Shown here: one piece after another, positions 1 to 64,000 of the stretch
Layout: each line of letters opens with the position of its first letter
Position numbering within the stretch: position 1 is the first letter of the stretch
Program-made: the position numbers and the translations under genes
The notes under the pieces: model-generated
What the model saw: the letters and a program-made list of their open reading frames with translations, nothing else
The model's database searches: none
What the model was told of the DNA's origin: nothing
DNA from: Eledone cirrhosa
Taxonomy: Eukaryota
Assembly: GCA_964016885.1 (NCBI GenBank)
Contig: OZ024746.1
Location: 39,804,001 to 39,868,000, forward strand
Reading direction: 5' to 3'
DNA length: 64,000 bases

Positions 1-460
1 ACAGTTTACAGTAGATGTGTGGGATTTTAACACAGAATGTAATAGGCTGTAACTCTATGCTATAAAGCATGTTGTCCGATGCACTACCGATACTGCCAAT
101 CCACTGCTCAAGACAATGAATATTAATAATATTTTTTTGAAATCGAATGTATGTAGTAAATGTTCATTAAAGAGAGAATCAGCTAACTCAGTATATCAAC
201 ATTTCAAAAATCAGAATTTTGTAGGAGATATGAACGATGGAATGGCCTCCGACACATAACGGAACATAGTTTGTAATGACATCGACCTCGACAAGAAACG
301 AAAGGTCATGAATGAGGTGTAGAACAGTCGCAGTTCAGTTATGATACCCATACTATGTTTAACACGCATACGTACACACAGAGATGCATATAGATATTTA
401 AATATACACATGTATATATACAAATATATACACATACATATATGTATATATATATATATA

Positions 461-670
461 TTAGAAAGTGAGGTTTTTTTTACAAAATGAAAAATAACCG
501 AGGTGTCCAACACGAGTGAAAGTATAAAGAAAAAGAGATGAAATAGAAAATGCAACTGGAGTCTTATTTTTTTTTTAAATATATATATTTATTTGGTTCC
601 TTTACCGGTTTCGCAGTTCTTCTGCTTTTCAAAAGGTGAGTTGAGATGGAGGGTCTGTGGTTTTTCTCAC
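461..670 (-). mobile_element. Family A PLE-like 3' fragment in (TA)n, containing an HHR
   Basis: Reverse complement of 10808-11013; (TA)n at the left end, short TA run at the right end. Confidence 0.8.
599..636 (-). ncRNA. Minimal type I hammerhead ribozyme, U3-A8 core variant
   Basis: Minus strand reads cctt-TTGAAAA-gcag aagaa ctgc-GAA-accggt-A-aagg: helix I cctt/aagg, helix II gcag/ctgc, palindromic helix III, GUA site. Confidence 0.75.
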
Positions 671-954
671 ATATATATAAATTACAGAATAATCAAAACT
701 ATGTTCAAAGCATTTTATTGCTGACAATCGCTTCTTCCAAACATTCGTTTGGAATCATCGGAGCATTGGCAAAGTTTAAACATATAATTAACCTCCTATT
801 CCACAGAACAATCGTAAAGATATGTAGATATGTAGTGTATTACATTGAGCTATTTTTCATACTGGTATTAAGGTGGTAAAAAATAAAAAAAATACTGACC
901 TCTCTTGTTTATAATTATATATACTATATATATAAGTATAAATAATATTATTAT

Positions 955-1248
955 TATACGGCCCTTTAGGGTCTGAGTTCAAATCCCGCCGAGGTTAACT
1001 TTGCTTTTCATCCTTATGGGTCGATAAAATAAAGTACCAGTAATACACTGGGATAATTGCTGGCCTTGTGCCGCCGTGGATTGGCAGTATCGGTAGAGGG
1101 TCGGACGCCATGCTTTCCAGCATAGTTACGTCCCTTTACGATCTGAGTTCAAATCCCGCCGAGGTTGACTTTGCCTTTCATGATTACGGGGTCGATAAAA
1201 TAAAGTACCAGTAATGCACTGGCCTTGTGCCTAAAGTAGAAACAATTA
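955..1248 (+). mobile_element. Two tandem tRNA-derived SINE copies (family S1), first 5'-truncated
   Basis: A-box-like tggcagtatcggtag, B-box gagttcaaatcc, core gcctttcatccttacggggtcgataaaataaagtaccag; near-identical copies elsewhere in the window. Confidence 0.9.
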
Positions 1249-1259
1249 TATAAATACTA

Positions 1260-1367
<108 letters not shown>

Positions 1368-2115
1368 TATGTGTGTGTGTGTCTGTGTGCGTGTGGTTGT
1401 ACTTGTGTAATTAACTAAATGTCTGAACTGAACTGCGACACCTGGTTATTGTTGTCACGAAAAATCACTTTGAAGGCGGCAGTACTTCACAACGAAGATG
1501 AAGGCTAAATATACATCTTCACAGAGACATCACAATCAAACGTCGCACATCAAACATAACTATATTGGAAAGACTTACAGAGCAATAGTGTTAATTCTGT
1601 TGGGGTAAACATTTTAACTATACCGGAAGGTTGATATTTCATTGAAAATGATAGCAATCCATCGACAGGAAATCCATGATGTTCTCGCTGGAACTAAGAT
1701 ATCAATTGAAACACACTGAGAATATATAGCCAACTAAAGTAAAGATTTCATTATATCATCAAAGAAGGATCGTGTGATCTTTGGAAAATTTATGTTGCAG
1801 CGGTGACTTCTAAGATATCAGCTGTTGAAAGCGGAAGTTCCCAAGATCTGAGACTGCAAATTTTGATGTTTTTCTTTCTATATTTATCTATTGGTTTGGT
1901 TTGATGAAGCTAGTTGGTTATCACATTAAAACTTTATCTGCTTATACCGATTATAGACATTATATACATTCCCTCTTGATCTCCCTCACTTTGTTCTTTG
2001 TTCTTCTATCTCTTTTTCTCGTTCCCTCTATCTATTTCGCTTTCTTTCGTTTGACATTGGCACACACACACAATGGCGCACTCTCTTACGTACCCACAAA
2101 TTCACGCATAGGCAC

Positions 2116-2150
<35 letters not shown>

Positions 2151-2160
2151 GGCATATGTG

Positions 2161-2195
<35 letters not shown>

Positions 2196-2227
2196 CTGTC
2201 TGAGGTCGGTTAATGCTTATTCATCCA

Positions 2228-3071
<844 letters not shown>

Positions 3072-3268
3072 GTAGATAAATCTACCAAGAGTTTACGGTA
3101 GTGTCCAATCCGTATGAAGAACTCAATGTAGTCCGGATATCATGGAAAGAAGAGATGCAATGAAAAATCACTTTCGGTGAAAGATAAACGGAATACAGAG
3201 TCAAGATAAAATATTTAAAAAATAATGAATAAAACAATGAAACAGTTCCTTATATTAAACAAAAAAAG

Positions 3269-3423
3269 TTCATTATTTAACGATCGTTTCTAGGATATAT
3301 ATGTGTTAGAATTGGCATGCATATTCAACAGATCTATGTACAAAATTATACAAAATTATACAAACTATCAAGATTAAATATACATACCAAACACACATAT
3401 ATGCCGTCTTCAGAAATAATGAA
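3269..3423 (-). ncRNA. Type I hammerhead ribozyme with long helix II (mirror copy)
   Basis: Reverse complement of 3591-3745. Confidence 0.75.
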
Positions 3424-3590
3424 ATATATTTATTGATAATAACAACAATTCAAAATTTCAGGTCCGTTTGGGAACGGAGTTCAAATTGACCAATGAAAAT
3501 ACAAAAAATTTGTATTTTCATTGGTCAATTTGAACTCCGTTCCCAAACGGACCTGAAATTTTGAATTGTTGTTATTATCAATAAATATAT

Positions 3591-3745
3591 TTCATTATTT
3601 CTGAAGACGGCATATATGTGTGTTTGGTATGTATATTTAATCTTGATAGTTTGTATAATTTTGTATAATTTTGTACATAGATCTGTTGAATATGCATGCC
3701 AATTCTAACACATATATATCCTAGAAACGATCGTTAAATAATGAA
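3591..3745 (+). ncRNA. Type I hammerhead ribozyme with ~115-nt helix II
   Basis: ttcattattt-CTGAAGA-[long stem: atatatgtgt/acacatatat, ttggtatgtatatttaa/ttgaatatgcatgccaa]-GAAAC gatc GTT-aaataatgaa; 10-bp perfect helix I. Confidence 0.8.
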
Positions 3746-3799
3746 CTTTTTTTGTTTAATATAAGGAACTGTTTCATTGTTTTATTCATTATTTTTTTA

Positions 3800-3881
<82 letters not shown>

Positions 3882-4813
3882 AATATATATATGGGGGTGT
3901 ATTTGATGGCGTTCTGAGTTCAAATCCTGTCGAGAATCTAATTTACCTTTCATCCTCGGGTGTCAATATAATAAGTACCAGTCGATTATTGTGAATCGAA
4001 TCGATATAATCGATTTTCCCTTTACCACTTAATTTTAACCTTGTATCTATATTAGAAATACTTATTACATCGTCAAACAAATTATCTGTATGGAAATGGT
4101 TACATTAACATTCTTGAAATTAAAGCAATTATTTCAATATGTGTTCCTTTCTTTGAAGCTTCTATAATCTATAAAACAATTGCTTACATAAGGATAAGAC
4201 CAAACATTTTATGGAAAAAAATTATATTTTATTGAATCTTAACTAGTAGACATTCTCGTAATTATTTTTATTGATTCCCTGGCGATGAAAGCAAAGTTTT
4301 TGAATGAGAGAGAAACTAAGAGGAACAAACCACCAAATACAATAAGATATTTAGCACCAGTTTTATGGTTTGGTTTCTCCGACAGCACCGCCTTTTCCTT
4401 CGCCAATATAAATAATATTCCTGATGTTTCTGGAGAAATCTAGTTTGAAAATATATGTTGTTATTGTTGTTTTTAATTTTGGATTTTTTATATATATTTT
4501 TTTCATTGAAAATCGCATTTTGAATTTGTTTCTTTATGCTTATTGTTTAGAAGAGTTACGGCTGTGTAGATACAATTTGTTATGCATGCAATGTTTTGCT
4601 TATGATGCATTTATGACTGTAGATATTTATTTAATGAACAGTTGTTTAATAGCTTCATTTTTTCTGTTTATTTTCCTTTCCAGTAAATTGCATTTTGTCT
4701 GTTGTTGATTTAGTATTATAAATATCAATTTTATTTGATTGTTTCTCTCTATCAACCAGCCCCCGCTCACTCTTTATCTATCTCTATCAAAACATTTCCA
4801 TCTACGTATATAC

Positions 4814-4942
<129 letters not shown>

Positions 4943-5275
4943 TGTATGTATGTATGTATGTATGTATGTATGTATGTATGTACTATTGTGTATGTGTGTT
5001 TATTCTTAGTTTTTATACTTTCCGTACTTATTTTCCTTAGATACTTGCCATGAAGATTGATGATATGTCTTCTATTGCTATTTATCTATATACATTTCGT
5101 ATATATTTTGTAGGCATAAACATTGCAATGTTCTTTATATCGGGAATATATGAAAGACATTTGCCAAATTCTGTCGGTCGTATATTGTTGCTGTTTACTT
5201 TCATTCAAAGGTTCTTTGTACTTTAAATTGAACAGCAAAAAGTATAATACAATACAATACTATACATACACACCC

Positions 5276-5342
<67 letters not shown>

Positions 5343-5384
5343 TATATATATATATATATATATATGTGTGTATATATATATATA

Positions 5385-5500
<116 letters not shown>

Positions 5501-5598
5501 TTTTTCGGCTCTGTTTAACTACATTGAGCTATACCTTTTACTGTCATTTCTATAATAAGAAGAGGGTGTTTAACTCCAACACGCTCCAGTATTTTAAC

Positions 5599-5669
<71 letters not shown>

Positions 5670-5672
<3 letters not shown>

Positions 5673-5720
5673 ATAATAAACGTGAAGACTAAAATCCGAA
5701 GAGGGCTCGATAAGGATTAT
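5670..5720 (-). repeat. Family D short island in (TA)n; related copies at 27505-27543 and 61285-61335
   Basis: Shared ggattttagtcttca..tttattatta, each copy next to (TA)n. Confidence 0.7.
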
Positions 5721-5815
5721 ATATATATATATATATATATAAACCCGTAGAGCAAATATTTATTATAAAAACAGATTAAAGTTTAAGCAAAGAATCGGTG
5801 CTTTCACCCTTATAA

Positions 5816-6448
5816 TATATAAGACTGTCATACTCTACAGCGTTAAACCTTGAACAACACATAAAAAAGATCAATACTAGAAGGTTAAACGAAAACACTA
5901 AAAACTTAAGTACAAAGAACACAAAAAAAACAGTAGACAATACACTACAAAACATAAATAAACCACACCTAAGTTCGTCCGCAATACTACTCCAGAGAAA
6001 ACCCAACGTACACAACTGTAACTGCACCTATCCTGACAACTGCCCCCTCGGCAATAACTGCCTGGAAAAAAATATTATTTATAAGTGTACCATTAAATCC
6101 GGAGGCAACGAGTGGTATTACGTGGGATCAACGGCAACATCGTTTAAATCTCGATTGTATAGGCATTCTTACTCAATAAAACACCAGAGCCAAAGAAATG
6201 TAACAACTTTAGCAGAAAAAGCTTGGACGCTCAGGGATAGCGATCAAAAGTTTACCCTAAAATGGGAGAAATTAGCTAAAACCCAAAGCTTTTCCAGGAG
6301 CCAAAATTTCTGCAAATTGTGTAATCTTGAGATTTATTACATAATCACACACAAGAAGAAACTGCTGAATAACAGAATTGAACGAACATTATTCTGCCGT
6401 CACAGAACTAAAACCCTTTTTTCCCACTACAAGCCGAATATTACATAA
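5816..6448 (+). pseudogene. PLE ORF C-terminus: Cys linker plus GIY-YIG endonuclease
   Basis: Frame is open upstream of the listed 6122 ORF: IRLSYS...CNCTYPDNCPLGNNCLEKNIIYKC...YYVGST..FKSRLYRH...CKLCNLE...LLNNR...CRH. Confidence 0.85.
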
Positions 6449-6715
6449 AAGAGGGACATCCCCCAACTATATAAACCTTAATCTAGTTAGAAAAATATAA
6501 AAACAATCTCTTCTCAACATATATTAATAACCTTAAATTACCACACTAATAATGGAAAGATATGCTGATGAGAATAGGTGCAAATATGCGATAATGAATG
6601 TGTCTAAAAACGTCCATAAGTATGTATATATATGTGAAAATGTATATAAATAAGTAAATATATATATATGTTTGATGTGTATAGTTAGATGTAAGTGTAT
6701 TCATGTATTAAAGTG

Positions 6716-6779
<64 letters not shown>

Positions 6780-7340
6780 ATGTATATATGTGTATATAGA
6801 TGTGTATGTATGTGTATGTGTGTACACATGGACTAGAGTATGTATGTATATATGTGTGTGTCTATACGTGTGTATATAAAGATAAGTTGAGTATGAAAAT
6901 GTATACACATGAGCGCGTATGTATGTACATGAATACATGTGTGTATATATATGTGTATGCATGTGTATATATATGTAAGTATGAATATGTGAATTGTGAG
7001 TATATGTATTTTGTAGAGGTGTGTAAATATATTTGTGTGTGAATGCGTGGGTGAAAGGATACGTACACTTGAAAGAAAAATTTAAGTCTGAATGTTAATT
7101 AAGTGCAAACACAAAACAACCACGCATATCTTTACTATCTCTAATCCTTCTATAGATTTAGAAAAATAACCAATAATATATTCTATAAAAAATGTCAAAA
7201 CAACAGATGGGAATCTAATTACTCACTGACACCAAGAATTCTCACTGCTATCGAAAAACCACTCCTTCAACTATTCTTCTAACAACCTCACCCCTCCCTC
7301 CTAATATTCTCTATAAATACTAAATAGGTCCTCAGTAATA

Positions 7341-7396
7341 TTATTCTGATGAAATGACAGTAAATAATAACATTGAAATATTGAATGTCTGCATAA
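7341..7396 (+). ncRNA. Degenerate hammerhead motif in the PLE 3' region
   Basis: CTGATGA-aatg..catt-GAAA tattgaat GTC; helix I is poor. Confidence 0.55.
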
Positions 7397-7494
7397 CTAA
7401 AAGTTTGTAGATAGCAGCTGTTTTAGGTTATGTAACTGTTATAGAAACACGTGTCAATAAATTCCTTTCAACTAAACTGTATCCATTCAAATCT

Positions 7495-7565
<71 letters not shown>

Positions 7566-7568
<3 letters not shown>

Positions 7569-8400
7569 GAGGTGTGTCAGAAAAGTTCCAGGACGGATGT
7601 CACAAAAGATTTATTTCAAACCCAAACTTCACACTAAGAGTTTTCTCCTTCAAAGTAATCCCCCCTGGAGTATGTAACTGTAATCTTACCTCTCTGCAGC
7701 GATCAAACATTTTTCTTCATAATTATATATACATGTCCTCTGTTTCAGGTCGTCAAGCACAGAGCAACGAATAAACTTGAAAACTCCGTCAGAAGCACTG
7801 GGATTGCTGCAGCAAGTGTATGGAAATGAGACGATGTCACGCACACGTGTTTTTGTAGTGGTGCAAGAGGTTTAAAGAAGGACGCGAGAACGTGGAAGAT
7901 GACCCCAGGAGCGGAGGGCTCTCAACAACCGGGACTGAGGTCAACGTTGAGCGCGCCAGGCAGATGGTGCGTAGCGATCGTCGGCTGACTGTTCGACTGA
8001 TGGCAAATGAGCTGGGCATGAATCGGGACAGCGTCTGGAAGATTCTCACTGAAGATTTGGACATGCGGAAAGTCTGCGCGAAGATGGTGCCAAAACTGCT
8101 GAACGATGACCAGAAGGGTCGACGCGTGCAAGTTTGCCAGGACATCCTCGAGCGTCTTGAAATCGAACCAGACTTGCTAGGGACAGTCATCACCGGTGAT
8201 GAGTCATGGATGCTCAAGGGGGTCATCAAGGGGACCCGTTTTGAAGACGTGGACGACATCAAAAAGGCCGTGACAACGGAACTGCGGAGGATCCCGGAAG
8301 AATCCTTCCAGGAGTGCATGCAAGCGTGGAAGAAAAGGATAGAAAAGTGCATTAGACTCCATGGGGATTACTTTGAAGGTGAAAACTCTTAGTGTGAAGT
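7566..8400 (+). mobile_element. Mariner transposon, internally deleted, no right TIR seen
   Basis: Left end tacgaggtgtgtcagaaaagt; transposase motifs DDPRSG, KVCAKMVPKLL, ITGDESW, GDYFEG. Confidence 0.9.
7892..8392 (+). pseudogene. Mariner transposase remnant
   Basis: TGDESW runs directly into the C-terminal LKG.RF segment; HDNA and YSPDLAP regions are absent. Confidence 0.85.
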
Positions 8401-8511
8401 TTATATATGTATATACAGTATATATATATATATATATAATACATATATATATATATACATATATATATACATCTATATATAAATATACATATATATATAC
8501 ATATATATATA

Positions 8512-8705
8512 CGATATATTAACAAATGGAAACTATATTTATAAGACCATATTTATTTTTTTATTTCATTATACATATTTCAAGGACACCAAGTTAAATT
8601 ATGGTGTGCTTTCATCAAATAAAATATAATATAGAGCAGTTTTATAAATAAATATTGACATACCCTTAAAGAATGCGACCATTTCTGTTGGAAGCTCCCG
8701 GACAT
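8512..8705 (-). mobile_element. Family E PLE-like island in (TA)n
   Basis: Closely matches 11781-11940. Confidence 0.75.
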
Positions 8706-9415
<710 letters not shown>

Positions 9416-9978
9416 GCAATAATTTTGTGGAGCGAGAGACTTATAGTCTTCATTAAGACATCTCTCTAGGAGAAGGTCACTCTGATATAAAACCTGCGAC
9501 TTCGTTTGCATCCATTGATGTTCAGAGAGTGGGATTGGCTCGGTGCAAAAGCCTTTCCTAACTTAAAAAAGCTTCAAACACGGGCATCGCTTGATATATG
9601 ACATTTTACGATGCATGGTATTGCTGGTCATGGGAAAGTCCCTAACAGGACTAAAAAACTATACTTAAGTATCAAAAAATTATGCTTAACTATGAAAAAA
9701 TTATGCTTAAGTATCAAGCGAAAGCATTACTCGAAATCTTGTTTCAACCAACATTTTTCTATGTATGTATGTATGTATGTAAATTTATATATATATATAC
9801 AGTATGTTGTCATGGTTCGACATAAATCACACCAGACGAGATCAGAAATCGAAGCATGCGCAGTAAATAGGTTGACACAAAGTTCTCTCTTCATGAAGTT
9901 GTTTAAAAACCTCTGAAGTGCTCAACTATGTAAGATGCACATTTTAAAAATAATAATTAGAACACTAGATGTGGATAG

Positions 9979-10088
<110 letters not shown>

Positions 10089-10660
10089 AGTGTGTTCGAG
10101 TATATATATATATATTTACATATGTATGTGTCTGAGTGTATATATATAATAAATAAATACATACACAAGCACAATAACAACAAACACATATAAACACACA
10201 CTAGTAAACTAAGATAGAATACAATAACCAATACAGTGTCACCCAAACACGAACACACATCAAACAAAACACTATACACACACGCAAACGCATGAGCAGA
10301 GAAGACAAAAAAAATAAACAAATAAATAAACAGACTAAATAAAGATGGCGTAGGCATACAATGCAACGGGAGGAAACATAATAGCACCACTGACGATGTT
10401 GCAGATGTGCAACTAAAGAACTTTGTTAGACTATATATATGTGTTTGTGTCTATATTGTATCTGTATTTTTGACCGTTGGTCAGTCAATGGTAACATTGA
10501 GGACCGAATAAATTAAATTAACCGATATAAAAGACACAGAAGCGAAAACCAACAAAACAGTGAGTGTGTTTTGTTATTAATTCTGGCAATATTATTACAC
10601 AAATATGACCCACCCCAAGTATAACAATATATATATATGTGTGTGTGTGTGTGTGTTTGA

Positions 10661-10708
<48 letters not shown>

Positions 10709-10711
<3 letters not shown>

Positions 10712-11013
10712 AAAAAAAGATGAAATCGAAAATGCAACTGGAGTCTTATTTTTAAAAAAATATATATATTTATTTGGTTCCTTTATCGGTTTCGCAGTTC
10801 TTGAGGTGTGAGAAAAACCACATACCCTCCATCTCAACTCTACTTTTGAAAAGCAGAAGAACTGCGAAACCGGTAAAGGAACCAAATAAATATATATATT
10901 TTTTAAATAAGACTCCAGTTGCATTTTCGATTTCATCTTTCTTTCTTTATACTTTCACTCGTGTAGGACACCTCGGTTATTTTTCATTTTGTAAAAAAAA
11001 ACCTCACTTTCTA
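10709..11013 (+). mobile_element. Family A island: short inverted arm (10709-10802) plus direct copy with HHR and tail
   Basis: 10709-10802 is the reverse complement of about 10857-10947; (TA)n flanks. Confidence 0.85.
10843..10878 (+). ncRNA. Minimal type I hammerhead, U3-A8 variant
   Basis: ctt-TTGAAAA-gcag aagaa ctgc-GAA accggt A-aag. Confidence 0.72.
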
Positions 11014-11046
<33 letters not shown>

Positions 11047-11660
11047 CGTGTGTCTGAGCGTATATGTGTGTGTGTGCATGTGTGTGTATATGAGTATATA
11101 TGTGAGGTGGGGGTGTAATTTCGACAGAGACAGTGACAGTGACAGTGACATTGAAATCTGAAGGACAACCAGAAACAAGCCTAATATCTAATATCAGCAT
11201 AAATACCAATTAAACAAATTAGTCACATCTTGTAAAATGATTTCAATAATTTCCAACAATCATTGCTCTCGCCATTATTTACTATCAATTAAAGCAGTGC
11301 TGTGTGATCTCCCATCCTATTTATTGTTATTTTTGGCGATAATTTAATTAATTAATAAGAAAATATTGATTCGTTTGGCTTGGTTGTAGCATTGATGTGT
11401 TCAGTTTGTAGATATGACATGCAACAACTTTTAGAAGTCAAGGAGGAAACAGAATTACATATATTACTTAGCTATATCGTCCATTGGAAAATATAGCTAA
11501 GTACATGTGGATATTGGTTACCTATAACTTCAACTTCATGTATGTGTCTATATTTCTCTCTCTATATATATATATATATATGTGTGTGGGTGTGTATGTG
11601 TGTGTGTGTGCGTGTGTGTGTATCTATATATATATATATATATCCCACACTCTCTCTCTC

Positions 11661-11693
<33 letters not shown>

Positions 11694-11733
11694 ACGTATG
11701 TTTGTTTGTTTATATGTATATATGTATGCATGT

Positions 11734-11775
<42 letters not shown>

Positions 11776-11780
11776 ATATA

Positions 11781-11980
11781 CGATATTAACAAATGGAAAC
11801 TATATTTATAAAACCATATTTATTTCATTATACATATTTCAAGGACACCAAGTTAAATTATGGTGTGCTTTCATCAGATAAAATATAATATAGATCAGTT
11901 TTATAAATAAATATTGACATACCCTTAGAGAATGCAACCATTAATGGTTGCATTCTTTAAGGGTATGTCAATATTTATAT
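11781..11980 (-). mobile_element. Family E island with terminal ~36-bp-arm hairpin
   Basis: aatattgacatacccttagagaatgcaaccat-ta-atggttgcattctttaagggtatgtcaatatt. Confidence 0.8.
11826..11882 (-). ncRNA. Hammerhead-like motif
   Basis: Minus strand CTGATGA-aagcacacca..tggtgtcctt-GAAAtatGTA; helix II strong, helix I weak. Confidence 0.6.
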
Positions 11981-12770
11981 ATTTACTCAAATAAATTTGT
12001 TTAGTGCTTTATATCAGTTATAAAACTATGTGCTTGTTGTATCCCAACAATTTAAATAGAACTTCTACATATATATATATATATGTGTGTATATATAATG
12101 AAGAACAATGACATTGGTGCAACAACCAGTTAACACCGAATATCTGTTAGCAATTAATCAGGAAAAAGGATTCAAGTAGCGTAGATCATAATTGCTCGGA
12201 GAAAATATGTCCTCCATCAAAATTATATTAACAAGAGGAAAAAAATTGTGCAAAATGAACTATTAAACTTTAGTAAAAAATACCAAGATTAAAACGCACA
12301 AATAAAGTCCTTAAATTAAACTATAAAAAATATGATCTTCGAGGATTTTATTTTTCTGTTTTTTCTGCTTCCTTTGTTTTTCTCATCTTTAGAATAATGA
12401 ATTTTTTTTTTCCCCTTCCTCCGAGCGTATAAAAATAAATTAGATTAAATTTAGATATAAACTCATATATATGTATGTGTATTTTGTTAATCGATACGAA
12501 TAATGTTTATTCGTAAACATACCGTCTATCATTCGATATACAAAATACACATACTTACATGTATACAGCTATGTTGGAGCGAACACCATAGTTAAAGGGG
12601 AGCATTACCTTGATAACAACCATTAGTTAGAAACGACTGTCGGTAATTTCCCCCTTGCTTCTGCAGGAAGTCGCTAGGTTCCAAATTTCACCTTTCAAAT
12701 GTTTATGTATAAACATACCGTATATCATTGAATATACAAAATACACATACATATATGTCTTAAGCTATTT

Positions 12771-12835
<65 letters not shown>

Positions 12836-12838
12836 AAG

Positions 12839-12886
<48 letters not shown>

Positions 12887-13365
12887 AGCATCATAATGAT
12901 ATGGACCTCCGTCGGATTCAACGATGAGTATTCTAATTGTTCAATCAACAAAATTATATATATAAATATATATATGTGAGTGTGTGTGTGAATACTAAAT
13001 ATATATAACGTGTTCAGTTAAAAATAACTGTTAGTGTTCCGTCTTTCCAGCATTTTTCTATTAATTTTTTTGGTCGATTGAAATTTCGGGAGTTATCTCG
13101 CTGGTCCATTTTAAGATAACTTTTCATTAAGGCTGCCGACCTCTCTTTACATTGAAGTTACAATTTCAATTGATTAAGAAGTATTTTCAGCTCAGCACCT
13201 GAATTCTTGTAGTCTTCACTTAAATATATGTTCCTCATACAGAAGGCATTATTTTTCTATATTGTGTGTGTTTATGTTTATAAAACACAGGGGACAACGA
13301 ATTGAACAGGCACTGGAAAGTGAGAGCAGCATGGACAAACGGAATTATGCTATCTTCAGCTTCCC

Positions 13366-13499
<134 letters not shown>

Positions 13500-13559
13500 G
13501 GGAAGCTGAAGGGTGCGCATATATATATATATATATATATATATGGGAAGCTGTAGGGT

Positions 13560-13620
<61 letters not shown>

Positions 13621-13625
<5 letters not shown>

Positions 13626-14367
13626 GAATAATCGAGTATCGAAAAATCGGCGCACGAGTTTACGATAAACAAAATTCGACATGAGTGGCAGAGGGCTCAA
13701 TAATTCAGAGAAATCAGAGCTATAACTATCGTTAAAATACCAACACACATAGATTATGTCTAAAATCAACCATACGACCGAAAAATTACGATCAGGAAGA
13801 TTCGGGTCACTCAGATAAAATATCAATAAATCAATAAATCATGTGAATGTAAAAAGCTTACCCGGACCCACTAGAAAGATGGTAAATCTAGCTTCTTGGG
13901 TTTCTGTAAATCCTTAAACCGCCCACTATCAGCCCACATAAAAATATATAAGACTTCTAGAGAGCGGCGGACAGGAAATACTTTATCAACGAGCTTTGTC
14001 CAGACGAATAAAAAAGCCAACCCTAGCTGAAAACGCACATGGAATCCAGCAAGGGAGATAACCTCATTATCCGCGAAAAATATTCGGGAATGTGGAAAAT
14101 CACATATCGAATAAGAGTGCTCAATAGACATGTTAAAATAAACAGGAGCTATTCATCATTTAATAGAATCGACAAAAAATGAACAATAAAATTAACTGGT
14201 CAATAGCTAAGTCTAGAGCTAAATATAGTAGAATAATCGAGTATCGAAAAATCGGCGCACGAGTTCACGATAAACAAAATTCGACATGAGTGGCAGAGGG
14301 CTCAATAATTCAGAGAAATCAGAGCTATAACTATCGTTAAAATACCAACACACATAGATTATGTCTA
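13621..14367. mobile_element. 747-bp island with 142-bp terminal direct repeats in (TA)n
   Basis: 13621-13762 matches 14226-14367 with one mismatch seen. Confidence 0.8.
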
Positions 14368-15102
14368 TATATATATATATATGCGCACCCTACACACACA
14401 TGAAAACGCGCGCACACACACACACATACACATGTGTACTTACATATATATATACATACGTCACTGTTGGAATAATATTCAATGTTAACATTATATAAAA
14501 AAAAAAAAGGACGTACGAACCAAAATATACAAAAGAGCGGAGAACCCTGCTTAGTTGTTACAGAATAACATCGACGATCTATTTAAAAATAAGCAATATC
14601 AGTCGATAGAATACTTCATGGAAACAATGAGTTCCTGTGAAGAGCCTCATTCTCAAATTTTACTCATGGAAACCGATCCGTTGTTCCGATGTAAGATATT
14701 ACATTACTTTGATTCAAAGCAAATTGATTAGAACTGGTTAGGTGCATGTTTATTAGCTGGTTTTCCCCAAATATATCGTGAAATTGTTTCGTTTTTCTTT
14801 CTTTGTCTTTATGGATTTATTTTTTCATTGAAGCTAAATCTTCCTGTTCTGGGTGGCGTTCGTTTGCAAATGTAAAGTGTACGTTGGCATGGGAACGTTG
14901 CCATCAATTTAGGTTCACCAACATTTTCATACTTTCATACACGATCGAGCACAAATATACACACAAACATGTATATAAACAAGTACACATGTCTGTGTGT
15001 GTGTGGACACTCACGGACAGAATCACACGCATATATACATATATATATATATGTGTGTGTGTATATAGGTATGTAAACAATATATATTTATAGCTGTGTG
15101 TG

Positions 15103-15205
<103 letters not shown>

Positions 15206-15247
15206 ATAAGTATGTAAACAATATATATTTATAACTGTGTATTATAA

Positions 15248-16099
<852 letters not shown>

Positions 16100-16384
16100 G
16101 TATGCATATAATATATATTTATAACTGTGCTTACTAGTCGGAAACTGTATGTGATCCGGTCGAAGAGACTCTATCTGTAATTCAAAGGTTCAGCTTCGTC
16201 TCATATTTTTAATACTCAACCACCTCCATTTCACGAGATGCTCGTTTGATTTGAAGGTTTGATGGAACAACTGAATGTGCATCGTCGAAACCGACGGAAG
16301 ATTTATCATCATCATCATCATTATCATCATCAATATCCTCATCAACATCATCATCAGGATTTATATATGTTCGTATATATTTCT

Positions 16385-16710
16385 CGGGCGAATTGGCAGA
16401 ATCGTTATAACAACAAATATGATGCTTTGCGGTATTCGCTCCGGTTCTCTGTCCTCTGAGTTCGAAACCCACCGAGGTCCAGTTTACATTTCATTCTTTC
16501 GAGGTCGTTAGAAAAAATGCATGTCTAGTATTGGGGTCAATTCTTCCTCTATGTATCTTTCTTCCTTTCTTCCTCTTTCAATCCTACTCTGAAAGAAATC
16601 TACTGTATTCAGACGTGGAGAGGGATAGACGCTACTAGGCTTAAAATGCCCAAGAAATACTGAATCCGACTACGGTGCCGCTTACGAATCCAACAGAGGT
16701 CACATGACTA
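16385..16710 (+). mobile_element. Older tRNA-SINE with distinct tail (family S3); copies at 47857-48190 (-), 50150-50275 (-, tail only), 50525-50841 (+)
   Basis: S1-like head and core followed by a CT-rich linker and a shared tail containing cttaaaatgcccaagaaa. Confidence 0.7.
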
Positions 16711-17757
16711 AAACGCGATGGCACAACGATCTGACAAAATATGGCCAGAGATAGGAAACGGTAGGGATCAACTAGAGAAGAGTTCCTCCAGTTGGTATAT
16801 ATGTTTGACGTTTGCTTCGTAAACATGACGTTCCATGTTCGATCTCACTGCGTAAAATTGGGTAGACGTTAAAAAAATAATTTTGGAAATCTATTCAATG
16901 GACTATACCTATCTTGGACTCACTATATGATGCGCTGAATCTCTTACGTGCCTGTAAAGTACTCAACCACATAAGCGTTAATTAAACAAGTAGGTCGAAA
17001 CAGGCGTAAGTAAATATACAATTTGTTTTTATTCCATCTATTTAAATTTTGGTTTACTATCTTCTGATAATGAAAACCTTGTTTAAAATTATTTTTTTTT
17101 TTTTCCTTTTTGAATTACAACTTGTAAATAACTAAAACATAATAACTAAACTTTATTTTTGGATGTAACAATTGGTAATAAAAGTAGCTGATGTGTGCTG
17201 AATGAGTTCAAAAGTAAAAAAAAGAAGGTTGTTTCTATTTATCTCAGCGCTTTGAAAGTGTATCACTATTGAATTATAAGTAGGAAGTCATATAATTTAC
17301 TGACATCTGTCTTCTGTATTGAAATATACTTGAATATTGAGTGAGATAAGTTACATGGCATCTGTCGTTTGTATTCAAATATACTGTAATATTGAGTCAG
17401 ATGCGTTACTTGGTATCAGCTGTCACTATTCAACTTTGTGGAAATTTGCTCATGGGTAACGGAATATTTCCGCTAAAACATTGAATTTGTTTGATTGGTC
17501 AATTTCTCCCTATACAATTCTTAACGTAAATGGATAGATATATTTCTTTATTTACCATAAAGGCATAAAAAGAAGGGACAAATACAAAGGGGGAGTTTAC
17601 ATACAATCGAGTAAAAAGGGTATAAAATGAAAATAATCGAAAACAACCTCAAAAGGGAGGAGACGTGATGGGGGTTGCACACACCCCCGAAAAAGTGTAC
17701 AATCCTTTGCCCGGGGAGCACATGGAGAAGGTGCTCCCCTCTCCTTCACTTCTTTAC

Positions 17758-20700
17758 CTACAGGATGGTATACAGAGAAGGCCCATTTACACGAGCCATT
17801 CTCGCCACTATCACCCACCTTTCATAAAACTGCCTGTGGCCAAGCACCTCTCTCTCCATTCTTATCCTTCTTCCGAAGTGATATCGGAAGAAGTAGACCA
17901 GACTATGGCCAGAGAGGAAGTTGCCTGACCTCAGACCTTTCAATCGTGTCCACCAAACAACCTCTTTTAACATGGCTATTACGCACAGAAAAACCGCCTT
18001 TGCTTCCTTTGTGAAGAGGGGAGGCGGTTTGATTGTCATCGCGTACTCGGCGGTCAATTGAATCGGCGCCACCCGCGACAGCAGTCGTTCGGCGTAGCCC
18101 CACAGATCAGCCACGCCCGGATATTGCACCTATGCGTGCGCAACGGTTTCTTCGTGACGCACGCATCTAGGGCAAATTCGAGGGATCCCTGCCCGGGCGC
18201 CCGTGTCTGTAGAGCCTCTCTCGAACGGGTAGAGCCCCCCGGTAGCACTGCCAGGCTAGTGACTTCTGGAAGTTGTCCATTGGTCCCGGGCCGAAAGTCC
18301 TACCGAACAGGCTGGCCAGTTCGTCCTCTTCCATGTCCAGCGACTCTCCAAGGGTGTCATCGCCCCTGCTAGCCACCAGCCCTCTATAGAATGATGAGGT
18401 GGATTCTCCACCGATGGCCTGGCCCGCTTGCCAGAGAGCCCTGAGCGCCTGAGCACACTCAGTGTGCCAGTCTCCCAGTTTTCCGGATCTTTGCTTGACC
18501 CAGGACTGTAGCTCGGTGAGCGAGGTGAGTCTCGGTAAGGCTCGTTTCACGAACGGAGCCCACACCGGTTGACCAGTGAGGAATACCTGTAGGTGCCGTA
18601 GCCTTAATGCGTGCTTACGCATCATCAACCACAGCATCCCCAGCCCTCCTTTCGAAGGTTGTTGGCAGCAGATGGATCTTCTCACCATAGGAGGGCGCTT
18701 CTTCCAAAGAAATTGGAAGAGCATGCGTTCCATGGTGGTGAGTGTTTCCTTAGGGCAAGGCACGACAGTCAGGCGGTAGTAAGTGACGGACGCTATGTAA
18801 ATGTTCGCCACCTCCGCCCGGCCTTTTAGGGACAGCTTACACTTGGCCCATTTCTGGGTTAGTGCAAACACCTTGTTCGTAACTTCGCCCAGTTCTTTTC
18901 CACCTGGAGGTCCGGTCCAAACCAGACCCCAAGCAATTTTACCGGGCCCTCCGTCCAGTGTCCGACGACACCGTCGGGAGGCATCGGTCTGCCTCTCCAC
19001 GTTCCGAGTTGCAGCCCGATGGATTTTTCCCGGTTCAGTTTCGCTCCTGACAACCTTTCGTAATCCTCCAGTAAGGTACCGATCGCCTCGATCTCCGAGT
19101 CGGTCGATACCATTACTGTTACGTCATCGGCGTAGGCCGACACCGCTTTGCTCAATCCTGGTTCCAGGGGGATACCCTGCAACAACTCTAACTTCCTCAG
19201 TAAAGGCTCGAGAGTCAATACGTACAGAAGGGAGGAGAGAGGGCACCCCTGTCGAATGGATCGTGTGATTTCGAACGGCTTCGAAAGGTAGCCGCTCACC
19301 TTGATCCTAGAACAGATGTGGTTGCTATGTAAGGCAGTGATCCAGCCTCTGAAAACAGGACCGAACCTAGCCGCCGCTAGCACCGCATCCAGGTAACCAT
19401 GGTCGACCCTATCGAAGGCCTTAGACTGATCCAAGTTGATCAGGGCCCCACCGAAGCCGGGTTTGTTGCCAACCCTCTCTATGATGTATCGCATGAGGTG
19501 GAGGTTATCGTGAATGGACCTGGATGGGATAGCACATGTCTGCGCATCTCCCACCAGGCTAACCACGACAAGCGCCAACCTCTTTGCTAACACCTTGGCC
19601 AAAATCTTTAACTCTGTGTTTAGCAGGGTTATGGGCCGAAAATTATTTATACTATCCCCCTTGTTCTCGTCCTTCCTCACCAGCGAGACTACGCCCTTGG
19701 CTACAGAACAAGGAATTCTCCCGTTCTGCTGCCAATTGCAGTAGACCGCTTCGAGGAGTTCGGAGAAGAAGACCGGCATTGCTAAATAAAGTTCGTAAGG
19801 TATACCATCGAGACCTGGAGATTTGCGTCTGCTGCATTGGCTCAGCACATCTCCGATCTCATCAGCCGGGATTGGTCCCTCGCAGGACTCTGCCTCTTCG
19901 CTCGAGAGACGTGGTAGGCCGTCGAGGTATGGACCGAAATCCACGTCCCCGCCCGGACCCTCGCCTCCCCCGAATAATCGGGCAAAGTGCCTTTGAAAGG
20001 CCTCGCACATCTGCTTAGGCTCCCGGATCACCCGTCCATCCTCGTCTTGCAACGACCGGATGGTGGATCGATTTCCACTCTTAGCTTCTGTCACGCGGGC
20101 CCAGCCAACGGCTTTGGCCCCCTCATTACCTAGAGCACGTATTTTACTTCGAATGACGCAGCCTTCGTGCTTTGCATCGAAAAACTGGTTCAAGGCCGTC
20201 CTCGATGCCAGCACTCTGGCCACATCTTCGCTCTTGATTGCCTCTTCTAATTTGCCTGTTAATTCTTTCTCGTTTCTATTCCTATCGGCAGCTAACATCT
20301 TGCTATAACTTATTGATTCTGTTCTAATCTCTCTTTTGAGAGATGCCCACCATCGGTTGTTAACGATTGCACCCGTCAACCTCTCCTTAACTAATCTGCT
20401 AATCCGGTTTCTGTAAGTCTCTTTTGCCGGTAAAGCCAAATTAAGTTTCCAGTAACCGGGACCCTGTTTATGTGTTTTCTCGAGATTGACTACGCAGGTC
20501 ACTAATTTGTGATCCGTATAGCCAACCGTGCGCATTTCTGGACAGCTTAATATGTCCCTATCCTTACTTCTAACTAAGAATCTATCTAAGTACGATCTAG
20601 ATTGACCACTGTGGTTTCTCCAAGTTCAGGTAGGCACAGTTGGAAAATCTAGTCGATATCTATCGACCAAGTTAAAACGGTCGAGTAACCCCTTGAGGCT

Positions 20701-21189
20701 GTTACACCCCCCTCTATTAGGACATGCTCCTGCATAGTCCCAACGTGCATCTAGGATGTCATTCCAATCCCCCGCTAGAAGCAGGGAACGCGACATTCCC
20801 AGAAAAGTCTCCAAACGCTGGAAGAAGTCGGGCCGTTCAGCTCCGAAAGGTGAGTAGACGGCGACCAGTCTCAAGGCCGCACCTTCACTACTGCCAACGT
20901 CTACCACCAACAAACGACCCTCCGGGTTCGAGTGAACAACCTGTACGGCAAGACCCAGGTGTTTTTGCAGCAGTACGACAACCCCACCCCCACCTCCAGG
21001 TTGACAGAGAGATGCATGCACCTCAAAGTCATCGAAGGTAGGGACCAGCTGCCGCACGACGCTGATCCGAGTCTCACAGATAACCATTACATTTATACCA
21101 CATGACCTGAGGTCATTTAGAAGCTTTGCTTGCTTCCAAGTTGAGCCCAGGCCACGTGCATTCAAACATCCTACTCTTAACACATCCAT
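17758..21189 (-). pseudogene. Tx1 ORF2 (AP endonuclease plus reverse transcriptase), disrupted by stops and frameshifts
   Basis: GCLNARGL, AGDWN, TDHK, GPGYWKLN, SPGLDG, FRPITLLN, DQSKAFDRV, RQGCPLS, AYADD, GGLG, split over four ORFs. Confidence 0.93.
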
Positions 21190-21222
21190 GTGGGCGGCAG
21201 AGCCAAAGGAGAGTGTAGAGAC

Positions 21223-23139
21223 CTACCTTTCTGCTTCCCGGGGTTCGGGTCGCACGACTTCCATGGGGTCGGGGGTGTTGGGTGAAGAGGTGTCTTGTGG
21301 TGGTGTGGGGTCGTCAGTGTGTGGTGGGGTTGGGGTGTTTGGAGTTGTGTTGGGGAGGGGAAGGGGAGGGGGAAAGCTTTTTAGTAGGACGCGGTTTATG
21401 GGTTTGACAGAGGGTGGTCCTACGTCCTCCTTAAAATCCTTTTTTAGTTTTTGGTAGAGGTTCATTGGGATTTTTATTAATTTTAAATGTGGGTAGTTTT
21501 CTGAAGAAACAAAGTTTACACCTTCGGTTTGTACCGAAGGATTATTGTTTATGAGTTCATTTAATTTATTATTGTTTCTGTTGATGTAAGTATAGTGTAA
21601 TGTCTTTTTTTCGGATGGTGTGAGTGTTTCGAAGAGGGGAGGGGCAGGTTTGGTTTTGTTTGTTGCTGGAGGGGTGTTTTCTGTTTTGTTGGATTGTGTT
21701 GACATTTGGGTGGGGGTTGTTTGGCCTTGTGTGTTTTGAACATGATTTCTTTTTTTCCTTTTAATCTGTCTGAAGGACTCCGTTTCTTCCTCCGAATTCG
21801 TTGGGTTATCTTCAGTGTTAGAGGGAAGAGGTATGTTTGCTGGTAATGTTTCCGTGTTGGTTTTCTTTGTGGGGGAGATGGATGTCACTATGTTAGACTG
21901 TGTTGTGTGTTGTGGCTGCGGTGGTTGTGTTGTTTTATTGAGTGAGGGGTTGGGTGGGCCTGTATTCTGTTTTGGGGTAATGTGTTGTGACTGTTTGTGT
22001 TGTGGTGGTGGTGTAGTTTTACTGAGGGACGGGTTGGGTGGGACTGAGTTTTGTTGTTTGTTTATCTGTTGTGGTGGTGGTGGTGGTGGAGCTGGTGTTG
22101 GTAGCAGGGTTTTCTTTTTGTTGAGTTGGGGACAAGCGGCCTTCAGGTGCCCTCTGCCTGCACAGATATGACAGGACGGCCTTCTCCCCTCCACGCTAAT
22201 GTTTATATACCCGTGGCCCTCTAATAGGATTCTGTCGGGTATTTGGGCGATGCGTTCAGGCTTCATTTGCACTACAAGCTCTATACCTGTTCCACTGAAC
22301 GCATTGCCTGTGGTTTTCCCAATGGAAATCACGTTGTCATTCACTGGATCGATGAAGCCAGCTATGAGCCAGCAGTAGTCCACATCTGGCATCATTGCAT
22401 CCAGCCATATGCGTTGAGTTCTTTTACCCATTTAAGATGGATAAAAGGTAAAAATTTTCGAACGAATCGGTGACAAAGCACATTTTTTTGCCGCCGATTC
22501 GTTCTTCATAATAATCGCTAGGCTTCCATATAGTCTGTCTTTTCTTATGAAAGTGGTTTCATTTAGTACTTCTGTGAGTACTGTTTTGATTTCTGCTTGA
22601 GTTGGATGTTCAGGTTTTTTAGAAGTGTTGTTGATGGTGCGGAAAACGAGCGTTCGACTTTCAATGTCTTTGGTGAGTTCTTGAGGCATTTTTACCGATA
22701 AAATACCATTCTCTCCTTAAGTTATATATTGTTTGGCGTCTGCAATTCTTTGTGCCACATCTGAAATATTTTCAGGTATATATGTCAAAGATTTCTTTGT
22801 TGTTTGTGCAATTGAAATCTTGTTGGTGTTGACTTTGTCGTCTGCTTTGCTTTCTGTTATGATGTTGTTTTCAAATGTTATTTTTGTGTTTGTTGTGTCT
22901 TTGTTTGTGGTATTAATATTGTCATGCAGTTTTCAAATTTTTTTTTTTTCGTTGTTGGAATCCATGTCCAGATTTGTGTTTTCGTCATTTTTCTCCGCAG
23001 ATTCGTCTGTTTTTATTTTATTTTTTCCTTCCTTCTCTATGACGTTAGTTGGGAAGGAAGGGGGGGGGACTAAAGCGTGCGAGCTTACAACTCTTACCGC
23101 TGTCCCCCCACCACCATTTTCGTTAGCTTCGTTTAACAT
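21223..23139 (-). pseudogene. Tx1 ORF1 (gag-like), fragmented
   Basis: CHICAGRGHLKAAC zinc knuckle, Pro/Thr-rich tail; ORFs 22933-23139, 22432-22689, 21223-22431. Confidence 0.8.
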
Positions 23140-23381
23140 TTCTGTCAGACGATTGAAATTTTTTTATGCCACAAAATTTTTAAAAACAGGTTTTTCACCC
23201 CTAGGAGGGGTAAAGATGAGCTGACCCACCGCCTGACAGTTCAGACGGGTGGTCAAGCTACACAATAGTATCAAAATTAAAATTGAACTTACAAAATTTC
23301 CGCAATAAATTTGAACAAACTTCTGCGCGAAGTGAATTACATCTACGCTGTAGAACAGACGACAGCTAGATTAAGTAAATG

Positions 23382-23481
<100 letters not shown>

Positions 23482-23750
23482 TGTTTCTTTTATTTGCCAC
23501 CAGGGCATCAAAAGTGGGACAAGTACAATGGGGGGAGTTTACAAAACAAGGCGTCCTCAATAAGGAGGAGGCAATAAGAAAATATAAAAATAAAATAAAA
23601 TATAACAGAATAAAATATATAACAAAATCCTCAATAGAGAGGAGGCGCCTTGGGGGTCGCACACACCCCCGAAAAAAGTGTGCAACCCTTTTCCTCAGGA
23701 GCACAGAGAAGGGGTGCTCCCTTGGTCTTCCATCTTTCTCACCTATAGTC
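23482..23750 (-). mobile_element. Truncated 3' end of a related Tx1 subfamily within (GATA)n
   Basis: Aligns by eye to 17541-17760 (gggggagtttac, cacacccccgaaaaa); GATA repeats on both sides. Confidence 0.85.
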
Positions 23751-24121
23751 TGATAGATAGATAGATGGATGGAGGAACAGGCGAGGAAGATATCTTTTCC
23801 CTTTGCTTTCGGCCTTTAACCATCGATTTAACTGAAAGTGGGTCAATACTTCGTCAACCGTGCGGGGGGAGGGGTATCATGGCGAGTGTTTCAATAACTC
23901 ACAGTATAACTCCTGCTTGACCAGCATGTCAGTGAAAAGTAATAATCTTGCAATTCAATGGATATCAAAGTCATGTATAATAGTAATGCTATACTCAATG
24001 GTTTCAGTGCAAACTTCAGATACCTGTGGAAATGCTTTACAGCATCTTAGCCGGAGTATTAAAGACACAAATTCAAAGCTTGCTGAAATCTGTCATGCGG
24101 TTAAAATCAATATCCATTATA

Positions 24122-24312
24122 GGGCGGTGAATTGGCAGTATCGGTAGAGGGTCGGACGCCATGGTTTGCAGCTTAGAGTTACGGCCCTTTATGGTCTGAG
24201 TTCAAATCCCGTCGAGGTTAACTTTGCCTTTCATCCTTACGGGGTCGATAAAATAAAGTACCAGTAATGAACTGGGTAATTTCTGGCCTTGTGCCAAAAG
24301 TAGAAACAATTA
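24122..24312 (+). mobile_element. Full-length S1 SINE
   Basis: Head, core and tail match the other copies. Confidence 0.9.
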
Positions 24313-24881
24313 TATATAATGGCTTCACATCATTACTTCTTAGCTAATATGACTATAAAATATTTACATTATAAGACATACAGTGGTAATTTATATCGTT
24401 AATCATATATTGTTAATTTTCCTAGCTAATGTGCAATAAATAATATTACCCTGGATTTTTTTATGCTATACAAAACCGTACTAATTGTTTTATTGCTAAA
24501 TCTTGTACCATAATGTTGTTTTAACCTGTTTCAACAAACCGTTTGTATGCATATTATTTTCTCATATTAAATAATAGTATAGAATAATTTTTAGTGAATT
24601 GATCACATTTTTGAGAAGGGCCCTAATGTCTTTTAAACCATATTCTGTAAACAAACCAATTGTGTCTTTTAGGTGTTATATATTTTCAATTTTGAAGGGG
24701 ATTTACTAGAACGTTACAACAAAAACAAAAACGAATGTCAGATTTTATATCCAAATCAATCACAGCTGAACATGTTTGCCAAATAGAGAAACAAAACATT
24801 CCTCCTGATGAGAAACGAAAAGGAAAATAAACGTATAGTCAATGAAAATGAATGTGTACACACACGCACACACACACACAC

Positions 24882-24919
<38 letters not shown>

Positions 24920-24921
24920 TG

Positions 24922-25018
<97 letters not shown>

Positions 25019-25785
25019 ACGTATGTATATAGAGAGTGAGAGACATACATACATACATAATTCTTATGCGTCGTTAATGAAAAATAATTATATACATATG
25101 TCTGTTTATTTGCATATATCCACGAATATAATGAATAATTTATAAATTTCAAGATGGCGCCAACATAACAACTTTTCGTCAGATGGCAGACAACCCTTTT
25201 TCGCCAATTTGCGTGAATTTTGAACGAACGAAAATTCATTTTAGTATTCTACATTATGACGTGGAGAAAAGAAAAATAGTAAACTGTTTAAGTAACTTAG
25301 ACTTTAAAGAGGAATGATCTTTCACCTTTGAATAATAATTTCTTCCCTTAGCTCTCTATATCAATACAATAGGTCTCTTTAACATCACAGTCTCTCTACC
25401 AATAGTTACTAAAATAAAATAAAGAGAGAAGTAAAAATAAAAAACACCCCACATAATTCGTAATATTGGCTTTTTATCAGTTTCTGTTCAGTCTATATCA
25501 TTCCAAACGTTATTTGCATACTTGTTGCCAATTTGGAAGAATTCTTTTTTGCTTTATATGTGACTGTTGACATGCGCGTCTAGAGAACACACAGAAATAG
25601 AATCTCTAAACCTACAGTACGATGTTTGCACAGTTGTTTTCTATCCTAAAGGACATCTTAAATATTCCCTAAGGGCTTGCTTTAAAATTAGTTCAAAAAC
25701 AATACTGGCACACTGACAGACTTCCGTTTTAAACACTTGTAAATGTTCCACATCACAGTAGAAATTTGTGACTCTTAGATTTGAG

Positions 25786-25898
<113 letters not shown>

Positions 25899-25969
25899 AT
25901 GTATATATATATACACATACATACACATATATATGTATATATATACATATGCGTATGCAGTTTACATGA

Positions 25970-26003
<34 letters not shown>

Positions 26004-26389
26004 GTATACATGTATGTACATGTGTATGTATGTATACATGTATGTACATGTATATGTAAGTATGCATGTATAAATATATATATATATATGGAGAGTATTC
26101 TTTTGTATTATTTACATGTCATGATATTTTCCAGTCTCATACTACCTTTTACTAGCAGAATAATTTACTTTCTTTTCTCGAGTTAAAACTTATTACATAT
26201 TGGTAAAACATAGGTTAAGGTCCGAATCCATTCCAGGCTTAATACTTTTTATTGTTGCTAGGAAATGGTTTTTACCCCGATATATCATCAATTTAGAATA
26301 ATTCTTTCTTTCTTTGGTGGTTTCAAACTTATCAAGCAAAACTTCAACATTTTAAATGAATTTCACCAGGAAATCCCTCTCTCCTTCTG

Positions 26390-26424
<35 letters not shown>

Positions 26425-26426
<2 letters not shown>

Positions 26427-26594
26427 AACAGGTCTTGTTCAAGACCCCGACGGCAGAGCTCAAGCTGTTTCGAAACGGCTTGAGCTCTGCCGACGGGGTC
26501 TTGAACAATTTCCTATTACCCACTCTACTACCCTAAGTATTGAGTACTCTGGTGCGTTATGGTCCAATTGGTTCCTTACCACACTTCCTTCGTT
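26425..26594 (+). mobile_element. Family B island: hairpin of HHR 3' half plus ~80-bp tail
   Basis: Arms 26435-26471 and 26472-26508 centred on tttcgaaa; tail matches the reverse complement of 48758-48838. Confidence 0.85.
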
Positions 26595-26609
26595 ATATAT
26601 ATATATATA

Positions 26610-26719
26610 GGAACGAGTAGGACCCCGACGGCTGAGCTCAAGCCGTTTCGACGGCTAATACTGGACAGTATTAGCCGTCGAAACGGCTTGAGCTCAGCCG
26701 TCGGGGTCCTACTCGTTCC
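26610..26719. mobile_element. Family B perfect palindrome (54-bp arms, 2-nt spacer)
   Basis: Each arm carries GAAAC ggcttgagctcagcc GTC ggggtcc; (TA)n flanks. Confidence 0.9.
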
Positions 26720-27222
26720 TATATATATATATATATATACACACATATTTTCATATTTATATACATATTCACTCATACATACATGCAATACATACATACG
26801 TACATATATATATATGTATGCATGCATGCATACATGTATTACTTGTGATGCACTTTAGAGCAAATACATATATATATATATTGGTGCACTTACTGCATAA
26901 AATAGAGTGCGCTTAAACAGAGGATCTATTTAGCTTATAAATATATCTAATTTAAACTGCAGGAATATATTTAGTGAACGAAGCATAGTTATCCAGACTT
27001 TAAATTTAAAATTTCAGTTTATATTTTTTATACTTTCTGACAACCTAATTTCACTTACATGGCTTGTTTCTAACAGAGGAAATGTTAAAGACACTTGCTT
27101 AATGTGGCACATCGTGGGATCGAACCTGATACGACTATACATTTATATATATATACACATACTCACACACTCACACATACACATACGCACAGACACATAT
27201 ACATTTATATATGTATATATAA

Positions 27223-27264
<42 letters not shown>

Positions 27265-27276
27265 TTAATATAGAAG

Positions 27277-27327
27277 AGATTCTACAGGACTAGAACTGTT
27301 TCATTCATTAGAAATCATCAGGAATCT
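27277..27327 (-). ncRNA. Type I hammerhead ribozyme (family F; island 27262-27441)
   Basis: Minus strand agattc-CTGATGA-t ttc taat gaa t-GAAAC ag ttctagtc ct GTA-gaatct. Confidence 0.82.
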
Positions 27328-27438
27328 GGGTATCAAAAAATAAATATGGTATTTATAGGTCTCTACAAGTGGTAGGAGAGGGTGGGGAGTGGGATGGGTG
27401 CAGGTCATTGGTTGATAGAGAAGGGAATTCATTAAAGG

Positions 27439-27510
<72 letters not shown>

Positions 27511-27597
27511 TTGGATTTTAGTCTTCACATTTATTATTATTACTATATATATATAAGAATTGAAAGGGACAAGGTGCTGTGTGGTTACTAATAAAGA

Positions 27598-27661
<64 letters not shown>

Positions 27662-27669
<8 letters not shown>

Positions 27670-27952
27670 TTAGAAATTATAAGCTTTCACCGTATTTTAG
27701 ACTAAAGAAATTTCTAGCCTGATAGTGGGGTTTATAACCCTCGGAGAAATGGAAAAAGATGAGTGTTGCCGTACATGGGAGCATGTACGGCAACACTCAT
27801 CTTTTTCCATTTCTCCGAGGGTTATAAACCCCACTATCAGGCTAGAAATTTCTTTAGTCTAAAATACGGTGAAAGCTTATAATTTCTAATTTCTAATTTC
27901 AAACTCGCGCAACGTTTCAAAAACATACTTACATGTTTACGTTTATAATTTG

Positions 27953-27955
<3 letters not shown>
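27662..27955 (+). mobile_element. Family G island: perfect 116-bp-arm palindrome plus ~57-bp tail
   Basis: 27662-27777 is the reverse complement of 27782-27897; arm contains ctaGAAAtttctttaGTC. Confidence 0.88.
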
Positions 27956-28015
<60 letters not shown>

Positions 28016-29808
28016 TATATTTGCCCGCCCAAGGTCTACTTATGCGGTAGAAAAGCCCTGTTCTTAAACTATGCATCTGTTCTTGAGTTATTTTTTATTA
28101 TTATTATTTTCAAGATACTAAGTTCAAATGTGGTCAATTGTTATTTTGTAATATAACAGATGTGAAGTATTTTGCTGTCGGTTTAGTTTTCTTGTTTTGT
28201 TTTAAGTATCTTGCATCCATTTTGATAAGACATTCATGTTTCCGGTGTCTTTTGTTACTGGTGCAACTCATAGAATATAATAAACATTGCCCGAAGAGAA
28301 GAACCCTACGACTGATTCTTTTGTTTATTTATTAATCTGCTGTTATAATATGTCTGCTATATTTGTTTGCCTTCAGCTGGTCGATTGTAACTATCATAAA
28401 TTATAAGGTTCTGTATAAGTATAGATATTTATGTATCACCCCCAAAAAGACTATTATCTCTTGGTGCCGCAGAACAGAAGAAATCTCCACAGGTCCTAGT
28501 GTACTGTTGTTAAGACTTTTAACAACGTGTACAACGGCGATGATAGTGATGGAATAAAGAAAACTGTCGGCCGTTTGATTGGTGACTTGGTACTTTATAA
28601 ACGTGATAAGGTGTGCTTTCTCCCTATATGTACATCCTGGGTTCGATCACACTGCATCGCATATTGGGAAGGTGTCATTTACCAAGCCTTGTAAGGTAAA
28701 TTGGGTAGACGGAAACTGTTTAGACAGTGCCCGGGGTCAAAAGGCCAACCTTGTCGCGTACTGCGTCACGCTGAATCTCTATGATAACAACGTTCAGAGT
28801 GCACGTGTATGTGGAATGCTCAGTCACTTATGCGTAATTTCACGAGCAAGATATTCTATTGATCAAACAACTGGAATACTCCTCGTTAAAAAGGACGGAG
28901 ATCCATTCCAATCACTCCAGCATCTTTTCATGGAAAACAATGGTCAGTAGTGAGTCGTGAAATAATACACAACATAACTACATTCATGTCAAGAGCGGAT
29001 GAAGGAGAGACAGAGAAGTGTGAAATGACAGCTTGTTTTTGAAATTTGTGGACGAGATAAAAACTAGAAGTTAGTATCTAAAAGAACAGGTTAATTAAAA
29101 GATAGATATAAACATAGAGATAGAAAGATAGTGAAGGTGTATGAGCTAAGGAATGTGGAGTTTCCCATGATAGTCAGTATACCCTGTCATATAACAGATG
29201 ACAACAACAAAGTAATTTCCATGTTTAGGAAATCACATTAGGAAGTAATAAAAAGAATTTCAAGGATTTTATTTTTTTTTGTTTTATTTTGTTTTGTTTT
29301 TTGTTGCTTATGTGCTGTTTTGTTTTTGGTTTTGGTTTTGTTTTTTGACGAAAGATGAGACGAAGTTTTGTCAAGGTTTAGCGGACATGTTGGGGAGTCA
29401 GCCGGATATCTCGTCTTCGTTACAGTCGAATGTAAAACCAATCAATTTTGACCCCAACGAGCTTCTGTGATGCCAACTGGCTAGATAGACTTATAATGAC
29501 TTAGGTATTAAGTTACTTCACCAAATATGGCAGCTTTCACTTGCTGTTTTACCGACTAACCCTATCAAGATACAACATTATTTCCCGGTGTATAGAATTG
29601 ATGGTGATATTGGGAATGGGGAATTATATTTGGTGTTTTAGTGTTGATATTGATGCTACTTGTAGTTGTGGTGAGGGGGAAGCTTTTATCAATACTTTAG
29701 CGGTGATCGTTGTTTTTATTCTTAATTGTTGTTACTGGTGTTTTGTTGTGGTTGTTATAGCCGTTGCTGTTATTGCAACTGACTTTGCTATTGAATGACG
29801 TGAATAAC

Positions 29809-29966
<158 letters not shown>

Positions 29967-30023
29967 TGTATGTATGTGTGTGTGTGTATATATATATATA
30001 TATACAGATACACACACATACAT

Positions 30024-30077
<54 letters not shown>

Positions 30078-30142
30078 GTATATACATATATGTATACAGA
30101 CGTACAGTAGTATGTATGTATATATACATACATGCACACATA

Positions 30143-30797
30143 TAGTACGGCTGTTACATAAATATAAGTATGTACACGTACATACATATATGTATACAGA
30201 CGTACAGTAGTATGTATATATACATACATGCACACATATATATATATATATATATGTACGTATGGATTCACCGAACATTTATAATGCTCGGTGTGTTTGT
30301 AAACAAACATCCCGTATTAAGCCGTAGTGTCTAGCAACCATCGTTGCTCGTTTGTTCAACACTGACAAAGGAACGCTGAACTTGTTTCAAGCTTATTAGC
30401 TATCGTCAGCAACGTATACCTTCCTGTCAGATTGTTGAACGTCTGAAAGTATATACTTTCCTTATGCATATTAACGGCTGAGTAGCCCAATTTGCATATG
30501 TGTATATATATATATATTATGTATATATATATACACATAAATACACATACAAACACATACAAACGCATACTTATATTTATGTTGAACAAACGAGCAACGA
30601 TGGTTGCTAGACACTACGGCTTAATACGGGATATTTGTTTACAAACACACCGAGCATTATAATAAATGTTCGGTGACTCCATACGTACATATATATATGT
30701 GTGTGCATGTATGTATATATATATACATACTACTGTACGTCTGTATACATATATGTATGTACGTGTACATACTTATATTTAAGTAGCAGCCGTACTA
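30143..30797. repeat. ~215-bp inverted repeat with 220-bp spacer containing an HHR (family H)
   Basis: 30143-30360 is the near reverse complement of 30581-30797. Confidence 0.85.
30373..30415 (-). ncRNA. Minimal type I hammerhead ribozyme
   Basis: Minus strand acgttg-CTGACGA-t agct aata agct t-GAAAC aa GTT-cagcgt. Confidence 0.78.
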
Positions 30798-30831
30798 AGA
30801 GTGGGAAATGAAATTTCGTTTCATCTTTTCC

Positions 30832-30914
<83 letters not shown>

Positions 30915-31049
30915 GTATATATATATACACATAAATACATATACAAACACACACAAACGCATACTTATATTTATATAATAGTTTTATAGTTGCTCTAGTA
31001 TCTGTCGTTTGAACGACCATTAGTACACCTATGACTTGAGCAAGACTCT

Positions 31050-31320
31050 ATACTTCAACCCCCGGCGGCGTGTTTTGTCCTTGAGCAGGACTCTATACTT
31101 CACGTTGCTCCACTCTACTCAGTTAGCCAAAATGTGCTGCACCTCTAATTCAAAGTGCCACCCTTGCCACACACTATGCCACGCTGAATTTCACTGAAAA
31201 TTATGTTAAGTTAAGGGTGCAATTTTTTTGTGAAATGCTCGGCCATTTGCACGTTAATTTCATGAGAAGTGTATCCGGTTGGTCACATAACTGAAACACT
31301 CATCTTCAGAAGCGATGGAG
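31050..31320 (+). mobile_element. Diverged S2 (CORE-type) SINE; related tail at 28730-28905
   Basis: tgtccttgagcaggactctatacttcac and downstream body match the reverse complement of 44620-44850. Confidence 0.7.
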
Positions 31321-31338
31321 CCCCCCCCCCTCCCATTT

Positions 31339-31395
<57 letters not shown>

Positions 31396-32666
31396 TCACA
31401 CTCACACATTTTGTAACTGAGTCCCAGGGCATGCATGATTAACCATAACTATTATGAAAACCATTCCTATTGTGGCCATCGTGTCATGTTTAGGTGTACC
31501 TAGGACTATATTATCTAATGTATCTTTTCCGTTTTCTTTTTTAAGAAGATAACGAGGTGTTATTTCAGTGAAATTTAAAGATGCGTGTGCTATTTCTAAC
31601 AATTTGAGGGACCTGATACCAATACCATGGCACCACATCTCCCCTGTTAGGAATGTAGTAGTGGTATTAGTCGTTATCGTCATCAACTGCCAATGTTGTT
31701 CTTGCTATTGGTATTGTTGGTGGTAGTGATGGTATGGTGGTGGTGGTGGTGGTATTGTCGTTTTCACTATTTTGGTTGTTGCTATTGTTGTTGTCGCTTA
31801 TTCTGTTGTATTGGTCATTGTTGTCACCATCATAGTTGTTGTTCCCAATGATCTAGTGCTTGTGATGGTTGCGGTGATTGCGGAGGTTAGGACTGGCGGT
31901 TGTGATAGTCGGGGTGGTTGGGGGTATTGGCCGTTTTGATCATTATCCTGAATGGTTGTTGTCCTTATTACGACAACTGCTGCTATCACAGCTTTGGCAA
32001 CTTGACAGGCAGACCTCATTAGGTGGCAGCCGTCTCTTATTACACGATGATGATGATCAGGACGAGCTTCAGTGAGTCTACACCATTAAACGGTCATAAA
32101 CATGACAAACTCAGTTTATTTTAAAACTATTTTGCCACCTTAAGTTCTAAAGCAGAGTCTTTCTTCTCTCCCTCTCTCTCTCTCAATTTAACTCGAAACG
32201 CCCAGACATATATTTAACAGCGAAACAAAGCTACATCACCGTATGCCCACTTCGGGATGTAGCTTTACTCGTATTTCACTGAGACATATCACAAGATAGA
32301 TACCCTCTATATTGACTAATAATGTTATTTCAATGCAATTCCACTCAATTTATTGTTATTGTGTCAAAATAGATTGTATACTGAACTAAAGGGAATAAGA
32401 GCAATGGCAAACTATAACATAGACATACTCTTACGATAATCATGATAGAAATATGAATGCATTTATTCTTAATACTTTCATTAATAGCAAATAATTCATT
32501 TTGGCCCTAGTCCAGGTTTAAATGTACCTGGATAACTTCTATGATAACTGATATCTAAAAACAATACCTCTTTCTTGCTGTAAATAACAGTCCTGGATGA
32601 TTTCTTAAATAGACTTGACATCTCCAATAATATTCTGTATTGTTCTCTTTATCTGCAGTACGGAAT

Positions 32667-33074
32667 GGCGATGGGCTGGCAGAATCGGTAGAGCGTCGGA
32701 TGAAATGCATTGCAGTATTTAGTTACAGCCCTCAACATTCTATTTCAAATCCCGTCGAGATAAATTTTGCCCTTCTTCTTTCCGGGGTTAATAAAATTAA
32801 GTACCAGTAAAGTAATGTTTTGATATAACAGGCTTTCCTCTTTCCACAAAATTTATTGACCTTGTGCCTAAATTAGAAACCAAAGGGCGGTGGATTGGCA
32901 GTATCGGTAGAGGGTCGGACGCCATGCTTTCCAGGATAGTTACGTCCCTTTACGATCTGAGTTCAAATCCCGCCGAGGTTGACTTTGCCTTTCATCCTTA
33001 CGGGGTCGATAAAATAAAGTACCAGTAATGCACTGGGTAATTGCTGGCCTTGTGCCTAAAGTAGAAACAATTAT
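32667..33074 (+). mobile_element. Older SINE (32667-32882) followed by young full-length S1 SINE (32885-33074)
   Basis: Head, core and tail motifs occur twice in tandem. Confidence 0.88.
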
Positions 33075-35534
33075 TTTCTGTACGGACCATAAATAAATCA
33101 GAAATATGGTCCCTATCATTGCATACTGTATATAATTCAGTATAACAAGATGCTTCTTCTTATATATTTACGAATGTTAATTGTTGGTTAAGGAATATTT
33201 CAGTTTGACCAGTTTCGTCGTCAGTGAAATAAATATATTCGTTTGAGACCCTCTATTTATGTCTTTTTTTAAAATAATAAATTAAGAGTAATTGGATATA
33301 ATTTATTATTAGCAAAACAAAAAGACATTAATGAAGGCTCACAATCGAATATATTTACAAGCAATTGGACATGTCGTAAAAAACTGAACTTAATTTGAAC
33401 AGTACATGATTTCAAACAAACAAACAATAACAAAATTCATGTAAAACTATTACTGTCTCATTCAGAAAAGAAGTTAATTGATGAAAACACTATCAATATC
33501 AACTAAGACAACAATAAAGTCTCGATAACTTTAGGGTATTAGCAATAAACGTTTGATAATTACTGGCTATGAAATCATCACATTAATCACCTAAGTATTA
33601 AATTAAGCGACGGCAATGAAATCTTGTCTAAATTAAGATTCATTCTGCTTACAAATACATGTATGTGTAGTTTTCGCAATTCTTATAGTGTTTTAATATC
33701 AGCATTAGCTAAAGGTAACTTTCTGTAGACTTTCCTTCTCTATTAGTTTCCAGCGAAATAAAGATACCACAACACTTGCAAACTTTACAATAGTATTTCT
33801 TCTAATCGGTATTTACACATATAATATCATGAACATTTCCTACGTAATGCCAACCTACAGGGAAACTATAGCATCACCGAGTTTTCAGTGACAGGAGACG
33901 GGACTTGAGCTCAGAATAAAAGCAGCCGGAACAAATACCCCCAAAGCACCCGTGCGACTCTGATAATTACGCCAATCCACCACCCTGAATTGGTGCATTA
34001 TTTATCGATCTTAAAAGAATTTGGCCTCGGCAGAATTTGAGCTCAGAGTGCAGAGGGCCGGAATAAATACCGAGGCATTTAATCTGACGCCCTATCGACT
34101 CCGCTAATGTGTCGCCTATACTGCCGCAAAATAGTTATTAATTGTCTCTCTTTGTCTAATAACTGGGCGATCAGTCTTTACTTCACTTGGCTGAATATTC
34201 AAATTTAAAATTAATTGGATTTGGTAGTTCAAATAACAAATTAACTTGATTACTCAGACAGACGCCCGTTTGATAGGAAACAGCGCAGTTAAATGATTTA
34301 AATTTCAATGATACTTTATAAAATATATTTTATGACAGGACAAAGCGGAATAATTTTCAGCTTGTTTACTTCCTCTAGTTTACATGTTTTTAAACTAAAA
34401 TTATTAAAATTTGTTGATTTGATGCCCTCGAAAGTGGTTGCTAAATCGATTTACTTTCCTATATTGTCTTACCAATAAGTTACAACTTGGCGTTTACAAA
34501 CTATGAAAAGACATGGAAACTGCAAAGCTCTTTGTAACATCACAAGTTCTGTTGAATTTTAACTTCTTTTTAAGGATTTTTTTCTTCTCGTGTCTGTTAT
34601 GTCTCATCCAACGTTTCTATTTTTTATTTTACTTTTTCTATTAGATTTTGCATAAAAATATTGACAGTAGATAAATTATCCTATTGTCAATATTTCATTT
34701 CTGGTATATAAAGAAAAAAAAAGGAACATGGTTTCTTTTTCTAAACTTACCAAACTTCTAATCAAATAACTTATCGCGTTTGTCTTTTAGTTATTTTCTT
34801 TCTTCTTTATATTTTGTAAAATGGTGCTCAAAACAGGAGCCTATCGACTAACTGCTTTAAATAAAAATAAAATCTTGGATGTCAAAAGAGACAAGTAACG
34901 TCTGAAGGTGTTAGCTCTGGGAAAAGCTTCTATTAAATCCTATCTCTAAATAAGAGCAGACTTAAAGAAACATTGATTTTTGTTATATATCCGTTGTTGG
35001 TTTTAAGTAATATAGTTTTCTTAGAATTGATTTCATTTTCAAGAGTTTACTTTTATTTGTTGATTTTTAATCAGGTAGAAACTTCATTGCGTTAAAGAAA
35101 TGTGTAGATCCCATCACACTGGTTCACTGGCTCTGTTACGGTGGTCTATCCACCTGAAAATGTGTATATATAAACATGCGAAATGATAGGATTAAATTGG
35201 ATCTGAAAACAAAGCCCAGTATTTAAATGGAGGTTACGTTGCATTGGACAATCTTGTGAAGATGGAATGATTTCAAGAGAAATAGAGCATGATGCTTGTT
35301 GTTGCTTTGTATTATGAGATGTCACACTGAAGAAAACCATAACAACAGGTGCGAAACCAAGGGAAGGATTAGAAAGAAAGATAGATCATACGAAATACTA
35401 AGGTGTCCCACTTTTTGAGGTTTTATTCAACCAAATAAACATGTTTATTTCTTAATATTGATTTCTAGCATATGCACAATGCCTTATATATGAGAGAAGA
35501 GTAAAGTGGATAAAATAACTACCATTACGTGACT

Positions 35535-35646
<112 letters not shown>

Positions 35647-37189
35647 CAGCCCTGGAAGATGTAAAATCAAAGTGAATCTCGACATGACTTGAACTCTGTA
35701 AAGTGTCGTAATAGAAATAGCACAAGGCATTTCATCCAGCGCTCTAATGATACTATCAGTTCACGTCATTGTTTAAATCTTAATATCTAATAAGGTAAAG
35801 GTGTTGTGGTTTGGTGGAAACAGTCGAGTGACGGATAAAATCCTTTGTAGGATTTAGTTACATTACTTTTCGTTCTGAGTTCAAATTCAGCCAAGGCCGA
35901 CATTATTTTCCATCCTTCTGTAAGTGGATAACATATAGTATCGGTCAAGAAAAAGAAAAAGAAAGAATGAGAGTATGTCCCCTCAATCAAGTAACCATGA
36001 CTATTGAGGTTTTCAATTCCCATTTGAAGCTGTTTCATTTCACTAACGCCGTTTGTGACTTTGAGAAAACTATGTAAGTCGCTGCCTCTACTGTTTTGTC
36101 CTATATTTCTGTCTGGGAAGAAAAAAATGTATTTTGTAAGTTGGCGAGTACTGCAGATCAAAATATTAAACTCCTGGCGAGTGGAAACCACAATCTACAT
36201 ATATTGTCAGTTTTACTTCACCTTGGGGAAAGTATTAATGTAACAACTTCCTATTTCTCCTTTCTTTCAAAAGATATGGCCTGAGTACCTAATTGAAAAT
36301 AAATTTACATAAAAAAGGAGGAATCGATCTTATAACACAATATATTCTCTTAGTGAACCTAATCTGATTTCGATTTTCGATATTCATTAATACTCTTAAT
36401 TCCATTTAAAAAAACATGAACGTCAAATGTTCTATAATCATAAATATTCGTGGAAAGATATTTGTATAAAAAAAACATAGTCTTATAAAAATGTGTTAAG
36501 CACTAAATATATTTCAGGTGTGTTAGGTTTGCAAAACAGTTTCATTTTCATTTCACCTCCTTTATGCGAAAAGACATAAATATTTAACAAGGTGACAAGT
36601 AGCGTCCAATAGACGATTCATGGTGGTCGTGTTGTTAAAAGATTTGATTAGCAAGTTATGACGTTTCATGTTCAATCTCTTTGTGTGATACTACATGAAA
36701 GTAATTTTTTTTTTGTTTTTTTTTTCATAACCATTGGAGGACCAAAGCCTGGTGAGTGACATTGATAGATAGAAACTGTGTGGAAATTCATTGGCAGGAG
36801 CATTACTATTTATGGATAGTACGCGTAATTTCTCTTCCAATTTGATACTACCCACTAGCTCTTAGGGTGACTTTAGCAGAATATACACTGTTGCAAGTAT
36901 TAGAACAGATATCCTGTCTGATGATAATGTTCTCCTTCCTTCCCATCAGTCTCAGAATCTTTGAACAGTTCGTGGGTTTTGCTCTTCCGATTCAGACAAA
37001 ACAGAAATTTTTTTTTTTAATTAACCTATATAAGTCACAAGAAAGCGAATAGTCACATTAACACAGTTTCAGACAACTAATCGAGAAATTAAAATTTTGT
37101 ATTTTCATTGCCGCAGTGTTGTGTCTGGTACCAAGGCAAGAAACCTTCAAACTTTCAAAATTTGCGTTCGCTTATTTTATTATTGATTA

Positions 37190-37246
<57 letters not shown>

Positions 37247-37446
37247 TCTGCTAACATCGAAAATTGTGTAAAGATTGACGACTGTTTCCATATTTCAAAG
37301 TGCTATATTCAACTCCTATTATGAACCTAGAGCGGTTAATGGACTAACCAACAACTAGTAGACCTTTATATTATACCAGACCAGTTACAAATAGTCAAAT
37401 CCTACTCAAATGATATCCATATTATCTTAAAATGTGAGAGATACAC

Positions 37447-37646
37447 NNNNNNNNNNNNNNNNNNNNNNNNNNNNNNNNNNNNNNNNNNNNNNNNNNNNNN
37501 NNNNNNNNNNNNNNNNNNNNNNNNNNNNNNNNNNNNNNNNNNNNNNNNNNNNNNNNNNNNNNNNNNNNNNNNNNNNNNNNNNNNNNNNNNNNNNNNNNNN
37601 NNNNNNNNNNNNNNNNNNNNNNNNNNNNNNNNNNNNNNNNNNNNNN
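37447..37646. other. Assembly gap (200 N)
   Basis: Run of N. Confidence 1.
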
Positions 37647-38531
37647 ATCTCTTCAAAAACAAAAAGTGCACATTTCTTTTATCCATTTAAAAATAAAAAC
37701 AATCCCCTTAACTAATGCAATGATGAATTTATTGGCGATCACACGTCATATGGTCGCAGAATGACATATAACAATAATCACTGTATAATTCCATATTTGC
37801 CAGAGGGGTGGTGGCGGGTTGTAAACTTTAAGGAAATATATAACAACCTATTCATTCCACAGTGAATCTGAAAGACGTCTCTTCAATGGGATAAATTTCA
37901 TTGTTGTCATTCATATTTTTTAATGCATCACTATGTTACTGGAGTTCTTAGTAGCACTAGTAGCTCATAATCTCATTCTCTTTCCATACAAATGTATAGC
38001 TATCTCAGGAAATTATCTTAATATTGTATTAATAGATTGTGAAATAGCAAAGTACCAAGTGAAAATAAATGCAATAAAATATCTAGATTTCAAATTTCGG
38101 TGAAGATAACTTTACCTACTACCAAATGCATTACAAACTCATATTGTAAAACATCAAAACATGACCTGGACTTTTCAAACAGAAAATGATATATCCCTCA
38201 TAAAGCTTTCTATGAAAACTAATTCCACCCGTCTCATCTTATAGCTGAAAATCCTTTAAGAATATTCTAAAGCATACAAAACGTTAGAGGGGATAAATTG
38301 TCTCTAAACCATAGGAAAATATAGAAGTTAAGAACCTTATAATGTATAATAGTCACCCCTCACGGTCCGACATGCTGTGATATTGGATGTCATTAATGTA
38401 GTAAATAAAATTTATGTCAAAATGAAAGCTGACAACTCCATAATAATTGTTATATTTGTGTGGCATAAATGATACTTTAGAGATGTCTGCTATGTTTCTT
38501 CCAGATGGGTACATACGAACACATTGTTTTA

Positions 38532-38566
<35 letters not shown>

Positions 38567-38684
38567 AATATATAAGAACAGACTAAAATAAAACTATTTC
38601 AGTCATATTACACCTTAAATAGCTCAAATACTATATAAGCTAAAAACTATAATTTGTAGACCTTTATTTTTCCAAAATTATATA

Positions 38685-38777
<93 letters not shown>

Positions 38778-39177
38778 ATTAAATTGAACTTAAAATTAAT
38801 AGCTTCAAAATTTCAAAAATAACTAAATCATTCTTCACCCTCGTTTAACACAATTCGTACACTGAACCTCCCGGTATAAGGCGGGTGTTATTTCGCGTCT
38901 TACGTTGTCTACTTATTTCTCTGTCTCCAGGAATACGTTCCACTTGTTAGATTATATTTCATAGTCAAAAGCGTGCGTTGAAGCTTTTAACTTTACATTA
39001 AATTCAGTAAAATTCATACCCACTCAACGGTTCTAAAAATAGATCGTTTATATATACATATATAAGACATTATAATCAATTAAAAGCTCAATGGGAATAA
39101 AGTAAAGCAGAAATAATTACACTAAAATACAGCCGTCTTTTCATCTGTACTTCCTCTCATTCTCCCGTCAGGCACTT

Positions 39178-39575
39178 TTTCATCTTCTTCTTCGCCCACA
39201 TATTCCTGGGAGGGTTGTGGGGGCAGAGTCCTAAAAAGCACTCTTTCCAGTAGATCCTGTCAGAAGCAAACGTCTTCAATTGATCCAGCTGCATTCCCAA
39301 GTGAGACCAGCCGAGCTCATGGATGTTATCCAACCATCTTTTTCGTGGTCTACCCCCTGGGTCTCAAACCATCTTGCTCAGAGTCTACTTTTGGGTTTCT
39401 TTTCGCTTGGTTTTGCGCGTAAAATCTTCCCAGCGATTCTTTCCTGAGACATTCTAACCACATGCCCGTAGTATCGGAACTGTGATCTCTCAATTCGGAG
39501 AAATAGCGGCTCTACCTGGAGTGACTCTCTGATCTCTGAACTACGCACTCTATCGACTAACGTTACTCCGTCAGA
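39178..39575 (-). mobile_element. RTE-clade LINE 3' fragment
   Basis: GVTLVDRVRSSEIRESLQVEPL...YYGHVVRM, then GRPRKRWLDNI; (gaa)-like tail. Confidence 0.8.
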
Positions 39576-40300
39576 CTCGCTCACTAAATTCCAACCAACC
39601 AAAACATTATGCTCTCTGATTTATGTTAATTTAACAGAACACAATATTCAATCCTCAACTCAATGTTTCCGTTGTTTACGTCTCTCTTAACAATGTATAC
39701 ATGTAATCGCGCTGAAATGATCCTATCAGTAGATGCTCATTTGTATGTTCACTAAACATCACTTTATATTAGCAGCCCACCCTGAAGGGGGATAATGGCG
39801 GGTCGAAAGTTCAGTTAAAATTCCTGTTTCTCTTGTAACAGTAAAAGTATTATGCCTCTTTTTTTATTTAACCAAACGCTTCGTTGATGAATAACAACAG
39901 CTCAACAATACGTTTTCTTAAATATGGTTACATTTATTAAGGAATGAAAATGTTTACGCTGAACTGTATGAGTGAATATAATTTAACGGTTTATTATTCT
40001 AGACATGAAATGAGTTTATCTAAATATTATTCAGATGGCGTCGAAGTTAAATTTAATATGTCAGTATTACACTTATTCTCGACAAGTGTACGGTTTGTTC
40101 GGTAGTATAATATTTCGGCAAGTTCAAGAGAAAGTATATTTCTCTGAAGAAGCCTTAAAAAAATATGTGACACGCATCCCGAATTGACTACCGTACATAC
40201 TAATAAAAAGATTTTGAACAGAAAATACGCACAAACGCGTATGTGTGTGTGTGTGAGTGTGTGTGTGTGTGTGTGTTTCTGTGTGTCTGTGTGTGTGTCT

Positions 40301-40387
<87 letters not shown>

Positions 40388-40398
40388 TGTGTGTGTGT

Positions 40399-40437
<39 letters not shown>

Positions 40438-40964
40438 TGTCTGTGTGTCTGAGGGGGGGGGGGGGGGTGCAAAAAGTAAACAGAAATAACAAAGCAAACG
40501 ACACAGTACAATGAAGAAATATATTAGTTTCACGTTTGATATAGTAGGAAAAAGTCGACGTGGACGTGTGTTTGTTTCACTCTATGGCTTTCATTATCCT
40601 CTCTGTCGATTGTGGCGGAGAATCTAAATGGTATTTTTAAGGATTTTGCTACTGTTATTTAGTATATGTATGGACATTCACAGTTTCTGGGCAAATATAA
40701 ACGTTTATTTGTGTCATTGGGATAAACGGACGTAAAGGATTTGTTGTTTCCTATATGAATGTTTACATCTAGAAATGGAATAAGGATAGGGATATATTTA
40801 TACTACTGTTATTTATACTATATTTATACTAGGAATGTCACTGTGTAGTTGTTTTCTAGGACCTCCCTCAAATTTTCGGCGACTTCTGATGTGACCATTA
40901 CAATGAGCCTACCATACACATATCTACTCCGTATCATATATATATATAGTCTTAATATAGATGA

Positions 40965-41012
40965 GATTCTACAGGACTAGAACTGTTTCATTCTTTAGAA
41001 ATCATCAGGAAC

Positions 41013-41013
<1 letters not shown>
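40965..41013 (-). ncRNA. Type I hammerhead ribozyme (family F, second copy)
   Basis: Minus strand ggttc-CTGATGA-t ttc taaa gaa t-GAAAC ag ttctagtc ct GTA-gaatc; island 40949-41015 in (TA)n. Confidence 0.8.
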
Positions 41014-41048
<35 letters not shown>

Positions 41049-41837
41049 ATGTAAAAAGTAAATAGCAATAACAAAGCAAACGACAGAGTACATTGAAGAA
41101 ATATATTAGTTTAATGTATGTGTTGTGTGTGTGCGTGTGTGTGTGTGTGTGTGTGCGTGTATGTGTGTGTGTGCGTGTGTGTGTGCGTGTGTGCGTGTGT
41201 GTGTGTGTGTGCGTGTGTGCGTGTGTGCGTGTATGTGTGTGTATGTGTGTGTATGTGTGTGTGCGTGTGTGTGTGTGTGTGCGTGTGTGTGTGTGTGTGC
41301 GTGTGTGTGTGTGTGTGCGTGTGTGTGTAACTGGTAGTAGCACCAATATGAGAACGCGATACACAGGCAAAGTGTATATAATAAGAAAAGCGATGATGTT
41401 TCGTTTACATGTATGTAGGCTTCTATTTTGTATCGACCTCGTCAGACTGGTGATTCCACCAAAAAAAAAATAACTAGCGGATCGATACTGGAGTCTGATC
41501 TATAACTGCCATATGTGACCTTGAGACAATCATCTGCGAAACGTGCGTAATAGGTCGATACACAATAAAAGCCTAAATACATGTAAACGAAACTTCTTCG
41601 TTTTTTCTTATTATATATATGTTGCATGTTATGACTTTATATATTCACACATACATACATACAGACAAATATACAGACAGACAGACAGACATACAGACAG
41701 ACAAACATACTTACAGACAGACAGACAGACATTATTCGCACAGACGCCTACATCAAAGCACATGAATCTTTCTTGGATATGCTTCTCCCTCGCGAACACT
41801 GAATTAATTACTTGTCAAATTCCATATTTCCGTATTT

Positions 41838-41901
<64 letters not shown>

Positions 41902-41987
41902 AGAGAGGGGGAGAGATGGATATATATATATATATGTGTGTGTGGGTAAGTATTTATACATATATATGTGTGTGTGTGTATATGTAT

Positions 41988-42044
<57 letters not shown>

Positions 42045-42094
42045 GTAGGACACCGGTTATGTTTCATTTTGTAAAAAAAACCTCACTTTCTAAT
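42045..42094 (+). mobile_element. Family A tail-only fragment in (TA)n
   Basis: Matches 10962-11013. Confidence 0.8.
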
Positions 42095-42139
42095 ATTTAT
42101 ATATATATAAAATATATATATATATATTATATATATATA

Positions 42140-42183
<44 letters not shown>

Positions 42184-42251
42184 TATATATATATAATATA
42201 TATATAATATATATATATATAATATATATATATATAATATATATATAATAT

Positions 42252-42391
<140 letters not shown>

Positions 42392-42896
42392 TATATATAT
42401 ATATAACAATCAATGTGCACTCAAACAAAACCTTTTACAGAAATGTATGAGCAAATGTTCTATTTTTCCTTTTTTTCTATTTTTTTTTTTTAATTAAAGA
42501 ATCGACAGCATGCAGTTGCTGAACGCAGGGGGTCGATATTTTAATAGAAAACTAAACGACTGGCCTGACCGAAGAGTCTCTAAAGGGAGGATTCAGTTCT
42601 GCTCCAGAGCTTGTACGTAGTAGAAATAGAGTTAATCGAAATTTTTGATAGCGAGATGTCTGGCGAGAAATCTACGAGACTGAAAATATATGTACGAAAC
42701 CATATGGGAATCTCATGATTTAATGAAGACTTTGATGGTGGCTTATAGCCAATGGTCTCTAAAGAGTACTATATATTTGATATGGTTCATATACAGGGTT
42801 TGTCATTTATACTATGAATGATTTAGATAAGTATTTCAATAATTTATTTGCTAAATATAAAATTAGAAAATCAATAAGAGAATATATATATATATC

Positions 42897-43030
42897 AGAT
42901 TCGAGGTGGTAAAGGCCAGTTAAACCATTATTCACCAGAGTACTCGGGTACTTGGAGTAGTAGAGTGAGTAATATGAAAACATTCAGGACCGCCACGGCT
43001 GAGCTCTGGCTGTTTCAATAGCTAGATCCG
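42897..43030 (-). mobile_element. Diverged family B copy
   Basis: caccagagtactc..gtagtagagtgagtaata..acggctgagctc..ctgtttc aligns with 48797-48880. Confidence 0.7.
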
Positions 43031-43474
43031 ACCAACAGCCTGTTCGGATCTAGTTTCTAAAATGGGTCGCTTCACTTCAAAACGCTTCGTTAGTTTGGTG
43101 CCTGTGATGAGAAAGGAAGAGGGGTGGAGCGAGAGGCTAGCAGCCTTAGCTCCATTAATCAAAATTGCTACAGAAACAATGAGCAGACACTTGTCCTGGG
43201 AGCAAGCCCGTGACACAGCTTGCAACCAGGCGGGAGATGGAGATCTCTCGTCCGTCGCCCAATACTCCGTGGGGAATAAAACGTACTAAAGTAGTTTAAA
43301 ACACTCACAAACACATTCCTTAATTTCTTGAATATATTTTCTAAGTGCGTGGGTGGATATATGTATGTTTTAAGTATCTATGCATGCATATATGTATGTA
43401 TGCATGTATGTATGTATATAGGTAAATATTTATGTATGCATGTGTACATATATGTATGTATATAGGTAAATATT

Positions 43475-43510
<36 letters not shown>

Positions 43511-43618
43511 ATTTTTAATGCGATGAAATACCAATGATGGTTGGCAAATCACTGATGAGGGACTAATTTTATAATATGTAATCCATGTGCAACCATACAG
43601 TATTCTTCTCCCCTTGTT

Positions 43619-43662
<44 letters not shown>

Positions 43663-44089
43663 TACATGAACGACACATAAAGCGCATTATAATAACTATA
43701 GAATGGAGGGAGGTATGGGAAACCTCATAAAACAGAACACAATAAACATTGCACGAAACGATAAAATAATAATATACTTACTACAAAAAAACTAAAACTA
43801 AGAATCTTTTTATCAACAACGAAATACAAGCTTGTAAATACGAGAAATTACTAATAGCTATTGTAATTTATAAATTCAATTGGAAATGTGAAACTTCGCG
43901 ACTCCAACATTTATATCAATCATATATATACATATACAACACCCTCCCGCGGTTCAGTTTACACTTACAATAAGGAGAAACTACAATGAACTACAACACC
44001 ACACAGAACAAAACAAAACTAGAGAGAAAAACTTTAGCGGACAATAACCAGATTTTCTCCACAAAAATTAATGGTTGTAAGCAATAACA

Positions 44090-44528
44090 ATTATTTCTAC
44101 TTTTGTAGTATATTACTGGTGCTTTATTTTATCGACCCCGTAAGCAATAATTGTTTCTACGTTAGGCACAAGGCCAGCAAATACCCAGTGCATTACTGGT
44201 ACTTTATTCCATCGACCCCGTAGGGATGAAAAGCAAAGTCAACCTCGGCGGGATTTGAACTCAGATCGTAAAGGGACGTAACTATGCTGGAAAGCATGGC
44301 GTCCGACCCTCTACCGATACTGCCAATCCACCGACCCCGTAAGCAATAATTGTTTCTACTTTTGGCACAAGGCCAGCATTTACCCAGTACACTACTGGTA
44401 CTTTATTTTATCGACCCTGTAAGGATGAAAGGCAAAGTTAACCTCGGCGGGATTTGAACTCAGAATGGCAAGGGCTGTAACTATGCGTCAAAGCATGGCG
44501 TCCAACCCTCTACCGATACTGCCAATTC
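44090..44528 (-). mobile_element. Cluster of three S1 SINEs (one partial, two near full-length)
   Basis: Reverse complement of the S1 consensus at 44090-44142, 44146-44333 and 44345-44528. Confidence 0.9.
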
Positions 44529-44619
44529 AAGCAATAATAATAGTATAGCACAACACTAAACACATGAACAACATAAATTAGTAACTCAGAGGTTAATACT
44601 ATTATAGGAACGGAATAAT

Positions 44620-44922
44620 AGTGGCACTCCGTCGGTTACGACGACGAATGTTCCAGTTAATATGATCAACGAAACATTCTGCTCGCAACATTAATGTGCG
44701 AGTGACTGAGCATTCCACAAACACATCTACCCTTAACTTAGTTCTCGGGGAGATTCAGCGTGACACATAATGTGACAAGGCTGGACCTTCGAATTACAGG
44801 TACAACACATTTTTGAAATGTGAAATAAAGTATCTTGCTCAAAGACACAGCGCGCCGCCAGGAATCGAACTCACGACCTTACAATCATCAGCTGAATTCC
44901 CTAACCACAAAGCCACGCGTCT
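44620..44922 (-). mobile_element. S2 tRNA-derived CORE-type SINE
   Basis: Minus-strand head with gagttcgattcc B box, then tgtgtctttgagcaagatactttatttcac CORE-like block. Confidence 0.78.
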
Positions 44923-45201
44923 TCGAATAATATAAATTACTCCAACCCAAATTAGCTAGCGTTGAAACTTGAGAGAGAGGTATGTCTCAATTATTCAACG
45001 ATTTATAAAACTACTACAATAGTAGTTGACCATAGAATGTGTTAACCAACAGATATATGATAGATAAATATAGTTAAAGTATCTACACAAATACACACAC
45101 CACACCTATGCATATATATATATATATGTGTGTGTATATATGTATATGAATATATATATATATAAACATGCATATACATAAATATATATGTAAATATAAT
45201 G

Positions 45202-45233
<32 letters not shown>

Positions 45234-47054
45234 CATTGTGCAATGAACTTCTTGACCTCATAGGCATGCCTGTGCATAGTTTATGAGTACACGGATTTTA
45301 CAACTACAACAATAATCAGATAGTGTTTAAATGTGTGCTTTTATGTGTTTTTAAGAATATTTCTGTGTCTGTGTGTTTAGTACTATTTTGTGTGCATGCA
45401 CATATGTGTATATGTGTATGTATTTATGAAGGATCGTATTTAGTTATTGATAAATTTCACACATGTTCACAGTTATATAAATCACTTCTTTCCGGAAGCC
45501 ATATTATTCATTAAATTTGTGTATTTAAGCTCGAATATTTTACAACTGATCACACTACATTCTCTATGAGATATCATTAATCAGATTATTCCATTTTACG
45601 TGTGGCGAAGGGGCAGACCAATTTGCGTTTATTCGTTGTTGCTTAATCATTGCGTTGTTTACCATTTCTTATTGCGTTGGATTCACTCCAATAAAATCCC
45701 TAGGCAATATTCTTACAGAATCCAGTTGGAGAAATATTAAATGGATTATGGAAGCGTATTTTGGCAATAAATTGCAGTCTGTAGGCCTCTTTAGTATGAT
45801 AGCTTTATTGTTGTCCTGAAGCTAAATTTATTATCCTTATAGCAATATCACGGTGAAAAATACCTAAAATTTGGTTAATAGACCATTTACATTGAACTTT
45901 ATAGAACCTAAATTCATTAATATCCCCCTCCTGATTGTTACAACAGCGAAAATATTGCAGAAATATTTGATTTCACGATCTACATGTTGGACGTCAGTTG
46001 ATAACAATTGGGAACGAAACGAAAAGTAGCTACAATAATATATAATAGTATATTGATCACCATAAAAATACTTTACAATGTTTCTTGCATGTTACAACAG
46101 CAAATTTACACATGCAAACATTCACAGAATGCATTTGCTATCTCAGTTATGTTTCCACAATAAGAAGTTTGCTTTCCAATCACAAGGTTCTGGGTTCAAA
46201 TCCTACATTTGTCCCGTAAATAGTTATTCCCCCAAAGTTACATATACATTTAATCCTGTATGTAATTTGTTCATATATGCTGAATATTTATGTAATCAAT
46301 TCCTAGAAATAAATTATCAAAATATTATTCTTATCTTTAATTAATTTCATGTGACAGTAATCAGCATAAACTATAGAGTTTTTCTTCTGCAAGCCATTAA
46401 TTTACCAAAACCAAAGTTTCCACGTTAGTATGATTGTTCATATATCCGATAAGCCTTGTATATTCGGCATACCAATCACGTTCAATGGTATTGTCCTAAT
46501 TATTGACGACACGGGCCCACTATAAGAAACATAAATGGAGACACTGGTGAGTGTTAAACAATAATGCTGGTGTTTTTTTTTTTTGTTTTTTTTTATGCCT
46601 AATTCCTGGCCAACCTTGATCAAGCAAATCTATGATAAAAGACATTTCAACCACGACTGTGATATCTAGAGCTATATTATCTAATATATTTGTTTCCCTT
46701 TATCAGTTAGATGATATCGTATGTGTTTACAGAGATTTGGCCTTTCTAGCTGGTCAGTCGAACGCGTAGAAACTCCTGCTGCTGTTGTTGTATTCTTTTA
46801 TTCATATGGATCAACTTTGAATCGCCATCTGATGCAGTGATGCACCATACTGAGAACGTTTCAAATGAAAGTACTGAACAAACTGAAAACATTTTATCTT
46901 TTATCTTGAATGAATATCAAATATACGCATCACTTGTCAGAGTCTGTATTATTATTCATCCTTTTACTTTTCAGTTTCTATTCATAAAAATGTTTTAAAA
47001 TTGGATGGTGCTTTTCTTTTCACAAATACCATTGGTCAGCTGCAGACGTATCAG

Positions 47055-47138
<84 letters not shown>

Positions 47139-47478
47139 TCTGTATGTATGTATGACTGCAAATGAATGCCGACATCTGCGCTAGTTTCTTGATGCCAAAC
47201 ACATCAAAACGGGTTATTTCAAGGTTAGACATACGCAAGTATCCAGTGCACATATATACATATATTTTCTACAAATGCATAATTAGTAGATATAAAGATA
47301 TGTTTATGAAAGGCTAGAGATACATGAAAGACCCCCTGTAGAGAGACATATATCAATAACTATATATCAATAAATATATAGTTTGGTGTTAAATATCGCA
47401 AATTAAATGCATATATATGTGTGCATGATTCGTACGTAAACACACACACACGCATGCACGCACGCACGCACACGCGCG

Positions 47479-47589
<111 letters not shown>

Positions 47590-48706
47590 TACATAGAAAG
47601 ATAGCGAGAGGAGGAAACAGAAAGATAGGCAAAAATATAAGCAAGCAATTGCTTAAAATGTAAAAATACCTGTGCTAAATTGTAAAAGTATATATTCAAC
47701 TGAGAATCCTAAATCGCTCTTTTCCACCTGCCTACTTAAAGTCATATTAACTATTAAAATAGCTATTCCCCTGTGACTATTTGTTGGGAGTTCACTAAAG
47801 TAACTGTTTTTGATTCTCACTTCAAAAAGTATTTCAAATGTTATATTTTGCATACAGGGTCCCGTAATTCCTGGAGGAGTCGCAGGAGCTCCGTATTGAT
47901 ATACGGCGTTTCTGGGACATTTTTAAAACCTGGCGGAGCTCATCTCCTTTCCAGGTCTGAAAACAGTAGTTTCCTTCCAAAGAAGGATAGGGAGTAAAAT
48001 AATAGAAGTGAGAAAGAGATATAGAGGAAGAATCGACCCCTGTACTTGACTAGTACTTTTTTTATCGACCTCAAATAGACAAAAACGGCAAAGTTGACCT
48101 CGGTCGAATTCGAACTTAGTGAGCAGAGAGCCGAAACGAATACTGCAAAGCATTCTATCCGACGTTCTAATGACTCTGCCAATTCATCGCCTGTTATAGT
48201 TTATATAAATGAATATTTAGTTGATCTCTCTCCTAAATCTCTGAATATGTGTTTAGCATTGCATTTCAAATTATCTAAAAATACTAAGTTGTACGTTACT
48301 AATTAGTCTTCTGTCTTATTCGCACCAAGCACTAAATTAGTAATTTTCTCAAGCCCGTGAAAACTAAACTTTTTTAGAAGTGGCCTTGGATTGCCTCATC
48401 GCACATACATCCCTGGGCTGTGACAGTTTTCCTGAGAGCAACAGTGTCACCTATTTCTCTCGTGTCCCTTAGTAGCTGTTTGATCCGATGTTACTGAGTC
48501 GTCCGGCTGGAACCGACTTTATATCGCAACTAATCACCTTATCTGCCATCTGCAAACGTTTCTGTAGCAGAAGAGCTCTGCCGAGAAGCATAATTAGTAT
48601 ATTAATTTACCATGTTGTGAGCGTATGTGCGTTTATGAAAATTAGATAGACCAGTTTAGTTCTGTCCGGGGTTTGTATGCGATAAGTTACTCAATTTTCT
48701 ATAATG

Positions 48707-48757
<51 letters not shown>

Positions 48758-48759
<2 letters not shown>

Positions 48760-48964
48760 CGAAGGAAATGTGGTAAGGAACCAGATGGACCATAACGCAC
48801 CAAAGTACTCAATACTTAGGGTAGTAGAGTGGGTAATAGGAACGAGTAGGACCCCGACGGCTGAGTTCAAGCCGTTTCGACGGCTAATTCTGGACTAAAA
48901 TCCATTTTACTCCAGAATTAGCCGTCGAAACGGCTTAAGCTCAGCCATCGGGGTCCTACTCGTT

Positions 48965-48966
<2 letters not shown>
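48758..48966 (-). mobile_element. Family B island: tail plus ~57-bp inverted arms
   Basis: 48839-48895 versus 48910-48966; (TA)n flanks. Confidence 0.88.
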
Positions 48967-49011
<45 letters not shown>

Positions 49012-49063
49012 TCTTTGTTCTTGAATGTTTGGTTGGTAGAGTCCATAACACCAATCAAACCCC

Positions 49064-49123
49064 TTTTATAGCTCTGACGAATCCTACGGTTACGTAAGGA
49101 AGAAACATTGTAAGCCAATAAAA
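49064..49123 (+). ncRNA. Minimal type I hammerhead ribozyme (family I; island 49011-49162)
   Basis: ttttata gct-CTGACGA-a tcctacg gtta cgtaagga a-GAAAC att GTA-agc caataaaa. Confidence 0.8.
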
Positions 49124-50929
49124 AATCTTTTGATGTTGTAGACGCTCTTGTGTTCTTTTTCATATATATATATATGTGTGTGTGAAAGTGAAGTGTATGT
49201 ATATGGTGATGTTTACTCGTTGCACAATTTCTTACATATATATTATTCATACGAACACAAACATAATCATAGAACCACACTCATACTACCGATGCCCACA
49301 TAGACACCAGAACATCCATACAAACAATACTTACATTTAAACTACTACTCTCTGATCCTACTATGATACTTACATAAACTCTCATAACTAGGATCCAAAA
49401 CTTAATTATTTGAAATATATCAGAAACAACGCATCTAATTAATAATTAAAAGTGCTGTGATTGGATATATAAAATAGTAGTTGTATTCATTCACTTTGTG
49501 TCGATCATCTTGTGACTTCAAAGTCATGCATGACTACGAAAATTGCGAACAGACAAAAAGAATCCACAGCAGCATGACTTGGCGCCGATACAGTGAGACC
49601 CTAAAACTGTTTTATTCATGGATATTAGAAGATTAGATTTCTTTACTTTTGGCACTTGGTAGTAAAACTATTACTTGCCAAATAAAAGAGAAAAAAGCAA
49701 CTATATTTATTAATAAATAAATAAATAGTATTATGGTTCAGCTACTGTAAAAACGAAGTTGATAGCGAGCCAACTAAAAAGCCATCACATACTCATTCGA
49801 CCTGCAAGAAACAACAGCCGAATTCCACCACTACCACCACATCGCATTATATTGTTTGAAATAAGACAAAGAAACATTGGATAATGTAATGTGAAACATA
49901 CTCCTAAAAAAATTTCCATAATCACGGGTGGAATGCCTTTGATGTTAAAATCGATCAAAGTTGACCTTGATGTAAACAATAACAATATGACTATAATAAA
50001 TAACGGAATGTTTCTTTCAAACAACATAATTAATATTTTTATTCATCTTACTGAACGTTTTAGTTAGCTGGGGAGAATTATGAGCAAAAGCAATCCAAAC
50101 AGGACTATTCTATCTTTTTATGGGTACGTAGGATTATATAAATGTATGTAGGGACCCGTAACTCCTGGTGGAGTCGTAGGAACGCCATAGTGGCATTTCT
50201 TAGGCGTTTTTTAACCTAGGGGATCCCATCCCTTCTCCAGGTCTGAACACAACGCTCTTCCATAGAAGAACAGAGAATGATAGGCAGTTTCGTCCTCAGA
50301 TGTATCTAATCCCCTATTCTGACATCACTAATTCCAATGAGAAAGGTGTGGATATCATAATTCATATCTTCTAAATTCTAAAAATATAGTGATTGGTTAT
50401 AAGACACCAATGTTTTCCTTTATCTTGAATAGATGCGCAAACGAAGGTCTGGAACCTGTATAAACAGCGATGTAAACCAACAAGCCTTATTTAAGATTCT
50501 ACTATAATTGGCGCAACGCGACGAAATGGCAGAGTCGTTAGGACGTCGAATAGATTACTCTGTGGTATTCATTCCAGCACTCTCCTTTCTCAGTTCAAAT
50601 CCCACCAAGATCAACTTTTCATCCTTTCGAGTTCGATAAAATAGTACCAGTCTAGTACTGTAGTCGATTCTTTTTTTTATATCTCTTTCTCACTTACTCT
50701 CTCTCACTTTCTATCTTTCTCTGGAAGACATCTACTGTACTCAAAACTGGAGAGGAGATGGGCTCTGCCAGACTTAAAATGCCCAAGAAACGCCGTATGT
50801 TAATATGGCGCCCCTATGAATCCATCAGGAGTTACGGGACTAAATAGAAAAAATAGTTGTTGTCAATTGAAATCCCTTATCACTGATTTTGCTTAAGAAA
50901 TGGTCTTATAGTAGTACTATCATTGTTTT

Positions 50930-51450
50930 TAAAGCAAGTAAATCTCCTCATAGCATATTGTTGTTATGCCATCAACGAATGCAGCTAATGTATCATTCAC
51001 AACGACCCCTTGCTGGTGATGTTTGTTTAAAAATACTTGGATATCGTTTAATATACTCAAAACCTGTCTTCCATGATAAATTTCGCGCAACAGCAAATCT
51101 TTAGTAAACTCACCTTCGATGTATGATTTCACTTTTCTTTGATGTTAGCGTACCCAATTCATAACCTGATTGCATTATGGGGGTATTTTCCTGAATGTCT
51201 TTTGAAAATAGATGGTTGTTTGCTTAAATATATATACTTTTTTAAATGTTAGCTTGTCTAAAAGAAACATCGTTTAATTTTTCCTATTCTTTATGCTTGT
51301 TTATAATATTTATAATCTGCAACGGAATATTTGCAAATAAGCTATACGCATTTGCCATTTACTTGTATGAAAAAATAATCATATTTTCATTTTTCATTGA
51401 GTAAAGAATTTTCGTTGGCAACTCTTATTGGTAAATTAATACTAGCCATT
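50930..51450 (-). pseudogene. Decayed hAT (Buster/SPIN-like) transposase N-terminal fragment
   Basis: Minus translation NENSLLNEK*KYDYFFIQVNGKCV*LICKYSVA, later KSYIEGEFTKDLL, resembling the F..W...YFF....K..CLIC and EGEFIK motifs. Confidence 0.6.
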
Positions 51451-52050
51451 GCAACGGGAGTTTTTTTTAATGCAATCAATGATATCAATTTAGAATATTT
51501 AATAAAAATAAACAGGTGAACCGTAACCGTACATTTTGCCAGCATTAAAAAACGAGTGAACTTATTTGTAATGATATAAGCGACAACCAACATAGATAGA
51601 AGGTAAATTCTCACTGAATATTCATGATGAATAACAATATCTAATATGACAGCATAAAATACCACAAGTGAATAATTTAGGCGTGGGCATGAATGCTAAA
51701 ATCTAATTGACTGTAATAAAGCTGGGTCTATTACATCATCAATTTGTACATACACTGACTCAGGATTAATGAAATAAGACAAGCATTATTGCAACAGAAA
51801 TGTACTTATGCCTTATGGGGTATTGTAAGTCATTATATTAGATTTCTGTTTAAGACTCAGACCGCATTTTTCTTCCTTTCTCATATGGTATTTGAGAAAA
51901 CTTCCCCAGCAGGTGGTTTTAAACTTGTGAATGTTGGTGAAATTTCGCCTTAGGGTAAGGGATTTCTCCCCACCTCTGGTAAGATGTGCTTCGGTCGCCC
52001 ATTTGTTTATTATTTGGTTAAGGGGCCGGATAATAGTATATGTGTGTGTG

Positions 52051-52088
<38 letters not shown>

Positions 52089-52262
52089 TAGACAGATACG
52101 TGTGTGTGTGTGCTTTCAAATCTTGCCGTGCTAGTCATATATTAGTATTGTGTTTTTTACGACTGCGCATGTGTGGCGTAGTGCCATAATAAGAAATCCC
52201 TATTATTATAATTTTGTTGTTGTTTGAGTTGTAACCGGTTTTTTTTTTGGGGTGGGGGGGGT

Positions 52263-53615
52263 ATTGGCAGTATCGGTAAAGCGTCGGACAATATGCATTG
52301 CGACATATAGTCATGTCCCTTTACGTTCTGAGTTCAGATCCCACCAGGTTAAGGGTTGCCTTTCATCCTTACGGGGTGAATAAAATAAAGTACCAGCAAT
52401 GTACTGGGGGCGATTAAATCGACTTTCTCCTCCCCCAAAAATTGTTGGCCTTGTGCCTAAATCAGGAACCAGTATTATTATTTCTCTCTTAAAGAATCGA
52501 TAGAACCTAAGAAAACTGCTTTGCGGTATTTCTTCCGTTTTTTTATGTTCTGCGTTCAAATCTCACCGAAGTTAACTTTACCTTTCATCCCTCCAGTGTC
52601 GGTAAAATACAGTACCAGGCAATTTGATACAGTTGGTAGAGAATCGCATAGAATGCTATTGTTGTATTTTTCTGGGTCTTTACATTCTGAGTTCAAACCC
52701 CACTATGGTCAACTGTGCCTTTTAGCTTTCGGAAGTAAAGTGCCAGTCTACAGTACCCCTCTGTGCAAAGGAAGGAAGAGCAGTGACCATGATCCTTTTC
52801 GGAGACTCAGATATTAGTGGGAGGAAAAATATCCTCAAACAAGAGATCTGTAGTATTTAGTTATGACTGCTTACATTCCTAGTTGAAATCCCACGGAGGT
52901 CAACCTTGCTATCCTCTTCTTTTTGGGGTCGATAACATAAAGCAACAGCTCATGGTGTCGGATCGGCAGTATTGTTTGAGTTCAAATCCCGCAGTAGCCT
53001 ACTTGGATTGTAAACTTAATCGGTCGCCCTGATTAACACCACCACCTGGCACTTGGGTGATCTTAACAAAGTTCATTCTGGTGCAAGCATTCGGACCCGA
53101 TCTCTTGTTTAATCATATTTTCCATCCTCCCAATTTCTGAGTCCCTGAAAAGGATCATGGCCACTGCTCTTTCCTCCTAGACTAAAATATAAAAACAACG
53201 ACAATCAGAATTGGACCACAGACTAGGCTCATCTGAACGTTCTTGCTCTAATTTAAATATTATATACCAGACCCAATTGATATTCTGTTTCCCGATTATT
53301 GATTTCTAATTCAGGTATAAGGCCAACACATTTGCACAGAGGGGTAATGTAGACTGGTACTTTACTTCCGAAGGCTGAAAGGCAAAGTTGACCATGGTGG
53401 GGTTTGAACTCAGTATATAAAGACCCAGAAAAAATACCACAATGACATTTTTGCTATGCTCTACCAATTCTGCCAAACTACGACCCTTATGTTTCCCTAT
53501 TATTAATCCCGCCGAGGTTAACTTTGCCTTTCATCCTTACGGGGGTCGATAAAATAAAGTACCAGTAATGCACTGGATAATTGCTGGCCTCGTGCCAAAA
53601 GTAGAAACAATTATT
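52263..53615. mobile_element. Dense cluster of old and young SINE copies on both strands
   Basis: Repeated gagttcaaa and cctttcatcc..gataaaata motifs. Confidence 0.8.
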
Positions 53616-54481
53616 AATGGTTATTACGATTGATTTATTGCAGAAATGTTAGTTGATGTAAACATTATCATAAATGCATTATTATATAGACTGAATGACG
53701 ATACAATTCTTTCTGCCTCATTTTTACATAAGAAAATATATATTTCATCAATCCAAAATTACATCTTGTTCAATTTATCACAGACGCTGGTTTATGCGTA
53801 AAATATGCTAAATATTATGTAAAATTGCTCATTATTACCTTATTAATTTACGCTGCATTAGAATTCATATGACTGATATATAAAACAACTTCTGAAATTG
53901 AGGGAAAAAATTTAGACACGACTATATTTTATCGTTTTCTACTTTATTATGATTAATTTTATCATGTGGAAATTTGTGTTCTGAATAACAGAAATCAATT
54001 GCCTGGCTGATAGTTAATTGATTTAAATTTTACTGGTAATATCACATTAATAGAAAAATTGAGACTATTTTCAGATTATGAAAGATAATATTTAAGACGT
54101 GTCTGGAATTTTGTCCTTTCGATAAGTAGCACAAAAACGAAGATCCAAGGAATAAATGGCCACAACGTTCGCTTATCGTATTAGTTCAATTCCAGTAGGA
54201 GAAAAGCTGATCATAACACGAAAGACATAATTATTAGTAAATACTGGCATGTTAACACTGTTTTATTTGAGTGCTATTCTAAATACATTCTGTAGTACAA
54301 AATAGCAGAATTAGTAGTCTTTCGACTGCTTTCTCCTCCAGATTATAGCTGGGTTTTTTTAAATTACATTAGTATGAAGACCGAACTGCTATTTTGATAT
54401 AGTTTCAGGTTTTCCTGGGAGCCAAACTGTAAAAGAACTACACTGGTTGGAATATCTTTAAAACGACCAGCTAAGTAATAC

Positions 54482-54664
54482 TTGTTTCTACTTTAGGCAC
54501 AAGGCCAGCAATTACCCAGTGCATTACTGGTACTTTATTTTATCGACCCCGTAAGGATGAAAGGCAAAGTCAACCTCGGTGGGATTTGAACTCAGATCGT
54601 AAAGGGACGTAACTCTGCTTGAAAGCATGGCGTCCGACCCTCTACCGATACTGCCAATCCACCG
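54482..54664 (-). mobile_element. Full-length S1 SINE
   Basis: Reverse complement of the S1 consensus. Confidence 0.9.
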
Positions 54665-55245
54665 ACCAGATAAGTAATACTGATGTCCCGAAGGCAAGTT
54701 CTAAATACATCTATTGTCTGAAAGTTTTGCAAAGCAAGGACTGAAATTGTTGCATCATATATAAACATATAGATAGATATACGTTGTCTGAACGTACAAG
54801 TTAGCCGGTTTTGTCGGGCCAGAAGAGACAGAAACAAACTTATAAACATTTAAAGAATGTCAGATATTAATAGAAATGGAATCTAAATACTATAATATGT
54901 CCTAAACATGACTAGAGGAACTGATGGTGTATTCATTATAATCAGTAAACTTTTAAACATTATTCAGACCACCCACACATGATACCAAGAGGACTTTTCT
55001 TTTTTCACTGCATATAGTCAGTCATAAGCTTTTAAAAGATGGTAGTATTTTTGTCTTGGCAGACCATGCTGGAGCACCACCTTCAAGGGTTTTAGTCTAT
55101 TATATCGATAAAGTAAATGTAGAGTCGACTAGACGTAAAACGTGTTAACTAAAACAAGAAATTTACATATGCATAATTGATCAACGCACCGATTCTATCA
55201 TCCAACACCTATATATATATAGAGAGAGAGCGAGAGATGTGCGTG

Positions 55246-55336
<91 letters not shown>

Positions 55337-57159
55337 GTATATTTGCTTGTGTGTGCTTGCGCAGCTCGTCTTTTTATGTATATCTAGGACGATATTGTAT
55401 TGTATGTCCTTTTTTTTAATGATAGGATGTAATTTGATGGATATTTGTCTAGTGTTTTTAGGAAGTACAATGCTCATACGGAGACTCCCATTTTGACTGG
55501 ATATCTGCTTCTATGAGACATATTATGTGAATATTTTAGTGAAAAAAAAAGAGAAAATATGGAAGAAAATACAAAGTGATAGATTGATATTAAACATTTT
55601 TTAATGGCCATTTTCTTGCTTTGGAATACTGCTATTGCTTTGAGGAATTTACTGGCTTTGAAATAACGCTGTATGTCTAAACGAAACTTGCATTGACCTC
55701 TTTCGTTGATATTCTAAACTGGCAACCATTTTCAATTTTACATTATCATCAACGACAAATAGTCGTATTTAAAGTTGTTTTCTCTATATGCTTTATTTTG
55801 GGATTGTTATTTTTATTTTGTGTTTCTTCCTTGTTTTTTTGTTTTTTGTTTTTTGTTTTTTGTGTGTTTTTTGCTGCTATTTTTCTTATATTTATTCTCT
55901 TTTTAAAAATGTTGTCCTTTTTACATTTGAAAATAATCTAGGAAATAAAGAACTAGAAAGCAAATGGAAAACAATTCGAACAAATTACTAGAATCATATT
56001 TCGTAAATAGCATCAGATTGCACACATCTGGCTAACAAAAAAAAGAAAGCTTCCCTTATCTGTGTCAAAACCTCCTTAGTGCCAGCTGATATTTTTGTAA
56101 CTTTAAAAACTTCCGGTTTTATCTCATCCTCATAGAAAAGTACTGTTTGTATTTCTCTGAAAGCAATTACACCCACAAACATTCAAATACACTGAAAACA
56201 AAAGTAAAAAGAAAACCGATTAACTGTTATGATGGATTGTTTCTGACACTTGGAAGTTATTTTATTCGTTGAATGATCTTGGTAACGAAGCTTTCACTTC
56301 GAATTTTATTGATCTTACTCTTTGGATCTTTTTGTCTATTTTCTTTTAAAGTTCAATTGTTGTTGTTGTTATTTCAGTCGTCTTATTTTTATGGCGTGCT
56401 TTCGCTGCACAACCAGGTGTAGCTTTGTATATGTCTTGACTATGTACCGTGTTATAACTTTGTTTTAGTGTTTTCCTATTGTATTAAAAATAGTCTATAT
56501 AACATGTGTGTAGGGCTTAATAGTGCAGGTTTCCTTGTGTTAAGTCCGTGTATAAAATCTGAGGTTTTGTGTGTGTATTTATCTACATCTTTTTAATCAT
56601 TCTTAAGCCAAATAAAACTATTGGAGTTATTTCTGTTTTCAATCACCAAATTCTGGTATATTGGTCGTTGTTAGTGTATGTGAGAACGGAGTTTTTCTTC
56701 TCAGAATAAGCCCTCATCAACTTCTTCAAATACCACTTGAAAATAGGGGTAGAGAGGGTGAGGCTACTCTCTAGTAAATGTTGTGAAAGGTAGATGAGAG
56801 GGGTAAAAGTAACTCTGCTAAATAATCCCATATTAACAAACAACTGCCGACTGACGATAGGAATTGGAAGAAGGCTTTGCTTTAGGTGTGCCAGAGTAAT
56901 CCAGGTCTGCGTTCAGAGTACCCCGAATCACTCTATGTGGTTTCTCTACCATTTTGATAAGTCGTTTTCTTCTTTCTTACTTTGTTCTGTTCTGTTAAGT
57001 CTATTTAAATATTACATCTTTATTTATTTATGTACAACGATATCTATTCAGTGGTCAGAGTAAATAGGCCACCTATCAGAATCCTTCAGTATTATGCATT
57101 TAGTCCACCAAGGCTGTTCCCTCTTGACTCTTCTGCATTTACTTAAAGGAGAAAAAATA

Positions 57160-57683
57160 ACTCTGCAGAAACTAGAAACGTTAAGGGGTAGCCCACCCGA
57201 AATAGGATGTGAAAGATCCTGTCGGCATATGTGAACAAATTCACCGTAGTAGTGTCGGACAGTAAGTACATCAAGGTGATCGATACTGTTCTAAATGAGT
57301 ACGAAGTAGTTGGGGGAGCGATAATTAATAAGGGAAATTTGATGTGCCTATAACTCAGTACCTAGGAAGGCAGGACCATGTCGTGCAAAGCGTCGTATGA
57401 TGGACCTGTAAGAATTGCTCGGTGTCTGGTTTGGTCTAAATCTTCAGATGAACAAGAACTGGGATGAGGTGACGAGCATGGCGGCCTGTCTCATCCAGAA
57501 ATGGACCGGGGGGAATCTATCCATAAAAGGTCGGGCAGAGGTGGTGAATGCCTACTTCGTCCTTATCGCCTATTAGCGGCCTGGCCGTTGTGCTTTGCTT
57601 CATTTCACGTCTTGCCGGACTGGGGTGTCTCTTCTTTCGTTCCACTGGCCAGGCGATCCATATGCTGTCAACACCTGCTGTGT
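57160..57683 (+). mobile_element. Old Tx1 ORF2 fragment
   Basis: SAYVNKFTVVVS..EYEVVGGAIIN, LGVWFGLNLQMNKNW and RRSICCQ align with the translation of 18640-19145. Confidence 0.8.
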
Positions 57684-57867
57684 GGTGGATTGGCAGTATC
57701 GGTAGAGGGTCGGACGCCATGCTTTGACGCATAGAGTTACGTCCCTTGCCATTCTGAGTTCAAATCCAGCCGAGGTTAACTTTGCCTTTCATCCTTAGGG
57801 GGTCGATAAAATAAAGTACCAGTAATACACTGGTTAATTGCTGGCCTTGTGCCAAAAGTAGAAACAA
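57684..57867 (+). mobile_element. S1 SINE
   Basis: Matches the consensus of the other copies. Confidence 0.9.
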
Positions 57868-57868
57868 C

Positions 57869-57869
<1 letters not shown>

Positions 57870-57901
<32 letters not shown>

Positions 57902-58700
57902 ACTCCTCCTCCTCCTGTTGAGAGTACACGTGTTCTACCAGTGTTTTACTATAGTTCTAAAGTAAAGTATATCAAGGAATTAAAAGATTCCATTCTTCCT
58001 TTCTTTGCTTTATAGTTAGTACTTCACTTAGGTTGCGGGCATTTCATGGGGAAGGGGTGCTTTTCTCTCGGCTTCACTTATATACGATTTCTCTGTCAAT
58101 TCTTCGATTTTTTTCCTCAATACACTGCTTCACAACGCCTATCGCTTCTATAATAACTGGAACTATTTTTCTTTTCATCTTTCACATTCTCGCTATTTCA
58201 GTCTCACTATACTTGAAGTGATTCATGGTCCCATTTACTGAGATTATTATCATTGAGTGCAACCCCCTTTTTTTGTTGTCAAAGTTTAGCAGCTGTATGT
58301 ACTAGAGTACATTGTTATTGTCTTTTGTTTTGCTTTGTTTTTCTAGGTAAGCGTCTAGCCCAATTGCACTGGTTGTATATAGTATCTCAAGTAGTACGAA
58401 GTTTCTTCCTCCATTCTGCCTAGGGATATATGTGTTATATGTGGCAGCTTTTTGTTGATGTAATCTAAATTTTGACAATAGTTTTCATATTTTTGCGCCG
58501 GATTTTATTTGTTGTTGTTTTTTTTTTGTTTTTGTTTTTTTTGTTGTTTTTGTTTTGTTTTTGTTTTTGGTTTGTTTTTGGCGGGGTGAGGGGGGGGGGG
58601 GCAATCTCTATTTTTTTTGTTTATCTCTTGTATATTTCACTTCACCATACTGAAGCTGTATCTTCGGGTTTGATAGTGTATTAATTTCTCCCATTTTAGT
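57870..58700 (-). mobile_element. Decayed R4/Dong-like (REL endonuclease) non-LTR 3' fragment
   Basis: Minus translation gives IYPRQNGGRNF and KIVPVIIEAIGVV; (gat)n tail. Confidence 0.5.
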
Positions 58701-59155
58701 TTTTCGAGTTTTTTTTAGGATCTTCCTAGTCTTCGAGTATATTCATTATTTTGGATTTCTGCTTTCCTTCTTGCATGCTGTACACATTCGTTGGTTTCCA
58801 GATATCTTTACCGAACTATTCTCAATTACTTAAACATCTAGCTGATTTCATTGTTAGTATTTTCTAGTATAGTAAATAATTTCCTTCCTATGAAAATGTC
58901 CATAGCGCATTTGTCCAACCAGAACTCCATACTAATGTCAAAGCTGATTTACACGCTTGAAAATATTTCCAAGCTGTGCCTCGGTCTTGGCAATGACCAT
59001 ATAGAATAATTGCTGGATCATCGTTATTTTAACTTTGTAGCTACTCCTTGTATAGTTTAGGGCTGCACTTAATTAATAGTGTAAGAGTTAGGTAGAACAA
59101 AATGGTAAAAGGGAATTTCTCTTATTACAATTATTATTATTGTTATTATTATTAG

Positions 59156-59346
59156 GACCTCTGTAAGGATGAAAGGCAAAGTTAACCTCGGCGGGATTTG
59201 AATTCAGACCATAAAGGGCCGTAACTGGTCTGAGTTCAAATCCCGCCGAGGTTAACTTTGCCTTTCATCCTTACGGGGTCGATAAAATAAAGTACCAGTA
59301 ATACACTGGGATAATTGCTGGCCTTGTGCCAAAAGTAGAAACAATT
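59156..59346 (+). mobile_element. S1 SINE with inverted partial copy forming a hairpin
   Basis: 59156-59211 is the reverse complement of 59225-59280. Confidence 0.85.
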
Positions 59347-59904
59347 CTTACGACATGGTATTTATCCTCGCTATTTACGTTTTCAATTCAAATCTCCCCG
59401 ATATCAACTTTGTTTTTCATTCTTCTCGGGTTAATAAAACAAAGAGACAAGTAATGGAGTCGATTTAATCGACTTTCTCTCTCCCCAAAAAATTGTTGGC
59501 CTTGTGCCTAAATCAGAAACCTTTATTATTACATTATTGTTATAAGAATGGAGTGTTCATGCGCGGAGATGCTATAAAATAGTTTATAACTTATAGAATA
59601 GCATAAAGACACTTTAAAGGCGGAAAAACAAGTTGCTATCGGCCGCTATAAGGAATCGGTCCCCATATCATCCAGATACTGGCTAGGCACTTTAGACCAT
59701 TAAGCCAAGGGGTCGTGATAACTCTTTACATCTTAAATTAGATAACTGAATCACAGCTTTCAGATTTCAACAAACTTCGTGTATACGTAGCTGATCTTTC
59801 GGACTTTTACGAAGCGCTGAGAAGATAAGTTAATATAAAGAATGGCGTGCTTATGCGTGGGGATGCTAAGAAATAACTTATAAAATAGGGTGAAAACCCT
59901 CTTT

Positions 59905-59965
<61 letters not shown>
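59905..59965. repeat. (TAG)n microsatellite
   Basis: Seen directly. Confidence 0.97.
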
Positions 59966-59966
<1 letters not shown>

Positions 59967-61222
59967 TCTTCATTGTCAGTTACTGTTTCAACAGTTTAAT
60001 TCAAGTTTCTATTGCATAACCAAATGTCCCCCCGTGTCCCTGTGGTGTATGTGGCAGTGTGTGTGTGTGTACGGATGGGGGGGGGGGGCATATACAACAC
60101 CACCTTGTTTCTGTCTTTATATTAGTGTGTCTGTCTATCATAGAGAGGAGTATGTGTAGTAGGGATTGTGTTATTTTGTTGGGTGATGTATGTTATGTAT
60201 ATGTTGTGTTGTTGGTGTTATATGTTTTACTATCGGGCAGCAATTATACGGAGTATATGATGTGTGGCTTGTGTAGCATTAATAAGTTACAGCTGTCTAG
60301 ATTGGTGGTTGTATAAATTATTGGCGTTGCAGTGCCAGATATCGGTTACATAGGGGCGATAATTGTGTTATTTTTATTAGGTGTTAATCATGTAGAGCAT
60401 ATATTGTGTGGTTTATGTTATTTTAATGGATACTTATTACATAGCGTATATAGTGGGGTACTGTTTCAGTTGTGCTATTGAATTGAGCATATATAACAGT
60501 ACTATAAGATGTACTATTGAATTGTTAATGTCTTGTGTATGACGTGAGCAGGCCGTAGCAAAGCGTAACGTTGTGAATCATGATAAGTGTATTTTGGGGT
60601 TCATATCGTTTTTATCATTTATTGCTCCAATTATGATTGCCACATTTTGTCTTCGTGTCTTCCATACTGTTTCGTTTTGATTTCACGATCCTTATATTTT
60701 GATGGCCTTTTCCACATCATTTGAGATAATATTTTGTCCAGAAGGATCTTTCAATTCACTTAACTACTAACTTATTATATCTATGATGTGGTTATAACAA
60801 TTATGGTTACCTAATTTATATCTAATAACTTAGTTCCAACATTAAGTTGAGCTTTTAATATTAGTCTAGCTCTTCTTTAATAGACATTTCTAATTTGCTC
60901 CTTCATTTCTATGTCCTGTTTTTTTATCAGTTTCATCTACTCTTAAGTAATTTCATGGATAGTTCAGAAGATTCCGATGTCTAATTTTCAGTTCTAATTA
61001 AGTTGCCTCTTCATATAGTACTCGTAGTTTTGGTATATTTAACTAATAACATGCTCATTGTCATGTCTCGGCTGGAATTTTAAAATTACGTTTAGCATTT
61101 CTAGTTTGACGCTATTCTTTTAAATACCTACAGGACATCCACATAGTATATGTATCCCATGGTGGGATTCAGTAGGTTTGTTAATGGAGAAGAGTAGAAG
61201 GAATAATAATGAATCACCATAG

Positions 61223-61258
<36 letters not shown>

Positions 61259-62010
61259 GGTTCTTATATATTTGATATATATTTATCCTTATCGAGCCCT
61301 CTTTGGATTTTAGTCTTCAAATTTATTATTATTACTAGATATTATTACTATATATATATCAACTAGAAATAGATTGACATATATATATATATATATAAAA
61401 TAAATACATGAAACAATCACAGGGAATAATTTGTAAAGAATGTAAGCACACATAGCTAGGTAGGTAACTAATTAAAGTTTGACTAGAACTTCAAATATAG
61501 ATACCTTTTAAAATGATTAATCTCCTTTGTATATATTTCTTTAAGTAAGAAATATATTTCACCTATTAATCAGTAAATCACAGCAGTTAAATTCTTGGAT
61601 GTTCACCAAAGGAGAAGAAAAATAACCATTTGTGTTTACAAAGCAAATGCAAATCTGTGAATGATTCGAACCACGTGTTGCATTTTTTTTTTAAATACAC
61701 ACATCGCACAGCGTCATCCCAGTGGCGTGAATAGGATTATCGACAGCCAGAAATAGCAGCCGAGCCTATTCAACTGAATTAGTTCAACAATCAAGGGGCC
61801 GTATATATATCCAAAATTAAAATTAACGGTTGTCATGTCTGAGAGACATGCGCCATATCCACAGTAATGTGATTGTTTCATGTATTTATTTTATATATAT
61901 ATGTCAATCTATTTCTAGTTGATATGTAATGCTCGGATCTAATCTTTGAGCTTATTCTACGGGGGATATGGCGCATGTCTCTCAGACATGACAACCCTTA
62001 ATTTTAATTT

Positions 62011-62046
<36 letters not shown>

Positions 62047-62126
62047 CATTTAGACATATGTCTATATCTCCGATATACATACACATATATATATATATAT
62101 ATAGGTATATATATATTGATATACAT

Positions 62127-62165
<39 letters not shown>

Positions 62166-63720
62166 TGGGTTATGTGTTTGTTGATATATGTGCATGTATG
62201 TATGCACCCTTACCGATTCGTTGGATCACTACCGAGTACTTCATATTCAGCTAGTGTGACGTGGATAAGTCAGGAACCAAAAGATATGTTGCATGTACTT
62301 AGTATTTACAGCCCTTACATACTTACATACATATGTATGTACATATATACATGCAATTAATTTTAAAGATAGATCTCTATCAGAACGAATATCAGTTTTC
62401 TTACTTAACTTCTATATTTTCTAAGTGGCATAGAGGCGGTGTTTGCTTTTCGGTATTTATCTATATGTTCTAGTTTCAAAATCCAACTAGTCGATTTTGG
62501 TTTCCATTCATTCATAGTATATAAAACAACTACTGGTTATGTAGTACAGTAGACTCCATTGACTAAAAGGTCTTGCTCATTTGCTAAATTTAGATAGTTC
62601 TTCAGTAGTGTAACCAACAGCATTACTTTAAAATGTGCAGTGTTTACATTATTATTTTAATTAAATATCTTCTGCATTGCAATACTAGATAGCTGTATTA
62701 GTATTATGAAAACAAAACATAGAACATAGAAGAACTGAAGACTAAAGAGGCATTAAAATAATCATTATAGAAATATAAGCTTCATTACCAAATTATTAAC
62801 GACAATAACGAAAAACAACAACAGCCATAGCTCTAACATCTGGTATATATTGGTCTACTTCCTGACGTTAGCAAGCTGACACTCGTAACATCTGCTCGAT
62901 TGCTTTAAGCATAGTAATTTGAAAATGTCTATATAAGAAGTATATAAAAAATATATTGTATTCCCAGAGTTCTTCTAAGAGTTGCGGCTGGCCAAGTTAA
63001 TCGTGTGCTGGTCTACCGGCCGAAGGACGCACATTTCTTATCCTACCACATACTGTTAAGTGTTGCTGGCAAAGGCATTAAACTTAAATTCTTAATTACT
63101 CAGTTCACTTAATTGTAAATAGGTACTACAGGGAATTAGAGTTCACCGCTGTAAGCAAGGTAGGGGAAACATATAATTGACAAAAGTGTCTTTGCTTTCC
63201 AATGCTGATCTCAAAAGTTACCATGTACGGGAACTGAGGAACAGGAAATCAGCTATATTCCCTCTTGAATCGTTATAGTAACAGTTTTTTTTTCTTTTTG
63301 TTGTTGTTTTTTGTTTTTCCATTGAACGTATGGCTTTACTACATAATGCTTAATCTTAATATATAAAAGTGAACGTGCATATGTATGTTCCAAATTGTAA
63401 GTAACACTTTTGCACCCAATTCGCTTTACATAGGAGCTATCAAGAATGCCACACATTATGTGATATTTCCTGGTACTACTATAAACTCAGAAATAGCCGA
63501 GTACTGCTGCTATTCTTCTATAAAACTGTCTCACCAAGTTACTATAGTATAGATAATTTCTCATAATTTGATTATGCCTTAATAATAATACTTCGTATTA
63601 TAAAGTTCTCTTCATCTTACACTAGGTTCCCTAACATTTGATATTTTTAAATATATAAAACCCTCCCCTACACTTGAGTATTTTAAACAAAAATAAACAG
63701 CATCCAACACACACACACAC

Positions 63721-63794
<74 letters not shown>

Positions 63795-63795
<1 letters not shown>

Positions 63796-63881
63796 ACGAA
63801 GGAAGTGTGGTAAGGAACTAGGTGGACCAGAAATAACTGTCGAAACGGCTTGAGCTCTGCCGCCGGTGTCTTGAACATTTT

Positions 63882-63883
<2 letters not shown>
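63795..63883. mobile_element. Family B island with non-overlapping inversion
   Basis: 63795-63829 is the inverted tail end; 63830-63883 is the plus-strand HHR 3' half ending at ttcc. Confidence 0.8.
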
Positions 63884-63955
<72 letters not shown>

Positions 63956-64000
63956 GGATGCTGTTTATTTTTGTTTAAAACACTAAAATACTCAAGAGTG

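What the first reader, a model, noticed from the sequence alone, without database searches (positions are those of the whole stretch)
3591..3745. Hammerhead with ~115-nt G.U-rich helix II and C/A at its base
Seen: the core halves are separated by a long self-complementary stem, helix I is a perfect 10 bp, and helix III is the palindrome acgatcgt. Typical PLE minimal HHRs have a short helix II closed by G-C. Inference: an unusual architecture in which the long stem might bind protein or be an editing substrate. The palindromic helix III fits the known dimeric mode of cleavage.
Basis: partly seen in the sequence, partly recalled or inferred. Interest (0 to 1): 0.7.

Follow-up and report, generated by a model that had tools for sequence, protein, structure and literature searches.

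The report
Long-armed Penelope hammerhead, masked and edited
This is a hammerhead motif (a predicted self-cutting RNA) at the end of a jumping gene present in over ten thousand copies in this animal genome; its side arm is about five times the published length, the RNA is predicted to fold into an 'off' shape that lets uncut molecules be copied into DNA, and one sequencing run suggests that host enzymes edit its core.

Summary
The anatomy is real: type I hammerhead core, 10-bp helix I, 116-nt rod-like helix II, palindromic helix III, GUU site. It lies in one arm of a 300-bp head-to-head pair of truncated pseudo-LTRs from a young Penelope-like retroelement with Hydra-clade motifs (413 exact copies, about 10,800 related). 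The long helix is selected: diverged subfamilies keep it by compensatory changes. Published Hydra hammerheads have at most about 25 nt there. The C/A base is not new: the published descriptor allows it. New here: (1) many copies begin near A3594 and run through the uncut site, with no excess starting at the cut; (2) RNA from that start is predicted to lose helix I to a conserved downstream repeat; (3) one run, probably RNA, shows seven sense-strand A>G sites absent or rare in DNA, including core A11.1 and A15.1. Best reading: a masked, dimer-dependent, probably protein-assisted ribozyme whose arm is likely a protein platform and an ADAR substrate. Cleavage is untested. The scan noted the long arm before on other DNA of this genome.

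The parts
3591..3600 (+). Hammerhead helix I, 5' strand; likely contains the RNA start at A3594 (TC|ATTA, initiator-like, motif recalled)
   Evidence: 19 of 44 copies have their 5' end 2-10 nt before CUGA, 8 exactly at A3594
3601..3607 (+). Core box CUGAAGA (C3-A9)
   Evidence: U3-A8 covariant in sister families D, F, G
3608..3723 (+). 116-nt helix II rod: C/A base, G.U, G-C, conserved C/C mismatch, lower stem, middle stem, conserved apical internal loop
3724..3735 (+). GAA box, palindromic helix III (3727-3734) and U17; predicted cut between 3735 and 3736
3736..3745 (+). Helix I, 3' strand
3773..3794 (+). Two copies of the helix I 5' strand (3773-3782 imperfect; 3785-3794 exact), predicted to capture the helix I 3' strand
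3509..3808 (+). Right arm: 5'-truncated pLTR copy ending at the short terminus (+208 from C3), then (TA)n
3069..3505 (-). Left arm: inverted 5'-truncated copy ending at the long terminus (+345, a 137-bp tail), then (TA)n
3269..3423 (-). Mirror copy of the same hammerhead in the left arm
3640..3741 (+). Family-level candidate A-to-I sites at positions equivalent to 3640, 3702, 3714, 3716, 3723 (A11.1), 3727 (A15.1), 3741; not assignable to this locus
2240..3071 (.). (TA)n target, left
3806..3892 (.). (TA)n target, right

Best explanation
This is the hammerhead motif of a young, highly amplified Penelope-like retroelement with Hydra-clade motifs, carrying a selected 116-nt helix II, and it is likely kept switched off at the start of the element's RNA so that uncut RNA serves as the template, cutting probably only as a protein-assisted dimer. 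Shown: motif, copy number, link to an RT-GIY-YIG ORF, covariation, two fixed 3' ends, a 5'-end cluster near A3594, no excess of copies starting at the cut site. Predicted: from A3594 only 7 bp of helix I can form, the core strands zip together (UUUCUG/UAGAAA) and a downstream repeat captures the helix I 3' strand. Inferred: the element's protein starts reverse transcription at +208 or +345 on both cut DNA ends, and the two cDNAs join head to head, giving this locus. Inferred: cutting, if it occurs, uses two hammerheads paired through the palindrome, most plausibly the read-through copy with a full helix I, to trim or circularise unit-length RNA. Inferred: the long arm is a docking platform for the element's protein, and ADAR edits the rod as a by-product. 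This locus itself is a non-coding stub.
For: Element: copies flank or precede an ORF with RWR, DKT, YRDD, CxCX5C, YxC/YIG, CxxC and CxH, matching the Hydra description (PMC8557442 section 11). 413 exact core copies; 10,801 two-box matches vs 2 control. Selection: 16 of 40 pairs change on both sides, 0 of 500 shuffles reach it, slid controls give 3-9 (relatedness inflates the shuffle test). Lower stem pairs 8-9 of 9 within each of 6 families vs a mean of 5.0 across lineages. U3-A8 core in D, F, G. Uncut templates: 39 of 44 copies end at +208 or +344/345 and 19 of 44 start 2-10 nt before CUGA; copies starting at the cut site number 21, vs 21 and 4 at control sites, and 12 of the 21 reflect helix I microhomology. 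Masking: P(helix I) at most 0.01 in 9 of 10 representatives from the RNA start to +63 nt; 17 of 18 rows pair the helix I 3' strand downstream. Precedent: the anole PAc hammerhead cuts only with protein and uncut RNA is the dominant template (PMC11167929). Editing: in run X5, 7 of 7 run-specific differences are A>G; genomic G at A11.1 and A15.1 is 17 and 19 vs 12,321; 6 of the 7 sites are at least 0.7 paired in the predicted off fold, the seventh (3702) 0.5.
Against: No cleavage, protein binding or probing was tested. Folding is secondary-structure prediction on AU-rich RNA and ignores co-transcriptional folding and tertiary contacts. In the read-through context helix I forms in only 4 of 10 representatives and not in this subfamily, so the active context is unclear. 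With the natural start or flanks, the dimer MFE is not the double hammerhead. GUU is a weak triplet (PMC8879150 passage). X5's kind is not on record, it is a different sample from the DNA-like runs, it is one run, and contig depth is a poor measure of editing level. The RNA start is inferred from DNA ends only. The 44 copies are 44 of 61 listed on C1; 12 of the 17 left out were copies already held, mostly long, so 19 of 44 overstates the share (at least 21 of 61).
Confidence: 0.6

Rival explanations
1. ADAR-controlled switch: the long arm exists to recruit ADAR, which converts the conserved C.A into a C-I pair and loosens the core zipper (on), or edits A15.1 (off).
For: A11.1 sits in UAG opposite C and shows 17% G by depth in X5 vs at most 0.016% in three DNA-like runs. 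G as a proxy lowers zipper probability from 0.78 to 0.18. C/A is kept in families A-E.
Against: The same edits leave P(helix I) at 0.0. C/A also occurs on 14-nt arms too short for ADAR and in an algal element. A15.1 is edited about as often, which should block GUU cleavage (inferred from the title of Ludwig 1998 seen). Penelope repeats are already known as heavily edited (PMC5625713). A>G also appears in unrelated flanking repeat sequence in X5.
Confidence: 0.12
2. Catalytically dead relic: only the RNA scaffold (protein binding, priming, internal promoter) is selected.
For: No genomic trace of cut templates; off fold predicted; PAc transposes without cleavage in vitro.
Against: Catalytic boxes and the palindrome are invariant in 21 of 21 aligned rows (partly by selection of the rows). 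The compensatory C3-G8 to U3-A8 change is a catalytic-core pair. Helix I covaries at 6 of 10 pairs.
Confidence: 0.15
3. Helix II holds a spliceosomal intron (GTATGT 3627 to TACATAG 3680), so splicing remodels the ribozyme, as in Drosophila virilis Penelope.
For: Donor-like and acceptor-like motifs recur in A-D and F; the Penelope intron lies 46 bp after its start (PMC2377424) and abuts its hammerhead.
Against: No joint across it in any laid run. The motifs are also parts of conserved stems. E lacks the AG and G lacks both motifs. The intron would be only 41-54 nt. A longer intron from the same donor was not testable.
Confidence: 0.08
4. The A>G signal is not RNA editing but expression, or presence, of genomic copies already fixed from edited RNA.
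For: Single low-depth DNA contigs with many differences carry G at the same sites (X3 record 19, X1 record 4); other scan notes describe such fossils.
Against: Depths differ from site to site (38 to 756) over 7-26 contigs, so the sites are not one linked haplotype. Such copies are about 0.15% of genomic matches.
Confidence: 0.1

Closest known systems
Hammerheads of Hydra-clade Penelope-like elements (Craig et al. 2021, PMC8557442; passages, section 11, supplement parts 1-2 of 59 read)
   Same: Type I motif in the pLTR, unpaired or mismatched base of helix II, short or palindromic helix III, (TA)n targets, inverted truncated copies, tail at one end, same protein motifs.
   Different: Helix II insert is 116 nt vs at most about 25 nt in their Hydra rows; tail 137 bp vs 30-40; unit about 6.8 kb vs under 3 kb.
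Minimal PLE hammerheads (Cervera and de la Pena 2014, PMC4209133; parts 1-2 of 4 and supplement search)
   Same: Dimer-dependent palindromic helix III, extra base after A9, U3-A8 variant, low activity expected.
   Different: Their descriptor caps stem II at 7 bp and loop 2 at 10 nt; consensus G10.1-C11.1; helix I is shorter.
PAc (Poseidon) hammerhead of the green anole (Frangieh et al. 2024, PMC11167929; parts 1-2 of 4)
   Same: Two internal reverse-transcription starts giving a tail; uncut RNA as template; both DNA strands extended.
   Different: PAc's ORF starts at stem II; here the ATG is about 495 nt after C3. No masking repeat or editing is described in the parts read.
Metazoan non-LTR retrozymes (PMC7229834 passages; bioRxiv 10.64898/2026.07.22.740005 parts 1-2 of 5)
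   Same: Type I hammerheads in Penelope-related repeats; a U.U base of helix II is known in axolotl.
   Different: Retrozymes are non-coding tandem units; this motif belongs to an ORF-bearing element and occurs as inverted stubs.

Membership tests
Type I hammerhead ribozyme | CUGANGA and GAAA boxes with NUH site | tested here: met
   (GUU)
Type I hammerhead ribozyme | Helices I and II close the core | tested here: met
   Covariation; helix I forms in the isolated 155-mer (P 0.98) but is predicted displaced in natural flanks
Type I hammerhead ribozyme | Stable helix III | tested here: inconclusive
   Only as an intermolecular 8-bp palindrome
Type I hammerhead ribozyme | C3-G8 pair or compensatory equivalent | tested here: met
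   C3-G8 here, U3-A8 in D, F, G
Type I hammerhead ribozyme | G10.1-C11.1 pair of the canonical consensus | tested here: not met
   C/A; published PLE hammerheads also deviate
Type I hammerhead ribozyme | Self-cleavage | not testable with these tools
   No assay; no genomic trace of cut templates
Rfam hammerhead families | Score at gathering threshold | tested here: not met
   0 hits in the window
[quoted passage not shown] | Stem II 3-7 bp, loop 3-10 nt | tested here: not met
   116-nt insert vs descriptor
[quoted passage not shown] | Palindromic helix III; optional extra N10 and N11 | tested here: met
Hydra-clade PLE | RT followed by C-terminal GIY-YIG; RWK-like, DKT, CxCX5C, CxxC and CxH motifs | tested here: met
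   (RWR); by motif only, no Pfam hit for the ORF
Hydra-clade PLE | (TA)n insertion, pLTR, inverted truncated copies, one-sided tail | tested here: met
Hydra-clade PLE | Generally short (under 3 kb) | tested here: not met
   6,840 nt between successive cores in L031; described as typical, not defining
Hydra-clade PLE | Phylogenetic placement of RT | not tested
   No tree with reference Hydra proteins was built
Non-LTR retrozyme | Non-coding tandem unit | tested here: not met
   Linked to an RT-EN ORF

The most novel reading that the evidence does not exclude
A natural hammerhead built as a host-editing-sensitive switch: a 116-nt arm recruits ADAR to the catalytic junction, where A11.1 and A15.1 are edited, and a conserved downstream repeat holds the ribozyme off at the RNA start, so host editing and the element's protein together decide which transcripts are cut and which are copied into the genome.
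Probability: 0.12. Interest if true: 0.82.

Novelty: new variant of a known kind. Interest (0 to 1): 0.52.

Why it matters
What Penelope hammerheads are for is an open question. This young family offers genomic read-outs: templates are uncut, start and stop points are fixed, and a conserved repeat is predicted to hold the ribozyme off. That makes the timing of cleavage directly testable with one 215-nt RNA. Over ten thousand hammerhead motifs in one genome escape both Rfam and the published descriptor, so counts in other animals are probably low and elements reported to lack hammerheads deserve a second look. If editing of core nucleotides is confirmed, it would link host ADAR to control of a transposon ribozyme. 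I found no such report in the held library, which lacks Lunse et al. 2017.

Tried and rejected
Rfam scan: 0 hits. Pfam: no family for three ORF pieces and only sub-threshold chance hits for five proteins. Sequencing-run search: no RNA holder listed; 6 runs of unknown kind, 3 studies. Intron inside helix II: no GT-AG joint; not excluded, since contigs drop rare forms. Naiad clade: rejected, the endonuclease is C-terminal. Retrozyme: rejected (ORF link). Copies starting at the cut site: no excess. My constrained dimer fold (-55.9) used an impossible topology and is disregarded. The MAFFT alignment A1 mis-registers the lower stem, so that stem was tested by ungapped register instead; the +2 slide scores high in A-C because of their (AU)n stem, and family G does not fit the register. 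In one search the ten '129' values are divergence from my reference, not ends. L004 leaves the element at +345, so positions past about 1935 are flank. The idea that G.U pairs are fixed edits was looked at only by eye (A>G derived at 3618 and 3698, mixed elsewhere) and is not claimed. The uneven X5 depth along the motif was not interpreted. Lunse et al. 2017 and Ludwig et al. 1998 are not held (titles seen only in reference lists); either may bear on the C/A and I15.1 claims. File 1 of the PMC4209133 supplement and the bioRxiv supplement were not seen. The host species was not determined; 'octopus-like' comes from earlier scan notes and genome character only.

Full report
Observation. The motif is as described: helix I 3591-3600 with 3736-3745, CUGAAGA 3601-3607, a 116-nt insert, GAA 3724-3726, the palindrome 3727-3734 and a GUU site. 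The insert folds as a rod on the sense strand only (z -7.97, 0 of 200 shuffles; antisense -20.8 vs -42.4 kcal/mol). It has 44 predicted pairs, 6 of them G.U. Rfam does not see it. It lies in the right arm of a 300-bp inverted repeat inside (TA)n, so a mirror copy lies on the minus strand.

What it belongs to. The genome is a 3.0-Gb animal assembly. All 41 matches of the first search were 99-100% identical. There are 413 exact copies of the 135-nt core and 10,801 matches to a two-box pattern vs 2 for the control. Longer insertions hold an ORF between inverted ends, with RWR, DKT, YRDD, CxCX5C, YxC/YIG, CxxC and CxH in that order. These are the features given for the Hydra clade of Penelope-like elements (PMC8557442). 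L031 and L038 have copy-specific frameshifts near codon 118; L032 is open over 724 codons but 5'-truncated. A homologue search gave 289 hits among 7998 scored candidates, almost all unnamed. No tree was built, so clade membership rests on motifs.

How this locus arose. Of 44 exact copies examined (44 of 61 listed on C1), 19 end at +208 from C3 and 20 at +344/345. This locus has one end of each kind, as do 3 of the 4 head-to-head pairs. This is the two-start 'tail' signature shown biochemically for PAc. Nineteen of the 44 begin 2-10 nt before CUGA, 8 exactly at A3594, which points to an RNA 5' end inside the helix I strand (inference). This locus's arms reach further upstream, to 3509, so they come from a longer or read-through RNA. 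All these cDNAs cross the predicted cut site. Copies that begin at the cut site number 21, against 21 and 4 at control positions 10 nt away, and 12 of the 21 are joins through helix I microhomology. Templates are therefore uncut.

The long helix is selected. Related families in the genome (my labels A-G) keep a 99-116-nt arm. From the core outward, the register C/A, pair, G-C, C/C holds in all 12 A-E rows, with near variants in F; G does not fit. The pairs beyond switch among A-U, G-C and U-A. Each family's strands pair at 8-9 of 9 positions, cross-lineage strands at 5.0 on average. On the alignment, 16 of 40 pairs change on both sides (0 of 500 shuffles; slid controls 3-9; relatedness inflates the shuffle test). 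Families D, F and G carry the U3-A8 core. The apical internal loop is conserved in sequence. Other hammerheads in these loci have 11-27, 51-53, 77 and branched 95-98-nt arms, so arm growth is general in this genome.

Comparison with print. The 2014 descriptor caps stem II at 7 bp and its loop at 10 nt but allows extra N10 and N11. The Hydra rows of the 2021 table have at most about 25 nt, mostly with U/U at the base; PLE-X1_cBra has C/A; the longest arm in the table is about 53 nt in a spike-moss element. So the length is new and the C/A is not. Ten library searches found no report of such arms or of edited PLE hammerhead cores; Lunse et al. 2017 was not available.

Predicted folding. The isolated 155-mer forms helix I (P 0.98) and two copies form the double hammerhead, 14.8 kcal/mol below two monomers. 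From A3594 onward the picture changes: helix I falls to 0.00-0.01, the core strands zip (P 0.78-0.94), and the helix I 3' strand pairs with a repeat at 3773-3794. Helix I is at most 0.01 in 9 of 10 representatives in this context. The downstream repeat is present in 17 of 18 rows and stays paired in D through G.U. It sits just before the short terminus. With 60 nt of upstream sequence helix I returns in 4 of 10 representatives, not including this subfamily. These are thermodynamic predictions only.

Editing. Run X5 (88 million contig letters, kind not on record, same organism label and study as X1-X3 but another sample) differs from three DNA-like runs at seven places in 3570-3800, all A>G: 3640 (41% of summed depth), 3702 (34%), 3714 (4%), 3716 (18%), 3723 (17%), 3727 (20%) and 3741 (21% vs 3.5-6.5%). 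The first six are at most 0.04% in X1-X3. The other six listed differences are shared subfamily variants. In the assembly, G at 3723 and 3727 occurs 17 and 19 times against 12,321. No X5-specific T>C appears in the motif, as would be expected if long inverted repeats were the substrate. None of the seven sites has a 5' G, fitting ADAR preference. Six are mostly paired in the predicted off fold. I infer that X5 is RNA and that ADAR edits the local fold. Contig depth is a crude measure, the signal is family-wide rather than from this locus, and one run is not replication. The rarity of these Gs in genomic copies suggests that edited RNAs are seldom the templates.

Mechanism and verdict. Most likely the ribozyme is held off at the RNA start so that reverse transcription can cross it, and cuts slowly as a protein-assisted dimer in another context; the arm likely serves the element's protein and is edited as a by-product (0.6 for the whole; about 0.9 for the identity alone). 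Rivals: dead scaffold 0.15, editing switch 0.12, fossil edits 0.1, intron 0.08. Earlier scan notes on other DNA of this genome reported the long arm, the fixed RNA start and edited genomic fossils; I tested the first two here and saw only hints of the third. It is a new variant of a known kind; interest 0.52.

Noticed in passing
window 5816-6448 (+) and 7346-7453 (+): 3' fragment of a second Hydra-type ORF (CxCX5C, YxC, YVG, CxxC, CxH) followed by a hammerhead-like motif with a 91-nt helix II, GUC site and a weak 5-bp helix I, then (TA)n.
   Followed up: partly
window 30379-30409 (-), 40981-41008 (-), 27294-27321 (-), 49074-49112 (+): Short-armed hammerhead-like motifs of other repeat families; only the first passed my helix I filter.
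   Followed up: no
window 18167-22431 (-): A LINE-like retrotransposon (ORF1 with a zinc-knuckle-like motif; APE-RT ORF2 in pieces), named from recalled motifs.
   Followed up: no
L091-L120: A family with a branched 95-98-nt helix II (two hairpins on a basal stem) and U/U or G-C at the base; 836 matches to the pattern, mixed families.
   Followed up: partly
L109, L136, L130-L132: Families with the U3-A8 core also carry a decoy CTGATGA inside the lower stem of helix II, which misleads motif searches.
   Followed up: partly
G000 C3:250970489-250970540 and similar: Some fold-back copies join exactly at the helix III palindrome.
   Followed up: no
Runs X4 and X6: Two other organism labels hold the motif: X4 one identical 214-nt contig, X6 several variants including family E-like sequence.
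   Followed up: no
X3 record 19, X1 record 4: Low-depth DNA contigs with 28 and 17 differences carrying G at the candidate editing sites: possible genomic copies of hyper-edited RNA.
   Followed up: no
L038 2725-4461 (-): A LINE-like RT fragment inserted in the 3' part of a full-length copy.
   Followed up: no
window 44133-44526: Two tandem copies of a 199-bp repeat unit.
   Followed up: no
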